A stretch of 64,000 nucleotides of DNA, from the IMG/VR virus record IMGVR_UViG_3300046808_001241, positions 153,183 to 217,182 of that record; one strand, given 5' to 3'. Below are positions 1-64,000 of the stretch, piece by piece. Both the position numbers and the translations under genes were made by a program. Under the pieces are notes generated by a model. That model ran no database searches. It was not told where the DNA came from and saw only the letters and a program-made list of their open reading frames with translations. Position 1 is the stretch's first letter. Each line of letters begins with the position of its first letter.

Positions 1-3000
1 GATTTAGTTAAGCTTTTTTTAACTGCTCCAGCTAGTTGGCCAGCAACAGGAGGCTCCTTTAACCATTGGTTTTTTTCTTGCCAGTCATAAAGAGAATCTT
101 GATCCTGTTTTGATAATCCTCTTCCTCCGATATGTACTTTTTCGTTTTCTGTTAAAAACTCCCCAGATAAATTCAAAGTCTTAAGAGATGTAGTAAATTC
201 TTTGTTGATGAATTGAGAAGCTCCAAGATTTTGTGGCAAGAAGTATCCGCCTACATCATCCCTTGTATAGATGTCTTCTAAAACAGGAACCGTTGCAACA
301 GTGGGATAAAATCTATTAGGTAAATTTGCCCAAGGCTTTGGAGAACTAAAAAATAATTCAGGAGTAGGAGTTTCAAGATCTTGAGTAACATCTGTAGATA
401 CAGTCCAAACGAAGCTGCTCAAAGCATAATATAAAATTTCTACAGGCAATCCGTTTTTAGTATTTGTTAGAGTAATCGGAGTAGCAGAGGTATTATAATA
501 TACCGACAAGTCTTCCTGACGTTTAGATCTAAAGATTGAAGAAAGATTTGAAAATTGTGAAGTAGTTGCGGACAGATAACACCATTGTGTATCATCAACG
601 AACGTTTTATAGTTAATTGGCTGTTTCCACTCTAGAGTATAACTTTTTCTATTATAGTCTATAACGCTTCCATAAGATATTTCGAATGGAGAAATTATTG
701 GACTGTGGTTGGGCAAATAGCTATCAATGTAGTTATTTGGATATCCCCAAGAATAAATTCCCTTGAATCTTGTTGATGAAGATTTGTCTAAATAAAGCTC
801 AGCCCAGTATGGTCTTGCTCCTGGAGCATTTTGTTGAGCTTTGTTTGTGTTATAGTTCCAACCAAATAAATCATGTTCGATTAAGAAACCGTTCGTAGAT
901 GTTGTAAAATCCAATAAAACTTCTTCATCAGAAAATTCAGGAACAACTGATATTAAAGGAATATTTGTCGACTCAAAAACTCTTGCTCCTCCAACTTTTG
1001 TTGCAGTGACAGCAATTGAATACGTTCCAGTAATAGGAGGAGTAAATGTTGGGGCGAAGGTGTTTAAAATCCATTGTTGCTCGCCGTCTTCTAATCTTTC
1101 GATTCTCCACGCATTAATTGCAGTAATTTCAGTAAATTGAGTAGAAGGATATTGAGGATCTGTAGATCCAAAAGGCTTTTGTTGGAATGGCCAATTAATT
1201 GCTGTGTAGTTAACATCCGAATTTATTGCAATCTTGTCAAAAGATGACCAAACCGTATTAATGTTTTCTGAAGTATTTTCGACCTCGACAGTTGAAAGCA
1301 AGTACGAAGTTGTAGTAGGCCGTCTTTCATATCTAATAAAGTCTCCGGCATTTAGCTTCATCTGAGAAGACTTTTCAGTAGGAGCCCATGTTCCGTCTGC
1401 TTGCAATTTAGCTTCAGCCCAAACTGTTGCAGGAGTTAAAAATTTATAATTTACGGAATATGGAGGAAATTGTTCTTCTTGGGTTTTTGATGTAGCTCTG
1501 TAATAAAAATATACTTTTCCTGGTTTAAGAGTAAGAGGAGTAGTTGAAAGTAGGTTATTCGAAGTCCAAGCTCCATCACCCCAACTGTGTTTTGTTTTAG
1601 TTTTATACCAAGCAATTTCAGTAGAAGATTCAAACGTACCGCTTAAAGAATCCCTCCATGAACCAAAATCAAATTCATCTAGTTTGTTTGTTGTGTCTTC
1701 GATAACACAATCAGCAAACATATTATTGTCTTGCAATTGTCTTCCGGTATGTCCAAAAGGACTATAATAGACTTGTTTGCAAGTGCACTTTTGCCATTCA
1801 AAGCTAGAGACAGAAGGAGTGTTTGTAGTAAAAGGACAATCAGCACTATGTGGAATAGTAGCAAAAACGTCATTTACACTTGTTTCGGGGCCCTGCCATA
1901 AAAATCTTGTAAAAACTCCAGGAGCAAATAAAGCACTGAATCCGTCTTGTTTGTGAGTTTTATAACCACTTAACTGAACCATTGCTGCAGAAAGCCAAGC
2001 ACATTCAAGAGCGGCATCTGACTCATCTTTATAGTTATTAACTTTGTAAATTTTGTCTGCTAGCTCAAAAGAAGAAGCAGCAATAGATAAAGATGTTGAT
2101 ATGTCTTGAATAGAAACAGCATTGCAAGCTCCTGCAAATGAAATCTTTTCTAAATACGAATTGAATTCAGATTCCTCATTTACCGTTCCATATGGCCACA
2201 AAAGAACGTTTGTGGAGTTAGGAGAAACAGGCAATGAAGTTCTTTCAAAGCGATATAACCAAGCTCCACTTAATTCCCCGTAAGGGATTGTTGTGTCTTC
2301 GGTACGATCTGTTCTAATATAGACTTGATCAGCAAAATTTGGGTTTTTATTAGGAATTGCACCAGAGCTAATCAAAGTTGTGTTATTCAGTAATATAACA
2401 TCATGAGTGTCAGCTGGTAAGGTTTGAGACCAATAAGCTTGATTAACTTGAGCTTTTAAATCTTTTGATAGAAAATCAAACCCTTGTGTAAATTCTAAGC
2501 TCGAACCAGTCCATGGAATATTGATTCCAGATAAACCATATCCCGGAAACGGAAATATAAAAGATGTGGTGGAATTTTGCTTGAGAGAAGACTTAACTGT
2601 TTTCGGTTCTTGTTCAAAGTCTTTATAATAAAGCCAAGCACTTTCAACTCGTTCTCCATTTTTGACAAAGACGACATCTGAATCTTCAATTGTTGCTCCA
2701 GCAGTAGCTCCTTCAATTTTTAGTGAACTCAGAGCTACGGGAGTCAGCTTTCCTTTTATAGCTACACTGTTGTCCAGAGTGCCATACGGATAATAAAAAT
2801 AATTGTTTCCTGCTTGAAGAGGAACGTCTGTTGTTTCTGTTACCGAAGAAGCAGCAGTAAATGTTACTGTATACTTGTCTTCTGAAAGATAATTTTGTAA
2901 AAAACTTCCGTATAAGTCTGCATCAGATGTTTCAAGAATATTAGAAGTAAGTTCAGAAACAAATGATTCAACATCCGAACTTAATGGAAGACTCAATGAA

Positions 3001-3698
3001 CTAAACAACCATTCAGAAGAGGAAAGCACGATTCCTTTTGTGAGGAAGAATTGTTCTGTTGCATCATGAAACAAATTATAGTATCCTGATACAGGAAGGC
3101 TGGTAGATTGATCAAAATAAACGTGATCATCATAAACTTCTTCTACTTGAATTACTAACGAATCTTGAAGAGCAGAAAATTGAGGAACGACAGTTTGTAA
3201 GGATGGGTCTAGTTCGTTGTTTAATGAAGAAAAAGTTTCGAACAAATAGCGGTAAATTTCTTGCTCGATTGATGTAGGAGTTCCAACTGTATTATACTTT
3301 ACTTTGGTGTTTTTAAGTTTATTGCGAAGCTTTAGATAATACAGAGAAATATCTTTAAGCTTTTTAGCAAAGTAAGGAATAGCTAAAAGAAGTTCTTTTT
3401 CGTCAGCTAAATTTACCTTGTTGTACCAAAGGTTTTTTTCTTCTTCAGAAAAGAACAATTGGAGTTGGTCTAGAAGATAAAGATACTTTTGCCTTAAAAC
3501 AAATTTTTGAGAAAGCTGCTTTTCTTTATTGTTAGCAAACCACTCTAAAACATATCTTTGATAGTGGTACGGAGCATCCTTTTCAGCAAGACTAGGTCTG
3601 CGCTGCTTCCATTCAAGATACGAGAACGGAGCATTTAAGTCAGTCTTTGTACCCTGGGGCTCGTTACTAACAATCTGTTTAAGATATTTCGGTTCCAC
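1..3698 (-). CDS. Large virion/baseplate-associated protein (>1230 aa, runs off window start; absent from ORF track)
   Basis: GTG at 3698 (VEPKYLKQIVSNEPQG...), 6 nt after an AATAATTA late-promoter-like motif. Same frame open where spot-checked near 3300-3698, 2460-2515 and 1-65. Co-oriented with baseplate genes. Confidence 0.8.
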   Translation of the reverse strand, partial: MEPKYLKQIVSNEPQGTKTDLNAPFSYLEWKQRRPSLAEKDAPYHYQRYVLEWFANNKEKQLSQKFVLRQKYLYLLDQLQLFFSEEEKNLWYNKVNLADEKELLLAIPYFAKKLKDISLYYLKLRNKLKNTKVKYNTVGTPTSIEQEIYRYLFETFSSLNNELDPSLQTVVPQFSALQDSLVIQVEEVYDDHVYFDQSTSLPVSGYYNLFHDATEQFFLTKGIVLSSSEWLFSSLSLPLSSDVESFVSELTSNILETSDADLYGSFLQNYLSEDKYTVTFTAASSVTETTDVPLQAGNNYFYYPYGTLDNSVAIKGKLTPVALSSLKIEGATAGATIEDSDVVFVKNGERVESAWLYYKDFEQEPKTVKSSLKQNSTTSFIFPFPGYGLSGINIPWTGSSLEFTQGFDFLSKDLKAQVNQAYWSQTLPADTHDVILLNNTTLISSGAIPNKNPNFADQVYIRTDRTEDTTIPYGELSGAWLYRFERTSLPVSPNSTNVLLWPYGTVNEESEFNSYLEKISFAGACNAVSIQDISTSLSIAASSFELADKIYKVNNYKDESDAALECAWLSAAMVQLSGYKTHKQDGFSALFAPGVFTRFLWQGPETSVNDVFATIPHSADCPFTTNTPSVSSFEWQKCTCKQVYYSPFGHTGRQLQDNNMFADCVIEDTTNKLDEFDFGSWRDSLSGTFESSTEIAWYKTKTKHSWGDGAWTSNNLLSTTPLTLKPGKVYFYYRATSKTQEEQFPPYSVNYKFLTPATVWAEAKLQADGTWAPTEKSSQMKLNAGDFIRYERRPTTTSYLLSTVEVENTSENINTVWSSFDKIAINSDVNYTAINWPFQQKPFGSTDPQYPSTQFTEITAINAWRIERLEDGEQQWILNTFAPTFTPPITGTYSIAVTATKVGGARVFESTNIPLISVVPEFSDEEVLLDFTTSTNGFLIEHDLFGWNYNTNKAQQNAPGARPYWAELYLDKSSSTRFKGIYSWGYPNNYIDSYLPNHSPIISPFEISYGSVIDYNRKSYTLEWKQPINYKTFVDDTQWCYLSATTSQFSNLSSIFRSKRQEDLSVYYNTSATPITLTNTKNGLPVEILYYALSSFVWTVSTDVTQDLETPTPELFFSSPKPWANLPNRFYPTVATVPVLEDIYTRDDVGGYFLPQNLGASQFINKEFTTSLKTLNLSGEFLTENEKVHIGGRGLSKQDQDSLYDWQEKNQWLKEPPVAGQLAGAVKKSLTK

Positions 3699-3714
3699 TA
3701 ATAGTAATTATTCG

Positions 3715-4533
3715 TCAAATTGCTAAAAGAGGCACCTTAAATTGCTGTCCGTTAATAGTAATAACCAAGCTAGAAATACATTCTGTAATTGTTTGGCCGG
3801 GTTCTATAGAAACATTGCTCAAAGAGACCGCACCCGTCAAATCCCCTCCGGAAAGAGGCAAAAAGTTTGAGTGAGAATATTGTAAAGAAATTGAGTTGTC
3901 CCAATTTGTTGCAGAATTTGTTTGAACTGTTGAGAATGCGCTATCCCAATTTGCAGAGAGATCCCTTAATTCTGCATCAAATGTATTGTCAATTTCCCAT
4001 GTTGCGGAATTGGTTTGGACGACGGTATAAACCTCATTCCAAGCTCCTGAATTTGACTCTACGAGGGTATATGCAGTTTGCCAGTTTGCTGACAAATCCC
4101 GTAATTCCGTATCAATGGAGTTGTCAGTTTCCCAAGTAGCAGAATTAGCTTGAATCAGAGTATAGCTTTCAATCCACGATGCAGAATTTGATTCAACCGT
4201 TGAAAACGTACTATCCCAATTTGCAGACAAATCCCTTAATTCCGTATCAATGGAGTTGTTAGTTTCCCAAGTAGCAGAATTTGTTTGAATTAACGTATAA
4301 GCTTCTTCCCAAAATGCAGAGTTTGAACTAACAAGAGTATAAACAGATTCCCAATTGCCTGACAAATCTTTTAAATCAGTTCCTTGATATTTAAACAAAT
4401 CAGGAAGACTATCTTGAACTGTTTGAAAAGTTGTTCTTAGTTCCCCTGTAGCACTTGCTTTATATCCTACAAGATAATCCCCACTTTCGAGTGATGTAGA
4501 AAGATCAAAATCTGTTAGCTTCTTGTTTGCCAT
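3715..4533 (-). CDS. Fibre-like structural protein with 45-aa Trp/Ser/Asn repeats
   Basis: ELRDLSANW..(45 aa) units, DNA period 135 nt (3950, 4085, 4220); short C-terminal ITINGQQFKVPL cap. Confidence 0.7.
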   Translation of the reverse strand: MANKKLTDFDLSTSLESGDYLVGYKASATGELRTTFQTVQDSLPDLFKYQGTDLKDLSGNWESVYTLVSSNSAFWEEAYTLIQTNSATWETNNSIDTELRDLSANWDSTFSTVESNSASWIESYTLIQANSATWETDNSIDTELRDLSANWQTAYTLVESNSGAWNEVYTVVQTNSATWEIDNTFDAELRDLSANWDSAFSTVQTNSATNWDNSISLQYSHSNFLPLSGGDLTGAVSLSNVSIEPGQTITECISSLVITINGQQFKVPLLAI

Positions 4534-4537
4534 AATG

Positions 4538-7500
4538 TTAATTATCGCTTATTAAGCGTTTTGTTAAAATGTTGTTGAACATAGTTTCTACCAAACCATT
4601 GTCACCATACCACTCTTCATAGGAGGAAAGTGTATAATCAACGGTTGTGAAATCAGAGTCCCAATTGATTATATTGCCTTTATAACCAATCTGCTCTTCG
4701 TTGTACTCAAAGAAGTAATAATTGTCAAAAATCGGTTCCCTTAATCCTTCAACTTGTATAGCAGAAAGTTGATATTTTAGATTCGGAGAAGGAAGCTCGA
4801 TCGACATATTGTTGATGGTTAAAATGTCTCGTTCGTTTTGAATATCGATTAAGATATTTCCAGCACTTAAAGGAGCAACGTAAACCAGTTGATATTTGTC
4901 GCTGTAAATACGATCTTTTGCAAAAATATACTGACCTGCAGAAACAAATGATGCTTCAGACAACACAGGACCTATGTTTTTGTTTAAATCTGTTTCATAA
5001 ACAACCTGGCCTCTTAATCTGTGTTTTGGTACTGAAAATAGATTTATTAATCTGCTTACTTCTACAGGAAAGTCTGTTCCGTAAATGTTAGCTGGTACAG
5101 ATAATTGTTCTGCAAACGATAATAACTGTGTTATTTCAGCCGTTTCGAAGTCTCCATGAGTCTGTACGAAGTTTGCAATTCTTTCATAGGCCACTCTTCC
5201 GATATCTTCTTTTGTAAGAATTCCGTCTCCAGCAACAGCTGACAAAAATTCATCAAATAAGATAGGATTTTCTTTTAGAATTTCCGGAAGAGCAAGAGAT
5301 TTAAAATACCCAGCACAATCAAACTCTTCATTAACTTTTGCTATATTGAATGAATTGTTTAGATCATACACATTAAACGGGGTAGAAGATCCTCTTACAG
5401 GTAATGAACTATAAGAACCACTATATTTTTGATACCATCTGTTTCCACTCCAATCTCCACCTGCTTGAGCCGACCTTACCTTTTCTTCAGGCAGAGCGCT
5501 TATATAATTTGTTCCACCTATTACTACATAATTTGTGTTTGCAGTAGGAATTAATTCAAATGTGTTCAAACTGCCAAATGGATCAGAAGTTTTAAATACA
5601 AACAACACGTTTTCTTCCGAATCCACAACCCAAACGCGATCAAAAACATCTACTGTCAACCCTCCCCAAATTTCGTTTTCATAATAGGCTTTATGAATAT
5701 CTTCCGGAGTATATCCAGAAACTTCTTCAAACGATTTTGTTGCTCCGTAAAATTTGTAGTGAGTAAATGTTTCGGTTGTATTATTATATTTGCTTAAGAA
5801 ATTGTAGCCGTGGGTAACCCATAGATTGTTGCTACGATCCAACATTATATAGCTTGGTCTGATAGCTCCCTCTATTGTCTTCAGGAGCGTTCCGTCAGTT
5901 CCTGAATGAAGTTGAATTTTATTTGAGTCCCGACAAGCAACCCAAACATTGTTTTCCGGATTTATTGTTAATGAAATAGGAACACTTGTTAAAGGAAGAG
6001 AAGTAGCTCTAAACAACTCTGCTCCAGTGTCTCCATCAAACTTGATCAAAGCAGAGCTGATTGTATGGGAATAACAAGCCCATGCATCGTTGTTGGAGTC
6101 AGTTTCAACTATTGGAGGAGAAACTAGCATCGAACCTTCTGCAGATAAACCAAGTGTTGTGTTTGGGGTGGCTGATAAAACTAAGTTCAATGAAGAATCT
6201 AGCTTTAACAAAACTTCCCTGCTATATAAAGAAATCCAGATATTACTAAAACGGTCAATTGAAATATGAGAAGGGACGTTGTAATCATCTCCAGTATAGC
6301 TAGAAATTGGAATCGTTTGATTAATTCCTAGTCCTCCATTCAAAACATAAAGAACGTCTTGATCCGCGTCTGTTGCATATAGCTTGTTTTGAATTGGATC
6401 AAAAGCCATTCCATAAACGTTCGAAGTACCAGACAATTGATAGTTTGCCAAATTTGCTGCAGTTAAAACAGGAACGCTAACATAAGAAGCAGAGCCCTCT
6501 ACAAGAATTCCCAAATCTTTATAGTATTGAATGTTTCCGCAAATTGTTGAAGAATATGTAACGATATCAATTCTGTTTATTGTGCTAACATTTGGATGGG
6601 AAACATAAACATTCGCATAAATTGGATATCCATCCGGAAAAGAAAAAGCTAAAGTAGAGCTTCCGGTTTCTTGGTTTGCAGCAATTGTGCTTACTGCAAC
6701 TACCACAGAAGAACTAAGAGGAGATAAAGGTGTAATTGTAGTAAAAAGATAACCGCTGGTAGTATTATCTTGTTCGTCAAATGCTTTGAAATACAAAGGG
6801 GCTTCAGAAGAGTTATAAGAAGTACCGTCGACTTCTACTGTATAATAATCTTCAGGAATTAGAGAACCTCCTTCTGCAGACAATACGAGTTTGACTTTGT
6901 TTACACCTCCAAGTTCGTTTGTTCTTGGATACGAAAGAACTTTTGACGGTTGAGTTGATGCATTACCGAACTCGTCAAGCAACGTAGGGTCAAATTCGCA
7001 TGTAATCATCACAGGAATTGGTACGTTTGACCATTTGATTGGATGAATGTCGCTGAGATAGTTTTCTGTGACTTTTAGTCTTGTTGGAATAGCATCATTG
7101 ATCTGCCAAGAAATTACAGCACGAGCAACTTCTGAATTGCTATAACTATAATACGGATATCTTAAAGACTCCGGAGGATATGTAAATCTTTCCGTGCTTA
7201 GCGTTGCAGCTAATAAAAGAGGACAGCCGCCTCCGGAGGCTAAGTCATCAACATAATAAAATGAAGCACTACCAGAAACAGCAACGACTTTATTATTTCT
7301 ATAAATTGGATTGGTTTTTAATACAATAGGACCATCTAAGTCTTGATCAGTTTCGGCATCGACAAACCTCCAACGAGGAACCAAAAATTCCCATTTTTCT
7401 GGAACAGCATAGCTGGGTACTGAGTTTGTGTTAAATGCTTGCAAGACGATTGATAAAGGCTGATCAATTTTTGATGACGTCAATTCAATAGTAAAGGGAG

Positions 7501-7822
7501 AATCAGATTTAACGCTTGGAGTTCCATAAGCACTCGGAAGCTGAGTAAAAATCAAAACATCTCGAAAGATGTAATCAACATCAACATCCGTTTGATCGGT
7601 TAATAAAAACCCTTCGTCCGTCCAAGCTGATAAACCAACTCTATAAACTCCAGGAAATCCATATGTAGCTGTGACAGAAGGAGTGTTATATTCAAATAAT
7701 CCATTTCCTAGATCCCATGAAAATTGAGTATATTCGGCTGGAAATTCTGCTGTGTATATGAAATCTGTTGCATATACATTGCCTTTTTGAGATTCCGGAG
7801 TAACTGTGAAATAGTTAGGCAT
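4538..7822 (-). CDS. Baseplate-region protein with N-terminal PKD-like domain and beta-propeller
   Basis: FSWDLGNG...ATYGFPGVYRVGL (PKD-like), repeated ..D..NN.WV blades, adjacent to gp6-like gene. Confidence 0.65.
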   Translation of the reverse strand: MPNYFTVTPESQKGNVYATDFIYTAEFPAEYTQFSWDLGNGLFEYNTPSVTATYGFPGVYRVGLSAWTDEGFLLTDQTDVDVDYIFRDVLIFTQLPSAYGTPSVKSDSPFTIELTSSKIDQPLSIVLQAFNTNSVPSYAVPEKWEFLVPRWRFVDAETDQDLDGPIVLKTNPIYRNNKVVAVSGSASFYYVDDLASGGGCPLLLAATLSTERFTYPPESLRYPYYSYSNSEVARAVISWQINDAIPTRLKVTENYLSDIHPIKWSNVPIPVMITCEFDPTLLDEFGNASTQPSKVLSYPRTNELGGVNKVKLVLSAEGGSLIPEDYYTVEVDGTSYNSSEAPLYFKAFDEQDNTTSGYLFTTITPLSPLSSSVVVAVSTIAANQETGSSTLAFSFPDGYPIYANVYVSHPNVSTINRIDIVTYSSTICGNIQYYKDLGILVEGSASYVSVPVLTAANLANYQLSGTSNVYGMAFDPIQNKLYATDADQDVLYVLNGGLGINQTIPISSYTGDDYNVPSHISIDRFSNIWISLYSREVLLKLDSSLNLVLSATPNTTLGLSAEGSMLVSPPIVETDSNNDAWACYSHTISSALIKFDGDTGAELFRATSLPLTSVPISLTINPENNVWVACRDSNKIQLHSGTDGTLLKTIEGAIRPSYIMLDRSNNLWVTHGYNFLSKYNNTTETFTHYKFYGATKSFEEVSGYTPEDIHKAYYENEIWGGLTVDVFDRVWVVDSEENVLFVFKTSDPFGSLNTFELIPTANTNYVVIGGTNYISALPEEKVRSAQAGGDWSGNRWYQKYSGSYSSLPVRGSSTPFNVYDLNNSFNIAKVNEEFDCAGYFKSLALPEILKENPILFDEFLSAVAGDGILTKEDIGRVAYERIANFVQTHGDFETAEITQLLSFAEQLSVPANIYGTDFPVEVSRLINLFSVPKHRLRGQVVYETDLNKNIGPVLSEASFVSAGQYIFAKDRIYSDKYQLVYVAPLSAGNILIDIQNERDILTINNMSIELPSPNLKYQLSAIQVEGLREPIFDNYYFFEYNEEQIGYKGNIINWDSDFTTVDYTLSSYEEWYGDNGLVETMFNNILTKRLISDN

Positions 7823-9633
7823 TAAATGACTTTATCTGTTTCTTGTTCCAAGACTTCGATTTGCGAAAAAACACTCTGTAAGTTATCGTAATACACAAAT
7901 TCAAAATCTTTCATTTCTATATCATTGACAATCGATTGTTTGTCTAAATCCGGATACGAAGGATTCCACATAAACAAAGAAAGTCCATTGAACGTTTCGT
8001 CTGTATCCAACCTTCTTGTAATAATTTTCGAAACTCCATCAACTGCTAGAATACTTTTAGCTAAAGAGCTGTATTCAAAAAGACCTCCAAGAGTCGCATT
8101 TGTAGGATTGAAGAAGTCTTTAAAGATCGTTTCTACTTCTGATGCAATAGATCTAGTGGATCTTTTATTGTTCGTTGAACGGATAATTTCCAATCTACAA
8201 AAATCTTTATCAGAAACAACTACTTCGTCATTAGTTTTAACACCAATGGATACTGCTTTAAACACTGGATCTAAAAACGTAATTTCAGAAGTAAGAGTCT
8301 TGAGCGAATCAATGTTTGATTTAATGATTTCTTTTTGAGCAGGCAAAAGGTACTTTAATGTTGATTGCTGACTAACTTTTGGAACACAGCAAATATAAAC
8401 GTTATTGAAATTACAGCTATCTGCATAAGCAATTTGATTCAACAAAATCTGCCTAAATGAAGTTGGAGAAACTTGTATGTCATTAAAATATTTTAAATAA
8501 TCGCTGGTATAATCCCAGTTTGAAAACACTCTTACGTCGTTAATAAAGTTGGAGAAGTTTGTTCTAATGAAGGTTTCGTAGTCTTCTTTTGTTACTAAGC
8601 GATATTGGCTCTTGAAGTTTGCAGGAGCATTTTTTCTAATATCATCTGCTGTTTCAATATCTTTTGGAACGGTTGAGCCCACAACATTATTGAAAAACAA
8701 ATTGTTTAATTGGTTTGTGTTTAAGTATGTGAACTGTTCGTTGTTTACTTCAGTCAGTAACGGTCCAAATGTTGAAGTATTAAAGATTGACTTCGTTCCA
8801 GTAGAAATTTCCCCAGGTCCGATAATTCCTTGCTGGCCAGAGCTTTGCAAATAATAAATTGCTACTTGATCGTTTTCTTCAAGCTTTCTTCCATTAATAC
8901 CATCCCCGAAAGTAACTTCATAAAGAAGATCAGAATTTAATCGTTTTTCGAACGATCTGGAAAAAGCTTGTTCCGTATAAAGTGTTGGAACGTTTGCATA
9001 TTGCACCCAACGATTTTGACGAGACTCATACACATATACATCGATGTTAAAGTGATCCACAAAAATGTTTGAAACGTTAATTGTAACAACTTCATTAGGA
9101 TCTCCGCTAGCTCTATATAATGGATTTTCACGATAAATTCCTTGGTATAAAAGTTTTTTGTTTGTTAAGTCTGTAAGTTCTACTGCTTGCGGGTCTGTTG
9201 ATATTGCAAACGAGACGTCTTCGTTAAACGAAAATGGAACTCCAGCAACAGTCAAATAGGTATAACGAGGTATTGTATAAAATCCTGCATTAAGATTTTG
9301 TGCCGAACATTGAAAAGCAAGAGTCGAAGTCTGATAGCCAATTGGTTTGTAGTCAAGAAGCTTTACAATTCTGCTAATGTTTTCATATAACTGAGCTTCA
9401 GTAAAGATCGACTCCGTACTAGTTCTGTTAAGATAGAACATCAAAGTGTTAAAAGAATATGAAATAATATCAATAATAGCAGCTAGATTTGAACCAATAT
9501 AGTTTTGATCGGTATAGATGCCCTGATCATTCATTCTTTGAATAATCAAATTACGAAGCGATATAGCATCAAATGCTGCGTAGCTATCTTTAGGTAGCGG
9601 ATATTCGTTTGTTGGTACTATTTCGTTGGCCAT
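7822..9633 (-). CDS. Baseplate wedge subunit, T4 gp6-like
   Basis: FDAISLRNLI...GSNLAAIIDIISY and QYRLVTKEDY motifs; next to gp25-like gene. Confidence 0.85.
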   Translation of the reverse strand: MANEIVPTNEYPLPKDSYAAFDAISLRNLIIQRMNDQGIYTDQNYIGSNLAAIIDIISYSFNTLMFYLNRTSTESIFTEAQLYENISRIVKLLDYKPIGYQTSTLAFQCSAQNLNAGFYTIPRYTYLTVAGVPFSFNEDVSFAISTDPQAVELTDLTNKKLLYQGIYRENPLYRASGDPNEVVTINVSNIFVDHFNIDVYVYESRQNRWVQYANVPTLYTEQAFSRSFEKRLNSDLLYEVTFGDGINGRKLEENDQVAIYYLQSSGQQGIIGPGEISTGTKSIFNTSTFGPLLTEVNNEQFTYLNTNQLNNLFFNNVVGSTVPKDIETADDIRKNAPANFKSQYRLVTKEDYETFIRTNFSNFINDVRVFSNWDYTSDYLKYFNDIQVSPTSFRQILLNQIAYADSCNFNNVYICCVPKVSQQSTLKYLLPAQKEIIKSNIDSLKTLTSEITFLDPVFKAVSIGVKTNDEVVVSDKDFCRLEIIRSTNNKRSTRSIASEVETIFKDFFNPTNATLGGLFEYSSLAKSILAVDGVSKIITRRLDTDETFNGLSLFMWNPSYPDLDKQSIVNDIEMKDFEFVYYDNLQSVFSQIEVLEQETDKVI

Positions 9634-9634
9634 A

Positions 9635-10135
9635 TTATCTGTTTCTGGATGTTTCTACAAAAATAAATGATTGTTGTTTGACGTCCAAAATAGTATTTAT
9701 AGACGTTGTTGTATTTAAAATAGGGATTGAAACAATAATTGTTATTTCATATTCATTGTCGTCTGGCTTTGCTACTACATTACAACGTTCCAGCTTGACT
9801 CTCGGTTCATACTTGTCAATAGCTGTTACAATCCTTTCCCCAATCATCTGACCGTTTATTTCAGTTATTGGTTCAAAAAGCCATTGATAGATGTCTAAGC
9901 CATACAAAGGAAATAAAAACCTTTGGCCAGGCAGAGTGTTAAAAAGATTTCTTAAAGAATTTCTGATTGCTCTTTCATCAAAATCTACTTGGGTATCGTT
10001 TCCTTCAATTTTTCTTTGTTGAGACGTGCTAAATTCACTAGACTTAGCAAAATCCAAATGCAGATCTTTAAACACATATTGCTTCTGCTTGAATTGCTCT
10101 GCTATTTGTTCCAGATTAGCGATCTTGATTGCCAT
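9635..10135 (-). CDS. Baseplate wedge subunit, gp25/GPW family
   Basis: AIRNSLRNLFNTLPGQRFLFPLYG...LFEP...IDKYEPRV. Confidence 0.9.
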   Translation of the reverse strand: MAIKIANLEQIAEQFKQKQYVFKDLHLDFAKSSEFSTSQQRKIEGNDTQVDFDERAIRNSLRNLFNTLPGQRFLFPLYGLDIYQWLFEPITEINGQMIGERIVTAIDKYEPRVKLERCNVVAKPDDNEYEITIIVSIPILNTTTSINTILDVKQQSFIFVETSRNR

Positions 10136-10199
10136 TAAAATTACTTATTCAAAGAAAATTTGAATGAGATTTTTGAAATAAAATTGATAAATAAGATTC

Positions 10200-10730
10200 A
10201 TGAGCAAATTTGATACGTTACTTGAAGCTGAAGCAGAGAAGTTTCAGTCTGGAGGATATATGGTAGGACAGAGAATCCGCTTTAAGAAAGACGCTTTACA
10301 AAGCGAATATGTTAAAACACGTGCTCAATCCTTTCAAGATATTATTAAAGCTTGTATGGATCCTGGTTTTGATTTGAACCTTCGCATTGGAGCAACTAAA
10401 TCAATTTATCCAACAACAACACAAAATTACGGTAACGGAACTCAACAATCAGCCGGTGTATTTTTTGACATATATATTGAATATGCCCCTGGTTTGTTTA
10501 GAAATCCAATGACAGTACCACTGGAAATTGTTGAAGAAATCCCAGGAGATGAAGGAAGAGGCCCAATTCCCGACAGTCTCCGTCGTAAAAATAAGATTCA
10601 TGGTCCAGAAGAACAAAAAGCTGAATCAGATATTAAGGCAAACGTGAATTTAACAACTCAGAATGTTAAATTGCCTGGCTCCAATAAATGGGATGACACC
10701 AAACCAGGTGGGGGAAATTTCAAACCGTAA
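10200..10730 (+). CDS. Hypothetical protein, possible head-packaged protein
   Basis: 176 aa ORF; GATAAATA 6 nt upstream; N-terminus MSKFDTLLE. Confidence 0.75.
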   Translation: MSKFDTLLEAEAEKFQSGGYMVGQRIRFKKDALQSEYVKTRAQSFQDIIKACMDPGFDLNLRIGATKSIYPTTTQNYGNGTQQSAGVFFDIYIEYAPGLFRNPMTVPLEIVEEIPGDEGRGPIPDSLRRKNKIHGPEEQKAESDIKANVNLTTQNVKLPGSNKWDDTKPGGGNFKP

Positions 10731-10773
10731 GTAGAAATTTCAAAAAAACCAATTAACCTAATACGCACGACCT

Positions 10774-10971
10774 ATGTTCAAAAATATTTACTACAAAACC
10801 TTAGTTTGGACTTCTTATCAAATTGGAGATATTTTGAGTAATTTTGAATATGAATGGAGTTATAACCTCTATCAAAAATGCATGAGCTTTTCTTTAGATT
10901 GCGATGAGCATATTGATTTTTGGTTTTGGAAAGAACCTCCTTTGAACGACGATGAGGATGACAATTTATGA
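10774..10971 (+). CDS. Small hypothetical protein
   Basis: 65 aa, acidic tail, ATGA overlap with nrdB. Confidence 0.5.
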   Translation: MFKNIYYKTLVWTSYQIGDILSNFEYEWSYNLYQKCMSFSLDCDEHIDFWFWKEPPLNDDEDDNL

Positions 10972-11960
10972 AAACACAAAACAGACCTAAAATATTTGAA
11001 GAACAGATAGCAAGAAAGCCAAATCATTTTTCTTGGACGGACTCGTTCGTCGAGAGTATTCAAAACGGATTTTGGACGCATCGGGAATTTAACTTCAAAT
11101 CAGACATTCAGCAATTTAAAGTTAATTTGACCGATCAAGAAAGAGATATTATTATCCGCACGCTTTCTGCTATTGGACAAATTGAAATTGCTGTAAAAAC
11201 ATTCTGGGGAAAGCTCGGAGAGAATTTGAGATTTCCAAATTTTTCTGACCTAGGTTATACTATGGCCCACACAGAAGTCATTCACAATAATGCTTATGAG
11301 CGTCTTATTGACGTATTAGGCTTAAGTGAAGTGTTTGAAGAAAACTTAAAACTTGATTGGATTCAAGGACGGGTTAACTATCTTCGTAAATACACTCACA
11401 AGTTTTATAAAGATTCAAAGAAACAATATCTTTATGCTATTATCTTGTTCACGTTGTTTGTTGAGAACGTTTCGTTGTTTAGTCAGTTCTATATCATTAA
11501 CTGGTTTGCAAGGTTCAAAAACGTTCTTAAAGATACAGACCAACAAGTCAAATACACACGCAATGAAGAAAACCTCCATGCTTTGATTGGCATTAAAATT
11601 ATCAACACTATTAGAGAAGATTATCCAGAAATGTTCGATGAAGAGCTGGAACAAAAGATTCTTCACGAGGCAGAAGAGGCTTATAAGTCAGAAGCAAAGA
11701 TTGTGGATTGGATGATTAACGGCATTCAAGAAGAAGGATTGACTGCTCCAATCCTCAAAGAATTCATTAAGAACAGAATTAATGAATCGTTAACTCAAAT
11801 TGGTTTTAAAACAGCATTTGAAGTTGATAAAGATCTTTTAAAGACTACAATGTGGTTTAATGAAGAATTGCTTGGAGAGAACGCGACAGATTTTTTTCAT
11901 AGTCGGCCCACTTCATATGCAAAGAACAATCAATCATTTTCTGAAGATGACTTGTTTTAA
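10968..11960 (+). CDS. nrdB: Ribonucleotide reductase class Ia beta subunit
   Basis: FWTHRE, EVIHNNAY, ENVSLFSQF and RNEENLH iron-ligand motifs; DFFHSRPTSY tail. Confidence 0.95.
   Translation: MKTQNRPKIFEEQIARKPNHFSWTDSFVESIQNGFWTHREFNFKSDIQQFKVNLTDQERDIIIRTLSAIGQIEIAVKTFWGKLGENLRFPNFSDLGYTMAHTEVIHNNAYERLIDVLGLSEVFEENLKLDWIQGRVNYLRKYTHKFYKDSKKQYLYAIILFTLFVENVSLFSQFYIINWFARFKNVLKDTDQQVKYTRNEENLHALIGIKIINTIREDYPEMFDEELEQKILHEAEEAYKSEAKIVDWMINGIQEEGLTAPILKEFIKNRINESLTQIGFKTAFEVDKDLLKTTMWFNEELLGENATDFFHSRPTSYAKNNQSFSEDDLF
11925..11960 (+). repeat. 36-bp direct repeat, copy 1 (nrdB 3' end); copy 2 at 13683-13718
   Basis: aacaatcaatcattttctgaagatgacttgttttaa vs aataatcaatcattttccgaagatgacttgttttaa; two synonymous differences; both encode NNQSFSEDDLF*. 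Confidence 0.95.
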
Positions 11961-12014
11961 GTTATAAGCTGACTTTACTCGAAAAAGTACACGACTTAGA
12001 TTAAGTAATCTTGT

Positions 12015-13718
12015 ATGTTTACACGCGTATTTGATACAAAGTCTTTTATCGATAAATCCAAACAGAAATTTAGTTCCAAATTTAGTTACGAGGATACGGT
12101 ATATACAAAATCAACAAATAGACTTAACGTAATTTGCAGCATTCACGGCAAAGTCGAAATTCTTCCAGGAGTGCACTTGTCTGGAGCGGGATGCCCGAGC
12201 TGTTCGAGGGCGTTAAATGGCTTGAGTCATAGAATGGACACTGAAACGTTTATTAAAAGAGCTCAAGCTAAACATAATAATTTTTACAATTACGACAAAG
12301 CAACATTTCAAGGTAGTTTAAAAAACCTAATAGTCACTTGTCCTGTGCACGGAGATTTCGCAATTCAAGCAAGTCGACATATAAATAACGGAGCTGGTTG
12401 CTCAAAGTGTGGTTTTATTCGTCGTGTAAAAAAATGCACTACCCCACTCGATGTGTTTTTAGAAAAGACATCCAAAAAACCAAATTTCGAAAATTATGAT
12501 TTCAGTTTAGTTAACTTTAAAAATAAAAAAGAATGGGTTACCGTTATTTGTAAAAAGCACGGAGAGTATAAAACTAAACCTAGATATATTGATAATAGTG
12601 CGTTTTTCGGTTGTAGTCAGTGCAAATGCGAAAGCAGAACTTTCACTACTGATACTTTTATCGAAAAAGCTAAACAAATACATGCCGAAAGATATCTTTA
12701 TGATAGAGTCGAATATAAAGATTCACACACAGAGGTGACACTAATCTGTAAAACTCACGGAGATTATATTTGCAAACCTTATGTACACTTGGCGGGAGGA
12801 GGCTTTTGTCCAAGCTGCACTAACAATGGTGTAAGTTCTTATGAGAGAGAAATAAAATTATTTTTGCAACAAAACGGCATCAGCATAGAATCTTCTTTTA
12901 GAGGATTTGACGGATTGAAGGAAATAGATTTAATTTGTCACAACAAAAAAATAGGAATTGAAGTTAATGGGTTATATTGGCACTGTGACTTATACAAAGA
13001 AAAAAACTTTCATAAACACAAAACGGAAACTTTGTTAAAGCAGGGATATCGACTAATTCATATATTTGAAGACAGCTGGCTTCTCAAAAAAGACGTTTGT
13101 TTGTCAATTTTATTGAATGCGTTTAATAAAACTCCCAATAAAATTTACGCAAGAAAGTGTGAACTAAAACTAATTTCAGATAAAGAGTCAAAACATTTTT
13201 TAAATGCAAACCACGTACAAGGTTCTTGCGTTTCTAAAATAAGATATGGTTTATTCTATAATAACGAGCTTGTATCGGTTATGACCTTCGGCTCTAACAG
13301 AAAAAATTTGGGCAATAAATCAAAACCAAATGAATACGAACTACTAAGGTTTTGTAACAAAACCTACACCAATGTCGTTGGAGGAGCTTCTAAACTGTTT
13401 GCTTCTTTCATCAAACAACACAACCCTCGGAAAATAACAAGCTATTGCAATAGAAGTATCGGAACGGGAAATCTATACAAGCAGCTTGGATTTCAGTTTT
13501 TATACAATACGCCTCCAAACTATTTTTATGTCAGAGGAAGTACAAGATTGCCGAGATTTAAATTTCGAAAAGATGTGTTAATTAAACAAGGACATGATAA
13601 AAACAAAACAGAAGCTTGCATTATGAAGGAATTAGGGTATAATAGAATTTATGACTGTGGAAGCATGAAATTTGAATGGACAAATAATCAATCATTTTCC
13701 GAAGATGACTTGTTTTAA
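12015..13718 (+). CDS. Free-standing Hef-like homing endonuclease (repeated CxxHG/CPxC zinc modules, PD-(D/E)xK/Vsr-like nuclease domain)
   Basis: Four FIxKA..H..Y.Y...C..HG...CPxC repeats; EIDLICHNKKIGIEVNGLYWH; LIHIFEDSW; ELLRFC..VVGGASKLF; lies between nrdB and nrdA. Confidence 0.8.
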   Translation: MFTRVFDTKSFIDKSKQKFSSKFSYEDTVYTKSTNRLNVICSIHGKVEILPGVHLSGAGCPSCSRALNGLSHRMDTETFIKRAQAKHNNFYNYDKATFQGSLKNLIVTCPVHGDFAIQASRHINNGAGCSKCGFIRRVKKCTTPLDVFLEKTSKKPNFENYDFSLVNFKNKKEWVTVICKKHGEYKTKPRYIDNSAFFGCSQCKCESRTFTTDTFIEKAKQIHAERYLYDRVEYKDSHTEVTLICKTHGDYICKPYVHLAGGGFCPSCTNNGVSSYEREIKLFLQQNGISIESSFRGFDGLKEIDLICHNKKIGIEVNGLYWHCDLYKEKNFHKHKTETLLKQGYRLIHIFEDSWLLKKDVCLSILLNAFNKTPNKIYARKCELKLISDKESKHFLNANHVQGSCVSKIRYGLFYNNELVSVMTFGSNRKNLGNKSKPNEYELLRFCNKTYTNVVGGASKLFASFIKQHNPRKITSYCNRSIGTGNLYKQLGFQFLYNTPPNYFYVRGSTRLPRFKFRKDVLIKQGHDKNKTEACIMKELGYNRIYDCGSMKFEWTNNQSFSEDDLF

Positions 13719-13721
13719 AGT

Positions 13722-14489
13722 ATGAGTAAAAGTCATTCTTGGCTTTCAGACCAACTTAAAGGTTTTCCTAACTTTGCAAAAATGTTTCGAGATGTTCTTG
13801 CAGAGGAATTGCAGCAAACCTATTTGGAAGAAGGTTTGATTGCGTCTTGGGATATTGAAAAATTAATCAAAAGAATATCAAACATTATTGGAGACAAAAT
13901 TTTAGAAGTACAAAAAACTACTCTTCCAGACTTTTTAAAAAATACCAACTACGGAGAAGTCTTTACTGTTAATATATTTTTAAAAGAAAAACTAACAAAA
14001 GAAGAAACAAATCAAGTAGACCAACTTTTGGATTTGTTTGGGTATACTAATGCTTTGTGGATTGAACCAGACGGACTTCAGTTGCAGCTAGAACCAAGGT
14101 ATCCAGTCAAACTTAACGAACTTATAAAACAAACTTCTGACAACTATCTTTTCCATATAACTCAAAAGAAATCGCTAGACAAGATTAAAGAAATAGGATT
14201 AGCTCCAAGACCTTCAGAAACTAAATTTGAACATCCGGGAAATAGAATTTATTTGTTGTGGCTGCCAGCAGTACAAAATAAAGGGTTGATTGTGAACGCT
14301 CTTGTTAAACAGTTAGCAAACAACAAAAAGCTGGAAGAAAAAGATTTTGCTGTTATGATGCTAAAATATAACCCTAAATACGACTACTACCTAGATGATA
14401 CTACAACATTGCTCGATCAAAAAATTATAGCAATGTTCACCACAAATAATATCAACCCAAAAGAAATTGTTAAAATTATAAATTTATGA
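13722..14489 (+). CDS. ADP-ribosyltransferase-fold (Tpt1/KptA/DarT-like) protein, paralog 1
   Basis: LFHIT...L..I...GL.P and HPGNRIYL shared with 31058 and 31792 ORFs. Confidence 0.6.
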   Translation: MSKSHSWLSDQLKGFPNFAKMFRDVLAEELQQTYLEEGLIASWDIEKLIKRISNIIGDKILEVQKTTLPDFLKNTNYGEVFTVNIFLKEKLTKEETNQVDQLLDLFGYTNALWIEPDGLQLQLEPRYPVKLNELIKQTSDNYLFHITQKKSLDKIKEIGLAPRPSETKFEHPGNRIYLLWLPAVQNKGLIVNALVKQLANNKKLEEKDFAVMMLKYNPKYDYYLDDTTTLLDQKIIAMFTTNNINPKEIVKIINL

Positions 14490-14731
14490 AACGAATATAC
14501 AAACATTATCCGAATATATTCAATTTCAAAATTGGTAAAAAACTAAATATCGGACTTTGGAAGTATCAATCTAGTATAGTTTTTAGATGGATAAATCTCC
14601 ATCCAAAAATTTGGAAGTTTTGGAGATTAAATTACTTAAAGGGTAAGTTTGTATACTTTGAGTGCACAATATATAAAAAAATAGAAATTTGGTGGGACGG
14701 ATTTTTATTTCAAATAGTGCTAGATAAATGA
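14486..14731 (+). CDS. Hypothetical basic/aromatic protein
   Basis: 81 aa, ATGA overlap with upstream gene. Confidence 0.45.
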   Translation: MKRIYKHYPNIFNFKIGKKLNIGLWKYQSSIVFRWINLHPKIWKFWRLNYLKGKFVYFECTIYKKIEIWWDGFLFQIVLDK

Positions 14732-14754
14732 GAAATTTTTTATAAGATTAACAT

Positions 14755-16404
14755 ATGACTGAAAAATACTATTGGCTTAACAATGACTCGCGAAAATTTC
14801 TTGAGCGTGGATATCTTCTTGAAGAAGAAACTCCGGAACAACGAATTCGAGACATTGCAGAAGCTGCTGAAAAATATCTTGGTATAAAAGGGTTTGCTGA
14901 TAAATTCGAAGAATACGTTGCAAAAGGTTTCTACAGCTTAAGCTCGCCTGTATGGTCCAACTTTGGAAGAAAACGTGGTCTTCCTATAAGTTGTTTTGGA
15001 TCTTACATATCCGATACAATGGAATCGATTTTGCATAAAGTTTCAGAAGTAGGTATTATGACAAAACACGGAGGAGGAACTTCTGCATACTTTGGAGCAA
15101 TTCGAGGAAGAGGAACTACAATCTCTTGTGGAGGAGAATCTACAGGATCTGTACATTTTATGGAGCTTTACAACAAGCTAATGAATGTCGTTTCGCAAGG
15201 TAATGTTCGTAGAGGCTCATTTGCTGCATATCTTCCCATCGATCACAAAGATATTGAAGAGTTTCTTGAGATTCGTTCAGAAGGACATGACATCCAAGAA
15301 ATGTCGTTTGGTGTATGTGTTTCTGATCAATGGATGAAAGACATGGTTGATGGAGACAAAGACAAACGCAAGATTTGGTCCAAAGTCATTAAAAAGCGGT
15401 TCGAATCTGGTTATCCTTATATCTTTTTTTCTGATACAGCCAATAATAACGCTCCACAAGTTTATAAAGACAAAGGACTAAAGATTCACAATTCCAATCT
15501 TTGCACGGAGATTTTTTTATCCAACTCAGAAGAGGAATCTTTTGTTTGTGATCTATCGTCACTTAATCTCGAAAAGTGGGATGAAATCAAAAATACAGAT
15601 GCTGTTCAAACATTAGTGTACTTCCTCGACGCTGTGATGTCAGAGTTTATTGACAAAACAGAAGGCATGCAATTCATGGAAGCTCCAAGAAAGTTTGCGA
15701 TTAACCAAAGAGCTCTTGGTGTAGGTGTTCTTGGATGGCATTCGCTGCTCCAAACTAAGATGATTGCTTTTGAGTCATTTGATGCGAAGATACTTAATGT
15801 GGATGTTTGGAAGACAATACGGGAACGAGCTGACAAAGCCACAGAAGAACTTGCTGGTCTTTTTGGAGAACCAGAATTGCTTAAGGGCTATGGAAGAAGG
15901 AATACAACAACTCTTGCCATTGCACCCACAACCAGCTCAGCGTTTATCTTGGGCCAAGTATCCCAGTCAATTGAGCCCTATAATTCAAACTATTATGTTC
16001 GCGACTTGGCTAAAGGTAAGTTTTCATACAAAAATCCATACCTTAAATCACTGCTAAAACAAAAGGACAAAGATAATGATGAAACATGGTCTTCGATTCT
16101 TGCTCATGGTGGTTCTGTTCAGCATCTTGATTTCTTATCAGATAATGAAAAAGACGTATTCAAAACTTTTGGAGAGCTTTCCCAAAAAGAAATCGTCATC
16201 CAAGCGGCGCAAAGGCAAAAATACATTGATCAAGGTCAATCCTTAAACGTAATGATTCCTCATGATGCTAAACCAAAAGACGTTAATGAGCTTTTGATAT
16301 TTGGTTGGGAACAGGGAATCAAGAGTTTCTACTACCAAAAATCTACCTCGCCCTCACAAAAGCTAGCTAGATCGATTCTTACCTGCAAATCTTGTGAAGG
16401 GTAA
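14755..16404 (+). CDS. nrdA: Ribonucleotide reductase class Ia alpha subunit (no ATP cone)
   Basis: PISCF, SNLCTEI, CDLSSLNL, AIAPT, KSFYYQ, C-terminal CKSCEG. Confidence 0.95.
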   Translation: MTEKYYWLNNDSRKFLERGYLLEEETPEQRIRDIAEAAEKYLGIKGFADKFEEYVAKGFYSLSSPVWSNFGRKRGLPISCFGSYISDTMESILHKVSEVGIMTKHGGGTSAYFGAIRGRGTTISCGGESTGSVHFMELYNKLMNVVSQGNVRRGSFAAYLPIDHKDIEEFLEIRSEGHDIQEMSFGVCVSDQWMKDMVDGDKDKRKIWSKVIKKRFESGYPYIFFSDTANNNAPQVYKDKGLKIHNSNLCTEIFLSNSEEESFVCDLSSLNLEKWDEIKNTDAVQTLVYFLDAVMSEFIDKTEGMQFMEAPRKFAINQRALGVGVLGWHSLLQTKMIAFESFDAKILNVDVWKTIRERADKATEELAGLFGEPELLKGYGRRNTTTLAIAPTTSSAFILGQVSQSIEPYNSNYYVRDLAKGKFSYKNPYLKSLLKQKDKDNDETWSSILAHGGSVQHLDFLSDNEKDVFKTFGELSQKEIVIQAAQRQKYIDQGQSLNVMIPHDAKPKDVNELLIFGWEQGIKSFYYQKSTSPSQKLARSILTCKSCEG

Positions 16405-16856
16405 TGCAAGGGATTAGTCATAGAGTTTTCAATAGCGTTTTAGCAAGCGACTTGTTGATTTTATTTTATAAACAACAGCCCTTGCTGACATCTATTGTTG
16501 CTGGAGGCATGATTCTGTTTAGCAGTTTTCCTGATAAAGTAGAAGAATTTAATCTTAAACACAGAGGCATAAGCCATTCAATAATATTATATCTTTTACT
16601 TGGAGTATTATATTATTGGTTTTCAATTCATCTTCATAACTATTTTGATTGGATTGTGTATATTGGATATGGTTTAGTAGCAGGATCAATAGGACACATC
16701 CTTGCAGATATGTTTAGTAAAAGAGGAGTAAGAATTCTTGGAGCTAAGTTTAATTACGGTCTATATACTACAGGAAAAGTTTCTGAGCAGATCTTTTTAT
16801 TTGGATTTGCTTTAGTGAATTACCTGTTGATATACTGGTTCGTGTTTTGTAAATAG
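16404..16856 (+). CDS. Membrane-bound metal-dependent hydrolase (YdjM/YbcI-like)
   Basis: GISH, S.FPD, HRGISHS, GHILADMF motifs, hydrophobic segments. Confidence 0.8.
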   Translation: MQGISHRVFNSVLASDLLILFYKQQPLLTSIVAGGMILFSSFPDKVEEFNLKHRGISHSIILYLLLGVLYYWFSIHLHNYFDWIVYIGYGLVAGSIGHILADMFSKRGVRILGAKFNYGLYTTGKVSEQIFLFGFALVNYLLIYWFVFCK

Positions 16857-16896
16857 TCTTTGGCAACACACTGCTTTAGAAAGGACACATATACAC

Positions 16897-17109
16897 ATGA
16901 CAAAAAACGCTTACGAAATCCGTTTGGATGTTCTTCAAATGGCTCATGCAGATGCTCAAATGCGTTATCTTGAAAAACTTAACACAGTTAGAGATAACAC
17001 AGGAAAAGTTACTGACGGAAAACACATTGACGAACTCTTTCCAAAGACCTCAGACATCATTGACAGAGCAGAAGAACTCTATGCTTTTGTTGAAGACAAA
17101 GGTCTTTAA
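16897..17109 (+). CDS. Conserved small phage protein (MTKNAYEIRL family)
   Basis: SD-like AAAGGA upstream, terminator downstream. Confidence 0.75.
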   Translation: MTKNAYEIRLDVLQMAHADAQMRYLEKLNTVRDNTGKVTDGKHIDELFPKTSDIIDRAEELYAFVEDKGL

Positions 17110-17125
17110 TTAGGAGTCGAACCCA

Positions 17126-17166
17126 AGCCCTTCTGAGCTACCAACTTGGAAGGGCTCTTTTTTTTT
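17126..17166 (+). terminator. Rho-independent terminator
   Basis: AGCCCTTC/GAAGGGCT stem followed by T9. Confidence 0.8.
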
Positions 17167-17189
17167 GTTGAGAAATAATTCTTTTGAAG

Positions 17190-17263
17190 GATAAATAAAT
17201 TTGCTCAGTGCTCCAAAGGGCTGAACAACAAACATAACTCGCTTAATAAAGGAGATATTAAAA
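17190..17263 (+). promoter_or_regulatory. Late promoter and structured hsp20 leader with SD
   Basis: GATAAATA 17190-17197; 5' arm 17203-17222 complementary to 17769-17790; TAACTCGCTT motif; AAGGAG. Confidence 0.75.
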
Positions 17264-17758
17264 ATGACAAATAAACTAACTACATACGTACCTGGACACT
17301 ATGCGTCCACAGAGCGTCACTTCAGCCAGCTGCCCGCTCTGTTTTCATCCCGCTGGTTCAACTCAATCTTTGACGATACTTTCCCAGAGAAAGTTCTTGA
17401 AGATCAAAATGCCTTCTACCCTTATAACATTTCCGTTGTAAAAGAAGGAGAAGATACCCAAAAATACATCCTCGAAGTAGCTCTTGCTGGTGTTGGTAAA
17501 AACAACATCTCGATTGACGTCAAAGATGATGTGTTGACAATTGGAGTATTGAAAGAAGATAAGGAACCCGAACAAGGTCAATCTTATCTGAAGCGTGGAA
17601 TTAGTCGTCGAAAGTCGACTTTTTCATACAAGCTTGATACAAACCAAGTAGATGTGAAGAAAATTCAATCTGCTTACATCGATGGTCTTCTAACAGTAAC
17701 AATTCCTGTTAAGAAGAAAGAAACCCATAAAGTTGATATTAAGGTTAATATTGACTAA
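17264..17758 (+). CDS. Small heat shock protein, Hsp20/alpha-crystallin family
   Basis: YPYNI, LEVALAG, YLKRGISRR, YIDGLLTVTIP. Confidence 0.95.
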   Translation: MTNKLTTYVPGHYASTERHFSQLPALFSSRWFNSIFDDTFPEKVLEDQNAFYPYNISVVKEGEDTQKYILEVALAGVGKNNISIDVKDDVLTIGVLKEDKEPEQGQSYLKRGISRRKSTFSYKLDTNQVDVKKIQSAYIDGLLTVTIPVKKKETHKVDIKVNID

Positions 17759-17804
17759 TAACTAAAAAAGCCCTTTTGGAGCACTGGAGCTTTTTTTAAA
17801 AAAC

Positions 17805-18158
17805 CTATTTAGGCTTAGTTGGCCAGACTACTTCTTCAGGGGTTTTAAATGTAGTTGGAACGTCTCTTAGAGTCTGACGATAAGCTAGCCATGCTTCTTT
17901 GGAAGGCTTTGGATTAGCATCTGGAAAGACAGACCAATCAGAGTCTTTTAAAAGAGCATCGCGTTGGGATCTAATTTGTTCCCAAGTAAGAGGATCAACA
18001 GGTTCTGGTGTGTTACCTTTTTCGAGCCAAGCAAGATATGCTTGGTAATCGCTATTAGTAGGATCAAATGCGAAACTAACTTGCGGTGTCACCCCAACGC
18101 TCATAGCGTGATTTGGAACAATTTGACTTGGTGAGGTTTTATAAAGTTTGTACATCAT
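17805..18158 (-). CDS. Tail fibre assembly chaperone-like protein
   Basis: WEQIRSQRDALLKDSDW...WLAYRQTLRDVP; follows fibre gene; start placed at MMYKL. Confidence 0.8.
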   Translation of the reverse strand: MMYKLYKTSPSQIVPNHAMSVGVTPQVSFAFDPTNSDYQAYLAWLEKGNTPEPVDPLTWEQIRSQRDALLKDSDWSVFPDANPKPSKEAWLAYRQTLRDVPTTFKTPEEVVWPTKPK

Positions 18159-18169
18159 AAGGTTTAATA

Positions 18170-19072
18170 TTATAATTCGCATCCAGTCCACAAGATTCTA
18201 CTGCCAGCAGTTTGACATTGCAAATCATATACAGCAGAACTTATAACTCCGCTTCCGCCACCAAGTTGTGCATGGCCAACAGTTAGACTAGCCCATAAAA
18301 ATTGAAATGTTGCTGTCGAAAATGGTACCCCGCTAACAAGAAAAGTGCCTGACACACTTACTCCTGTTGGAGGAATTCGTGGAGTGGTGATAAATTGAAA
18401 CAAAACACTTACATAGCTGGGTGTAGAGTGTCCACGACCCAAACAAATTGTTTCATACCCTGATGTGTAATTATATGCTGGTAAATACCTCTGACACAAA
18501 GCGAGTTCAGTTCCAATAGGTCTGTGCTCAAAAACAGTAGGAACGTTTCCTTTTTCAAGCTGAGGTAATGAAAAAGTTCCTCCAACGAAACTTACTGTAA
18601 CATTTGATCCTCCTGTTAAAGTAAACGTTTCGCCTTTTGTTCTTGCTGTTCCATTTACTGTAGCAGTGGCTGTTCCGGTCCAATTTAAAACATAAGTTCC
18701 AGATTCAACGTTCAGTCCTTCTACTACCTGCTCTACTCCTCCTGCAGGAGCCGTAAAAGTAGCTATGTTCTGGGATGTCAAAAAGGATAAATTCTGACCA
18801 GAAGTAACAACTCTCCATCTATCTACCGTGTATTGATTTGCTTGAGTCGTTGTTGCTCCAGAGATGTAGCCTCTTTGATTAATAAGACCTTGAGCGTTGA
18901 TGAGTTTGTTTCTAAAGCAAAAGTTCAAGCTTGGGATTGAGCTTCTATTTTCAAGCTCACAAACAGCAACATCCAAATTCTTAAAATTATTATTAATTTT
19001 TACGAGAGAATTGCCAATACATTCTGTTCTTTCAATGTTTTGAACATATTGATCACCAGTGCAAGTAGCCAT
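18170..19072 (-). CDS. Tail fibre protein with CIGNSL..IN.NF anchor
   Basis: FRNKLIN...INQRG, YTVDRW, ELALCQRY fibre motifs. Confidence 0.75.
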   Translation of the reverse strand: MATCTGDQYVQNIERTECIGNSLVKINNNFKNLDVAVCELENRSSIPSLNFCFRNKLINAQGLINQRGYISGATTTQANQYTVDRWRVVTSGQNLSFLTSQNIATFTAPAGGVEQVVEGLNVESGTYVLNWTGTATATVNGTARTKGETFTLTGGSNVTVSFVGGTFSLPQLEKGNVPTVFEHRPIGTELALCQRYLPAYNYTSGYETICLGRGHSTPSYVSVLFQFITTPRIPPTGVSVSGTFLVSGVPFSTATFQFLWASLTVGHAQLGGGSGVISSAVYDLQCQTAGSRILWTGCEL

Positions 19073-19098
19073 ATCTTTAATTATTCAAAAGAACTCAA

Positions 19099-20913
19099 TT
19101 AACGACTAACTTCTTCCCAATCCATAGAAGCAAGCATTCCCGAACCATTAACAGTATCCGTAGAAGCAACTAAAGTAATTTCATATGGAGTCTTTGTTAA
19201 ATTGTTTCGTTCTAATTGGAATTTGAATAAAGCCTCTTTAAGAATATCTAAGTTTGGAGAGCCTTGGTTAGAAGCATTCAAGAAGCCACTTGCAAGGATT
19301 CTTCCTCCTGCATAGCTTGTTCCGGTTATATTATACTCAACAGCGCTGTCATCCCCAGCATCAACCCAACTTCCTCCGCTTGTAGCACCGCTAGCTTTTA
19401 TTTGCCAATTATAGTTAATGCCATTTCCTGTTCCAAGAATTGACAGAGCGGTAAGAATAACAATGGCATCTAACCTATCAGGAGTTGTTTTTAACTTAAT
19501 TGAAATAATTGGATAATACGTATTTGTTGCTGCAAATGTTCTTGGTGTAGTAATTGGAATGCTGACTGCTTGTTGCAGACCTCTTAGTTCGTAACCGCCT
19601 TCAGAAATTACTGTGGAGCAGACTTGTTTTAGAGTGCGAGAACCAGACGTTGCACCTTTATTAGTAATTTCATATCTTAAAGGTAAGGAAGCAGTTGTAA
19701 TGTATGTAGAAGCAATTAAATTTGCGTGATGGAATGAATGACAGACAACGAATTGACCATTAATAACAAGGCCACATCTTACCGTTCCGACCCCAAGCCA
19801 TTCAATATCCATCCAAAAGATTTGAGCTTTTGTAATGTCAAGCGTGAGACCAGAAGGGCCGTTTCCGTCAAGTTTGTCCCCATTCCATGCAGAAAGAGGA
19901 ACAATTGTTTCAGAGGAAGGAGAGCCATTAACAAGACTTCTTTCAACAAAGCTAATTGTTCCATCATCCAGCTGAATATAAATTCCATTATCTTGGCCAA
20001 AGTAACCAACTCTTTGTCGAAGATTGGTTGCAGAAGGAGCCATGATAAACGTGTTCATGACTTGTAAAGATTTCCCAGCTTGATAGCTAAAGACTTTTGT
20101 TGTTTCCCGGATGACAGAAGAACCAGACAAGTTACTGACTGTCATGTCAATCAATCCTTGATTTTGGTTGAATGAGGTAGAACCCCCGACTGCAGTTAAA
20201 GAAGACCAAAGATTGTTGTCTCGATACCTGTGAGAAGAATCAAACAAGGTTAGAGGACTGGATGTTCTTAGACGACCAAATGCATCAAAGGTTGGAGAGT
20301 GCGCAAAAGTAACAGGAAACCCAACAGAAGGATCAACGGTTGCAGTAATTGGATTTGTTACATTAACATTTAAAGATGACGTTGCAGAAACAACAGTTAC
20401 ATTATTATTGTTGAGATCTTTTAAAGCAATTGAGTTAAGAACATTAACTCCAGTCGTTGGATTAGTAACGGTAATAGAACCAGAGACTCCAACAGTATTA
20501 GAAATATTAACAGCAGTTACTGGAGCAACTTCAAAGACTCTTAGAGCACTCAGAGTTTTATTGACTGCTGCAAAGTTCCCAGCTTTGTCCCCAATTGTTA
20601 TGTCATCAACAGAAGATTCTAAGTCCTGAGTAAGAACCTTGAGAGCATTTCCTTCTGAACCTCCTAATTGAACGATGGTAGCTCGAATTGTATGATTGAC
20701 TCCATCTGTTAGTTCTACTGCTCCAATGTTAATATCCGAAGCACTTAAAGAGATTGAAAGATCGCTTAAGTTTGTAATATAACCAGCACGAGCAAATAAA
20801 GGTCTATTGGCATCGTTTTCAACAGGAACCCAAGAAAATGTTTCGGCCATTCCAACATTATATGAAGGAGGTTGACCAGGAGTGCCAGTAAGTTTTGGAG
20901 TAAGAGTAGCCAT
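19099..20913 (-). CDS. Large putative virion protein (DAFGRLR family)
   Basis: 604 aa; FDAFGRLRTSSPLTLFDSS motif common in aquatic phage structural regions; GATAAGTA upstream. Confidence 0.7.
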   Translation of the reverse strand: MATLTPKLTGTPGQPPSYNVGMAETFSWVPVENDANRPLFARAGYITNLSDLSISLSASDINIGAVELTDGVNHTIRATIVQLGGSEGNALKVLTQDLESSVDDITIGDKAGNFAAVNKTLSALRVFEVAPVTAVNISNTVGVSGSITVTNPTTGVNVLNSIALKDLNNNNVTVVSATSSLNVNVTNPITATVDPSVGFPVTFAHSPTFDAFGRLRTSSPLTLFDSSHRYRDNNLWSSLTAVGGSTSFNQNQGLIDMTVSNLSGSSVIRETTKVFSYQAGKSLQVMNTFIMAPSATNLRQRVGYFGQDNGIYIQLDDGTISFVERSLVNGSPSSETIVPLSAWNGDKLDGNGPSGLTLDITKAQIFWMDIEWLGVGTVRCGLVINGQFVVCHSFHHANLIASTYITTASLPLRYEITNKGATSGSRTLKQVCSTVISEGGYELRGLQQAVSIPITTPRTFAATNTYYPIISIKLKTTPDRLDAIVILTALSILGTGNGINYNWQIKASGATSGGSWVDAGDDSAVEYNITGTSYAGGRILASGFLNASNQGSPNLDILKEALFKFQLERNNLTKTPYEITLVASTDTVNGSGMLASMDWEEVSR

Positions 20914-20930
20914 TTAGGCTTACTTATCGC

Positions 20931-21137
20931 TTAAACTTCTTTTGCCCAACTGCGCGGAGTCATTTCAAATCCAAGATCTTTAATGGTTTTGTTGGTATTT
21001 CCGCTCAATTCAATTTGATATGTTTCAACTGGAGCTTGGCAAGTGTTTGCAGCAGTTTCGTCAGTATAGACATTGCAAATAGCAAAGTCAAAACCTTTTT
21101 CAGGATCAATATTAATTATGTCGATTCGATGTAGCAT
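20931..21137 (-). CDS. Small hypothetical protein
   Basis: 68 aa with TAAATA 5 nt upstream. Confidence 0.65.
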   Translation of the reverse strand: MLHRIDIINIDPEKGFDFAICNVYTDETAANTCQAPVETYQIELSGNTNKTIKDLGFEMTPRSWAKEV

Positions 21138-21152
21138 AATGTTATTTAGTAT

Positions 21153-22529
21153 TTAAAATTTATTATTAAACGGAGAAGTAACAAAATTCATATCAAGAGA
21201 AACCGTGTCATATGTATTTGTTGGATCGTAGATGCGGGCGGTTGTGCTGTCATGTGGAACGCAAAATACTTTTCCGTTTTGCATGAGTACTGCACCAAAT
21301 CCTGACCCTCCTCCAGTAAAAACTGCACTTGAAGTGATTAAAGTATCCGATACAGGATCGTATATCTTGGCATTTGTTGTAGATGCGTAGGATAAAGGTG
21401 GAATGAACACTTTTCCATTAGGAAGAATAACTCCACCAGCAGCAAACAAACCTCCTGGATATGTTCCGCTTGGTACAGTAGTTGTATCCGTTATAGGATC
21501 ATAAATCCTAGCAGTAGTGTTAGAAGCAGGAACGCAAAAAACTTTTCCGTTAGGTAATAGAACTGCTCCTAGAGAAGAACTGCTTGATGCAAATGTTCCG
21601 CTTGGAGTAGTTAAGGTGTCTGTAACAGGATCATAAATTCTTGCAGTAGGACCATCTTCAGGATTGCAAAATACTCTACCGTCTGAAAGAAGTACTGCTC
21701 CCGAAAAAGAATATGCTGGAAACGTTCCACCCGCAATAGTTGATGAATTTGTTGACGGATTATAAATTACAGATGGTCCAGAAGTACCCATGTGTCTTAG
21801 ACAATAAACTCTACCGTCTGGAAGTAATACTCCTCCATAATAATTATCAGGAAAACTTCCACCAGCAATACTTACGGTATCTGTAGTGGGATTGTATATT
21901 CTAGGACTATTACCTTGATTTGGGATACAAAATACTCTTCCATCTGGAAGCAAAACTCCCCCATTCGAAAAATAACCTCCTGGATACGTTCCGTTCGGAA
22001 CGGTTGTAGTATTGGTTATTGGATCATATATTCTAGCTGTAGTGCTAAAGCAAGGAACACAAAACACTCTTCCGTCTCGCATTAGAACTCCTCCAATAAA
22101 AGCGGACCCACCCGGAAAGGTCCCATTTGGAGTAGTCAATCGATCCCCAACAATCACATCGTTATTCCTAATAGTATCTAACAAGGCAGCTCTATAATTG
22201 ACCCATCCAGACCCAATTTGATTATTTGTAGCGCTTGTTTGAGGAGTTGAGTTCCAAGTTGGAAATGGTCTTGCTCCTCCCCATTGCGTCCCATTGAATG
22301 TCATCATCTGACCAGAAGAAGCTCCAGAAACGCTAACAACTGCTGATAAGACTTTTGAAGTGCTTTGATAAGTCAAATCAATATTAGCAGAATCAACAAT
22401 ATTTAAACTTCCTCCAGTAGCAGATAAGCTTAAAAGGTTTGCAGAAAGTGTTTGGAAAGCTCCATTGAGATATTCAAGAGAGTCCCCAATACATTGATCT
22501 TCAGAAATTGGAATGCCAGCGAGTGTCAT
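21153..22529 (-). CDS. Kelch-like beta-propeller virion protein, paralog 1
   Basis: ~7 repeats GGVLLPDGRVFCVP...ARIYDP; N-terminal CIGDSL anchor. Confidence 0.8.
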   Translation of the reverse strand: MTLAGIPISEDQCIGDSLEYLNGAFQTLSANLLSLSATGGSLNIVDSANIDLTYQSTSKVLSAVVSVSGASSGQMMTFNGTQWGGARPFPTWNSTPQTSATNNQIGSGWVNYRAALLDTIRNNDVIVGDRLTTPNGTFPGGSAFIGGVLMRDGRVFCVPCFSTTARIYDPITNTTTVPNGTYPGGYFSNGGVLLPDGRVFCIPNQGNSPRIYNPTTDTVSIAGGSFPDNYYGGVLLPDGRVYCLRHMGTSGPSVIYNPSTNSSTIAGGTFPAYSFSGAVLLSDGRVFCNPEDGPTARIYDPVTDTLTTPSGTFASSSSSLGAVLLPNGKVFCVPASNTTARIYDPITDTTTVPSGTYPGGLFAAGGVILPNGKVFIPPLSYASTTNAKIYDPVSDTLITSSAVFTGGGSGFGAVLMQNGKVFCVPHDSTTARIYDPTNTYDTVSLDMNFVTSPFNNKF

Positions 22530-22537
22530 GTTAGTAT

Positions 22538-23917
22538 TTATGAGCCAAAGTTTACATATGGACTAGTAACAAAATTCATATCAAGAGAAACTGATTGATA
22601 CGTCGAAGTTGGATCGTAAATTCTTGCTGTAGTACCGTTGTGCACAAACACTTTTCCGTTTTGCATTAAAGTTAATCCACCATATGATACAGAGCTCATT
22701 CCTATATCTACTGAGCGACTCGTATCTGTCAATGGATCGTAAATGTGAGCGCCACCACCAAATCCAACTATTAATACTTTTCCGTTTGGAAGAACACAGG
22801 CATCTCCAGAACCAAAATTAGAGCCCCCACTTGGTGTAGATACTGTATTGGTTATTGGATCATATATTCTTGCTGGAGCTGGGCTTGTATCACTCGCTGT
22901 AGTATAACTAGTGCAAAAAACTTTTCCGTTTGGAAGTAAAACCACCTTTGACGTAAATTGAGGCAGCCCTCCAACGGTTGTAGTCGTTAATGTAGTGACA
23001 GGGTCATATATTCTTGCTGTACCGTCACCTGCAAAAATAGGCACAAATATTTTTCCGTCAGGAAGAAGTGTAGCTGATTGAGCATATGCTCCTCCGGAAA
23101 CGTAGGCATAAATTGGCGTAGCAGGCACGAAAACAGTTCCTGTAACAGGATCCCAAATATGTGCATAGCCACTATAACCCGGAATAGTAAATATTTTTCC
23201 ACTAGGTAAAACTATAGCAACTACTCCTTGACTCGTTAACCCAGACCAAGATCCAGAATTTGTAACTGTTTCGGTTACATAATCCCAAATAGCTGCTTGA
23301 GGAGCTGTATGTGGATTTACAAATACTCTTCCGTCTGGAAGCAAACAAGCTCCAATATATTCCGGACCTCCAAACGTTCCACCTGGAACTGTAATGGCAT
23401 TTGTAGAAGGATTATAAATACGAGCTGTAGTTGTATTTACTGGAGGTAAAAATACTCTTCCGTCTTTAAGTAGAATTCCTCTAGACCATAATCCATTTAT
23501 TGTTCCGCTTGGAGTAGTCAATCTATCCCCAACAATGTCCCTATTATTCCTAATAACATCAGTCAGAGCTCTTTGATAATTTAAAAATCCGCTATTGCCA
23601 ATTTGGTTATTAACAGCGCTTGTTTGAGGAGTTGAGTTCCATGTCGGAAATGATCTTGCTCCAACAAATGCTGACAAAGTGCTGCTATAAGTCATTCTTT
23701 GACCGTCTTGAGCAGTCAGTGCTAAAGTTGCTGTCAAGGTCTTTGTTGAAGAATTATAATCCAAATCAATAGTTGAAGAATCTTTGGCAGACAACGCATT
23801 AAAGCTTGCAGAAACGCTATAAACGTTTGTAGAAAGAGTTTGAAAAGCGCTATTAATATATTGAAGAGAATCGCTTATGCACTGATCTTCTGAAATTGGA
23901 ATGCCATTAAGAACCAT
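22538..23917 (-). CDS. Kelch-like beta-propeller virion protein, paralog 2
   Basis: Same architecture; shared PTWNSTP and LDMNFVTSP segments. Confidence 0.8.
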   Translation of the reverse strand: MVLNGIPISEDQCISDSLQYINSAFQTLSTNVYSVSASFNALSAKDSSTIDLDYNSSTKTLTATLALTAQDGQRMTYSSTLSAFVGARSFPTWNSTPQTSAVNNQIGNSGFLNYQRALTDVIRNNRDIVGDRLTTPSGTINGLWSRGILLKDGRVFLPPVNTTTARIYNPSTNAITVPGGTFGGPEYIGACLLPDGRVFVNPHTAPQAAIWDYVTETVTNSGSWSGLTSQGVVAIVLPSGKIFTIPGYSGYAHIWDPVTGTVFVPATPIYAYVSGGAYAQSATLLPDGKIFVPIFAGDGTARIYDPVTTLTTTTVGGLPQFTSKVVLLPNGKVFCTSYTTASDTSPAPARIYDPITNTVSTPSGGSNFGSGDACVLPNGKVLIVGFGGGAHIYDPLTDTSRSVDIGMSSVSYGGLTLMQNGKVFVHNGTTARIYDPTSTYQSVSLDMNFVTSPYVNFGS

Positions 23918-23921
23918 AATG

Positions 23922-25310
23922 TTAGTATTTATTTACGAATGGGCTTGTTACAAAATTCGTATCAAGAGTAATTGGTTGATAAGAATCTGTTGGATCATAG
24001 ATGCGGGCGGTTGTGCTGTCGCAAGGCACTAAAAACACTTTTCCGTTAGGAAGGAGAACACCTCCAAAAAAAGGAAAACCAAGAGGATAATTCCCACTCG
24101 GCGTAGTCAATGTATCGGTAACAGGATCATATATTTTCGCTGTTGTGTTATTATTATTCGGAATACAAAATACTTTTCCGTTTGGAAGAAGAACTCCTCC
24201 AAAAAAAGATCCAGAATACGTTCCAGCAGGTATTGTCAATGTGTCTGTTACTGGATCATAAATACGAGCGGTTGTAGAGGTATTTGGAACACAAAATACT
24301 TTTCCGTTTGGAAGAAGAACGCCTCCTGCAAAAGCTCCTGCTGTAGGATACGTTCCTGTAGGGGTCGTTAATGTGTCTGTTGCTGGATTGTAAATACGAG
24401 CAGTTGCAGAGTTGTGTGGAACAGAAAAAACTCTACCGTCACCAAGAAGAACGCCTCCTATAAAAGCAAAAGTTCCTGTAGGATATGTTACTGTAGGGAT
24501 CGTTAATGTGTCTGTTGCTGGATTGTAAATACGGGCAGTTGTGGATTGATTAGCTGGAAGACAAAATACTCTACCGTCACCAAGAAGAACACCACCCCTA
24601 AAGGCTCCACCTCCAGGATATGATCCTGTTGGAGTTGATACAGTATTTGTTATTGGATCATAAATACGAGCGGTAGTGCTATAATATGGTACACAAAAAA
24701 CTTTTCCGTTTGGAAGAAGAACGCCTCCTGCAAAGGCATAATTTCCAGGATATGATCCTAATGGAGTTGATACAGTATCTGTTATTGGATCATAAATGCG
24801 AGCGGTTGTAGAGTTGCTCGGTACACAAAATACTTTTCCGTCTGGAAGAATAACTCCTCCTTCAAACGCCTCGCTTCCCGTGTAAGTCCCATTTGGAGTA
24901 GTCAACCTATCTCCACTAATGTCCCTATTATTCCTAATAACATCAGTAAGTGCTCTTTGCCAGTTTGCAAAGCCATTAATAGATGTTCCACTTAATTGCA
25001 AATTTTGAGCACTTGTTGCGGGAGTCGAGTTCCATGTTGGAAAAGGTCTTTGATCAACCCACTTTTGCTGGACTGCATCATAAGTCAAAGTTTCACCAGC
25101 AGAAGCAGGTACAGAAATTGTTGCAGAAAGAACTTTCGATGAGCTGTTATAAAATAGAGCAACTTGGTCATTGCTTAGCACATTTAAATTTGCAGCTCCT
25201 AATGAAATTCCTTTAACATTTGCCGAGAGGGACAAAAAAGCATTGTTGATTGTGTCTAATGAATCTCCAATACAATCATTTTCGGAGATAGGAATGCCGG
25301 ACAAAACCAT
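23922..25310 (-). CDS. Kelch-like beta-propeller virion protein, paralog 3
   Basis: Most regular repeats; near-identical ~129-bp DNA units around 24360-24600. Confidence 0.8.
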   Translation of the reverse strand: MVLSGIPISENDCIGDSLDTINNAFLSLSANVKGISLGAANLNVLSNDQVALFYNSSSKVLSATISVPASAGETLTYDAVQQKWVDQRPFPTWNSTPATSAQNLQLSGTSINGFANWQRALTDVIRNNRDISGDRLTTPNGTYTGSEAFEGGVILPDGKVFCVPSNSTTARIYDPITDTVSTPLGSYPGNYAFAGGVLLPNGKVFCVPYYSTTARIYDPITNTVSTPTGSYPGGGAFRGGVLLGDGRVFCLPANQSTTARIYNPATDTLTIPTVTYPTGTFAFIGGVLLGDGRVFSVPHNSATARIYNPATDTLTTPTGTYPTAGAFAGGVLLPNGKVFCVPNTSTTARIYDPVTDTLTIPAGTYSGSFFGGVLLPNGKVFCIPNNNNTTAKIYDPVTDTLTTPSGNYPLGFPFFGGVLLPNGKVFLVPCDSTTARIYDPTDSYQPITLDTNFVTSPFVNKY

Positions 25311-25318
25311 GTGTATAT

Positions 25319-27307
25319 TTATTGGTTAAAATCCGTTTTCCAACCAAGTACATGAATTGGAATTAACATTTCGTCATTTGTTGCAGCTAGTGAACCTTCT
25401 GCTAAACTATTTCCTGGACGCTTAACAAAGAATCTTACTATTTGACCTTCTTTGTTTCCTTTAAAATCTGTAGAAAGAGATGCAAAAGTTGTATAATTTA
25501 TAATTCCATACTGAGCTGGATAAGCCGAAACTCTAACAACTTCGGTATTTGCAAAATCAAAATTATAATCAGTTCCTTGAGAAACTAATTTACCACCAAA
25601 ATCCCATGAAACACTAGAAAGAGGAACTGTAGAAATACCACCTTCAACATCGCTGATCATTGCAAGATTGTATCTAAAATTGTTATTAACTTTTGAGAAA
25701 TTACCTCCAACAAGAACTGAATTTTGATACTTCGTCAATGAACTATTGATTAAAGAAGGACCGTTCTGAATAGTTGGCTTCCAGTAAACATATTCCCCAG
25801 TTGATGTATCAGAAGTAAAGCTAGTCTTTTTAACAGAGCAGAGATAACTTTGGTGCTCGTCATTAATTCTTGTGAATCTTCCGTAGCAATAGATTTCAGA
25901 ATTCGTGTCTTGATCTTGAGTTACGAAAGAAGTTACAGGACCATTAAACTTTGGTTTCCAAACTGGTTGAATTAACAATGAATTAGTTTGAATCTTATAA
26001 GAGACTGCATTGTAGTAAACTGTCTGTGCTCCATTATCCCTTGGATTTGAGTTAAATTCAGAATCTGTAAAGCATCTGGAAAATTCACCACCAACATAAA
26101 GATAGATTGAACCACCATCAGACGTTGTATCATCCACAGTTAGAGTGTAAACTGGACCATTAATAATTGGCTTCCAAGCAGCAAGTCTAACACCATTTTC
26201 GTCAATACAGCAAAGATTTTGACATGTTAGTGTTGTATTGGTGTTAATTTTAAACTGACCTCCGACAAAAATCTTTGTTCCAGAGTATGCAATAGAATTG
26301 ATCGTACAAGGACCAGAGAAAATTGAAGAAATGTCAGATAACGAAGCTATTGGGTTTGATACAACAGTTGTTAAATCAATTCTGAATAACCCATTGGAAG
26401 TTAATCTAAGTCCAGAAACAACAGAAGCACTTTGTGTTCCATAGTTAACATAGTCAAAAGCTCCTCCAACAAACAAGTAATTTCCAATAATTTGTACAGA
26501 GTTTACAGAGCCGTTAACATAAAATGGATAAGAGACTCCTGTGCTCTTATTATAGAGACAAAGACCTCTTCCTTTAAAGCCTCCTTGGAATGAACCGCCA
26601 ACGATTAAGAAAGTAGAATTAGAAGCAATTGTATCAACAGAACCCAGAGGACCTAAGTCACCTCCAGTTGAGAATGGATTAGAAATATACGAACCAGTAG
26701 CTGATAAAAGAGGCTCCACTGCTCCAGCACTCAAGCTGATGACGCCAAATTTTCTTGAAACCGTTCCTCCAATTTCTAAAAATTCCCCACCAACATAAAG
26801 ATCTGTTCCATCAACAAGTAAACTATTAACTGTATTATCAAACCAGATTGGACCTCTGGAAGAAACGGAAGAAGCACTATTCAAAGCATAGACTGTCATT
26901 CCATCAACTCCGGAAGCAGTCCACAGAAGGGTTACTTGAGGAATTCGATCGGTCAAGCAAATTGTAGAAAATGTTGCAAGAGGCTTTGGATCGGATGTTG
27001 AACTAACATATGGGAACGTCGTAACTTTTACAGAAGTTCCGTCAAGAAGAGAAATTGTAGAAGGAGAAGCAATAGAGGTTGATTCAAAATCCGTTTGCCA
27101 AGTAAAAGAATTCTTAGTAGAGATTTGAACTTCGTGTCTTTGTTGTTCCGTAATAGACTCTTCGATCATCGTTCCCAATCCAGCAATAACAGAAGGAACT
27201 TCACACAAGCCTTGATCAAGAGCAGAAAAATTAGTATTAAATGTTACTAAAGAATCTCCAATGCATTGATTGGCTCCAACTTGTTGTGTAAAATTACAAA
27301 CTGACAT
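25319..27307 (-). CDS. Beta-propeller (delta-60/Rax2-like LYVGGEF repeats) virion protein
   Basis: LYVGGEF/VGGSF repeats; N-terminal CIGDSL..FN.NF. Confidence 0.7.
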   Translation of the reverse strand: MSVCNFTQQVGANQCIGDSLVTFNTNFSALDQGLCEVPSVIAGLGTMIEESITEQQRHEVQISTKNSFTWQTDFESTSIASPSTISLLDGTSVKVTTFPYVSSTSDPKPLATFSTICLTDRIPQVTLLWTASGVDGMTVYALNSASSVSSRGPIWFDNTVNSLLVDGTDLYVGGEFLEIGGTVSRKFGVISLSAGAVEPLLSATGSYISNPFSTGGDLGPLGSVDTIASNSTFLIVGGSFQGGFKGRGLCLYNKSTGVSYPFYVNGSVNSVQIIGNYLFVGGAFDYVNYGTQSASVVSGLRLTSNGLFRIDLTTVVSNPIASLSDISSIFSGPCTINSIAYSGTKIFVGGQFKINTNTTLTCQNLCCIDENGVRLAAWKPIINGPVYTLTVDDTTSDGGSIYLYVGGEFSRCFTDSEFNSNPRDNGAQTVYYNAVSYKIQTNSLLIQPVWKPKFNGPVTSFVTQDQDTNSEIYCYGRFTRINDEHQSYLCSVKKTSFTSDTSTGEYVYWKPTIQNGPSLINSSLTKYQNSVLVGGNFSKVNNNFRYNLAMISDVEGGISTVPLSSVSWDFGGKLVSQGTDYNFDFANTEVVRVSAYPAQYGIINYTTFASLSTDFKGNKEGQIVRFFVKRPGNSLAEGSLAATNDEMLIPIHVLGWKTDFNQ

Positions 27308-27315
27308 GATGTTAT

Positions 27316-27522
27316 TTATTCAACCACTTCTACAACAGAAGCAGGAATCCCTACAAACAACCCACCATATACTGGAAAGTTTGCATTATAGTAAGTGTCT
27401 CCGTCTTGTAAAAAAGTGGCTTTAACTTCTCCAGCTTCTCCGTTTAATGCATCACTAATGTCATCCCATTTTGCGCCAAATTCTGAGACCAGTCCCGTTT
27501 TTTTTATTTTAATTTTAGACAT
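27316..27522 (-). CDS. Small hypothetical protein
   Basis: 68 aa, overlaps stop of upstream gene. Confidence 0.6.
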   Translation of the reverse strand: MSKIKIKKTGLVSEFGAKWDDISDALNGEAGEVKATFLQDGDTYYNANFPVYGGLFVGIPASVVEVVE

Positions 27523-28189
27523 AAAATATATTCATTACCATGCTATTTGCTGCTTGAGCGTTAGTATTGTTGTTGTCAGCAATTCCCGCTACTATTCTAA
27601 ATGAAATTCCATTCTGGAATTTAAAACCAGATGTTGGCCACCTAAGTCCTCCTCCACCTGCAAAGGTTTGGTACCAAAGCGACCAAGCAATTACAAAAAT
27701 AGGAATGTCTGCAGAAGTTGGAGTAGTGGCTTTATCATAAAGTTTCAAATACATCATGGTTCCGTCATTTGAGGGCCATGAATTATAAGTTCCAGCTGAA
27801 AATGACATTTCCCCTATAATTCCAGGCGAAGCTTTAACTACTGTAGCGTTTGTGGTAGCAGCATTAGTGTATCTAAAAATACTTGAATAACCTTCGACAG
27901 CAGGAGAAGAATCTATAACTAATTGCGGAGTATCATAGATTACTTGTAGTTGATCTCCAGAAGAATGAGTGGATGTATCAACTTTAAGAGTTAAGACTTT
28001 TGTTCCGCTGTTCCAACTAAAGTAACCTGTACTAGATTGACCGGTTGCATAAAGAAGCGTTCCTCTTGTTTGATTAAGAACAGCAAGAAGACCAGCTATG
28101 TTAAATCCATTAACAGCGGAAAAGTCAAGAGTTCCAGCGTTTGCTGCACCTGGCGTAAAAGTGGGATTGGTTGATAGTATAGATTTCAT
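27515..28189 (-). CDS. Putative structural protein
   Basis: 224 aa Thr/Ala/Gly-rich; LLAVLNQTRGTLLY N-terminal module. Confidence 0.65.
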   Translation of the reverse strand: MKSILSTNPTFTPGAANAGTLDFSAVNGFNIAGLLAVLNQTRGTLLYATGQSSTGYFSWNSGTKVLTLKVDTSTHSSGDQLQVIYDTPQLVIDSSPAVEGYSSIFRYTNAATTNATVVKASPGIIGEMSFSAGTYNSWPSNDGTMMYLKLYDKATTPTSADIPIFVIAWSLWYQTFAGGGGLRWPTSGFKFQNGISFRIVAGIADNNNTNAQAANSMVMNIFYV

Positions 28190-28197
28190 ATATTAAT

Positions 28198-28434
28198 TTA
28201 TCCAAAAATTAAAGCATAAGGAATGAGAGGAGCTTCTGCAGAAAGAGTCCTTGTGTAAGAATCAAAAGTTAGATCAACTGTTGGACTGTCGACAACATTA
28301 AAAGAATCTACAGCAGTTAATAGCTGACAAACATTATTCCCAAGCACGGAAAAATTCGAGTTGATCTTGGGAAGAGAGTCACCAATACACTCAGTACCTA
28401 AAATTGTTTGAATGGGATTCTGTACACAAGACAT
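28198..28434 (-). CDS. Minimal protein consisting almost only of the CIGDSL anchor module
   Basis: TECIGDSLPKINSNF plus VVDSPTVDLTFDSYTRTLSA, matching the N-termini of the propeller genes. Confidence 0.7.
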   Translation of the reverse strand: MSCVQNPIQTILGTECIGDSLPKINSNFSVLGNNVCQLLTAVDSFNVVDSPTVDLTFDSYTRTLSAEAPLIPYALIFG

Positions 28435-28442
28435 AATAACAA

Positions 28443-28913
28443 TTATTTATCGTCGATTTTCAGAATTTCTTCATTTTCCGGCATTATTAGCTTCTTCATA
28501 ATTTCTTCGCGAGAAGCTACGAGAATGTTGTTGTTAGTGACTTGCTTTGGAGCTTGATTAAGTTGAGCAATTTCTTTTCTTCCTTCAATCCTTACTCGTT
28601 CTAGTTGTTCGTCCCTATCTGCTTTTTTGTCAATTAAATTTGTTTTATTCAAAGCATCTAACATTTGAGCAGTAGAAGCAATGAGTTTGGCTAATGCTTC
28701 AACGTCTTTTGCATCCCCGGAACTTGTTGTAGCTTGAGTCAAATCTTGCACAGCTCCAACACTTGCTTCAATAACAGCTTTGGTCTTGTTTAAAAAATAT
28801 TGTTCCGTATCTTCTTTATTAAGCACTGGATCTGTTTCGAATGCCTTTTTTGTATTTGGTGCAGGCATTTCGAATGAACTTAATTCATCGAGAAGTGTTT
28901 GGATATCGTCCAC
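28443..28913 (-). CDS. Possible terminase small subunit (gp16-like)
   Basis: EALAKLI...D.L helical core and C-terminal VTNNNILVASREEIMKKL resemble T4-like gp16 VTNN..FVGST..L. Confidence 0.5.
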   Translation of the reverse strand: MDDIQTLLDELSSFEMPAPNTKKAFETDPVLNKEDTEQYFLNKTKAVIEASVGAVQDLTQATTSSGDAKDVEALAKLIASTAQMLDALNKTNLIDKKADRDEQLERVRIEGRKEIAQLNQAPKQVTNNNILVASREEIMKKLIMPENEEILKIDDK

Positions 28914-28931
28914 GAATATTATTTAGCACAG

Positions 28932-28959
28932 TTGACTTGTTTTGAAAAGGTTTTATATT
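28932..28959 (+). promoter_or_regulatory. Sigma70-like promoter
   Basis: TTGACT-16-TATATT, ATG 7 nt downstream. Confidence 0.55.
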
Positions 28960-28966
28960 AATTCTG

Positions 28967-29158
28967 ATGCAAATTACTATTCAAACTCGTGCAGGACTAT
29001 TCATTGTCCCAGAACACAAAGAAGCAGAGCTTATTATGTGGCTTCAAACCAACGCCATCAAAGCGGGTCAACAAACGGTATATGAGCAAGGCCAAACAAT
29101 TAGCCAAGGATATACTGGCCGTCAGTTGATTTCGGAGGATCTTGGAAGGGAGTTTTGA
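28967..29158 (+). CDS. Small hypothetical protein
   Basis: 63 aa, overlaps next gene. Confidence 0.7.
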   Translation: MQITIQTRAGLFIVPEHKEAELIMWLQTNAIKAGQQTVYEQGQTISQGYTGRQLISEDLGREF

Positions 29159-29670
29159 TTATGAAACACATTCTAGGACCCAATTCAAGAAGCACTCTTA
29201 CAAACGTTCAAGAAGGAGACAGCCAACCAAATGCTGTTGATCTTCGTTTGGATAAAGTTTTTAAGATTCTTCCAACTGTATTTGAGATTTCTGACACTCA
29301 TAAGAAGTTGAGAGAAACTCAAGAAGTGCTTCCTGATGAAGAAGGATATTTTAATCTTGAAGTAGGAGATTATGAGATAGTTATGAGTAATATTATTAGC
29401 GTAGGAAGTGGAGAATCTGGTTGGATTATTATAAGAAGTTCGTTAAATAGGTCTAACATCTTCACCACGTCGGGCTTGTTTGATAGCAAATACACTGGTT
29501 GCGCTGCGGCCTGTTTGCATGTTGGTACAGGGCCTGCTCGAATCAAAAAAGGAACTCGCGTTGCTCAATATCTAAGTTTTGATGCTGAAATGCTCCATGG
29601 TTATAATGGAAGTTATGGATTTGGAGCAGATGGAAAACCAAAAGCAGATGAAGCAAAATATCACGCGTAG
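29155..29670 (+). CDS. dCTP deaminase/dUTPase family protein
   Basis: QPNAVDLRL, RSSLNRS, SGLFDSKYTG, RVAQ. Confidence 0.85.
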   Translation: MIMKHILGPNSRSTLTNVQEGDSQPNAVDLRLDKVFKILPTVFEISDTHKKLRETQEVLPDEEGYFNLEVGDYEIVMSNIISVGSGESGWIIIRSSLNRSNIFTTSGLFDSKYTGCAAACLHVGTGPARIKKGTRVAQYLSFDAEMLHGYNGSYGFGADGKPKADEAKYHA

Positions 29671-29676
29671 CGACTA

Positions 29677-30771
29677 TTAATAAAGCCGTTCGCATTGCTT
29701 TAAATGACTAGGCTTTCGTCTACCTCCAAAACACCATGCTAAGTCTAAATCTTTTTCTGCATAAGACCAAAGATACCCATGAGCTGATCTTGTTCCATTG
29801 CTTTTTCTGCAGCACTCTATAATCGCAGACGTATGGTTCTTGCCAACTGCCTTGGCTGCGTCAAGAAAACTACGAAACGTTTGTATGTATTCCCCTGAAA
29901 AGTTATATTGAGTTACCGCTCTAACTGCTCTTCCTGTACTCTTTTTCATTTTGGGTCGAGGGTCAATGGGTAGGCCACATTTAAAGGCTGCGACCCTTTG
30001 AGAGCGATTAGTTGGTATATATGGTCCTGGGGACTTGAAAGTAAATGTCCATCTAAATCCCAAAGATATAGAACCTATTCTAGCGCTTTTGTATATATTT
30101 CCTGAACCTTCTTGTCTATAACCTAGTATGCAATCCTTTGCAGTTTGGGCATTGGGATATCGGTTTATGTAGTTCCCGTGCAAATCCCATTGATATACAG
30201 GTCTTTTCTTCTCAAAACACCACTCCAAATCAAGCTGCTCGTTTTCATAAGACCAAAAATATCCTCCGGTAGATTTTTGACCGTCGCTTCTCATGCAACA
30301 CGCACTTACTGCAGAAGAAGTGTTTTGTCCGCAATGTTGCGCAGCAGCCAAACAACTGGGAAACGAGCGAATATATTCTCCGAACAAGTTATATTGCTTG
30401 ACTGGGGAACATAATTTATGACTCGGTTCTTCTCCCAGCTTTATGTTGGTAAGAATACCGCCCTCATCGAGATTGGATCGTCCCCATTTTTGTATCAATC
30501 TTTTTTCTTCATCTAATGCAGTTTGCTCGTCAAAACTTTCAAATACTATTTCATATTTTGGTCCATAACCTAACTTTTTTAATTTTTCTATTTTATTAAA
30601 TTTGTATGGATTGCTCATTTTATCAGAAGACCAGTTGTGATAATGCGCTTCGACTCGCTTTCCTTTTCCCTTTCCAACATAAAAAGGTTGATCATTTCTT
30701 GGGTCTATGAGAACATAGACGTAGTACATAGAATCTGCAGGTAGTTTTTGATTTTCGTTTGTCATAAGCAT
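29677..30771 (-). CDS. Free-standing GIY-YIG homing endonuclease with NUMOD1 repeats
   Basis: YYVYVLIDPR..PFYVGKG..R; three PV.QY...GEYI..F.S...AA modules; likely start is the second ATG at 30765. Confidence 0.85.
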   Translation of the reverse strand: MLMTNENQKLPADSMYYVYVLIDPRNDQPFYVGKGKGKRVEAHYHNWSSDKMSNPYKFNKIEKLKKLGYGPKYEIVFESFDEQTALDEEKRLIQKWGRSNLDEGGILTNIKLGEEPSHKLCSPVKQYNLFGEYIRSFPSCLAAAQHCGQNTSSAVSACCMRSDGQKSTGGYFWSYENEQLDLEWCFEKKRPVYQWDLHGNYINRYPNAQTAKDCILGYRQEGSGNIYKSARIGSISLGFRWTFTFKSPGPYIPTNRSQRVAAFKCGLPIDPRPKMKKSTGRAVRAVTQYNFSGEYIQTFRSFLDAAKAVGKNHTSAIIECCRKSNGTRSAHGYLWSYAEKDLDLAWCFGGRRKPSHLKQCERLY

Positions 30772-30781
30772 AATTACTTAT

Positions 30782-30853
30782 GCTCAAGCGCTTTATTTTT
30801 TGGTTCGTTTGACATAAGCACTCTTCCTACCATTAAAGCGCTTGAGCTTTTTT
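30782..30853 (+). ncRNA. Candidate hairpin small RNA A (antisense to GIY-YIG 5' end)
   Basis: TAATTA 30771-30776, N5, GCTCAAGCGCTTTA/TAAAGCGCTTGAGC 14-bp stem, 38-nt loop, T6; loop 30804-30820 matches 30754-30770 at 16/17. Confidence 0.7.
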
Positions 30854-30875
30854 AATTTCATAGTAAAGTGTCTTC

Positions 30876-31061
30876 ATGCATAAATTTAAAGTAGGGGACA
30901 GAATCTGTAAGCCAAAAGGCTATACATTTGATGGAGAAGTTCGTTCCGTCTTTGAGACAATTAATGGAGACGTGAGAGTTGTTGCTGAGTTGACTACTTC
31001 TAATGGTCTTGGAATGCTTCATATTTTTAGCGAATCTCAGTTAGAATTGAGAGCAGAATGA
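30876..31061 (+). CDS. Small SH3-like phage protein
   Basis: FKVGDRICKPKGYTFDGEVRSVF...VAE..GMLHIF. Confidence 0.7.
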   Translation: MHKFKVGDRICKPKGYTFDGEVRSVFETINGDVRVVAELTTSNGLGMLHIFSESQLELRAE

Positions 31062-31795
31062 ATCACCAGTCGTTTATAGATTACTTCAATAGAGAAGAAC
31101 AACTCATCCTTCAAGAAGGTCTAATAACGACATATCCAGCATCTGCTTTTGAGCATGCTTTAAAAACAAACTTTAAAGAGCATATTAAAGAATTGTTTGT
31201 AGATAAAAACTTTCTTGGTTTCAAAACAAAGTTTGAGCTACATTTAAAAGATGTTTCTAAATTAAAAGAAATTGAAAAATTTGCAAATACTTACGGTTAT
31301 CATTTTGGAGCTTTTAAAGACAATCCTCCAATGGTACAAATCGAACCAAAATATCCTTACAAAGTATTCAAAGATGATCTACCAGAAAAAGCATATCATA
31401 TTACAAGAAACGAACATCTTCAAACAATTCTTAATAAAGGATTGACTCCAAAAGAATCAAAAACGTTTTTTAAACATCCAGGAAATAGAATTTATTTGTT
31501 TGTTACGAAGAATTTGCAAGACGTTTTAAAGCTAAAAGAGCTTCTCAAAAAAACTTTTTCTGCTAGAGAACAAAACGTTGGGTTATCGGTTCTAGAAATA
31601 GATTCGTGGTCAGAAGTTTATTACCTAGATCCTAACCTTGAACCAAAAGATATTTCCAATCATAGCTTAAGAATCTTTACTTTGAGAAACATACCTCCTC
31701 AAATGATAAAATTTTTGCCAGAACTTTCAGATAATAATGGAAAAATCACAAAATCAGTAGAAGATTTCAAGTATCGACAAAATTTAAAGAAATGA
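31058..31795 (+). CDS. ADP-ribosyltransferase-fold protein, paralog 2
   Basis: AYHITRNEHLQTILNKGLTP, HPGNRIYL, YYLDPN. Confidence 0.6.
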   Translation: MNHQSFIDYFNREEQLILQEGLITTYPASAFEHALKTNFKEHIKELFVDKNFLGFKTKFELHLKDVSKLKEIEKFANTYGYHFGAFKDNPPMVQIEPKYPYKVFKDDLPEKAYHITRNEHLQTILNKGLTPKESKTFFKHPGNRIYLFVTKNLQDVLKLKELLKKTFSAREQNVGLSVLEIDSWSEVYYLDPNLEPKDISNHSLRIFTLRNIPPQMIKFLPELSDNNGKITKSVEDFKYRQNLKK

Positions 31796-32574
31796 GTGAC
31801 GATAAAATAGAAAAAATTACTCATATGACTTTTTATGAGTTTTATAAGCAAGAAGAGCGATTAGTGCTTGCTGAAGGTCTTATAAAGTCCTACCCAATTT
31901 TAAATTTTAAATTGGCTGTTTTACATACTTTTAGAGAGCATCTTTTACATATTGGAATCGGCCAATCTTTTGGAATGGATATAAATCTTGTTATCGTTTT
32001 AGATGAAAGAGACGAAGTTGCTCTTAAAGAGATTGAAGAATTTGCTGACACGTATGGTTATCATCTAGGATTTACAAAAAAACTTTTATATAAAGGTAAA
32101 GCTTGTAAAAGCCACCAGTTTGATCCAAAATATCCAATTGTCATCTCCAAAGAATATATTCCAAAAGTAGGCTTTCATATTGCCAGAAACGAACATTTGA
32201 AAAGCATTTTTGAAATTGGGCTAACTCCTAAAACGAGTAAGAGTGATTTTAAACACCCGGGCAACAGAGTATACCTTCTGGTTGCAAACTCTGTTAATTC
32301 AATTCTAAAGACTAAAGAAGTTTTAAGAGGACATGCTAAACGAAAAAAGCCGAACGAGATTGTTGAGTTGTCTGTGCTAAAAGTCAATATTAATGAAGAC
32401 TTGGTTTATTATTTTGACCCCAATCTTGAGCCAGGAGCTATTGATCCGGAATGCTTTGGAATGTTTGTTCTCAGAAACATTCATCCAGCATATGTTGAAC
32501 TTCTTCCGGAATTGTCGGATAATAAAGGAGTTTCGTCGAAATATAAAGAGTACCACAAAAATTTAAAGAAATGA
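31792..32574 (+). CDS. ADP-ribosyltransferase-fold protein, paralog 3 (tandem duplicate)
   Basis: GFHIARNEHLKSIFEIGLTP, HPGNRVYL; same 3' end aaaatttaaagaaatga as paralog 2. Confidence 0.6.
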   Translation: MSDDKIEKITHMTFYEFYKQEERLVLAEGLIKSYPILNFKLAVLHTFREHLLHIGIGQSFGMDINLVIVLDERDEVALKEIEEFADTYGYHLGFTKKLLYKGKACKSHQFDPKYPIVISKEYIPKVGFHIARNEHLKSIFEIGLTPKTSKSDFKHPGNRVYLLVANSVNSILKTKEVLRGHAKRKKPNEIVELSVLKVNINEDLVYYFDPNLEPGAIDPECFGMFVLRNIHPAYVELLPELSDNKGVSSKYKEYHKNLKK

Positions 32575-33503
32575 CCAATCCACTTTCGTCGCTTTGGGTA
32601 GAAGCTTATAGACCAAAAACTCTTGAAGATATAGTCTTATCAAAAGATGATAGAGAGTTTTTTGAATCGCTACTAACAAAAAAAGAGATTCCTCATCTAC
32701 TATTTGCTGGCTCACAAGGTCTGGGAAAAACTTCTTTGAGTCTTATAATTGCAAAACAACTTGCTCCAGCCTCTTACATGATTCTTAATGCTTCCGACAC
32801 AAACGGAATTGACACAGCAAGAGGAACTATTTCGAATTTTGCCAAAACAAAATCAATTGATGGTAATATGAAAATCATTATATGCGATGAGTTTTGCAAT
32901 TTTTCGGTAGAAGGACAGAAATGTCTGCGCAATTTAATGGAGTCTTTTGCAGAAAATACTAGATTTATAATTACAGCAAATTACCTTCACAAAGTAATTG
33001 CTCCAATTCAAAGTCGTTGCCAAATTATAAATTTAAACCCGACTCTTGAATCAACTGTTGCACGAATTGTAGAAATCCTCAAGAAAGAAAACATAACAAT
33101 TCCTCAAGATCAAAAGCCATTGCTGCTTAACCATATTCGCAAGTATCTTCCTGATATCAGAAGAATTGTGAATGATATGCAGAAGTTTAGTGTTACAGGA
33201 ACACTCAACATTAAAACTGATGTTGCTTTGGAATTTGTTGAAAAGATCTTTAAGAAGCTTTGCAATAAACCCAATCTTGTCAACATCCGAAAAGAGATTA
33301 TCGAAAACGAGAGAGCATTTTCTAATGACTATCACTCGTTGCTCAAGCAATTATTTGAAGTAGTTTTTGAGTCTGATCTTCCTTCCGAGAAAAAGACTGA
33401 AGCAATGCTAATCATTTCCAAATCAATGGAACAACAAAGCTTCGTCATTGATAAAGAGATTGGAGCTTTTTCAGCTCTTATAAGCCTTTCCAAAGTCTTT
33501 TAG
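32571..33503 (+). CDS. Sliding clamp loader small subunit (gp44/RFC-like AAA+)
   Basis: LWVEAYRPKTL, GSQGLGKT, LNASD, IICDE, RFIITAN, IQSRC. Confidence 0.95.
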   Translation: MTNPLSSLWVEAYRPKTLEDIVLSKDDREFFESLLTKKEIPHLLFAGSQGLGKTSLSLIIAKQLAPASYMILNASDTNGIDTARGTISNFAKTKSIDGNMKIIICDEFCNFSVEGQKCLRNLMESFAENTRFIITANYLHKVIAPIQSRCQIINLNPTLESTVARIVEILKKENITIPQDQKPLLLNHIRKYLPDIRRIVNDMQKFSVTGTLNIKTDVALEFVEKIFKKLCNKPNLVNIRKEIIENERAFSNDYHSLLKQLFEVVFESDLPSEKKTEAMLIISKSMEQQSFVIDKEIGAFSALISLSKVF

Positions 33504-33793
33504 CTTCTTCCACAGCATCTTCTTGGAGCTTGGGATTGAGGAGCGGTTGCAGCAGTGTTTGAGATAGGACCTGCAGAAGGAGTTGAAGCTTTAAAGACAG
33601 AAGTGGGACGATTTGTGTGCTGAACGGTTGGCAGAGAAGGAGATTGGACTCTGCCAATAAGAATAGACAAATTTCTTGAAGCTATAACAGAATCTTTACA
33701 GGGAGCTGTTTTGGCTTTTACTTCATCGTTTTCCAAAGCATATCCAACATACATTCCGTCTTCTTGAACTATTTTAAGTTTGTATTTGTTCAT
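33500..33793 (-). CDS. Small hypothetical protein
   Basis: 97 aa, ends RRCCGRS, coupled to upstream gene. Confidence 0.6.
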   Translation of the reverse strand: MNKYKLKIVQEDGMYVGYALENDEVKAKTAPCKDSVIASRNLSILIGRVQSPSLPTVQHTNRPTSVFKASTPSAGPISNTAATAPQSQAPRRCCGRS

Positions 33794-35607
33794 AAAACTT
33801 TATCAAATTGAGATTCCTTTTCTTTGAATCTGTGAAGTTTAACAGCATATATCACGTTCATGTAAGAACCAGCTTCAAATAAATGATCTACTTTTACAAC
33901 AAACCACTGGCCGTATAATTTATTATTATAATCATTATCTGCACAACCTGCAACTTTATCAATTCCAATGAATGTTCCAGATTCCCTCAATGTAAGGCCG
34001 TATGTTTTAAAACAAATACAAGCATTTTGGAATAAACCTGTATAAAGCAAATTATGAAATCCGTTTTTTTGCCTGACTATTTCGTTGTCTCCATTCAAAG
34101 TAAACGTTGGAAATACATTGCGGTCTTTTTTTGTTTGATGTAAAGTAGGAAGAAATAGTTGTTCTTCGTCAGTTCCTTTTTTGTATAGCTTTGAAATGTA
34201 AGATTTGCTGATTGCTTTTCTTGCAGATAACACATCGTTTCCTTGAAATTGTATATTGAATTGTCTTTTTCCTATGTCAACAGAATATACTGGCGTTGTA
34301 TTAAACATTGTAGAATTTGTTTCCGGGGACATATCTACAAAACTGTAAGAAATTATTTGTCCATATTTAAAAGTTTTTAAATCAACATCTTTTCCGTTTC
34401 CTCCCATTGGAGCTCTATGAATGACAGCAGCAGGAGTTTCTTCTTGATCAGTATGGGAGGTGACAAAAAAATGTTCCTTTTGCAGTTCGCCTGGACCACT
34501 ATCAGTATTTCCTGCTTTTTCGAAAAAATCTGTTAGAGGAGTTAAAACTAAAGGTTCGATCAAACCATAAGACGTAGCTCGTTCTGTGTGCAATAAACAT
34601 AAATCATTTAATTGAGCTCCTTCAACTCCCTCAATTGATTTAGAACTAACATGATGAGCATAAACGTATTCTAGATCATCAAACGCTGTATATTGTGCAG
34701 GAGATGTATAAAATATACTACTCGATCCAGTGTCCCAACTAATTCCAGGAGATACCGAAAATTCATAACTTCCTCCATACTCTGGTTTTGATAAAGCTTC
34801 GTTTAATATTTCAAGCATTGCCGTTCCTGTCTTTAATGCTCTTGGCGTTCCATTAGATGTTACTCCGTTTGCAAGTCCTTCCACTAACTCCACATCTGGA
34901 CTATTTGCTGTAGAGTACTCCAAATTTGTTGTTTTTAAAATTTGATATCTAACATCATGAAACTTTAGTCTTACACATTTCATGTATGTTGCTAAAGGTC
35001 CTTGAATGCCCGGAATATTGTTTACGTCTTCTATATCGTATATCGAAAACAAATAAGAGAGCGTCCACTTTGTATCATTCTTATCAATTTTAATCCCATC
35101 TCCTTTTTCGCCTGGAGCTGACTCCGGAACAATTATTAATCTTAATAAGTCAAATCCATCTCCTCTAAACTCATACGATTCTAATGCTTTTCCGTTTTGT
35201 CTTGCTGCTTCCTCCACTCTTCCGGAAGTTGAAGTTTTTCTTTTTTGTCCTCCATTTCCGGTTGGAATATTTGGAGTTCCTTCTGGCAAATACATAAAAG
35301 TAATAGCTCCGCCGGCAACCCAATCATTAACTGTATCACTAATTGTCATTCCAAGCACTGCTGCTGGATTTATAAAATATCTTTGAGGGCTGTCAAAGTT
35401 TCCACTATTGTCAAGATATAATTCTATATTGTGTAAAATTTCATTGTATTTTTGTTTGAAAGTATTTCCCGCTGTAAACCCGCTTTTAGGTTGAGTTTGT
35501 TCCCTTCCGTCAATTGACTGAAAGCTCTGAGTTACTGAAGAAGGCAAAGTTCCAGCATTATCCAATGTCGCAAATCCTTGAGCTGTCGAATTTATATTAA
35601 AGCTCAT
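33790..35607 (-). CDS. Baseplate hub protein (gp27-like)
   Basis: C-terminal LTLRESGTFIGID...LYGQWFVVKVDHLF typical of hub proteins; position next to gp53-like gene. Confidence 0.6.
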   Translation of the reverse strand: MSFNINSTAQGFATLDNAGTLPSSVTQSFQSIDGREQTQPKSGFTAGNTFKQKYNEILHNIELYLDNSGNFDSPQRYFINPAAVLGMTISDTVNDWVAGGAITFMYLPEGTPNIPTGNGGQKRKTSTSGRVEEAARQNGKALESYEFRGDGFDLLRLIIVPESAPGEKGDGIKIDKNDTKWTLSYLFSIYDIEDVNNIPGIQGPLATYMKCVRLKFHDVRYQILKTTNLEYSTANSPDVELVEGLANGVTSNGTPRALKTGTAMLEILNEALSKPEYGGSYEFSVSPGISWDTGSSSIFYTSPAQYTAFDDLEYVYAHHVSSKSIEGVEGAQLNDLCLLHTERATSYGLIEPLVLTPLTDFFEKAGNTDSGPGELQKEHFFVTSHTDQEETPAAVIHRAPMGGNGKDVDLKTFKYGQIISYSFVDMSPETNSTMFNTTPVYSVDIGKRQFNIQFQGNDVLSARKAISKSYISKLYKKGTDEEQLFLPTLHQTKKDRNVFPTFTLNGDNEIVRQKNGFHNLLYTGLFQNACICFKTYGLTLRESGTFIGIDKVAGCADNDYNNKLYGQWFVVKVDHLFEAGSYMNVIYAVKLHRFKEKESQFDKVL

Positions 35608-35610
35608 AGT

Positions 35611-35955
35611 TTATTTTTGAATTTGAGTTAATATTTCAGTAACAACTGTTTTTATGGGAATTCTAATTACATTACCATGAACAAGAGGCTTTGTTGGATC
35701 TTGTAGACCATTGGCCATCAAAATAACCCACCAAAGATTTGGAGTTTTATATTTTTTATACGAGATGTATGGCCAAGTATCCCCAAACTTGATAGCATAA
35801 CTTTCAAATAAATTGTCCGGAAGATCGGTTGGAAAGACCACAGTCTGAAGCAAATTATAAAAATACATGCCGTTCTGGTCTTGATAAACGTTGAAAATAT
35901 TTTCAAGATGCTCAATATCTAATCTTGGCAATTCTTTTATTTGATTTTGTTTCAT
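35611..35955 (-). CDS. Baseplate wedge gp53-like (LysM-like) protein
   Basis: GDTWPYISYKKYKTPNLWWVILMANGLQDP. Confidence 0.8.
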   Translation of the reverse strand: MKQNQIKELPRLDIEHLENIFNVYQDQNGMYFYNLLQTVVFPTDLPDNLFESYAIKFGDTWPYISYKKYKTPNLWWVILMANGLQDPTKPLVHGNVIRIPIKTVVTEILTQIQK

Positions 35956-35957
35956 TG

Positions 35958-37205
35958 TTACTTGGTAATTTGTCTTTGAGCAGCGGCTGCAGCCGCATCA
36001 GCTCTGCCTCCTCTTGTTATGCTTCCGGCTGCTCTTAGATTGCCTCCGAGCGCAGCAGTAGCTGCGTCTGCTCGACTAGGTTCGTTCGTTTGTTGTTGTG
36101 CAGCTCTTGCGGCAGTTTCTTCTGCAATCGACCGTGTGCGTTCAGCGCGATCAGATGAAATTGTACTAGTACTGACGAACTTTTTAGCAGCCCCATTAAC
36201 AACTGCTTCAAATTGATTTTTGCTCGGCATTGTCATTTCTGATAATGTTAAAGTAACTTGATATGCATCTGGAATGATATATGATTCTCCGTCCATCATT
36301 CTTACGTTTCCTAAATTTTCTACATTAATATTTGTCATTGCTGCTGCATAGCAATAATATTGACCAGGTATAAAAACATCATAAAACACAGGAGGAACGC
36401 CAGTAATATAGTCTCGTTTGTTAAAAAGATTTTGACTCATTAACAAGTAAATTAAGTCTCGGTTTTTTGCCCAAGCCCAATCATTAAGAGTATTATACAA
36501 AGGAAAAGAAATTGTAATTTGTCTTCCGGAATGACCGGCAAAGATTCTTGGCCTATCAAAAACACCTACAGAAGGATATTGCCAAGCGAGAGATGTTTGA
36601 GCAGCTGCTGCAGCAAATTCCCCAGTTTTAGTCATATTTTCTACAGTTCCTGCTAATGCCTTACCCGTAGATCCAAACATACCCAATAATCCAGATACTC
36701 CTCCACCAAGTTGCTTTAAACTTTCCCCAATTGGATCTAGCTGTTGCCATTCTGGTGTTCCAAGCTCAAATCCAGTTTTATTAAAATATGGAAACCAATA
36801 AGAAAAATCCGTTGGTTCATCTTTGGCAAAAATTTCTTGATATACATCTAAAACTTCGCGAGTCTCCCCTCCTTTACCTATAGCATTGAAAAACGTTTGA
36901 GGAGTAAGCTTTGAGTACAAATCTAATTGCTTTTTGATAGATGTTTCATTGCACTTATATTCAATTAATCTTACATATGGAATATCGTCTCTATTTTTGC
37001 GAGGAGAAGGTGTCCAATCATAGTCCTTAACAACATTTATAGTTCCGCTAGACCAACCGTCTTCCAATTTAGGAGCGAGGCTATTTGCTAAGCTTCCTTC
37101 TCCTTTGTCTTTTGAGAAGGTGTCTTTAGCAAAGGATGCAACTCCTCCAAGCGCTTGATTCAACGCAGTGAACGTTCTTTGAAGAGGAATTGCTTGACTG
37201 CTCAT
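35958..37205 (-). CDS. Tail tube initiator/baseplate protein (gp48/gp54-like)
   Basis: PRIF..HSGRQITISFPLYNT...PPVFYDV tube-fold motifs; module context. Confidence 0.55.
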   Translation of the reverse strand: MSSQAIPLQRTFTALNQALGGVASFAKDTFSKDKGEGSLANSLAPKLEDGWSSGTINVVKDYDWTPSPRKNRDDIPYVRLIEYKCNETSIKKQLDLYSKLTPQTFFNAIGKGGETREVLDVYQEIFAKDEPTDFSYWFPYFNKTGFELGTPEWQQLDPIGESLKQLGGGVSGLLGMFGSTGKALAGTVENMTKTGEFAAAAAQTSLAWQYPSVGVFDRPRIFAGHSGRQITISFPLYNTLNDWAWAKNRDLIYLLMSQNLFNKRDYITGVPPVFYDVFIPGQYYCYAAAMTNINVENLGNVRMMDGESYIIPDAYQVTLTLSEMTMPSKNQFEAVVNGAAKKFVSTSTISSDRAERTRSIAEETAARAAQQQTNEPSRADAATAALGGNLRAAGSITRGGRADAAAAAAQRQITK

Positions 37206-37213
37206 AATATTAT

Positions 37214-39412
37214 TTATACCGCAACAAACCTCGAAGCTTCAACTACTCCAAGTCTAAAATTAGAAATATCTGGATTTCCCAACCCTGCTACTTGAGAAGA
37301 TGTTGCTCTTGGTGCTTGAGGAGACATTTGAGAATTGTTTACTACTACAGGGGCTTGAGCAATTGTTCCAGATTCTTTAAGTGCTTTTGCTAAGTTATTA
37401 AATCCGTTAATAAGATTTGATAAACCTTGATTTGTTGAACCTGTATTGTTTGCAATTTTTTCAAGAATAGTTTCAGCTTTTGCAAACGAGTTACTCTTCA
37501 AAGAAGTTAAGTCAAACTTATTCAAAGGGATGACAGCTTCTGGACCTGCTTCCCCCACTAGAGCTTTTGTAGGCTTAGTGACAACTCCACCTTCAGCCAT
37601 AGCAACGTCAACTTTATCAGTTTTTTCTAAGTAATCATTGACTTTTTTTAAACGACTTTCAGCTGTACGTATTTCTCCTTGAAGTTTAAATATCCTATCT
37701 TCCCTAATTTTGTACTTCTCCATTTCTTGTTTATCGGAGCGGTCTAATTTATTAAAGCTCGTTTGAGCTAACTTTTCTTCTTCTAGCTGTTTGTTTAATG
37801 CACTAAACTCTTCTTCTATTTTTTTCTTTTCTTCTGTACGTTGAGCTTTTTTTTCTTCCGCCCTTTCTTCTATGGGTTGAAATAACCGCTGAGCTTCAGA
37901 AGACGACATAGCATTAAAAAGATCTTCACCTAATTCTGCAGACTTTTTGTCATTTGAGGGCAAATTTTTGTCGACGTTGATTGGAGTTGCAGTTGGAGCA
38001 GAGGCTGTAGTCGATGTGACACCAGCTTCTATTTGTTTGTCGAGCTCGGCTATTTTATTTTCAATGTCACCTTTATTTCTAGTTCTTGGATTTTTTAGTT
38101 GAGCTTCTAATTTTTGCTTCTCTGCTTGTAAATCTTCTTTAGACTTAACAATTGGTAATTGATCGTCAGACATTGGTTCGCTATTTACTTCGTCTGCAAA
38201 GTATTGCATTTCGATATCAGACAAAGCACTAAACTCTTTCCAGAGCTGATACAAGTCATAAGCTGTCCAAATAGTAAAACCAATATTAATTGCTGCTCCT
38301 ACCCACCCAACAACAGGAATAGCTGCCAATCCTGCTGCTGCAGCTAATTTAGTACCAATCTTTGCAAAAATCGAGGGAGCTTTACGTTTTATATAAACCA
38401 TGAACACCCTCCACACTCTAGTTGCTTTAGCTGATGCAACAAGTTTAGTGGCTACTTTTTGACCGGCCATAAAGCCCGTATAACCTGCAACGGTTTGAGC
38501 TCCTTCTATTTTTACGTCTTTCTTTTGAGCCTGTGTTTGAGCTTTAGCTAATTCTGTATCTTTTGCGTTATTTGTTTCTTTCGCTTGCTCAGCAAATTGT
38601 TTTAAATCTTCTGTATTGACTTTTTCGAGCTCTTCGTCTTTTCCAAGTAATTTACCAGTAGCCCAAGAAGCTCCTGCTGCAAGAACTGCTCCTCCTAACA
38701 TACTAGCTAAACCAAGGCCTGCTCGTCTCGGACCTCCTTTTACTGCTGCTGAAGGCTTTCCAGGAGCTCCTGCTTTGGGAGGCTTTCCCGCTTTTCCTTT
38801 TCCGCCTCCAAATAGCGAACTTAAACCTAATGCTTCGAGTATTCCGCCACCTGCACCTCCTGCTTCTTGCTCCTCAACTGCTTTTGCAAGATTTTTGAGA
38901 GTTTTATTGAGATCTTTAGCAAAGTCTTTTAATCCTTCTTTGATTGCTTGAGGCAATACATCTAAGAGAGACTTATTCAAGCTTTCTAAACTATTACCAC
39001 CAAAAGCATCAATGGAAACTGATTGTATTTCTTCTAATTGCTGGAGTTTGGTGTTTTGAGCTTGATCTGCTGGTTTTGAACCAACGTTTTCGACTTTAGC
39101 TGGCTTTTGTTCTTTTGTATCTTTTGCTAGAACGGTAGTGGCAGATGAGAGGGTTGGGCTTTTTTGTTTCGTTGATTCTATTGCTTTTAAAATTTTTTCA
39201 AGAGGCCTGGCAAAAACAGAAGAAAACGTATTTACAAAACTATTTTGAGATTCTAATTTTAACGTTCTTTCTATATTTTGCAGAGACTCTTGCTGTTTGT
39301 ACAACGACTTGGCGATAGATTGGAAAATCTTTACATTTTCTGCGTTTTGCAAATTTGAACGCACAGACGTTTGTTTTAAAGCGTCTATTAAAATTTGATT
39401 TTGATCAGCCAT
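37214..39412 (-). CDS. Tape measure/baseplate hub protein (gp29-like)
   Basis: Coiled-coil and Gly/Ala hydrophobic segments; MAEGGVVTKPTKALVGEAGPEAVIPL motif. Confidence 0.7.
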   Translation of the reverse strand: MADQNQILIDALKQTSVRSNLQNAENVKIFQSIAKSLYKQQESLQNIERTLKLESQNSFVNTFSSVFARPLEKILKAIESTKQKSPTLSSATTVLAKDTKEQKPAKVENVGSKPADQAQNTKLQQLEEIQSVSIDAFGGNSLESLNKSLLDVLPQAIKEGLKDFAKDLNKTLKNLAKAVEEQEAGGAGGGILEALGLSSLFGGGKGKAGKPPKAGAPGKPSAAVKGGPRRAGLGLASMLGGAVLAAGASWATGKLLGKDEELEKVNTEDLKQFAEQAKETNNAKDTELAKAQTQAQKKDVKIEGAQTVAGYTGFMAGQKVATKLVASAKATRVWRVFMVYIKRKAPSIFAKIGTKLAAAAGLAAIPVVGWVGAAINIGFTIWTAYDLYQLWKEFSALSDIEMQYFADEVNSEPMSDDQLPIVKSKEDLQAEKQKLEAQLKNPRTRNKGDIENKIAELDKQIEAGVTSTTASAPTATPINVDKNLPSNDKKSAELGEDLFNAMSSSEAQRLFQPIEERAEEKKAQRTEEKKKIEEEFSALNKQLEEEKLAQTSFNKLDRSDKQEMEKYKIREDRIFKLQGEIRTAESRLKKVNDYLEKTDKVDVAMAEGGVVTKPTKALVGEAGPEAVIPLNKFDLTSLKSNSFAKAETILEKIANNTGSTNQGLSNLINGFNNLAKALKESGTIAQAPVVVNNSQMSPQAPRATSSQVAGLGNPDISNFRLGVVEASRFVAV

Positions 39413-39455
39413 TTTTGTTTATATTACTTAACAAAACAGCTTCAAGATAGGGTTA

Positions 39456-40229
39456 TTAACGAATAGTAAAGAACGTACTATCAATTGCTAAATAAAAACC
39501 ATTAACGATCAAACAACCATCAATCAATGTTTTTTGCTTTTCGATATATTCTGCTAGTTGTTGAACAATTTTAGCTGGTAATTTTTCAAAAATATCTAAG
39601 CGTTCTTTAAATGACATAGAATTGATTTCAATTTGCTTGTCATCGATTGCAACAGTTTTAATGTATTTGACTAATTCGTTTATAAAAGCTTCTCCTAAAA
39701 ATTTTTTTAGTTCATCTGAATCACTAGAATTTACAGAAATATCTTTATAATATTTGTTTAATTCGTGTTCAGTTTGAAGAGAAGGAGTTTCAAGAGTCAG
39801 AGTAACCTTTCCTTCAGTAATTGCTTTTTCTTGAAACAATTCCTTATTGCTTTTAATCGATTGCAAAATTTGTTGTTTTACCGAACTTACATCTATTTCG
39901 GTTTTTGCGTCATCGTCATTTGTAAATTGAATGAGTGGAGAAATAGTTTGAGCACGAGTTTCTAATAAGAATAACAACTTGTCTAAAATGTTTATTTCAT
40001 TAAGAGATGGTTTATTAACGAGAGAGTCTACAAAGATTTTAGTAGTAGTTTCGTTAAAAGCTGATTGAGTAAACGGAGAATCAATTGTTGCTTTAATAAT
40101 TTCCCGAAGTTGGGACGTTGTAAGAGGCTTGCACTTTACTGTTGAGTCATTTGTTAATTCTAGATCAAACGTTTGTTCATTAACAAGTTCGTTCAATAAA
40201 TCATAAAATTCTTTGTTTTCTTGACTCAT
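39456..40229 (-). CDS. Baseplate hub assembly chaperone (gp26/gp51-like)
   Basis: KCKPLT..Q.REI; LDKLLFLLETRAQT; module context. Confidence 0.6.
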   Translation of the reverse strand: MSQENKEFYDLLNELVNEQTFDLELTNDSTVKCKPLTTSQLREIIKATIDSPFTQSAFNETTTKIFVDSLVNKPSLNEINILDKLLFLLETRAQTISPLIQFTNDDDAKTEIDVSSVKQQILQSIKSNKELFQEKAITEGKVTLTLETPSLQTEHELNKYYKDISVNSSDSDELKKFLGEAFINELVKYIKTVAIDDKQIEINSMSFKERLDIFEKLPAKIVQQLAEYIEKQKTLIDGCLIVNGFYLAIDSTFFTIR

Positions 40230-40237
40230 ACCGGTAT

Positions 40238-41137
40238 TTAGTTTTGTTCTTCAAACATTCCACTGTCATCAAACCCCTCATCTGAAGCATCTTGAATGTC
40301 TTGATCTGAAGATGTATCTGGAGATCTTGCTTTCAGAGATTGTTCTAGCTTGCGGACCATATATGTATATTCCCCCGGACTTAGCGTTTCTACATAACTT
40401 AAATCCAAATGTCCTAGATGAGATAGATAAAACAAATTATCATAGAATACATCCAAAGGCTCGTTAAAAAGAAGTTTTGTAAACCAAATTAAAGATTCTA
40501 AAGAAGGTGTAAACGTTAGAGTTTGATCCACTCCATATTTTTTAAGAAAGTTGTTTTTTGCAGATTTAATAAAAAAATCTTCAAAACAATCTATAAATTG
40601 TAACGCGAGCTTGGGAGGAAGATTATCAAACACATTTGTTGCTTCTGTATTTGTTTTAAACTCGAACGATTTATTTTTAATGCAAACTTCATTTAAAAAA
40701 TAAATGTATTCGTCTTTTACTCCTTCTTCACACAATCTTGCTAAAGAAGGACTGTTGAATCGTATTTGGATATTATTGTCTGCCAACTGTATTTCACTAA
40801 ATGGTTTATAAAATTCGATAATACTATTTTTGATATAGTTTAAATCTAACTCCAGGCCCATTTGCTTTTCGTCTTTTGTAACAGAAAGTTTTATCGAATC
40901 TCCTTGAGAGTTAATTCTTAATTGCAAAACAATTAAAAGAATATCAACAACCGACATTTGCTTGATTTGTTCAGAAGGCTTGTTAAGCAAAGAGCTAAAG
41001 ATATCAGAAACAGTTTCGCAGAAGATATCTTTGTCGGGCTCATCGCCAAACGAACACTTTAGCAATTCTTTATACTGCTTTATGTTCAACTCAGAACAAA
41101 AAAACTTGTCTGATAATGTTTCTATGGAAAACTTCAC
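40238..41137 (-). CDS. Baseplate hub assembly chaperone (gp26+gp51-like)
   Basis: DILLIVLQLRINSQGD; C-terminal FYLSHLGHLDLSYVETLSP.EY. Confidence 0.65.
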   Translation of the reverse strand: MKFSIETLSDKFFCSELNIKQYKELLKCSFGDEPDKDIFCETVSDIFSSLLNKPSEQIKQMSVVDILLIVLQLRINSQGDSIKLSVTKDEKQMGLELDLNYIKNSIIEFYKPFSEIQLADNNIQIRFNSPSLARLCEEGVKDEYIYFLNEVCIKNKSFEFKTNTEATNVFDNLPPKLALQFIDCFEDFFIKSAKNNFLKKYGVDQTLTFTPSLESLIWFTKLLFNEPLDVFYDNLFYLSHLGHLDLSYVETLSPGEYTYMVRKLEQSLKARSPDTSSDQDIQDASDEGFDDSGMFEEQN

Positions 41138-41147
41138 TTATAGGGAC

Positions 41148-41972
41148 TTATTGCCCCGCTACTTGATTTCCTACTGCTTCTGGAGAAAGACTTATCCTTT
41201 CTTCGGAAGTAAGAGAAATATTAGGCCTGTATTCTGGCTGATATTGCATCATTGGAGCGTTTACCGGAGTTGCTACTTCAACCCTACCGTTCATTGTTAT
41301 TTCCGGAGAGTTTCCAGATTCTGTATCGACGGTATAGTTGTTGTAAACAAACCTTGCCTCCCTTAGCACTGGAGAAGTAACCGGTCCGTATTGATACTCT
41401 TCTTCAGAAACTCCAATACAGCAAATGTCTTTGAACTTCATTGTCTGAATAATGAACGGACCTTTTGGAGTAATTGCGAACTTATGACAAGTCAGATTCG
41501 TTCTATACTTTATATCAGACCGCATTATCAAACCAAAATTAGCTGTTGCTAATGACCAACCTCTGAGAAACGAATCCGCAAACGAAACGTTTGTGTCAAG
41601 AAATGTCATCCGCATAATAGGTAAATCGTTTCGACCAGCACCTACATATGAACGAAGAAACCCATTGTATTTTATGTTTCCTTCTACAATAGCTTCTGTT
41701 CCATCCCCAGGCAAACCAACTGCTTGACAGAACATACAACCTCTGTTCTTTTGATAGTAATCTGTCAATATTGTGCTTGCTGTATCGAGTGTTGCCCACT
41801 TACCAATATTGTTTGGTTCGTAGTCATATGCTTTTTGAATTGCACTTACGAGGCTGCCAAGATCATCAAAAGAAACAATCCATTGAGCTCCTTTGGGAAT
41901 TGCAGACGCAGGACGAGTTAAAAATCCTTGAAGGAACTCGTAAGCGTTTTGTTTAACAAGATCAGTAGCCAT
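41148..41972 (-). CDS. Tail tube-fold protein (gp54/gp19-like)
   Basis: CQAVGLPG, MRMTFLDTN, FKDICCIGVS...Y motifs. Confidence 0.6.
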   Translation of the reverse strand: MATDLVKQNAYEFLQGFLTRPASAIPKGAQWIVSFDDLGSLVSAIQKAYDYEPNNIGKWATLDTASTILTDYYQKNRGCMFCQAVGLPGDGTEAIVEGNIKYNGFLRSYVGAGRNDLPIMRMTFLDTNVSFADSFLRGWSLATANFGLIMRSDIKYRTNLTCHKFAITPKGPFIIQTMKFKDICCIGVSEEEYQYGPVTSPVLREARFVYNNYTVDTESGNSPEITMNGRVEVATPVNAPMMQYQPEYRPNISLTSEERISLSPEAVGNQVAGQ

Positions 41973-41991
41973 CTTATAAGCTACTTAAGGT

Positions 41992-42471
41992 TTAAACCTT
42001 TGGCAAAGCAGATTGTTCAGCACCAGGTTGGGCTTCTGCTCCTTCGGAAGGAGGCATTTGATCCACAGCAGCTTCCGGTGCAAGACCCTTCATAGCAGAA
42101 GTTTTAATGTATTCAACAACATCATCAAAGATCGTTTCAAGCATTGAGTTCGTAAACTCTTTTTGTTCTTCAGGCTTTTCGAGATTGATTGCAGTGACAG
42201 AGAATGATTCAGAATCCGATTCTTGTTTGACCTTAAGCTTCATTGCAGGAAGACTTTGTTCCTGAGTGTCTAAAGTAATTTCCTTGACGTTGTTTGGCTG
42301 ACTGGCAACTTGCTTAACCATAGTTTCAACGTCTTTAGTTTTTGAAACATAATCGTTATCCTTAAGAATTTTGATAAGTGAACGAAGGTTATCCTCAAAC
42401 GTAGCATCAACATATTCCCGTTCGTGGAGGGCACACATAGCCTTTTCAAAAATCAGATCAAATTTCTTCAT
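41992..42471 (-). CDS. Hypothetical acidic protein, possibly head-packaged
   Basis: Start reassigned to MKKFDLIFE (42471); TAAATA 5 nt upstream, overlapping the clpC stop. Confidence 0.7.
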   Translation of the reverse strand: MKKFDLIFEKAMCALHEREYVDATFEDNLRSLIKILKDNDYVSKTKDVETMVKQVASQPNNVKEITLDTQEQSLPAMKLKVKQESDSESFSVTAINLEKPEEQKEFTNSMLETIFDDVVEYIKTSAMKGLAPEAAVDQMPPSEGAEAQPGAEQSALPKV

Positions 42472-42475
42472 GGAA

Positions 42476-44965
42476 TTATTTAATGGTTTTGGACGAATTT
42501 TTGACAGAAGAAAATGATATTGCATCATTCTTGATAGTCACTTTAATCTTCGAGCCGTTTGTGAACTTGCCTTCCAACAAGCAGTCAGCTAGAGGATCTT
42601 CAATATATTTTTCAATTGACCTACGAAGCTGTCTTGCTCCGTACTTTGAACTGTAACCTTTTTCGAAAAGAAAGTCATAAACCTTAGTATCAAAGACCAA
42701 TTCCATATTCTTTTCCTTTAGACGATCTGATACTTTGTCGACTTCAAGCTTTACAATCTTGGAAATATCTTCCTTTGTTAAAGAGCGGAAGACAATAATA
42801 CTACTCAAACGATTTATAAACTCTGGTTTAAAGTGCCTCTTTGCTTCTTCTGACATCTTCTGAGCTGTGTCTTCGTGAGTATCATTTTCTGCAACTGGAG
42901 CTCCGAATCCAAGAGTAGTTTGTTTTTTAATCAACTCTGCTCCAAGGTTGGAGGTCATAATGATAATAGTATTTCGGAAATCAATCTTCCGTCCAAGCGA
43001 ATCCGTAACATTACCTTGCTCCAGAATTTGAAGAAGAATATTCACAACGTCCGGATGAGCCTTTTCAATTTCATCAAAGAGTACTACCGAATACGGACGG
43101 CGTCTTACTTGTTCAGTTAGTTGTCCTCCTTCTTCATAACCAATATAGCCTGGAGCTGCTCCAATAAGTCTGGTCAAAGAAATCTTGTCCATGTATTCAG
43201 ACATATCGAATTGGATCAAGCAGTCTTTAGATCCAAACATATATTCAGCAATCGTGCGAGTAAGAAATGTCTTTCCAACGCCTGTCGGACCCAGAAACAA
43301 AAACGAACCGATTGGTCGATTTGGATCTTTCAAATTGACTCTTGCTCGTTTGATTGCCTTCACTACAGCATCCACAGCTTCGTCTTGACCAATCACATGC
43401 TTCTGCAAAGTCTTGTGCATGTCGATCAGTTTTGCAGATTCTTTCTGATCAATCTTTGTTACAGGAATGCCAGTCCACTTAGACAAGACGTGCGCAATGT
43501 CTTCCCGTGTTACATCTACAACAATTTCGTGTTGGTTCTTTTTCCATTGATCAATCGTTTCTGTTAGTTTTGATTTGAGTTTGTTTTCTTCATCCCTCAG
43601 CAAAGCAGCTTTTTCAAACTCTTGATTTTTAATTGCTTGCTGCTTTTCTTCATCAATCCGTTTGACAGACTCTTCGAGTTCTTTAGTAATTGGTTGCTTA
43701 ACCGTAGCTGCAATTCTAGCCTTTGCTCCAGCTTCATCCATCAGGTCAATTGCCTTGTCAGGAAGAAAGCGATTTGTAATGTACCTGTCGGATAGAATGG
43801 CGGATTCTTCCAAAGCTTCGTCAGAAAACTTAGCTTTATGATGCTCTTCGTACTTTGGTCTAATTCCCTTCAAGATTTGAATAGTGTCTTTTACAGAAGG
43901 AGGTTCGACAGAAACTTGCTGGAACCTTCTTTCCAGAGCACTATCCTTTTCAATATACTTCCTGTACTCAGTTACTGTAGTTGCTCCAATACATTGCAAC
44001 AACCCCCTACTCAATGCAGGCTTGATCATATTAGAAGCATCCATCGTTCCTTCTGCAGAACCAGCTCCAACAATTGTATGCAGCTCGTCAATGAATAGAA
44101 TTATGTTCTTATCCTCTTCAATTTCTTTCATGACACCTTTGAGACGCTCTTCAAACTGTCCTCTGTACTTTGTCCCAGCAACCATCAAAGCCATGTCGAG
44201 AGCAATGATCTTTTTGTTTTTGAGAATTTCAGGAACCCTTTCTTCTGCAATTTCGATAGCAAGACCTTCTGCAATTGCTGTTTTACCCACTCCCGCTTCC
44301 CCAACGAGGACAGGATTGTTCTTGGACCTCCTGCAAAGGATTTGAATGACCCGCTCGATTTCATCTGCTCGACCGACTACTGGATCAAGCTTGTGTTCTT
44401 TTGCTTCGTCTGTTAGATTCCTTCCGTATGCTTTAAGGTTTGGAGTCTTCTTATTTGACTTCTTGGTTGTGTTTTGTTTTGGAGGACCGGCAGCCACTGG
44501 TTCTTTTTTGTTATAGTTAGGATCCAACTCAGCAAGAATTTCCTCGCGAGCTAGTTCCAAATCAATATCAAGCTGGTTTAGAACATATACAGCAAGACCA
44601 TCGCCTTCTGCAAGAAGTCCCAACAACAAGTGTTCCGTGCCAATATAAGAATGGCCCATGTCCTTTGCTTCTTTTTCCGCAAGACGGAACACTCTTTCTA
44701 GTCGAGGAGTAGCAGTCGGTATTTCGTTTTTTGGAGACGTTTGAGTATCTGCATCCTCAAGTTCTTTATGAATAGCTTTCTTAATATCTTCAAAGCTTGC
44801 TCCCATCTTCTGCAATACACTTACAGCAATTCCTTGGTTTAATTTAAGTAGTCCAAGGAGCAAATGTTCCGTGCCCACATAATCGTGGTTCATTTGCCTT
44901 GCTTCTTTTTGAGATTGGTTGATTGCTTCAACGGCTCTTGGCGTAAAATTATTAGGAAAATCCAT
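42476..44965 (-). CDS. clpC: ATP-dependent Clp protease ATP-binding subunit ClpC
   Basis: Double Clp-N (GTEHLLLGLL x2), NBD1 GEAGVGKT, UVR middle domain (QEFEKAALLRDEE), NBD2 GPTGVGKT, IGAAPGYIGY. Confidence 0.95.
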   Translation of the reverse strand: MDFPNNFTPRAVEAINQSQKEARQMNHDYVGTEHLLLGLLKLNQGIAVSVLQKMGASFEDIKKAIHKELEDADTQTSPKNEIPTATPRLERVFRLAEKEAKDMGHSYIGTEHLLLGLLAEGDGLAVYVLNQLDIDLELAREEILAELDPNYNKKEPVAAGPPKQNTTKKSNKKTPNLKAYGRNLTDEAKEHKLDPVVGRADEIERVIQILCRRSKNNPVLVGEAGVGKTAIAEGLAIEIAEERVPEILKNKKIIALDMALMVAGTKYRGQFEERLKGVMKEIEEDKNIILFIDELHTIVGAGSAEGTMDASNMIKPALSRGLLQCIGATTVTEYRKYIEKDSALERRFQQVSVEPPSVKDTIQILKGIRPKYEEHHKAKFSDEALEESAILSDRYITNRFLPDKAIDLMDEAGAKARIAATVKQPITKELEESVKRIDEEKQQAIKNQEFEKAALLRDEENKLKSKLTETIDQWKKNQHEIVVDVTREDIAHVLSKWTGIPVTKIDQKESAKLIDMHKTLQKHVIGQDEAVDAVVKAIKRARVNLKDPNRPIGSFLFLGPTGVGKTFLTRTIAEYMFGSKDCLIQFDMSEYMDKISLTRLIGAAPGYIGYEEGGQLTEQVRRRPYSVVLFDEIEKAHPDVVNILLQILEQGNVTDSLGRKIDFRNTIIIMTSNLGAELIKKQTTLGFGAPVAENDTHEDTAQKMSEEAKRHFKPEFINRLSSIIVFRSLTKEDISKIVKLEVDKVSDRLKEKNMELVFDTKVYDFLFEKGYSSKYGARQLRRSIEKYIEDPLADCLLEGKFTNGSKIKVTIKNDAISFSSVKNSSKTIK

Positions 44966-44973
44966 GCCAAGCT

Positions 44974-45001
44974 ATCCTAAAACAACATGGAGATATGTCA
45001 A
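44974..45001 (-). promoter_or_regulatory. Sigma70-like promoter of clpC
   Basis: TTGACA-16-TAGGAT on minus strand, ATG 8 nt downstream. Confidence 0.6.
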
Positions 45002-45170
45002 CCTCGTAACGATAATTACATCTGTGTTAAACTTTATTGATGTTCTTTTAAAAAATAGTTCTTCGCTGCAAGCGAAGATCTATACGGCTGCTTCCAAAGC
45101 TGCAGAAAATCCTGCTATTGGAATTACAATTATTAATCCTGCTGCATCCCATGTCATCAAAGACTGTGCA

Positions 45171-45503
45171 ATGATTACAATGAAGTGTTTGCCTTTGTAT
45201 GTATTTGCGGAATATAAAGAACCTTTCAAAGAACTTTGTGGAAAATTTACCAAGAAAGACATCAACGAATTTGTAGAAGAGACAAAGAGCGATTCTGTAT
45301 TAAATCTTCTTTTGACAGCAATCCTAGCAAGAGCTCAAAAAGAAATGCCGAATATTTTTAAGCCAACAAAAGTAGCAGAAGCTCCTCTTAATGTTCTTGG
45401 AGATGGAATCGATCCTTACGGTGGCTACTACTCAGAGCAAGTTGTCGTGGAGACTAAAGAACGTTCTACGGAAGAAATATTGCAAGAAGCATTCAAGTGT
45501 TGA
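45171..45503 (+). CDS. Hypothetical protein (start uncertain)
   Basis: C-terminal part of ORF 44919-45503 looks protein-like; overlaps the convergent nucleotidase 3' end. Confidence 0.4.
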   Translation: MITMKCLPLYVFAEYKEPFKELCGKFTKKDINEFVEETKSDSVLNLLLTAILARAQKEMPNIFKPTKVAEAPLNVLGDGIDPYGGYYSEQVVVETKERSTEEILQEAFKC

Positions 45504-46012
45504 GTGATGTAGTTTGAGACTTGTTCCGAGCTGTTAAAGTCAATTGCCTTGCACTTGATTGGAGTTCCTCCCTTTTGTTCCCATCTTTCCAAGAAGTCGT
45601 GCCAGTCATCAATTAATATATTTCCTGAAGCTCTTCCGTTTGCACTCTTGTCTTGTACAAGCAGTATATCTTTAGGAGGACAGAATGCTAAATGCTTTTC
45701 AACCCATTTGATCTTTGCTCGCTTTGATCCATTTATATCCAACTTGCAAGGACGAGAGAGGATTGTATATTCCCCAGCAAAGTCCACGACTGCTTTGATC
45801 AGAGCTTCGTTGAATGGAAACGGTTCCAGGTCTTCAAACATTTGTTCCGCTCCTTCTGGAAATGTATGGTCGAAGTACGTTTTATTTCGAAAGTACATTC
45901 GCAGAATAGCTAACTGATTTTCATTCAACTCCACGAACTTCTTTTGAAACATTCGGAGTGTCATATAATCATACAGATTAGCAAGCACTCCATCCATATC
46001 TACGTAAATCAT
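45428..46012 (-). CDS. 5'(3')-deoxyribonucleotidase, HAD family
   Basis: IYVDMDGVLAN, ILSRP, K..W, ILIDDW. Confidence 0.85.
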   Translation of the reverse strand: MIYVDMDGVLANLYDYMTLRMFQKKFVELNENQLAILRMYFRNKTYFDHTFPEGAEQMFEDLEPFPFNEALIKAVVDFAGEYTILSRPCKLDINGSKRAKIKWVEKHLAFCPPKDILLVQDKSANGRASGNILIDDWHDFLERWEQKGGTPIKCKAIDFNSSEQVSNYITQHLNASCNISSVERSLVSTTTCSE

Positions 46013-46668
46013 TTTGAAGCTACTAGTAGAGTTGTATTGCCTTGTTTTTCTGAAATTGTATCAACGAAAACGTTTGGAAAGTTTTTACTATACATCGTTT
46101 CAATAATTCTTTTATACAATTTCAGCCGTTTAGATTCAGAGTTATCCACCCTAATAACAAATCCTCTTAGATTAGTTCTACCATAAAAGCTTTGATTAAT
46201 TGCTCGTTCAATACCTCTAAACAGTTCTACGGAATAAATTCCAGTTGTTCCTGTCAACTTTGTACCAGAGCTTTCATCCACAAACATAACATAAGCCATT
46301 TGTTCGTTATTTTTTAAATCTTTAAAGTTGTTCTTATAATTGTCAGAAACGGTATTGTCATACTTGGCTGTGTTCATCTGGTTTCCAACAAGAAACTGCT
46401 TTGTAAGATCTGATGTGATAAAATTAATCTTCACAAAAAACTTCTGACCGTTCTTTAAAACAATTTCGTAAACATCTTCTTCGCCATGTTCCGTCTTCTT
46501 TCCTTTTTCAATTTGTTCAATGCTTTCAAACAACCAAGCCGAGCTGCTATTCAAAAAGAAATCATCAGAAAGAACTTCATCAAGGTTGGACTCATTTATC
46601 AAAGCTTCAATATCTTTCATCTTTTGATAGATGTCCTCCAAAGTCAAATTGTACGAATAAGGTTTCAC
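46009..46668 (-). CDS. Hypothetical protein
   Basis: 219 aa ORF coupled to the nucleotidase gene. Confidence 0.7.
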   Translation of the reverse strand: MKPYSYNLTLEDIYQKMKDIEALINESNLDEVLSDDFFLNSSSAWLFESIEQIEKGKKTEHGEEDVYEIVLKNGQKFFVKINFITSDLTKQFLVGNQMNTAKYDNTVSDNYKNNFKDLKNNEQMAYVMFVDESSGTKLTGTTGIYSVELFRGIERAINQSFYGRTNLRGFVIRVDNSESKRLKLYKRIIETMYSKNFPNVFVDTISEKQGNTTLLVASK

Positions 46669-46820
46669 GAGAAAATATTCTAAAAGATTTTTGTTGATTG
46701 TCCACTAAGAATTTTGTAACGTTTAGCAAAGAACTATTTTTTGATATTGGACAAGCTGATTATTTTTCAGTTGTGTTGTCCATTTGTTTTATTGATTATA
46801 TTTGCATAGTCAAACAACAC

Positions 46821-47735
46821 ATGAACGTACTCAATATCAACTCCGCTAACAAGAACTTTACGCGAGCTCAAGACGTTGTCATTCCGGAAATATACGGACG
46901 GCGCTTCAAGACTGGTTATGGAGCTCTTGATGAGCTATTCGGCAATCAAGGATTTATTCCTGGTCAGATGATTACTGTTGCAGCTGGAGCAGGAACCGGA
47001 AAATCTTGCTTTTTGCTGCAGATGATGCAAGCTCTTGAAAATGTTGGTAAGCGCACTGCCTACATTTCCGGAGAAGAGAATTTAGAACAAGTTTCGTTTA
47101 CTTGCAAACGCCTTGGAGTTAGCACAGTTCCTCTTGCAAACATGACCGACATCGATGAGATTGAGCAAGCTGTGGTTGAGCACAAGATCGAGTTTCTTGT
47201 TCTTGATTCATATCCAACTCTGACAACTAAGAAGAAAATGAATCTTCGTCAGAAAGAAGAGTATATTGTTGGACGTCTTGTTCGCATCGCAAAAGAGAAT
47301 GAAGCTTGCATTGCAATTGTGCTTCATATGAATAAAGATGGCAAAACATTTCGCGGAACGACTTTACTCAACCACTCGATTGATACTTTCTTGACTATTG
47401 GTAAGAATCCTGATGATATGCACCTTCGAGACTTTATGATTCATAAGAATCGTTTTGGAGGTGGTTCGTTTGTATCTTTTGAGTTCGGAGTTCAAGGTTA
47501 TACTTTTGAAGCTGTGGAGGATACTTCAAATGAAACTCCAATGACGAAGACTAAGAAGACTTCCAAAGCTGATATTATTCTTGGAGCTTTGACTACTCCG
47601 AAGACTGCTGCACAGATTGTTGAAGAGACAAATGTTGGAGGAGCATATCTTACTTCAATTTTGAGAGAGCTCGTTACTCAAGGCAAAGCTGAGAAGAACG
47701 GTCGTGGAGCAGAAGCAACTTACATCAAAAAATAA
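46821..47735 (+). CDS. RadA/Sms-like RecA-fold ATPase with C-terminal HTH-like region
   Basis: KTGYGALDELFG, AGAGTGKS, YISGEE, LVLDS, KNRFG; start reassigned to MNVLN. Confidence 0.8.
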   Translation: MNVLNINSANKNFTRAQDVVIPEIYGRRFKTGYGALDELFGNQGFIPGQMITVAAGAGTGKSCFLLQMMQALENVGKRTAYISGEENLEQVSFTCKRLGVSTVPLANMTDIDEIEQAVVEHKIEFLVLDSYPTLTTKKKMNLRQKEEYIVGRLVRIAKENEACIAIVLHMNKDGKTFRGTTLLNHSIDTFLTIGKNPDDMHLRDFMIHKNRFGGGSFVSFEFGVQGYTFEAVEDTSNETPMTKTKKTSKADIILGALTTPKTAAQIVEETNVGGAYLTSILRELVTQGKAEKNGRGAEATYIKK

Positions 47736-47777
47736 TTTGTTGACTAGTTTTAAAACTTAAACTATTATATCAAAATT

Positions 47778-47837
47778 ATGTTGCTGACCGATATACTACT
47801 AATCGTAATTGTTATTATTCTGCTCGTCCGTCGATGA
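47778..47837 (+). CDS. 19-aa hydrophobic micropeptide
   Basis: MLLTDILLIVIVIILLVRR; behind TTGACT-17-TATTAT; ATGA overlap with next gene. Confidence 0.45.
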   Translation: MLLTDILLIVIVIILLVRR

Positions 47838-48070
47838 AGGTCAAAGAACTCATTCAAAAGCTATCCAAATTCGATCCAGAAATGCGAGTGGTCGTTGATG
47901 GATACGAATGTGGCTATGACGAAGTTGATAAGATTAGAACAGTTCGCATTACTCCAAATCCTAAAGCAAAAGAAAAGGATTGGGAAGGAGAGTTCGAATT
48001 TGTTATTGACGGAGATAAGGAAGAGTCTCGACAACTAGAGCTTGCTTTGTATCTTCCGAGAAAATCATAA
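47834..48070 (+). CDS. Small conserved phage protein
   Basis: MKVKELIQKLSKFDPEMRVVVDGYE.GY. Confidence 0.75.
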   Translation: MKVKELIQKLSKFDPEMRVVVDGYECGYDEVDKIRTVRITPNPKAKEKDWEGEFEFVIDGDKEESRQLELALYLPRKS

Positions 48071-48165
48071 GTATGGAGATGTTGAGCTCCAAAACACTAT
48101 CCTTAATCATTGTTGTAGCTACATTCTTTTTAGTAGTGCTGTTTGATTTGCTTTGCCAATAAACG

Positions 48166-48197
48166 AAAAAGCTCCCAAGAGTTACCAAGGGAGCTTT
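48166..48197. terminator. Bidirectional terminator
   Basis: A5-GCTCCC...GGGAGC-TTT; related to 59614-59648. Confidence 0.7.
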
Positions 48198-48217
48198 AAC
48201 TTTAACAATAAACTGAA

Positions 48218-48532
48218 TTAGACTTCTTCAGAAGCTACTGGAATAAGAGCAGCTGCTTCTTCCATAGAAATGACTTCTACTTGCGAGAAGAGATCGGTAT
48301 CCAAGAGACCAAAGCCTTGAGCATAGAGACCTCCAGGTTGGATCTCAGTAAGAAGATCTGCGCAAAGCATAAATCGACCATCTGTAAGTTCTACTGGAGA
48401 AGCTTTATGCTTAGATTGAAAGGTTTCTTGAGTGGACTCTAGAATGTTTTTGAGAGAAGAATTAAGGATCAAAGCCAAAGACTTAAGTTCTTCGTATGAT
48501 TTGTTTTGTTGGATGAGTTCTTGTAAGTTCAT
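48218..48532 (-). CDS. Cassette 1 gene B (ASEEV family)
   Basis: ASPVELTDGRFMLCADLLTE; close paralog of 54080-54394. Confidence 0.8.
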   Translation of the reverse strand: MNLQELIQQNKSYEELKSLALILNSSLKNILESTQETFQSKHKASPVELTDGRFMLCADLLTEIQPGGLYAQGFGLLDTDLFSQVEVISMEEAAALIPVASEEV

Positions 48533-48543
48533 AATAAGAAAGA

Positions 48544-49371
48544 TTAGATTGCTGCTTGGATTGCTGTCATGAGGTTTGTTACTCTAGTGTCGAGGAGGGC
48601 GAGGTCGATGGACTCGCCGATGGAGTAAAAGGAGAGGCGGGAATTGCTGTATGTAGTAGCCCCGTTTGTTCGGTAAACAAAAATTTCTGCGGATAAAGGC
48701 TCAACAGAGGTTCTTGTTAGAGTGTGAGAGCCTTGTTTTGCTCTGAAAATATAATTTAAATTATTGTTTCGGCTTAGTCCTAAAAGACCAGTGGCATCCC
48801 CTTTTGATGAAATGGTATCATAGGTGGTGGCGGGGTTTCGGCTTCTCGTAGTCAGGTTTTGAGTTGCGGAGCTTCTGACAAAGTATGTCTGTCCGCTGTT
48901 TGAATTTCCTGCTCCAATATAGGCAGGCCCACCAATTGTTTGCGCGGTCGTTGCATAAACGCTTAAATGCTGGTTATCTTGCGGGTCGGCGTTGTTATTT
49001 CGCCGAGAGTTTAAATACTTAGTTGAGCCGTTTCCGATCAAACCTGTTTCTCGATTATAATCATCAGAAACAAAGTTAAAATTGGTAGGAGCAGCTCCAA
49101 CAAGAGGAACCAAAGCTCCGTTTAATGTCCTTGCTCCAGCAAGAATGCAAGATGCTTTTAAAGAGTTCCAAATACCATCAGACTTACATCCAATGATAAA
49201 AGAATCAATTGCTTGCTTAACAGGATCTTCCAAAGAAGCTCCGTCAGCAGCCTCTACTGCAGAGATATAAGCTGCAGCATTTGCATCAGATACCGAATAA
49301 CCAGCAGGACCGGTTTCAAATATAGTTTTACCTTGTATTTTTGTGTTACCTTGTAGTTTAATTAGTGCCAT
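48544..49371 (-). CDS. Cassette 1 gene A, putative virion accessory protein
   Basis: AYISAVEAADG...KASCILAGARTLNGALVPL; paralog of 54406-55218. Confidence 0.8.
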   Translation of the reverse strand: MALIKLQGNTKIQGKTIFETGPAGYSVSDANAAAYISAVEAADGASLEDPVKQAIDSFIIGCKSDGIWNSLKASCILAGARTLNGALVPLVGAAPTNFNFVSDDYNRETGLIGNGSTKYLNSRRNNNADPQDNQHLSVYATTAQTIGGPAYIGAGNSNSGQTYFVRSSATQNLTTRSRNPATTYDTISSKGDATGLLGLSRNNNLNYIFRAKQGSHTLTRTSVEPLSAEIFVYRTNGATTYSNSRLSFYSIGESIDLALLDTRVTNLMTAIQAAI

Positions 49372-49430
49372 ATGTGGGATTTATTTATCAAAAAAAACAA
49401 ATTTTCAAACCTTGCATAAATAATTTCCTC

Positions 49431-50417
49431 ATGAATATTTTAATTACTGGGGGATTAGGCTTTATTGGTTCAAATTTTATTGAGTTAATCATTAATAAAC
49501 CGGAAGTAACCTGTGTTGTTAATATTGATTGTCCTTCTAGGCTTTCCGCTGCAGCAGACACAGAAAACTGTAAACAATTTAAAGAAAATCCAAAATACCA
49601 ATTCCATGACATTTGGTTGGAGCACTTGGACGTAAAGTTAAACATTGATAGATTCAAACAAATTATCGAAACCAACGAGATTACACACATTGTTCACTTT
49701 GCCGCAGAATCGCATGTTGATAATTCCATAACAGGTCCCAGACAGTTTGTATTGTCAAACATTATGGGAACGTTTAATCTTTTAGAGCTTTGCAGACAGT
49801 TTTATCCAACGATTCGTTTCCATCACATTTCTACCGATGAAGTTTATGGAAGCTTAGGAGAATTTGGAGCATTCACAGAAGAAACTCCTTATGATCCTTC
49901 TTCCCCATATTCAGCTTCTAAGGCAGCTTCGGACCATCTTGTAAGAGCTTATTTTAGAACATACAAGCTCCCAGTTACTATTTCAAATTGTTCAAACAAC
50001 TATGGACCAAACCAACATTTGGAAAAGTTCATGCCAGTTGTTATTAGTTCCATTTTAAACAATAAAAAAATTCCTGTCTATGGAACTGGATCAAACGTTA
50101 GAGATTGGATATATGTCGAAGACCATTGTGAAGCAGTTTGGAATGTTCTAATCAAAGGCAAACTTGGAGAATCATATAACATTGGAGGAAATTGTGAAAA
50201 ACAAAACCTAGAAATTATTACTGAAATATGCAAGCAAATGGATAAAGATCCGAATGACTTTATCGTATTTGTAGAAGACAGAAAAGGTCATGATTACAGA
50301 TATGCCATTGACAATATCAAATATTTGAGTACTATTGGAGAGAAACCAAAAACATCTTTTGAAGAAGGTGTTCAAAAAACAATTCAATATTATGAAAACC
50401 GAATACTACACACCTGA
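49431..50417 (+). CDS. rfbB: dTDP-glucose 4,6-dehydratase
   Basis: ILITGGLGFIGSNF, HFAAESHVD, STDEVYG, YSASK, NNYGP, RDWIYVEDH; start reassigned to 49431. Confidence 0.92.
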   Translation: MNILITGGLGFIGSNFIELIINKPEVTCVVNIDCPSRLSAAADTENCKQFKENPKYQFHDIWLEHLDVKLNIDRFKQIIETNEITHIVHFAAESHVDNSITGPRQFVLSNIMGTFNLLELCRQFYPTIRFHHISTDEVYGSLGEFGAFTEETPYDPSSPYSASKAASDHLVRAYFRTYKLPVTISNCSNNYGPNQHLEKFMPVVISSILNNKKIPVYGTGSNVRDWIYVEDHCEAVWNVLIKGKLGESYNIGGNCEKQNLEIITEICKQMDKDPNDFIVFVEDRKGHDYRYAIDNIKYLSTIGEKPKTSFEEGVQKTIQYYENRILHT

Positions 50418-50649
50418 TGGCCAACATCCCGATGATGCTATTGCGAACGTAAAAAACTTCATTAACGAACTATCAAACGTTCAAGAACAATACTTCAACA
50501 AGCTTGTAGAGGATTTGCGATTGACAGATGAAGGAGCTGATTGGTTGTTTGATTACATCTACAACTCCGGAGAAGATGGCAAGTATCTGACCTTTGAAGA
50601 GCATATGTCATTTTACAAGAAGACCTACGACGAGCTCGTTGAACAATGA
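50392..50649 (+). CDS. Small hypothetical protein
   Basis: MKTEYYTPDG...; phage-like codon usage. Confidence 0.65.
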   Translation: MKTEYYTPDGQHPDDAIANVKNFINELSNVQEQYFNKLVEDLRLTDEGADWLFDYIYNSGEDGKYLTFEEHMSFYKKTYDELVEQ

Positions 50650-50801
50650 AACGAGAACTCCTCAAACAAAAGATCCAAATGCTTAAACAGGATTTAGCAA
50701 TGATAACAGAAGATTCCATTGCTTTTGAGAATCTTAAGATGGAGTTGAACTATTACGAAAATCAGCTAAGGTTGATGGATGAAGCTGCTAAAAACATTTA
50801 G
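50646..50801 (+). CDS. Small coiled-coil protein (not in track)
   Basis: MKRELLKQKIQMLKQDL..., 51 aa, ATGA overlap. Confidence 0.55.
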   Translation: MKRELLKQKIQMLKQDLAMITEDSIAFENLKMELNYYENQLRLMDEAAKNI

Positions 50802-51339
50802 AGAATACATTTATAGAAAGTATCACATTTGGGACGCTTTGGACTTGCTTCCTTATCGTTTCCGAATGTATTATTACGATCACTTTAAGCCAATCTTTTT
50901 TCCAAAACACAAAAAGGTTCGTGCTGCTGTTCCCAGGACTTGGGCAGATATTACTTCAATGATTGTTGATGTAAACTTTGCAATGATTAAAGAATTTTAT
51001 GAGGATGAATATCTTGATGGAATGGTTGATTGGGAAGGCTCCAGTGAGGGTCATAAGAAGTTCGAACAATGGCTGAAAGAAGCTTATGTGTATGCAGCTC
51101 ATAAACGTCCTTCATTAGAAGCAGAACGAGACAATTCTTATCCTCCATCAAGACCTTTTGATGAATGGTTCGAAGAAAAGACTGATGAGAAAGGAAGAAG
51201 AGTCCTTCAAATGAAAGACGATGGAGTTCCTTATGAAGTAAAGTATAAAGATGTCATTCGTCTCGACAAAAAAATTGAAGAGAACGATACAAAGTTTCTC
51301 AAAGAAATGATTGAATATAGGGAGTACTTTTGGACATGA
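50779..51339 (+). CDS. Hypothetical protein
   Basis: 186 aa ORF in co-oriented cluster. Confidence 0.75.
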   Translation: MKLLKTFREYIYRKYHIWDALDLLPYRFRMYYYDHFKPIFFPKHKKVRAAVPRTWADITSMIVDVNFAMIKEFYEDEYLDGMVDWEGSSEGHKKFEQWLKEAYVYAAHKRPSLEAERDNSYPPSRPFDEWFEEKTDEKGRRVLQMKDDGVPYEVKYKDVIRLDKKIEENDTKFLKEMIEYREYFWT

Positions 51340-51569
51340 AAATTTTTAAAGACTGGAAAGAGAATGACATTGCATCGTTTGTAATGTTTCTTGCAAAAGA
51401 AGCACAAAGACAAAAGAGAAGGATGAGGTATTATCATCAACGTTTCATGAAAGACGGAGAAGTCAATTCAATGAACATATATCAAATTCAACAAGGACAA
51501 GCTGTAGAAGCTGATACGTTGTTTATTATTGCCAAAGAACATTTTAATTTTGGTAAAAGGAAGTCCTAA
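51330..51569 (+). CDS. Small hypothetical protein
   Basis: ORF in co-oriented cluster. Confidence 0.6.
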   Translation: MDMKIFKDWKENDIASFVMFLAKEAQRQKRRMRYYHQRFMKDGEVNSMNIYQIQQGQAVEADTLFIIAKEHFNFGKRKS

Positions 51570-51651
51570 TTATATGAATGGGATTTCTGATCGATTTTTT
51601 GATATATCTGTTGTTTCTTAGTTGACCCGTCCTTCTTAAGAGGAGATCGTA

Positions 51652-51915
51652 TTGTTAATGGAAGAACACAAACCTCTAAAAGTTGATGGGTTCGATGACT
51701 GCATTGTTGGTCTTGTTGAACGATTTGGAATGGATCCAGTCTTTTGTTATGACAAGCAGAAGATCGTCGCGAAGATTATGACAGAGGAAGGTATTCATTT
51801 CGAGCAAGCTATCGAGCACTTTGAGTACAACATCGTCGGTTCATGGGTTGGTAAAGGCACACCTTGCTTTTTGACAAGACATATTGATTGTTGCCTTGTC
51901 CATCACGAGGACTGA
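51652..51915 (+). CDS. Conserved small phage protein
   Basis: DGFDDCIVG...FEYNIVGSWVGKGTPCF. Confidence 0.75.
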   Translation: MLMEEHKPLKVDGFDDCIVGLVERFGMDPVFCYDKQKIVAKIMTEEGIHFEQAIEHFEYNIVGSWVGKGTPCFLTRHIDCCLVHHED

Positions 51916-51926
51916 TAGTATCCATA

Positions 51927-52259
51927 ATGAAGGCTAAGAAAGATGAATTTGTATATTTGGTTTACTGCAACAAGGAACCGATTGTTTATGGATGCTATAA
52001 ATCAAAGCATGATGCTGTGCGCTATGCTGTTACTCTAATTCGCTACAGAAAGAATTTAGCAAAAGAACGGAATCAGACGTTTGGTTATTATCATTTTTTG
52101 CCTTTGTTGCAACCATCTCAAATTAAGTGGATGAATGATCCAGATAGTCCATGCTACAGTGATTTGTTAATCTTTTCAGCTTGTCTAATGGGAGAAAAGA
52201 AAGAGGAATGGAGTGACGATGGTTGTCAGGTTAAAGTAGTGAGAAGGATTTTGAGTTGA
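51927..52259 (+). CDS. Hypothetical protein
   Basis: Start at MKAKK, 7 nt after TTGCCT-17-GATAGT. Confidence 0.7.
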   Translation: MKAKKDEFVYLVYCNKEPIVYGCYKSKHDAVRYAVTLIRYRKNLAKERNQTFGYYHFLPLLQPSQIKWMNDPDSPCYSDLLIFSACLMGEKKEEWSDDGCQVKVVRRILS

Positions 52260-52290
52260 CCAGTCCGCTTAGTTGAAGGAATATATCAAT

Positions 52291-52554
52291 ATGAGAAACA
52301 AATTAACTACTGAGACTTTTTTAGATAAAGCATTCGATAAACTATTTCAAGCTGTTGGTTTTGAGAAATGGGATAGAGAGTTTACAAAGCAAGACAGTTG
52401 GTATATGCAAAAGACTTGGACCACTGATCAATCAAATGAATATAAGAAGTGGTTTCTTACAGAAGTTAAAAAAGATTTGAAGCTTAAAAAAACTCAAGCT
52501 GAAAAAGAATGGAATTGGTTCAACCTTATGTGGGGTTGGAAAGAACAAAATTGA
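52291..52554 (+). CDS. Hypothetical Trp-rich protein
   Basis: Start at MRNKL, 6 nt after TTGACC-17-GAATAT. Confidence 0.7.
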   Translation: MRNKLTTETFLDKAFDKLFQAVGFEKWDREFTKQDSWYMQKTWTTDQSNEYKKWFLTEVKKDLKLKKTQAEKEWNWFNLMWGWKEQN

Positions 52555-52556
52555 TT

Positions 52557-52823
52557 ATGTTAAAATTTATCAAATCCCTTTATAAACGTTATAGAAATCG
52601 TTCTGTAATGAAAGAATATCTCGAGGAGCTTAAAAAGGATAACTCCTTTTATTACACGGATGAAGATGCTTTCTATGAACTTGAAAAAAGACTACAACAT
52701 TTTGAAGTAGGACGGAATACAAACTCATTTGTTGTTGATCTTCCAGAAGAAATACCTGAATCGATTGTTGGCGATGATAAAGCAAGCTTTGTGTCATACA
52801 ACGGAGTTCGGTATCACAAATAA
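52557..52823 (+). CDS. Hypothetical protein
   Basis: MLKFIKSL... Confidence 0.6.
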   Translation: MLKFIKSLYKRYRNRSVMKEYLEELKKDNSFYYTDEDAFYELEKRLQHFEVGRNTNSFVVDLPEEIPESIVGDDKASFVSYNGVRYHK

Positions 52824-52830
52824 AACTAAT

Positions 52831-53085
52831 ATGTACTGTAAAAATTGTGCCGATCAAATCGAACCAGAGCGTCTCGAAATTCTACCAGCAACTGTCTTTT
52901 GTTCAAGCTGTGCCAGGACTTTGAATGTGGTCAAACCTCGAAAAGGAATTATGGTTTGGCATTCGAAAGATTGTGCTGAATTGCAAACAATGTCTGCAGA
53001 TTATTTTGAGAAAAATCGAGACTACTTTACTCCCAATGGAACCAGGAGTGTAATGAAAACCTTTTTTTCGAAAGAAACTTACTAA
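52831..53085 (+). CDS. DksA/TraR-type C4 zinc finger protein
   Basis: MYCKNCADQIEPERLEILPATVFCSSCA. Confidence 0.8.
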   Translation: MYCKNCADQIEPERLEILPATVFCSSCARTLNVVKPRKGIMVWHSKDCAELQTMSADYFEKNRDYFTPNGTRSVMKTFFSKETY

Positions 53086-53089
53086 AACT

Positions 53090-53257
53090 ATGAAAGAAAA
53101 ACACTACATCAAGCAACTGGAAGACAAAGCGTTTGAGTTAGTTCAAATGCTAACTGATAATTCATTGTATAGTTTTTTGTCAGATAGGGAACGCAAGCAA
53201 GTGGGTCAGATTCTTCGAGACATTAGCCAAGCAAAGACCGAATATCAGACTGCTTAA
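53090..53257 (+). CDS. Small hypothetical protein (not in track)
   Basis: MKEKHYIKQLEDKAF..., 55 aa, fills the gap. Confidence 0.55.
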   Translation: MKEKHYIKQLEDKAFELVQMLTDNSLYSFLSDRERKQVGQILRDISQAKTEYQTA

Positions 53258-53273
53258 ATGATTAAGTAAGTGA

Positions 53274-53672
53274 ATGAAGTCAAAAGACCAAATTCTTTTA
53301 GAAAATGCATACGCTCGTACCTATGGAATCAGAAATGTAAAAGATTCTGAAGTAGAGCAAATGATTGAAGCTCTTAATAAGATTCAATCTCAAGTAAGTG
53401 TTATGCATCATGGTCAACTTACAAATCTTAAACAACATCTCGAGAGTGTTGTTGGTAAGATCGACAGTCGTCTGACTTCAAGCAAGACAACAAAAGATCT
53501 TGCAGACAAACATGGAGTTTCTGTTGAAGAGATCGAAGCCCAACTCGAAAAGGGAGTTAAGGTTGAGATGGAGCATACAAAGAACACAGACTCTGCTCGT
53601 AAGATTGCTCTTGATCATCTTGCAGAAGTTCCAAACTATTACGACAAGCTTGCTCAAGTAGAAGCAAAGTAA
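53274..53672 (+). CDS. DUF5661-like protein
   Basis: QLEKGVKVEMEHT...KIALDHLAEVPNYYDKL. Confidence 0.75.
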   Translation: MKSKDQILLENAYARTYGIRNVKDSEVEQMIEALNKIQSQVSVMHHGQLTNLKQHLESVVGKIDSRLTSSKTTKDLADKHGVSVEEIEAQLEKGVKVEMEHTKNTDSARKIALDHLAEVPNYYDKLAQVEAK

Positions 53673-53673
53673 T

Positions 53674-54036
53674 ATGAAATTTGATTTGCTTGTTGAATCG
53701 TTCCTTAAGGGAGTCAAAGACGATCCAGAAGATCTCAAACTTTTTATTGAAAAGCGTTCAGCAGGAGCAAAGAAGATTGCAGAATCCACAGAGAAGAAAG
53801 GAAAGTATGCAACGCTTACTGCTATTCACTTTAAAGCAAAAGAGATTCCTTATAACCAAGCTTTAAAGCATTGGAATGATGAAGATTCAAAGTTTATTGA
53901 ACAGAAATCAGACGAATGCTTTGATAAGCTAAAGAATTGGAAAAATATGTCTCAGCGAGAGTTTCAGCATGTGATGGGACAGCTAGAAGCTTACGGAGAG
54001 GTTTTCATCCGTTCCGTCGAGACTAAACAAAAATAA
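53674..54036 (+). CDS. Hypothetical protein, possibly head-packaged
   Basis: N-terminus MKFDLLVE. Confidence 0.7.
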   Translation: MKFDLLVESFLKGVKDDPEDLKLFIEKRSAGAKKIAESTEKKGKYATLTAIHFKAKEIPYNQALKHWNDEDSKFIEQKSDECFDKLKNWKNMSQREFQHVMGQLEAYGEVFIRSVETKQK

Positions 54037-54063
54037 AAAAAAGCCCTCCGAAGAGGGCTTCTT
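54036..54063. terminator. Bidirectional terminator
   Basis: A-run, AAGCCCTC CGAA GAGGGCTT, cttt. Confidence 0.75.
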
Positions 54064-54079
54064 TATCTAGCACTAATTG

Positions 54080-54394
54080 TTAGACTTCTTCAGAAGCTAC
54101 TGGTAGAAGAGCAGAAGCTTCTTCCATTGTAATAACAGATACTTGTGTAAAGAGGTCTGTGTCAAGGAGACCAAACCCTTGAGCGTAGAGCCCCTTTTGT
54201 CCAATTTCTGTTAAGAGATCTGCGCAGAGCATGTAAGAGCCATCGGTAAGCTCTACTGGAGATGCCTTATGCTTTGATTCAAGAGTAGCTTGAGTTGATT
54301 CCAAGATGTTTTTAAGATTTACATCAAAGACTAAAGCTAGATCTTTAAGCTCTTCGTATGATTTATTTTGTTGAATGAGTTCGAGTAGGTTCAT
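54080..54394 (-). CDS. Cassette 2 gene B (ASEEV family)
   Basis: Close paralog of 48218-48532. Confidence 0.8.
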   Translation of the reverse strand: MNLLELIQQNKSYEELKDLALVFDVNLKNILESTQATLESKHKASPVELTDGSYMLCADLLTEIGQKGLYAQGFGLLDTDLFTQVSVITMEEASALLPVASEEV

Positions 54395-54405
54395 AGTATT
54401 AAAGA

Positions 54406-55218
54406 TTAGATTGCGGCTGCGAGGGCGGTCATGAGGTCAGAGACGCGGGTGTCAAGGAGCGCAAGGTTAAGGGATTCGCCGATGGAGTAAAAGTTTAAAC
54501 GACTGTTGGTTGGGCCGTTTAACGCTCCATTATATGATCTAGCAAAAACAAATAAATTGGTGGAAGACGGAGCCGAGCTTGCCGCGGCGCTAGTCCCCGT
54601 GCTTTTTAGATATCTCATTTGTGTAGTTGTTGGTCCAGATCTGGAAGCACCAATAAAACCAACAGGATAATTTCCAACATTTACTGCTTGCCAACTAGCC
54701 GCACGTACTATAAAACCTGTATTTGCAATGATGTGAGAAGTAGAACCTCCGCTAGCGACACTTGCACCAAATAGATACCCATCTGTTCCAACAATGCTAG
54801 TCGAGTGTTTATTTACAGCCATATGAAAATTGTCTTGTGGATCGGCGTTGTTTGCTCTGTTAGAATTTAAATATTTCGTTGAACCATTGCCTTTAAGTCC
54901 TGTCTCGCGGTTATAATCTGCGGAGACAAAATTAAAATTGGTTGGGGCAGTTCCAACAAGAGGAACCAAAGCTCCATTCAATGTCCTTGCTCCAGCAAGA
55001 ATACAAGAAGCTTTTAAAGAGTTCCAAATACCATCAGACTTACATCCGACAATAAAGTTTTCAATAGCAATCTTAACAGGATCTTCAAGAGTAGCTCCAT
55101 CAGCAGCCTCTACTGCAGAGATATAAGCTGCAGCGTTTGCATCGGATACCGAATAACCAGTATCGAAAATAGTTTTACCTTGAATGTTTGTTTTACCGAG
55201 TAGTTTGATCATTGACAT
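54406..55218 (-). CDS. Cassette 2 gene A
   Basis: Paralog of 48544-49371; start reassigned to MSMIKL. Confidence 0.8.
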   Translation of the reverse strand: MSMIKLLGKTNIQGKTIFDTGYSVSDANAAAYISAVEAADGATLEDPVKIAIENFIVGCKSDGIWNSLKASCILAGARTLNGALVPLVGTAPTNFNFVSADYNRETGLKGNGSTKYLNSNRANNADPQDNFHMAVNKHSTSIVGTDGYLFGASVASGGSTSHIIANTGFIVRAASWQAVNVGNYPVGFIGASRSGPTTTQMRYLKSTGTSAAASSAPSSTNLFVFARSYNGALNGPTNSRLNFYSIGESLNLALLDTRVSDLMTALAAAI

Positions 55219-55251
55219 ATGGGACTTATTTATCAAAAAAAAACAAATTTT

Positions 55252-56145
55252 CTAACCTCTTACGAAAAATTCTTTAAAACTTTCAGAGGTTTGTGTGCGA
55301 GCTCGTAAACTAGCCATTGTATCTTTGGGTCCCAGCATCTTTTGAGCGGTAAGTTGAGAACCTTTCAATACTTCATCAGAGATTCCATACTTCTTTGGAT
55401 CCAAGCCATGTTTCGTTAACAGTTTCTTTAGCTGCACTCGAATCTTTTCTTTGTCTGGTCCAGTTGACATATGAAGTTGTTTGATCAGCTCCACGATTTC
55501 CTTTTCATGTGGTTGGAGTTCTTTTACCTCTGCAGTCGAAGATGCTTTGTAGTAACCATCTTCTAACGGACTTTCGATAAGAATGTCATCTTCTGGAACG
55601 TTTGGATAAACATGCTTGGCAAATGGAATGATATATTTGTCTAATATTTCTTGTTGAGTATCCCAAATGGAAACGACGACATTGTTCTTGATCTTCCACA
55701 TTCTTCCGAGCTTGTAGTGATCTGCAGTTTCGATATTATATTTCGTATAGACCGTGAAGTTTGGATACTTCTTTTCTAGTTGTTCGAAGTAGCTGTCCAA
55801 GTCTTTATCTGGAGAGAAGAACCGAACTCCGAGTTCTTTCAAGCTATTATAATCAAATTCAAGATGACCCAAGAGTTCAAAGAAGTTTGTGTGAGAAGTA
55901 GCGTGCTCCCCTTCTTCTCCAATGTCTTTAGAAACAACGCACAGGCCAAGCTTTGAATCAAACGAATTGATTTCGTCCTTATCTTTGTTCCATGGATTTA
56001 AATGATCAGGAACAATAAGAAGTTCATCAACAATGAATGTGATTGGATTTCCTTCCTGTTCATCATAGGCATAGTATTCATCTTCGAACTTAATAGTGTC
56101 CGGAGATTCGAACAATACATTCCTAACAATCTGGTTAAAATCCAT
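55252..56145 (-). CDS. Hypothetical acidic protein, possibly head-packaged
   Basis: Start MDFNQIVRNVLFE, 5 nt after TATAAATA. Confidence 0.75.
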   Translation of the reverse strand: MDFNQIVRNVLFESPDTIKFEDEYYAYDEQEGNPITFIVDELLIVPDHLNPWNKDKDEINSFDSKLGLCVVSKDIGEEGEHATSHTNFFELLGHLEFDYNSLKELGVRFFSPDKDLDSYFEQLEKKYPNFTVYTKYNIETADHYKLGRMWKIKNNVVVSIWDTQQEILDKYIIPFAKHVYPNVPEDDILIESPLEDGYYKASSTAEVKELQPHEKEIVELIKQLHMSTGPDKEKIRVQLKKLLTKHGLDPKKYGISDEVLKGSQLTAQKMLGPKDTMASLRARTQTSESFKEFFVRG

Positions 56146-56167
56146 AGGATTATTTATAAGTACTTGG
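56146..56167. promoter_or_regulatory. 22-bp bidirectional late promoter
   Basis: CAT-aggat-TATTTATAAGTA-cttgg-GTG: TATAAATA (-) and TATAAGTA (+) share a central TATA. Confidence 0.7.
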
Positions 56168-57064
56168 GTGAAGTTCGACCAGTTCAGTACAATTATATTA
56201 GAAGCTAAGTTCCGACAAAGTTCTAAGCAATTGGTGGAACAGGTCAAGAAGATTGCTTCCATCTATTTTAATCGATATAATTCAAATAACGTTAATATAA
56301 AAGAACTGATTGAGCAGGATAAAATCGCTTCATTCAAGGACAACAAGCATTACAAAGAGTACTTTGATTACTTTGAGCTTAAGAAGATGCCGAAGTACTT
56401 TACTCCTTCGGATAATTTATTAGCAACTGTGACAATAACTGACTTGGAAACAAAGGAACCCAAGAAAATTGATGTTTATTGCATATATGGAGACATTGGA
56501 GATACTGACTATGCAGCTTATGGACATGAATATAATTCAATCAATATCTATGACAATAACATAAAAGGTCTTTCCGAACGTCTTGTTCAATCAAAGATCC
56601 TTCATGAACTCACACATGGGTTTCAACAACATAAAGAGCAAACAAAGAAGTTCCAACAAATGATTGGAAAGGATAAAGTATTTGATTGGGAAACGTACTT
56701 TAAAGAACCAATCGAGTTTGACGCCCATCTGAACGAAATTGCATACAATATCAATCAAAAGCACAGAGAGTTCTTGAAGGGTATCATGGCAACAAAAGAA
56801 CTTCCAATCAAAAAATTGCTGAAGATGAGACTGGAAACGTTCATGAAAGAATTGAAAGTCTTTATTCAGGCTCCGCTTGAAGCATATACAGAACTGAAAG
56901 AACTTCCTTTACCGAAGTGGACCGAATCATTCCAAGACTTTATTTCTACAATTAAGACCAACAAGAAGCTTTGGAATAAATTTAAGTTAAAGCTCCAGAA
57001 CCTTTATAATGATTTAGAAAAGAAGAGTGTTAGAATCATGCAGAGAAATTCCCTTATAAGCTGA
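56168..57064 (+). CDS. HExxH zinc metallopeptidase-like protein
   Basis: ILHELTHGFQ followed by Y...P.EFDAH; GTG start (MKFDQFSTIILE). Confidence 0.7.
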   Translation: MKFDQFSTIILEAKFRQSSKQLVEQVKKIASIYFNRYNSNNVNIKELIEQDKIASFKDNKHYKEYFDYFELKKMPKYFTPSDNLLATVTITDLETKEPKKIDVYCIYGDIGDTDYAAYGHEYNSINIYDNNIKGLSERLVQSKILHELTHGFQQHKEQTKKFQQMIGKDKVFDWETYFKEPIEFDAHLNEIAYNINQKHREFLKGIMATKELPIKKLLKMRLETFMKELKVFIQAPLEAYTELKELPLPKWTESFQDFISTIKTNKKLWNKFKLKLQNLYNDLEKKSVRIMQRNSLIS

Positions 57065-57104
57065 ATAATCTGCTTGATTGTTGTCTGGATTCATAAGTAA
57101 TAGA

Positions 57105-57380
57105 ATGAGATCCGCTTGCAGAAATTTTGTACAAAGATTACAAAAACATAGAACGATTGCTTTGCCGCCGAAGCACGAATTGTTTCACAGACAAACAACT
57201 ACATCAATAGCTCAACCAATTAACTATCTACCAGAAGAAAATTTTACATTCAATCTTTCCAATTCAACCGATACAGACGGAGACGGTTATACAGACGAAG
57301 TAGAAACACTAGCAGGGACAGACATTAATGATTCAGCAGACTTTCCTGTTTCCCTTTTTAATGTATTCAATGGAGTTTAA
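57105..57380 (+). CDS. Small protein with Ca-binding DTDGDG repeat
   Basis: TDTDGDGYTDEVETLAGTD; CATAAGTA 5 nt upstream of ATG. Confidence 0.6.
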   Translation: MRSACRNFVQRLQKHRTIALPPKHELFHRQTTTSIAQPINYLPEENFTFNLSNSTDTDGDGYTDEVETLAGTDINDSADFPVSLFNVFNGV

Positions 57381-57382
57381 AC

Positions 57383-58861
57383 ATGCAGAATAAAATTCAA
57401 TTAAACAATACCGGAACATTTACAAAGCAGAATTCTGTAAGTTTTGATCCATCATTGTGGGCAGCAACTAACGGAACGATCAATTGGTCGTCAGTGCCAG
57501 ACGAGACCCCATATACAGAAGCCGATGTCTTTCATACTCAGCTTACACACACCCCAGCAACGAGTGCAGATATTGGTTGGACGATAAGAGTTGGTAAAGG
57601 AGGACAGCTTTATTATATCGATTTAGAAGGTTTGGGACAAATAATATGCCCTAATAGATCATTTTCCCCTTGGAATGATGATTGCATGACAACAACTGTT
57701 TATAGTTCTGATGTCGTTGATACCGATGATGAATTAAAGGTTGGATCCTATAACGACAATTGGGTTAATGGTTATATTCACGGTTCTGGTATGTATGTCA
57801 AACCTCACATGGATCCGCTAAACAATAAAGCATTTTTTAATCCGATCTTGCACGAAGAGTTTAATGGTAGCGACAGAAGTTATTCGATTATTAACTGGGG
57901 TCTTGTTCCAAAGCCTTCCATTAATCGCGGAGATGTATTATTTTATTCCAGATATAGAGATATTGGCAATGGAGTTCTGGAAATTACATTCTATTGCTAT
58001 AATTTTGGAAACAGAGTTTATGATTTTGCAGAAACTCCATGGTGGGCTGTGCGACCCAGCAGATTTCCAAATATGGTTGAAGGAATAAATGGAACGTCGT
58101 CGTTTAAAGTAAATAACAGAGTATTTGGAACCGGTTCAATCCCACCCAAAGGAGGTTGGGGAGCACATACAGTCAATCCTTCGGATCCAAATTCAATAGC
58201 ATGTGCATTAGTTTGGGGTTCAACGAGCACGGGAATGGGTGTAAATTTTGGAGTAGTTAATACTGGAGAAAGAGACATGGCTTTAATTGCTCCATCGAAA
58301 TCGGTCTTTTCGATGCCGTACGGTACAGGAATTAGATATAGAAGGTATTGCGTTTTTGGAAAGCTATCAAACGTTGCAGATATATGTTCAAAATTAGATC
58401 AATATTCATTCTTTGAAGAAATAGAATTTCCTGAAACAAATTCAGGTAAGCTTCCTCTATACAACGGACTTGCAGAAGGACAAACGATTTTATCAAAAAC
58501 TCCGAACGGTTCGCCAGTTTGTTATACATATCCAATTCCTGTTAAAGATTCCTTGCCTTTGTTATTAATGAAGAACAAATCAACCAATACATATTTCTTA
58601 ACAACCGATCCGTATGCTGCTTGCAATAAAGATCCTTTTACAAATCCTTATCCAGTTGGTCATCCAAAATATGCAACGTATCAAAATAGACACGTTTATC
58701 AAGTCTATGATGACAATTCAGAATGGATTTCATTGCTTGGTTTCGTAAAAATAATTGATAGTCCGCTTCTTCCTGGTTTCGTACCGTTGTCGGATGTCGT
58801 TTCCACTCCTTTTGTTACTGGAGAAAAGACACCAGCGGGCCAACTAATGGTAATGGTTTAG
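57383..58861 (+). CDS. Large beta-rich hypothetical protein (possibly glycan-related)
   Basis: 492 aa; W.IRVGKGGQLY start suggests a galactose-mutarotase-like beta sandwich (weak). Confidence 0.7.
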   Translation: MQNKIQLNNTGTFTKQNSVSFDPSLWAATNGTINWSSVPDETPYTEADVFHTQLTHTPATSADIGWTIRVGKGGQLYYIDLEGLGQIICPNRSFSPWNDDCMTTTVYSSDVVDTDDELKVGSYNDNWVNGYIHGSGMYVKPHMDPLNNKAFFNPILHEEFNGSDRSYSIINWGLVPKPSINRGDVLFYSRYRDIGNGVLEITFYCYNFGNRVYDFAETPWWAVRPSRFPNMVEGINGTSSFKVNNRVFGTGSIPPKGGWGAHTVNPSDPNSIACALVWGSTSTGMGVNFGVVNTGERDMALIAPSKSVFSMPYGTGIRYRRYCVFGKLSNVADICSKLDQYSFFEEIEFPETNSGKLPLYNGLAEGQTILSKTPNGSPVCYTYPIPVKDSLPLLLMKNKSTNTYFLTTDPYAACNKDPFTNPYPVGHPKYATYQNRHVYQVYDDNSEWISLLGFVKIIDSPLLPGFVPLSDVVSTPFVTGEKTPAGQLMVMV

Positions 58862-58895
58862 AATTGACCTGCAAAATTCCCTTATAAATAGAATT

Positions 58896-59225
58896 CTAAT
58901 GCAGTTTCCCAAACCAATAAGCAGCATCAGCGACAACGTCTGGATTGATCTTCTTGTAGTCTCCCAGATGACCAAAATGAAGATGGTGGTTGCAAGACTT
59001 GATTCCTTCGCATAATGTAATCAAATTGGTTGGATCCAGTTCTTTAGAAGGATCGGCAGAAAAAGAGATAATATGGTGGATTTCCAATTTCTTTGTTCCT
59101 CCACATACTGCACAAGTTGGAAACATTTGCAGATGCTTCTTCCTAACCGCTGGCCACTTGGAAGAACGCTTGGAACCAACCTTGGCTTTTCCTTGAATAA
59201 CGTCCTTTATGTGCTTTAGGATCAC
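58896..59225 (-). CDS. Small HNH endonuclease
   Basis: CAVCG...EIHHI...NLITLC...HHL.FGH. Confidence 0.85.
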   Translation of the reverse strand: MILKHIKDVIQGKAKVGSKRSSKWPAVRKKHLQMFPTCAVCGGTKKLEIHHIISFSADPSKELDPTNLITLCEGIKSCNHHLHFGHLGDYKKINPDVVADAAYWFGKLH

Positions 59226-59238
59226 AACAGTATTTAGT

Positions 59239-59472
59239 TTAGATGGTCTTCTTCAGGCGATCGTCCTGCCTCTTGATTTCTTCCAGATAATGAATGAGGA
59301 TCTTAATATCCTGATCTTTCATGTAGATCTCTTTGCCAGCTCGTTCTAAAGCCCGGCCAGCTTCATTCATCCTCTTCTTATACTCATCAGCAACAAATCC
59401 ATCATAATATAAGCCGACTCCAATTGCTCCGAAACATATTCCCAAAAGCCAGCTTGAAATGATATCCTTCAC
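59239..59472 (-). CDS. Small membrane-anchored coiled-coil protein
   Basis: N-terminal TM segment followed by coiled coil. Confidence 0.65.
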   Translation of the reverse strand: MKDIISSWLLGICFGAIGVGLYYDGFVADEYKKRMNEAGRALERAGKEIYMKDQDIKILIHYLEEIKRQDDRLKKTI

Positions 59473-59489
59473 AACAACTAATTAAGATT

Positions 59490-59615
59490 ATGACTGCAGA
59501 AGAACTACAGGAAGAAAACAAAGAACTTAAAGAACAAATCGAAGAACTAAAACAAATTATAGATAGCCTTCGAAACGTTACAGCAACAAACAACCTGAAG
59601 ACCTTTGGAAATTAA
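59490..59615 (+). CDS. 41-aa coiled-coil peptide (not in track)
   Basis: MTAEELQEENKELKEQIEELK...; 5 nt after palindromic TAATTA, terminator follows. Confidence 0.6.
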   Translation: MTAEELQEENKELKEQIEELKQIIDSLRNVTATNNLKTFGN

Positions 59616-59648
59616 AAAAGCTCCCAAAGACTAGCTAAGGGAGCTTTT
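59614..59648. terminator. Bidirectional terminator
   Basis: A6-GCTCCC...GGGAGC-TTTT. Confidence 0.7.
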
Positions 59649-59664
59649 GTTAGGAGAGAAGAGC

Positions 59665-59919
59665 TTAAACTTCCTCAGAAGCTACTGGAAGGAGAGCCTC
59701 ATACTGTTCTTGAGTAAGTTCATCACAAGCCTCAGCAGCAAACCTCTGAGCAATTGGTTCGATAGCTGCAATTAAGCAGCAACCATCTTCTGCCTTTGTT
59801 GCTTCTGCTGCGGGAGTAAACCATGTAGAAGCATGATTATTAGGATAACCAGACTCTGCATCCATAGCAAGTCTAATTGTTTCGTATTTATCGGGCATGA
59901 TTTTGAAGTATTTGTTCAT
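59665..59919 (-). CDS. Cassette 3 gene B (unrelated body, LLPVASEEV end)
   Basis: Shares only the C-terminal ~9 codons with cassette 1/2 gene B. Confidence 0.75.
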   Translation of the reverse strand: MNKYFKIMPDKYETIRLAMDAESGYPNNHASTWFTPAAEATKAEDGCCLIAAIEPIAQRFAAEACDELTQEQYEALLPVASEEV

Positions 59920-59928
59920 ATGATTTTA

Positions 59929-60744
59929 TTAGTAAAGGTTCCACTTATTGTTGAGGTATAATTCAACTCCTTGTCGTTGGGATGTCGTTAATACCGAGTT
60001 GTAGATAATCACCTCTGCAATATCTCCATTTAGGTAATCTGGGGCGTAGGTGTCGCCGCCGAGGGAGGTCACGGCTGAGTTGGTGTCTGGAGTGCTCCCG
60101 GCAGTCTGGAATCCCCCCACTCGATCTGTTCCCGCTCCGTTTTTGTACGCAGTAAGAGCAGCGGATCCGTAGTTGTGAACTGATCCAGCAAGCACCCATT
60201 CGTTGGTAGACATGCTCGCAGCTTTCACAAATTGGTATCCATTACTATCAAGGCGACGGCCACCGGCTTCTATGGTGGTGGTCAGGTAGATTGTGGCGCG
60301 TGTAGTGTTGGATAACCCACCTATGCTGTTATGAATAATAGCTTGAGAACCAGATAATGCTTTTGCAGTTTTGCAAACAGCGAACATTGTTAGGCCGGTT
60401 GTGTTGCGTACAATCGGACTGGACGAAAGAGTCAAGATGTCGTTTGATCCGTCGAATCTTAAAACGTTTTTGCCGTTTTTAATCCCGGTTTTTAAAATCG
60501 GCCTTGCATTGGCAGTGTCTTGCGTTAAGTGACGAGCGTTTCCGGATTTATCTTCAATCCGAGCCACAGCAGATCCATCAGTAGTAACTAATGATCCTCC
60601 AACAGTAGAATCATAAAGCGTATTAGAATCTGCAGCATCCAACCAAAGCTGCAGCCCTGAAATGTCTGAAGGCGTTTGCGGACCAGTATCGAATATAGTT
60701 TTGCCTTGAATGTTTGTTTTACCGAGTAGTTTAATTAGTGACAT
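59929..60744 (-). CDS. Cassette 3 gene A, LamG/concanavalin-like domain protein
   Basis: LQLWLDAAD, LRFDGSND, YLNGDIAEVIIYNSVL...VELYLNNKW; first 21 aa shared with cassettes 1/2. Confidence 0.8.
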   Translation of the reverse strand: MSLIKLLGKTNIQGKTIFDTGPQTPSDISGLQLWLDAADSNTLYDSTVGGSLVTTDGSAVARIEDKSGNARHLTQDTANARPILKTGIKNGKNVLRFDGSNDILTLSSSPIVRNTTGLTMFAVCKTAKALSGSQAIIHNSIGGLSNTTRATIYLTTTIEAGGRRLDSNGYQFVKAASMSTNEWVLAGSVHNYGSAALTAYKNGAGTDRVGGFQTAGSTPDTNSAVTSLGGDTYAPDYLNGDIAEVIIYNSVLTTSQRQGVELYLNNKWNLY

Positions 60745-61103
60745 ATGTGCCTTTTATTTATCCAATTCATTTTTTTTTTGCCTATGAATAAAGAAAAATT
60801 TATAAGACCAACCCATAAAATAATACACGAGAATTTTAAACGATTTCCCGTAGCTAGAATAATAATAAAATAATATCAAAAATAGTAATATAATCTCCAG
60901 AGCAGAGCCCAATTAGCTAAAAATTAATAAAAATTCCCCTGATAACCTTACAGAAATATATTACCAGAATTTTTCCGTAGAAATTTAATAAGTTCTCGAC
61001 GCTAGAAAAGATAAAAAAATAATAACAAAATTGTCCAATAAATTCCGCTTAGCAAATAAAAGAATACTTGTCCTGTCCAATGCTTCAGGAGAGACTAATA
61101 AAG

Positions 61104-61712
61104 ATGAAGACACAAGCACAAGAGATAGCTTCTTATATCCAAGAAGAGTACGAGAAAGAACTCAACAAGAGGAATTCTGAGGAATGTTCACGAAGTGAAG
61201 AGAATTCGCGTAGCAGTGACCAGATCAAAGAGAATTCGCGTAGCAGTGCAGAGATCTCTACAGATACTGAGAAATTGTCACGAAGTGAGAGGAATTCCGG
61301 AGAGTACTTTAGAGACAGTAAGCAGGCCCATACAAAGGCTTCTCTCAACATTCGGATAAACAATCTCCAATTCCGCTCTACGAGCCAATCTTCTGGAGAG
61401 TTCATCAAGTGGTCTGTCAATCCTCTTCACAACAATCTCCTCTCTTACCTGGACAATGGCTGGGAAGATCATGGAGATCGTATTACTAAGTCTCATTGCT
61501 CTATGCAGAAGTCTCTCTTCAGTCTTCCAGAGACTTGTATAGTTATTGGTTGGCTAACAGTTTGTCCAGATGAGAATTGTTGTGATCTCTCTTCTGTAGG
61601 TCCTCGGATTCTTGAGTTGTCTCTCTCTGAAAGGAATGACTTCTTTGAGGTCTATACTCTAGCTGAAACTAAACTTCTTACTCTCTCTAATGAATCAGAA
61701 AACGAAAATTGA
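61104..61712 (+). CDS. Hypothetical protein with Ser/Arg/Glu repeats
   Basis: ATG 7 nt after TTGTCC-17-GAGACT; ENSRSS repeated. Confidence 0.5.
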   Translation: MKTQAQEIASYIQEEYEKELNKRNSEECSRSEENSRSSDQIKENSRSSAEISTDTEKLSRSERNSGEYFRDSKQAHTKASLNIRINNLQFRSTSQSSGEFIKWSVNPLHNNLLSYLDNGWEDHGDRITKSHCSMQKSLFSLPETCIVIGWLTVCPDENCCDLSSVGPRILELSLSERNDFFEVYTLAETKLLTLSNESENEN

Positions 61713-61941
61713 AATCTATGAAAAGCTTCTCTATAAGCTGGCACATTATTACTCTACTTCTGAAGCTGGAGGAGTTGATGAGCTTTGTAAGAATGTTGAC
61801 CGATGGGTCTATAGTCTCTCTCAGGAGAATTCTGAAGAAACAGATAGGTTAATTGACTGGGCTTATAGGACTTTGGATAAGACTCCTCATACTGATAGGA
61901 CTATTAGGCACCGGTTGAAGAAATCAAAAGTTCTTGTATAG
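61690..61941 (+). CDS. Hypothetical protein
   Basis: 83 aa ORF. Confidence 0.6.
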   Translation: MNQKTKIEIYEKLLYKLAHYYSTSEAGGVDELCKNVDRWVYSLSQENSEETDRLIDWAYRTLDKTPHTDRTIRHRLKKSKVLV

Positions 61942-61950
61942 TATTTTTAA

Positions 61951-62166
61951 ATGAAAATTAAAGACTTCGAAGATAGTTTCTACTGGTGGCTTGAAGAGAT
62001 TCCTGTAGATGAGATTGAGGATGTAGAGGCTCAGAAGATCATTGAGGACTATAGGGAAGGTACCTATGATGTTACTCAAGCTTCCACAATGCTTGAAACA
62101 TTCTGTGCGGAATCTATTAAGAGTTGGATTGACATGAACAAGCAATACGGAAAGATGTTCAAATGA
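61951..62166 (+). CDS. Small acidic hypothetical protein
   Basis: 71 aa ORF. Confidence 0.65.
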   Translation: MKIKDFEDSFYWWLEEIPVDEIEDVEAQKIIEDYREGTYDVTQASTMLETFCAESIKSWIDMNKQYGKMFK

Positions 62167-62324
62167 TCACTATTCTTTACTTCATTTGGATTGCATATAC
62201 AGTAACTTCTCTCTCTGTAATTCTTGGGCTGGTTTTTCTCTCGATTCTTGCAAAGGCTGAGAAGAAAAAGAATGATCTAAGGATTCGAGAAATGCTTACA
62301 AAGAGACCGACTGATTCAGAATAG
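62163..62324 (+). CDS. Small membrane protein (not in track)
   Basis: MITILYFIWIAYTVTSLSVILGLVFLSILAKAEKKK..., ATGA overlap. Confidence 0.6.
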   Translation: MITILYFIWIAYTVTSLSVILGLVFLSILAKAEKKKNDLRIREMLTKRPTDSE

Positions 62325-62336
62325 ATTCTCTCTCTC

Positions 62337-62410
62337 GCAGTATTAGTTTAATGGTAGAACGGAGCTCTTCCAAAGCCCAGACGAGAGTTCGATTCTCTCA
62401 TGCTGCACCA
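62337..62410 (+). tRNA. tRNA-Gly(TCC)
   Basis: GCAGTAT/ATGCTGC acceptor stem, D arm GTTT..GAAC, loop CTTCCAA, T arm GAGAG-TTCGATT-CTCTC, encoded CCA; one A-C mismatch in the anticodon stem. Confidence 0.92.
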
Positions 62411-62554
62411 TTCTCTACCAGAACATTTTCTCTCCCTTCTCTCTACACTCTTCTCTCCCGAAGGACAGATCAACAGTTTACACAGCTCTTGATTCTCAAT
62501 ACTTTACATCAGTTCTAACAAAAAGAACAACAACAAGTTACAAACTGTCCCAAT

Positions 62555-63175
62555 TCTTATAAAGCTTTTCAAATCAACAAGTAACGTAAACCCTTTAAAG
62601 CCAACGAGCTACACAAGATAAAATCTATATACCCCTGAGTAACAAACCTTGAAAGAGATTGATCTCTCGTTAGCCCTGTCCTTGTTTTTGGTCATCCGAG
62701 GCTCGCTGACCTTTTCCGAATATGATTCTATCTTCAGAGCTTTGGTTGGACAAGTCACCAAGAATTTTGGGGCCTTTAAGTCTCACTCAATGACTTTTTC
62801 GGTTAGGTGGCGCTGTGGACATAATCCCCCCGTGGACCCTTTTGAAAGGGTTGGGAGGATTATTTGACACTTCAATACTTTTCGTATGAGTCTGTATGCC
62901 GCGTAAGGTCTTTCGACCGTAGTTCTTCAGATTACTTCTAATCAACGACTCTGGTTCCTATATCATCGATTCGAACTACTCCCCACATTCGGAACGGGTT
63001 TTCATTCATTCAGATTTGGTTAGCTAGCAGTCCACTCCTACACTCCAGACAAGAGCTTATAGTGGATGTTGTTTAACGAGTGACGTTCTCATTGAGTCCT
63101 TTGACTCGAACCAAACTATTCGTTGATGGTCGTCCTAACTCGCTTCAACCATTACAGTTAAAGCTTTATGTTCAT
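62555..63175 (-). ncRNA. Large structured ncRNA candidate (ROOL/GOLLD-like)
   Basis: No credible ORF; GATAAATA promoter at 63180-63187; 10-bp end-to-end helix 63160-63169/62559-62568; many hairpins including GGUC-GAAA-GACC; next to a tRNA. Confidence 0.65.
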
Positions 63176-63239
63176 ATTTTATTTATCTATTTCCTTGAAA
63201 TTTTTTTGAATTATTGTATGTTTTGTATAAATAATTTTT

Positions 63240-63311
63240 GCTCCAGTACAGAGATTATTCTTTAAACTCGCTTTAAGGCTTTATGTTCACCCTCTGTACT
63301 GGAGCTTTTTT
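63240..63311 (+). ncRNA. Candidate hairpin small RNA B (antisense to large ncRNA 5' end)
   Basis: TATAAATA 63226-63233, GCTCCAGTACAGAG/CTCTGTACTGGAGC 14-bp stem, 38-nt loop, T6; loop 63274-63289 matches 63159-63174 at 15/16. Confidence 0.7.
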
Positions 63312-63327
63312 AATAATTAAATTTCCA

Positions 63328-63531
63328 ATGAATTACAATTTTGAAGTCAAAATAAGAAACAACGAGCCGATCGACAGAGCACTGAAAGTATTAAAAGGCA
63401 AGCTTGAATCAGATGGCCTCTTTGATGTAGTCCGTTCGAAGAGATCGTTTGAGACTCCGACCCAAAAGAAGAAGAGGAAACTCAAAGCTGCCCACAAGAA
63501 GGCCAAGCAGGCCAGATCTCGCAGAGACTAG
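63328..63531 (+). CDS. rpsU: Ribosomal protein bS21
   Basis: EVKIRNNEPIDRALKVLK...RSFETPTQKKKRK; start reassigned to MNYNF, 8 nt after AATAATTA. Confidence 0.88.
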   Translation: MNYNFEVKIRNNEPIDRALKVLKGKLESDGLFDVVRSKRSFETPTQKKKRKLKAAHKKAKQARSRRD

Positions 63532-63683
63532 TCTTTTCTATACAGTTCAACGTAGAGTTGATCAAAACGATTTATACGCGATCCTAGTGCCAAGACGGCC
63601 TGGATTTGCGTACGGGCTTTGTCTAGAGATCTTGAACAAAGATGTTGCCTTGTCCAAAAGGATTCTCGAATATAGACAGCGTT

Positions 63684-63890
63684 ATGAATACAAAATTGTC
63701 AGATGCACAAAAGCAACTAATCGACGACCTGATTGCAAATACTATCCTTCCTGCTTTGCAAGAAGACGTTTGCATTCCAAATATGGATGACATGGATGAA
63801 GGACATCCAGCACACGATCTAGTCTATGAAGATCGTGTAGATGTGCTTTATGGTGAAGCACTTAACTATCTCAAGAACAACCTCCTCTAA
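63684..63890 (+). CDS. Small acidic hypothetical protein
   Basis: Start MNTKL, behind TTGCCT-17-GAATAT. Confidence 0.65.
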   Translation: MNTKLSDAQKQLIDDLIANTILPALQEDVCIPNMDDMDEGHPAHDLVYEDRVDVLYGEALNYLKNNLL

Positions 63891-63905
63891 TAGAAAGAAT
63901 TGTAT

Positions 63906-64000
63906 ATGAAAGTAAATAGCCTAATCCTCCTAGCACTAATGCTTCCACTCGTTGGCTGTTCGACTGTTGATCAAGCCAAGAAGGATTTCAAGAACTTTAA
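63906..64000 (+). CDS. Putative lipoprotein (partial)
   Basis: MKVNSLILLALMLPLVGC lipobox; runs off the window end. Confidence 0.65.
   Translation, partial: MKVNSLILLALMLPLVGCSTVDQAKKDFKNF

Follow-up and report, generated by a model that had tools for sequence, protein, structure and literature searches.

The hairpin in front of the ribosomal protein S21 gene of this phage belongs to an undescribed family of predicted small RNA genes of about 72 nt, in which a large loop matches, cassette by cassette, the first bases of the predicted transcript of the neighbouring divergent gene, either a homing-type endonuclease mRNA or a structured non-coding RNA. The most likely role of such an RNA, inferred from sequence alone and held with a probability of about 0.6, is to silence that transcript. 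We analyzed a window of 64,000 nucleotides (64 kb), which is the end of a 217-kb IMG/VR contig, and found two units of the family in it, at 63240–63305 and at 30782–30847. Relatives in metagenomes added 14 more, giving 16 distinct units in all.

In the first unit, TATAAATA lies at 63226–63233 (+ strand) as the predicted late-type promoter and is followed by 6 nt. A perfect 14-bp stem (63240–63253 with 63292–63305) then closes a 38-nt loop (63254–63291), and T6 at 63306–63311 forms the predicted terminator tail. The + strand RNA folds at -26.7 kcal/mol with z = -5.8, which none of 200 shuffles matched. The loop carries a two-part guide (63265–63289), in which 9 nt (63265–63273) repeating 63137–63145 are joined directly to 16 nt (63274–63289) repeating 63159–63174, with the 13 nt between the two upstream segments left out. 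The long segment has a single difference (A63162 against G63277), which becomes a G-U pair if the + strand RNA meets the − strand RNA. The best match between loop and upstream sequence is 17 nt, while the shuffle mean is 9.3 and 0 of 500 shuffles reach it. On the − strand, the predicted promoter GATAAATA of the divergent RNA lies at 63180–63187, in a block shared by all four S21-linked variants described below, and the match starts 5 nt after it. The predicted duplex between the guide and the − strand RNA is -32.6 kcal/mol, against a median of -11.6 for non-cognate targets.

These features had been pointed out in a sequence-only reading of the window, and every item that it listed is indeed present in the sequence. 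Two of them need qualification. The G-U compatibility is particular to this copy, since the single mismatches in the three other S21-linked variants are U-C or A-C. Moreover, 63137–63145, which had been placed in the first hairpin loop of the divergent RNA, is partly inside a helix in the minimum-energy fold and not wholly in a hairpin loop. The interpretation offered in that reading, a fixed scaffold with a swappable guide of about 16 nt aimed at transcript 5′ ends and possibly read by a phage protein, is only partly supported. The comparative data support a family, a hairpin kept by compensatory changes, a loop that co-varies with the 5′ end of the divergent neighbour, and a match beginning where the transcription start of the neighbour is expected. 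However, the scaffold is fixed in geometry only and stem sequences differ between units. In addition, each RNA is hard-wired to the transcript of its own cassette and inherited with it. Nothing suggests a freely swappable guide, and no evidence bears on a protein that reads a common scaffold. The endonuclease partners had not been seen, and the "large ncRNA" of that reading proved to be a mosaic.

The second unit in the window consists of CATAATTA (30769–30776), the hairpin 30782–30847 and T6 at 30848–30853, all on the + strand. It has the same 14-bp stem, 38-nt loop, T6 and terminal GCTC/GAGC, with otherwise unrelated sequence. The pattern GCTC-N50-66-GAGCTTTTT occurs twice in the window against 0.07 expected. 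The loop segment 30806–30822 copies 30755–30771 with one mismatch, a 17-nt match that 0 of 500 shuffles reached. On the − strand, that stretch is the start of an open reading frame (29677–30771), whose ATG codons lie 10 and 16 nt from the hairpin, and Pfam identifies the product as a GIY-YIG/NUMOD1 homing endonuclease (NUMOD1, E = 2.4e-16; LEM-3-like GIY-YIG, E = 1.7e-7).

The contig comes from a myovirus-like phage with a baseplate wedge protein and ribonucleotide reductase. The gene right after the first hairpin (63328–63531, + strand) encodes ribosomal protein bS21 (Pfam Ribosomal_S21, E = 1.9e-16) and is a neighbour rather than part of the unit. It has its own motif, AATAATTA at 63312–63319, 8 nt before its ATG. 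A tRNA-Gly lies at 62337–62410, and no credible reading frame was found on either strand between the two genes. We searched GenBank phages for similar DNA and found none, and a scan of a genome collection gave no match and therefore no clue to the host.

We then used S21 homologues to collect short metagenome contigs (numbered with the prefix L), which show several alternative states upstream of S21. The same hairpin is found in L002, L003 and L036, while three other hairpins with different stems and loops are found in L004/L005 (variant A2), L033–L035 (A3) and L012/L014/L015 (A4). L006 carries an HNH endonuclease gene with its own hairpin, and L007–L011 have no hairpin at all. The cassette-free relative L007 has AATAAATA 7 nt before its S21 ATG. 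Pattern scans and a covariance model added endonuclease-linked units in L004, L012 (two), L014, L017 and L028–L032. In all, four of the 16 units, including the one at 63240, face a non-coding partner upstream of S21, and twelve face a divergent reading frame, with free-standing endonuclease genes as partners (GIY-YIG at 30782, HNH-like elsewhere). Most of the partners other than the GIY-YIG gene share an N-terminal motif, and six of the ten scanned have weak but recurrent C-terminal HNH matches, two of which reach the cut-off of Pfam. These units share ancestry and are therefore not 12 independent observations, and about six target classes can be told apart.

The hairpin is conserved as a structure on the + strand. 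In an alignment of 14 units, the 16 stem pairs are 96.4% paired and 11 of them change on both sides (43 cells), values that no shuffle of 500 reached, whereas sliding the partner by 1–3 columns lowered pairing to 26–53%. The stems hold 13 G-U pairs on the + strand against 1 on the − strand, and all 16 units have a T-rich tail on the + strand only. A covariance model built from this alignment found only the two known units in the window, scoring 71 bits (30782) and 67.9 bits (63240), with the next hit at 15.6 bits, and it recovered two unit types that were not in its training set.

The loop tracks its neighbour. With at most one mismatch, the best match between each loop and the 200 nt upstream is 12–19 nt, while shuffled loops average about 9 nt. 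The observed length is reached in 0–7 of 500 shuffles for 13 of 14 units, and downstream flanks give 6–11 nt. When gaps are allowed, the endonuclease-linked loops match 25–35 nt, and each loop belongs to the target class of its own neighbour. The four S21-linked variants carry unrelated guides, all in two parts, each matching its own neighbour. Their short and long target segments are 9 + 16, 11 + 13, 8 + 14 and 13 + 14 nt, separated in the target by 13, 25, about 29 and about 20 nt. Their predicted cognate duplexes are -28 to -33 kcal/mol, against non-cognate medians of -8 to -14. Of the four single mismatches between guide and target in these variants only one is G-U compatible, and therefore mismatches give no independent support for RNA pairing.

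On the − strand, the match begins 4–5 nt after a NATAA(A/G)TA motif in nearly all units, this being GATAAATA in the S21-linked units and (G/C)ATAAGTA in the endonuclease-linked ones. On the + strand, a NATAA(A/T)TA motif lies 5–7 nt before the stem in the 14 aligned units, with one deviant (ATAAGTA in L028), and in the two units added later. The motif sits 3–10 nt before many gene starts in the window. In fact, 12 of 22 NATAAATA lie 5–10 nt before a gene ATG on the same strand, where control motifs of shuffled order gave 0–4. Counted within 14 nt before an ATG, ATAAATA scored 11 of 22 and ATAAGTA 4 of 6, while thirteen control heptamers gave 0–2. NATAAATA is the late promoter reported for T4-like cyanophages, and TATAAATA that of T4 (PMC2984593). 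Such placement could also reflect a translation signal rather than a promoter. Because the same motif precedes hairpins that contain no reading frame, we read it as a promoter, which implies near-leaderless mRNAs. It is not kept as a start codon either, since in four units (L014, L017, L030 and L032) the ATG that overlaps the motif on the other strand is out of frame or stops after 3–26 codons. In the endonuclease-linked loops, the part corresponding to the promoter is interrupted by 1–2 nt insertions, while the transcribed part stays intact.

The partner of the hairpin at 63240 is a predicted structured non-coding RNA on the − strand (about 62812–63174, its 3′ limit being provisional), with a variable 5′ part of about 110 nt followed by a conserved core. 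Its first 16 nt (63159–63174) are complementary to loop 63274–63289 with one G-U, and the corresponding match starts 5 nt after GATAAATA in all four variants. The segment complementary to loop 63265–63273 (63137–63145) lies 13 nt further in. The − strand RNA from 63174 leftwards folds with z = -3.1, against z = -1.4 for the + strand. The four variants, although only four sequences were available, give 37 consensus pairs, 18 of them with compensatory changes, and the segment 63137–63145 lies in a conserved internal helix (alignment columns 41–47 with 108–114), with which binding of the small RNA should compete. Variant A4 has no ATG at its 5′ end, so the tiny frames seen in A1–A3 are not conserved. 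A decayed endonuclease gene in 62411–63240 was ruled out, as six-frame translation shows stops throughout and tblastn with ten endonuclease proteins gave nothing better than E = 0.26. As for the mosaic, only about 62812–63174 travels with this hairpin, while 62410–62772 is also present in L006 and L007, which lack this cassette.

The cassette holding both predicted RNA genes (62827–63326) behaves as mobile. The window and L036 differ at no more than 5 positions over these 500 bp, and there are 3 differences in each of the shorter overlaps with L002 and L003, whereas the S21 coding sequence and the left flank differ by 10–20%. In L006, the stretch 62811–63299 is exactly what the HNH endonuclease cassette with its own hairpin replaces. 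Together with the alternative cassettes, or none, at the S21 site, this is the pattern of a recently spread element, as for homing endonuclease genes.

We further compared the units with described classes of RNA and DNA elements. Against Rfam 15, only tRNA passes the gathering threshold in the window and in the loci searched. The best matches at the hairpins are mir-785 at 24.1 bits against a threshold of 62, and mir-42 at 20.2 bits against 70 on the L014 variant, both chance hits to any long hairpin, and the non-coding partner has no Rfam match at gathering or E-value thresholds. Although tRNA genes are of similar length and other phages have TATAAATA before tRNAs, neither ARAGORN nor the Rfam tRNA model called a tRNA at either hairpin in the window. 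The units are not CRISPR-like mini-arrays, since the arms are inverted rather than direct and differ between units. The G+C-containing stem followed directly by a U-tract agrees with an intrinsic terminator. However, the loops of 35–45 nt do not, and a terminator scan allowing loops of 3–8 nt did not report the hairpin. PeSL (promoter-early stem-loop) cassettes of T4-type phages have an early sigma-70-type promoter plus a conserved stem-loop flanking shuffled genes; the motif here is the late-type NATAAATA, not a sigma-70 promoter.

The most economical reading is a self-contained small RNA gene inside a mobile-looking cassette. In this view, the late-type promoter (NATAAATA) starts transcription at the foot of a 13–16 bp hairpin, which together with its U-tract ends the transcript at about 72 nt, and the loop of 35–45 nt pairs with the first 15–30 nt of the RNA made from the back-to-back promoter. 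In 12 units, that RNA would be the near-leaderless endonuclease mRNA (leader of about 0–12 nt), so that pairing covers its start codon and should block ribosome entry, and could also create a double-stranded RNase substrate. In the S21-linked units, two-part pairing should remodel or destabilise the 5′ domain of the non-coding partner, for which repression has as yet no defined consequence. The small RNA would thus act as a built-in repressor or keeper of the product of its own cassette. Hairpin conservation, strand preference, guide-target co-variation, motif placement and cassette context are established by the sequence comparison, whereas transcription of either strand, termination, pairing in vivo and repression as the outcome are inferred. 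Among the points that weigh against this reading, a 38-nt loop is far outside the usual range for intrinsic terminators, and identity between loop and target could be maintained by gene conversion between the two nearby direct repeats rather than by selection for pairing.

Other explanations appear unlikely but cannot be dismissed. The best of them is that the hairpin is only a terminator or insulator at the edge of an inserted cassette, stopping + strand read-through that runs antisense across it, with the likeness of the loop a relic of the duplication that created it. The T-rich tracts agree with this, an ordinary terminator in the window ends in the same GAGC-T6-AAT style, cassettes lie antisense within runs of + strand genes, and in the endonuclease-linked units the loop looks like a decayed duplicate of about 35 nt that includes the promoter part. 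But a relic would decay evenly, whereas identity is highest exactly over the part predicted to be transcribed and tracks the neighbour through at least 10 different target sequences. Loop length is also held at 35–45 nt, which a plain terminator does not need, and a promoter-like motif precedes the stems. It is less likely still that the hairpin is the 5′ leader of the downstream gene, here S21, acting as a 5′-terminal stabiliser or an attenuator, with the discrete small RNA at most a by-product. The hairpin does start at the predicted +1 and lies 16–23 nt before a + strand ATG in both window copies, and phage S21 expression has been linked to late replication (PMC9723584). However, S21 has its own motif between the T-tract and its ATG (AATAATTA here) or, in L004 and in cassette-free L007, AATAAATA, units precede unrelated downstream genes, and the match of the loop to the divergent neighbour would remain unexplained.

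Action at the DNA level is similarly doubtful. The repeats could be paired binding sites for the endonuclease or another protein, as I-TevI binds an operator that resembles its homing site and overlaps its late promoter (PMC2988022), or a structured recombination site at the cassette edge, as integron attC sites are. Homology between alternative cassettes resumes inside the 3′ arm at 63299, and the cassette behaves as mobile. Nevertheless, the same architecture serves GIY-YIG genes, HNH-like genes and a non-coding partner with at least 10 different sequences, which would require as many DNA-binding specificities. The G-U asymmetry and the T-tract point to RNA, and no recombinase was seen next to the units. 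The least likely alternative places function on the − strand, with the hairpin in the 5′ untranslated region of the endonuclease mRNA displaying a decoy copy of the start region or a short upstream reading frame. Only 10–23 nt separate hairpin and ATG in the endonuclease-linked units, and several loops contain an ATG followed by a short frame ending near the main start. As read from the sequences, however, these upstream frames run from 4 to 13 codons, and variant A4 has no 5′ ATG, and we rejected them. Moreover, the G-U pairs favour the + strand and the T-tract would be a leading A-tract on the − strand. In the four S21-linked variants, a − strand promoter motif lies between target and hairpin, so that RNA would not contain the hairpin, and ATAAGTA at the foot of the hairpin behaves as a gene-start signal elsewhere in the window.

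The organisation resembles that of type I toxin-antitoxin loci with divergent, non-overlapping antitoxin RNAs (tisB/istR-1, shoB/ohsC, zorO/orzO, dinQ/agrB) and especially RalR/RalA of prophage rac, in which the small RNA gene lies beside its target in the opposite orientation and complementarity of 16–21 nt arises from a duplicated segment (PMC4147584, PMC4041452). Back-to-back, non-overlapping placement is found in all 16 units, with orientation judged from motifs, G-U bias and T-tracts, and the complementarity is 12–19 nt ungapped or 25–35 nt with gaps. The partners here are endonuclease-like proteins of 212–364 aa or a non-coding RNA, and not a hydrophobic toxin of less than 60 aa, although the DNase RalR, silenced through a 16-nt match, is a published exception to this rule (PMC4041452). 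The pairing would involve the extreme 5′ end and start codon rather than a long 5′ UTR, the guide sits in the large loop of the terminator hairpin, and the genome is that of a lytic-type jumbo phage. The pairing geometry is that of IS10 RNA-OUT, an antisense RNA of about 70 nt that is essentially one stem-loop, whose loop pairs with the 5′ end of a mobile element's mRNA, start codon included, to limit the element's enzyme. RNA-OUT overlaps its target in cis, whereas the guide here is a separate copy 26–82 nt from the target, and the two genes do not overlap if the − strand RNA starts after its motif. In T4-like phages, endonuclease genes (I-TevI to III, segB, mobE of Aeh1, seg43(25)) are held in check by a late promoter facing the gene and a stable hairpin in the same transcript that sequesters the ribosome site, while the stable hairpin just upstream of seg43(25) does not sequester it (PMC2988022). 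Here the consensus motif faces away, the loop copy has the same sense as the start region on the − strand and so cannot pair with it in cis, and the stem arms do not include the start. CfrI of cyanophage S-PM2 is likewise an antisense RNA linked to a homing endonuclease gene in a T4-like phage, but it is about 225 nt, cis-encoded through the endonuclease gene and psbA, and not a compact hairpin with a duplicated guide (PMC2984593). For the S21-linked variants, ColE1 RNA I is comparable in that a small antisense RNA targets the 5′ domain of a long structured non-coding RNA (RNA II) and can alter its folding. RNA I is cis-encoded, however, and RNA II has a primer role, while none is known for the partner here.

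Free-standing homing endonuclease genes are the main selfish elements of T4-like phages, and their known controls are promoters, in-cis hairpins and autorepression (PMC2988022). A full-text literature search found no description of a small RNA partner for such genes. A dedicated antisense RNA travelling with each cassette would be a further layer of control, organised like a type I toxin-antitoxin pair, and would explain how such nucleases are tolerated in antisense orientation inside essential gene runs. The same design beside a conserved structured RNA in a nearly invariant 500-bp cassette points to a second, protein-free kind of cassette. An unlikely possibility is that this cassette is an RNA-only selfish element spreading between phage genomes as a homing endonuclease gene does, perhaps with the long RNA as a guide or ribozyme and the hairpin RNA as its keeper, or, more broadly, that the hairpins are scaffolds read by a dedicated phage protein. 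When we looked for the guide sequences in cassette-free relatives as a test of RNA-guided homing, only one 12-nt coincidence was found, downstream of S21, for variant A4. The family also offers a compact natural design of promoter, stem, loop guide of 16–25 nt and terminator that could be tested as a tool for silencing phage genes. Moreover, the motif statistics suggest that many genes of this phage are near-leaderless, which is relevant to why it carries an S21 gene.

Similar-looking sequences outside the family were also examined. A scan of viral contigs for ATAAATA-N-GCTC...GAGC-T5 returned only tRNA genes, including true ones in the unrelated phage contigs L025 and L027, and random hits, and an exact scan of viral contigs for the shared block of the S21-linked variants found only the source contig. 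A third inverted repeat with a 38-nt spacer in the window (46050–46125) lies inside a coding region, has no T-tract, gets no covariance-model hit and is due to chance. The hairpin at 59620–59682 (− strand) is an ordinary terminator after a small gene, which ends in the same GAGC-T6-AAT style as the unit at 63240 but has a loop-upstream match of only 9 nt.

The 500-bp non-coding cassette that holds both RNA genes (window 62827-63326) is almost identical in four genomes, even though the flanking S21 gene differs by 10-20% among them. This suggests recent horizontal spread of a protein-free cassette. A conserved structured RNA core with compensatory changes was found on the minus strand of the window (62812-63174) and on the minus strand of three metagenome contigs from relatives, at 600-962 in L005, 600-956 in L014 and 1-270 in L035. 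This core has no Rfam match, and its 5' part of about 110 nt varies. Moreover, a 12-nt string identical to the 5' end of the partner RNA of A4, one of the S21-linked hairpin variants, lies beside a stem-loop downstream of S21 in genomes that carry other cassettes. It is located just after S21 at about 524-537 in L002, about 1138-1151 in L004 and about 2449-2462 in L007 (all contigs of relatives), and may be due to chance or be a trace of recombination.

We also found further mosaicism in the region between the tRNA and S21. Small reading frames of 70 and 82 aa (L006 1422-1848; L004 80-328) are inserted in some relatives at the point matching window 62772/62799. In addition, the tRNA-Gly(UCC) of the window (62337-62410) is replaced in two relatives, at about 910-985 in L006 and about 1310-1390 in L007, by an unrelated stretch of about 75 nt, which is flanked by the same GATTCTCTC repeat and in which no tRNA was found by ARAGORN. 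As for the S21 gene itself, gene callers extend it to 82 aa from an ATG inside the hairpin loop (window 63283-63531, protein P0003), while homologues of 67 aa and the Pfam match indicate that the true start is 63328.

Across the whole window, NATAAATA and ATAAGTA lie 3-10 nt before many start codons, for example at 10186(+), 22542(-), 25323(-), 27320(-), 37218(-), 49415(+) and 60762(-). If the motif is the late promoter, many genes of this S21-encoding phage would therefore be leaderless or nearly so. At the divergent endonuclease starts in three contigs of relatives (L014, L017 and L030), the first ATG, where it is out of frame, opens a frame of 3-4 codons whose TGA overlaps the true ATG (ATGA), an arrangement suggesting translational coupling from a 5'-terminal start. 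In two unrelated phage contigs, L025 (6010-6099) and L027 (702-788), ATAAATA followed by 4-8 nt leads straight into a tRNA gene that ends in a T-tract, which is the same promoter-to-RNA-to-terminator layout as here. Elsewhere in the window, a 567-aa protein encoded at 12015-13718 (+) combines DUF723 with a weak restriction-endonuclease-like domain match and a weak Mom-like domain match.

Follow-up and report, generated by a model that had tools for sequence, protein, structure and literature searches.

What is encoded in the gene-free gap next to the ribosomal protein S21 gene of a freshwater jumbo phage, and why should such a gap be conserved at all? We addressed this question in a window of 64,000 nucleotides (positions 153,183 to 217,182 of IMG/VR record IMGVR_UViG_3300046808_001241; coordinates below are those of the window). 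The original prediction, made from the sequence alone, was of an ornate non-coding RNA of about 620 nt on the minus strand, closed by one terminal helix, tentatively ROOL-like, lying next to a tRNA and facing a dedicated antisense RNA. In brief, we find that the gap encodes an intricately folded non-coding RNA of a family not in Rfam, and that its first bases are matched, with co-evolution across relatives, by the loop of a hairpin at the predicted start of the S21 transcript on the other strand.

Sequence features of the gap

Every element that had been listed for this region is present, and the observation itself is therefore confirmed. The motif GATAAATA lies at 63187-63180 on the minus strand, a 10/10 inverted repeat lies at 62559-62568 and 63160-63169, and a stem with an inner hairpin lies at 62821-62863. 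GGUC-GAAA-GACC is found at 62907-62918, GAGUC-AAAG-GACUC at 63094-63107, UCCACU/AGUGGA at 63031-63066 and GAGAU/AUCUC at 62655-62668, while a 6-codon AUG..UAA minigene occupies 63175-63158. No ORF longer than 72 aa exists on either strand between tRNA-Gly(UCC) (62337-62410, plus strand) and the S21 (bS21) gene (63328-63531, plus strand; 67 aa; Pfam PF01165, E 1.9e-16), homologues of which occur in freshwater metagenomes at 65-91% identity. Single-sequence folding is only modestly better than chance, with z of -2.3 for the minus strand against -0.8 to -1.1 for the plus strand, and the evidence that the fold is more than chance comes from relatives.

A conserved minus-strand RNA fold

Homologous loci on freshwater metagenome contigs, found through S21 and neighbouring-gene homologues, fall into four sequence lineages (A to D). 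In six helices examined across them, 18 of 29 base pairs change on both sides and 113 of 116 cells are canonical. In controls in which pairing partners were slid along the alignment, one set of helices had 97.5% of cells paired against 29-49% when slid, with 9 double-change pairs against 0-2, and the other, the P2 domain, had 90% against 25-33%, with 5 against 0-1. Independent minimum-energy folds of lineages B, C and D recover the same P1, P2, P2a, P3, P4, P8 and P9. All 7 wobble pairs in the six helices are G.U on the minus strand, none of the 3 non-canonical cells would be G.U on the plus strand, and RNAalifold energies favour the minus strand in three alignments; the promoter motif, too, is on the minus strand. 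An important caveat is that there are only four independent lineages (five distinct sequences), so there is no R-scape-grade statistic.

The structured core, which we call RNA-1, covers about 405 nt (about 63174 to 62770, minus strand), although its 3' end is not defined. The segment 62770-63189 is 100% identical in populations whose flanks differ by 6-12%. RNA-1 lies behind the promoter-like motif GATAAATA (63180-63187, minus strand), which has the T4-type late promoter form NATAAATA, and its predicted start is at about 63174-63175 (A/UGAACAU). GATAAATAAAATA is conserved in lineages A-D and in the related locus L266, and the same motif sits 6-12 nt upstream of several ORF starts in the window, although its enrichment is only 15 occurrences against 8.2 expected (4 of 100 shuffles).

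From its 5' end, RNA-1 begins with P1 (63142-63164), the hairpin GCUUUAACU/GGUUGAAGC, whose 3' strand overlaps the P2 5' strand by 3 nt in this lineage; a hairpin at this place is found independently in the minimum-energy folds of all four lineages, each with a different sequence. The P2 domain (63075-63144) pairs 63138-63144 with 63075-63081 (P2) and 63131-63133 with 63083-63085 (P2a), and encloses P3 and P4; here CGAG/CUCG changes to CAAG/CUUG, and ACG/CGU to CUG/CAG to CCG/CGG. P4 (63094-63107), GAGUC-AAAG-GACUC, is replaced in relatives by UGAC-GAAG-GUCA, UGGU-GAAG-ACCA and UCGAC-GAAG-GUUGA, with a U-A to U.G change in locus L103. The P5/6 hairpin UCCACU...AGUGGA (63031-63066) has counterparts GUCAGC/GCUGAC in lineages B and C and UCAGU/ACUGA in D.

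The core at 62919-62995 is predicted to be pseudoknotted: the invariant GUUCC (62991-62995) can pair with GGAAC (62954-62958), crossing P8, which pairs GUAGUUC (62973-62979) with GAACUAC (62919-62925) and encloses the hairpin GAUUA-GAAG-UAAUC (62930-62943). P8 has 4 pairs with changes on both sides and the enclosed hairpin has 3, and the wobble pairs in P8 fit the minus strand only, whereas the GUUCC/GGAAC pairing never varies and so is untested by covariation. P9 (62907-62918), GGUC-GAAA-GACC with a GNRA loop, becomes GGU-GCAA-ACC in lineages B and C and GAU-UAUCA-AUC in D. Finally, P11 (62821-62863) is a stem AAUCCUCCC/GGGGGGAUU with an inner hairpin ACCCUUU-CAAA-AGGGU; the outer stem is kept as AACUCA/UGAGUU in lineage C and ACUCA/UGAGU in B, while the inner hairpin is not conserved, a reading taken from the alignment without a control.

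A hairpin complementary to the 5' end of RNA-1

Back to back with the RNA-1 promoter-like motif, a second one, TATAAATA (63226-63233, plus strand), points towards S21. [G/T]ATAAATA sits 4-6 nt before a leader hairpin in lineages A-D, and CATAAATA does so in L096, a fifth relative. The leader hairpin (63240-63311, plus strand) consists of a perfect 14-bp stem (63240-63253 with 63292-63305), a 38-nt loop (63254-63291) and U6 (63306-63311), and its stem changes by compensation in 5 lineages. The loop carries 63265-63289, a condensed copy of 63137-63174, which on the plus strand is antisense to RNA-1 nt 1-17 and 28-37. This complementarity is kept in all four lineages although the sequences differ: loop-target duplexes are -28 to -32 kcal/mol within a lineage, -9 to -22 across lineages and -10 to -13 for shuffles, of which 0 of 1000 were as good. 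In L096, where RNA-1 is replaced by an HNH gene, the loop instead matches the start-codon region of the HNH endonuclease mRNA, at -19.6 kcal/mol against -9.9 +/- 2.7 for shuffles (1 of 1000). While these data are what one would expect of a maintained antisense pair, the loop/5'-end repeat could in principle be kept alike by gene conversion rather than by selection for pairing. The large loop also makes the hairpin an atypical terminator, and a terminator scan did not call it.

Two separable modules and a mosaic neighbourhood

Downstream of RNA-1 lies a second module of about 300 nt, RNA-2 (about 62718 to 62420, minus strand), which occurs independently of RNA-1. It is preceded by a sigma-70-like promoter-like element, TTGTCC-N17-TAGAAT (62725-62753, minus strand), in which TGTCCA and GA..ATA are invariant in 10 relatives. 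By our reading of the alignment, the same unit precedes a different downstream module, an 84-aa ORF, in L103 and L097, and, also by eye, L097 and L260 carry a terminator-like hairpin plus U6 just upstream of it. RNA-2 contains the hairpin GGUCA...UGACC (about 62675-62696), the GAGAU/AUCUC hairpin (62655-62668) and one arm of the inverted repeat (62559-62568), and ends in a purine-rich GAGAGAA-repeat tail (62420-62457). Its segment 62427-62613 is 90-95% identical in six relatives, against 74-92% for the adjacent coding genes. The first hairpin changes by compensation (GGUCC/GGACC, AGCCC/GGGCU), while its other helices are weak and did not hold up. RNA-2 occurs without RNA-1 in L096, L097, L257-L265 and L266, directly abutting S21 in L266, whereas RNA-1 occurs with a different downstream module in L103; lineages A, B and C all carry both modules in the same order.

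The tRNA-Gly is an insertion specific to this phage. It is absent from L096, L097 and L257-L265, which carry a terminator-like hairpin (AAATCGCC-TA-GGCGATTT) flanked by T-runs on both strands, and from two DNA sequencing runs representing other populations, X5 and X9 (joint 62333->62428). The main tRNA island of the genome lies about 20-27 kb into the record.

Searches for related RNAs

The match to ROOL and GOLLD had been named beforehand as a test. Rfam 15 at the gathering score, and at E<=10 over 62300-63500, gave only tRNA and chance hits (a "mir-785" hit is the leader hairpin), and no ROOL (RF03087), GOLLD (RF01998), OLE (RF01071), HEARO, raiA or group I intron (RF00028) model matched there, or at E<=1 in the related loci L095, L111, L108, L266, L097 and L103. 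BLAST of the region against 50,697 phage records gave no match, and BLAST against 35 related IMG/VR records, found through a structural protein, gave only chance hits. A covariance model of the core found one copy in the phage's own genome, with no further copy there and nothing significant in the 35 relatives. Exact-pattern scans of IMG/VR (four), GTDB genomes (one) and JGI metagenomes (one, with a pattern that was too short) gave only chance hits and no true homologue; BLAST found nothing beyond the pattern in the earlier loci so selected, and the covariance model nothing in the later ones. S21 loci in the more distant relatives G006, G008 and G010 have dense coding next to S21, and a 900-nt gap between two tRNAs in G008 reads, by inspection of its translation, as a likely coding (HNH-like) gene.

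A coding explanation was rejected, since tblastn of the relatives' inserted ORFs against the window found no decayed copy and indels between lineages are not in threes. The minigene is not supported either: lineages B and D have other short ORFs there and lineage C has no AUG. Whole-genome GC skew and gene orientation give no sign that the locus is an origin or a strand switch. The one metatranscriptome, a small run consisting of contigs only and without strand information, holds low, even coverage across the whole 5.5 kb and thus provides no transcript evidence. The one structural protein that we compared is most like those of T4-like cyanomyoviruses; the PVC host that had been suggested is an inference from sequence alone.

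Interpretation

The interpretation originally offered is thus partly supported: a structured minus-strand RNA starting just after GATAAATA, and a dedicated antisense element covering its 5' end, hold up, while ROOL/GOLLD membership, a single closed RNA and the significance of the tRNA neighbourhood do not find support. The explanation that we favour, with moderate confidence, is that the gap holds two minus-strand non-coding RNA modules and one plus-strand antisense element. In this view, RNA-1 is transcribed leftward from a T4-type late-promoter motif and folds into a 5' hairpin, a three-branch P2 domain, several hairpins with GNRA or GAAG loops, and an H-type pseudoknot around an invariant ACCGUUCCGA...UAGGAAC core, while the second late-promoter motif would start the S21 transcript exactly at the base of the leader hairpin. 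The loop is complementary to the first ~17 nt of RNA-1 and to the 5' strand of its P2 helix, the two segments that flank RNA-1's 5' hairpin. The two divergent late transcripts may therefore pair in trans, which would either block closure of P2, and hence affect folding or stability of RNA-1, or, because a ~20-30-bp duplex inside the loop is incompatible with closing the stem, relieve termination at the U-run and so couple S21 expression to RNA-1. RNA-2 would be a separate conserved unit with its own promoter-like element. Our analysis demonstrates the conserved fold, its strand and the co-evolving complementarity; that both RNAs are made, where the transcripts end, that they pair in the cell and what such pairing does are inferences, and a scaffold or S21/ribosome-related role for RNA-1 is a guess.

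Several alternatives deserve consideration, though we regard each as unlikely. A single RNA of ~620-760 nt spanning both modules and closed by the 10-bp helix AUAAAGCUUU/AAAGCUUUAU (63160-63169/62559-62568) is the least improbable of them: the helix is perfect in the window, the whole-region minimum-energy fold uses it, and we found no terminator between RNA-1 and RNA-2 in the window. However, such a helix alone is near chance expectation for an AT-rich 630-nt stretch and has no comparative support, its arm sequence is itself a palindrome, most relatives read AAAGCCUUAU at the 3' arm, which would give an A.C mismatch, and the only full-length relative, L111, offers only 5 bp at the aligned place. 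Moreover, its arms lie in modules that occur separately, with a conserved promoter-like unit, and in L097 and L260 a terminator-like hairpin, between them. It is also improbable that RNA-1 is a long structured 5' leader of minus-strand mobile genes, repressed by the antisense hairpin, with the window having simply lost the ORF. While in L103 RNA-1 is followed on the same strand by an 84-aa ORF, in L096 the loop masks the HNH start codon, and RNA-1 begins with AUGAAC in lineages A, B and D, the ORF in L103 is preceded by its own promoter-like unit, lineages A, B and C have no minus-strand ORF downstream of RNA-1, and the fold is conserved irrespective of what follows.

Even less likely is the absence of any functional RNA, with conservation reflecting DNA-level signals (promoters, terminators, repeated protein-binding sites or a recombination hot spot for mobile ORFs) and recent exchange between phages. 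The region is indeed strongly mosaic, with HNH, 84-aa, 82-aa and 70-aa ORFs and a tRNA that come and go, TTCTCTC repeats cluster here, and the 100% identity could come from a recent sweep; but DNA signals do not predict compensatory changes in nine helices, a pseudoknot helix that changes on both sides at four positions, or the one-sided G.U asymmetry. A divergent member of ROOL or GOLLD, suggested by the large ornate RNA, its presence in a phage from lake metagenomes, the neighbouring tRNA and an HNH gene in the region in one relative, is very unlikely given the absence of any model match at E<=10 over 62300-63500 or at E<=1 in the six related loci, including to the universally conserved 3' region that the GOLLD model captures, and of the tRNA-Gly from relatives. 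A group-I-like reading of the pseudoknot order was likewise dropped, as there is no P4-P6 domain between the strands, no model hit and no exons, the element being intergenic and on the strand opposite to its neighbours.

Relation to known systems

ROOL and GOLLD are described as phage or prophage RNAs of unknown function near tRNA islands, and they share with RNA-1 a length of several hundred nucleotides, many helices, a pseudoknot (predicted here) and no known protein partner; GOLLD expression rises late in infection, and here the promoter motif is of the late type. ROOL is described as forming a homo-octameric, RNA-only nanocage. RNA-1, however, has a shorter core (~405 nt), lies away from the main tRNA island of the genome, although a tRNA-Gly adjoins the region in this phage, and has a dedicated antisense partner, which to our knowledge has not been described for ROOL or GOLLD. 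OLE RNA is a large structured RNA functionally tied to bS21, which it binds at a stem that mimics the Shine-Dalgarno/anti-Shine-Dalgarno duplex. Here the RNA is the divergent neighbour of a phage S21 gene and one stem in the window reads AAUCCUCCC/GGGGGGAUU, but this CCUCC-containing stem exists only in lineage A and is not conserved in B and C, OLE occurs in Bacillota with Oap proteins, and the link to S21 here is by position and RNA-RNA complementarity. In antisense systems such as ColE1 RNA I/RNA II, R1 CopA/CopT, and pT181 and pIP501 attenuation, a short stem-loop RNA likewise has a loop complementary to the 5' part of a longer RNA, and pairing changes target folding or terminator choice; those antisense RNAs are cis-encoded and fully overlap their target, whereas here the two genes do not overlap and the complementarity is a separately maintained, condensed copy that skips the target's 5' hairpin. 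The CfrI antisense RNA of cyanophage S-PM2, a T4-like aquatic myovirus, links psbA to a homing endonuclease gene, which recalls L096, but CfrI is a cis-antisense transcript.

A more speculative possibility, which we consider unlikely but cannot exclude, is that RNA-1 is the founding member of a new class of large structured phage RNAs that works with the phage's own S21. Its 5' end would act in trans on the S21 leader hairpin as an RNA anti-terminator, or the hairpin RNA would gate RNA-1 folding, and the mature RNA, perhaps with RNA-2's purine-rich, Shine-Dalgarno-like tail, would bind S21 or 30S subunits during late infection, as OLE RNA binds bS21. That would be an RNA-RNA-protein module for taking over translation.

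Large ornate phage RNAs such as ROOL and GOLLD are among the best-known bacterial-world RNAs without a function, and a further, unrelated family would add to that group, in this case one offering two experimental handles: a co-evolving antisense partner and a fixed link to a phage-encoded ribosomal protein. The non-overlapping but co-evolving complementarity between two divergent, putatively late transcripts is unusual, and it retargets to an endonuclease mRNA when the neighbour changes, making it a regulatory design that is directly testable in vitro. Given that bS21 was recently shown to be a component of the OLE RNA complex, a second association between a large RNA and S21, this time in a virus, would bear on why phages carry S21 at all.

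Genomic setting and search for known families

The window is the last 64 kb of a 217,182-bp virus record with 127-bp terminal repeats. The record is a jumbo myovirus which encodes a T4-type baseplate wedge protein and a ribonucleotide reductase, and one of its virion proteins is 65-68% identical to those of T4-like cyanomyoviruses; just upstream of the gene for the large subunit of the reductase lies a 567-aa ORF (12015-13718) that matches HNH/homing-endonuclease families. The sequencing runs that hold the sequence are freshwater or lake metagenomes. The region of interest is a 917-bp stretch with no ORF above 72 aa, located between tRNA-Gly(UCC) (62337-62410, plus strand) and a 67-aa ribosomal protein S21 gene (63328-63531, plus strand; PF01165, E 1.9e-16). 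While all flanking genes are on the plus strand, within the gap the purine-rich strand is the minus strand, and G+C rises to 0.42-0.47 against 0.30 in ordinary spacers.

The original prediction described a series of stems, the GATAAATA motif, a 10-bp terminal inverted repeat and a minigene in this gap, and all of these are present where they had been placed; the observation is thus confirmed. Folding energy of the single sequence is nevertheless weak evidence for a structured RNA, with z of -2.3 for the minus strand and -0.8 to -1.1 for the plus strand. In a search of Rfam 15 at gathering scores only the tRNA was found, and a permissive search of 62300-63500 at E<=10 gave only chance hits, one of which ('mir-785') is the hairpin before S21. 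Six related loci searched at E<=1 also gave nothing. As models for ROOL, GOLLD, OLE, HEARO and introns are all in that library, membership of each of these families was tested, and in each case the result was negative. The main tRNA island of the phage (13 tRNAs) lies outside the window, at 19632-27047 of its record (G000:C1), and includes an ARAGORN 'tmRNA' call at 24603-25036 with an odd 33-residue tag, which may be a false call or another structured RNA.

A mosaic region with two separable modules

DNA searches of phage GenBank records, searches of 35 IMG/VR relatives, and pattern scans of IMG/VR, JGI metagenomes and GTDB genomes all failed to return relatives of the region. Relatives were instead found through proteins: S21 homologues of 65-91% identity and homologues of the 71-aa upstream ORF led to about 35 short metagenome contigs (referred to below by L numbers), which show that the region is a mosaic. 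Its right part (about 62770-63174; RNA-1) exists in four sequence lineages, namely A (the window, L103 and L104), B (L094 and L095), C (L111 and L112) and D (L106-L108, which hold only the first 270 nt). Its left part (about 62420-62760) follows the 53-aa ORF in L096, L097 and L257-L265 at 90-95% identity, which is higher than the 74-92% of the neighbouring coding genes, and occurs there without the right part; in L266 it abuts S21 directly. In L103, on the other hand, the right part is followed by a different module, an 84-aa minus-strand ORF.

Other inserts come and go. In L096 a 293-aa HNH endonuclease gene on the minus strand (L096 1866-2860) replaces RNA-1, and its last 8 codons lie in a 37-nt stretch identical to window 62775-62811; the same contig carries 70-aa and 82-aa ORFs. 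In lineage B an 82-aa lysine/glutamate-rich plus-strand ORF (L094 80-328; L095 258-506) is inserted inside the RNA-1 region and antisense to it, between the conserved linker (window ~62799) and the stem P11, and no decayed copy of it was found in the window. The 84-aa minus-strand ORF belongs to a portable module (L097 1624-2237; L098 1-252; L103 1-294) in which, as read from the alignment, it lies behind the same TGTCCA-N17-GATAAT unit that precedes the left part, and which contains a remnant resembling one arm of the S21-leader hairpin (GCTCCGGTACAGACGG). The tRNA-Gly(UCC) at 62337-62410 is itself an insertion and a presence/absence polymorphism: relatives and other populations, two lake populations among them, carry in its place a terminator-like hairpin (AAATCGCC-TA-GGCGATTT) flanked by T-runs on both strands.

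RNA-1 has a conserved fold on the minus strand

We aligned the four lineages from the conserved GATAAATAAAATA motif. Independent minimum-energy folds of B, C and D give the same architecture, consisting of a 5' hairpin (P1), a closing helix P2 with an inner helix P2a and two hairpins (P3, P4), a further hairpin (P5/6), a long helix P8 that encloses a small hairpin, and a terminal GNRA hairpin (P9). Base by base, six helices give 29 pairs, of which 18 change on both sides among just four lineages, and 113 of 116 cells are canonical. For example, P4 reads GAGUC/GACUC, UGAC/GUCA, UGGU/ACCA and UCGAC/GUUGA, while P8 reads GUAGUUC/GAACUAC, CGUUACUC/GAGUAGCG and CGUUGUGC/GCACGACG. When cells were counted against controls in which partners were slid, the 3' half of the core had 97.5% of cells paired against 29-49%, with nine pairs changing on both sides against 0-2, and P2 and P2a had 90% against 25-33%, with 5 pairs against 0-1. 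P8 crosses a potential pairing of two invariant pentamers (GUUCC/GGAAC), giving a predicted H-type pseudoknot, though because the pentamers never vary this second helix draws no support from covariation. In lineage A the bases after the P8 5' strand (62966-62977) read GUUCGAAUC, the tRNA T-loop consensus, and a repeat search paired this stretch with the T arm of the neighbouring tRNA-Gly; relatives read CUCAAAUC or UGCAAAUC.

The folded strand is the minus strand. All seven wobble pairs in these helices are G.U on that strand and would be A.C mismatches on the plus strand, and none goes the other way; L103 adds a U-A to U.G change in P4. RNAalifold energies favour the minus strand in three alignments, and the promoter-like motif is on that strand as well. 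In two lake populations 62770-63189 is identical to the window, while the flanks differ by 6-12%.

RNA-2

The left block, which we refer to as RNA-2, is preceded by a conserved TTGTCC-N17-TAGAAT unit. By our reading of the alignments, the same unit precedes the 84-aa ORF module in L103 and L097, and in L097 and L260 a terminator-like hairpin plus U6 lies just upstream of it. RNA-2 thus looks like a separate minus-strand unit of about 300 nt that ends, in relatives, at the terminator-like hairpin found at the tRNA site. One of its hairpins changes by compensation (GGUCA/UGACC, GGUCC/GGACC, AGCCC/GGGCU), whereas the other proposed helices are weak. Its 3' end is a purine-rich tract of GAGAGAA repeats. 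Seven of the window's 18 copies of TTCTCTC (GAGAGAA on the minus strand) lie within the 250 nt of 62207-62457, all on the plus strand, and by our count about ten variants of the motif (mostly GTTCTCTC-like) lie in L266 (1480-1830) between its 57-aa ORF and S21. The motif could be an iteron-like DNA site or a purine-rich, Shine-Dalgarno-like RNA tail.

Back-to-back promoter motifs and a proposed antisense partner

[G/T]ATAAATA is the form of T4-type late promoters. In the window it occurs 15 times against 8.2 expected, often 6-12 nt before ORF starts, and two copies stand back to back in the gap. The minus-strand copy (63187-63180) would start RNA-1 at about 63174, while the plus-strand copy (63226-63233) would start a transcript at about 63239/63240, the first base of a perfect 14-bp hairpin (63240-63305) which is followed by U6 and, 17 nt later, by the S21 start codon. 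Both motifs and the hairpin are kept in lineages A-D, and the hairpin stems change by compensation. Evidence on expression is limited to one metatranscriptome that holds parts of the region at low depth, no higher than the neighbouring genes, and as unstranded contigs, so that it neither supports nor refutes transcription. In that dataset the highest contig depth (28.5 against 1-7 nearby) belongs, within the stretch 59929-60762, to a minus-strand ORF at 59929-60744 which is a G+C-rich island (0.55 against a genome mean of 0.37), with GATAAATA lying 11 nt upstream of its start.

The loop of the hairpin contains a condensed copy of the beginning of RNA-1, namely its first 15-17 nt joined to the 5' strand of P2 with the P1 hairpin left out, and read on the plus strand it is therefore complementary to the 5' end of RNA-1. 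The four lineages differ strongly in these sequences, yet each loop matches its own RNA-1: duplex energies are -28 to -32 kcal/mol within a lineage and -9 to -22 kcal/mol across lineages, while shuffled targets give -10 to -13 (sd 3), and none of 1000 shuffles is as good. In L096, where the HNH gene replaces RNA-1, the loop is instead complementary to the first bases of the HNH message, including its start codon, with 13 contiguous pairs and -19.6 against -9.9 +/- 2.7 (1 of 1000). So in five sequence contexts the loop tracks the 5' end of whatever is predicted to be transcribed divergently.

Interpretation and relation to known systems

The interpretation offered by the original prediction was only partly supported: a structured minus-strand RNA with an antisense element complementary to its 5' end is upheld, whereas neither the ROOL-like label nor the single-RNA architecture is. 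The proposed terminal helix would join RNA-1 to RNA-2, and while it is perfect in the window, it is a palindrome, would carry an A.C mismatch in most relatives, and has only 5 bp in L111. Given in addition that the two modules occur separately, we consider a single long RNA unlikely. As regards the antisense partner, the way in which the loop follows its target is what selection for RNA-RNA pairing predicts, but gene conversion between the two copies is an alternative that we cannot exclude.

In kind, this is a large structured phage RNA like ROOL and GOLLD, but it is a member of neither. The antisense logic resembles plasmid copy-control pairs, except that here the partners do not overlap. 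The only documented link between a large non-coding RNA and bS21 is OLE RNA, which binds bS21 at a stem mimicking the Shine-Dalgarno/anti-Shine-Dalgarno duplex; the window has a CCUCC-containing stem (P11, 62821-62863), but lineages B and C do not, and the parallel thus remains only a lead. Two papers on phage S21 and on candidate viral structured RNAs do not mention such an element, though it may sit unnamed among published candidate lists.

The conserved fold, its strand and the lineage-specific complementarity are results of the comparison between lineages, whereas transcription from the two motifs, pairing of the RNAs and its consequences are inferred from sequence alone. We are highly confident that RNA-1 is a real minus-strand structured RNA, and regard a functional antisense relation with the S21 leader hairpin as more likely than not. 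The regulatory outcome of that pairing can be proposed only tentatively, and a ribosome- or S21-related role is improbable on present evidence. As for the mechanism, a duplex of 20-30 bp inside a 38-nt loop cannot coexist with closure of the 14-bp stem, and pairing should therefore either keep the terminator-like hairpin from forming, giving more S21 read-through, or sequester the 5' tail and P2 strand of RNA-1 and change its folding or stability. In L096 the same design would block translation of the endonuclease. S21 genes in L266 and L097 lack the hairpin and have the motif about 10 nt before the ATG; the hairpin therefore goes with the presence of an adjacent, predicted divergent late transcript, and not with S21 as such.
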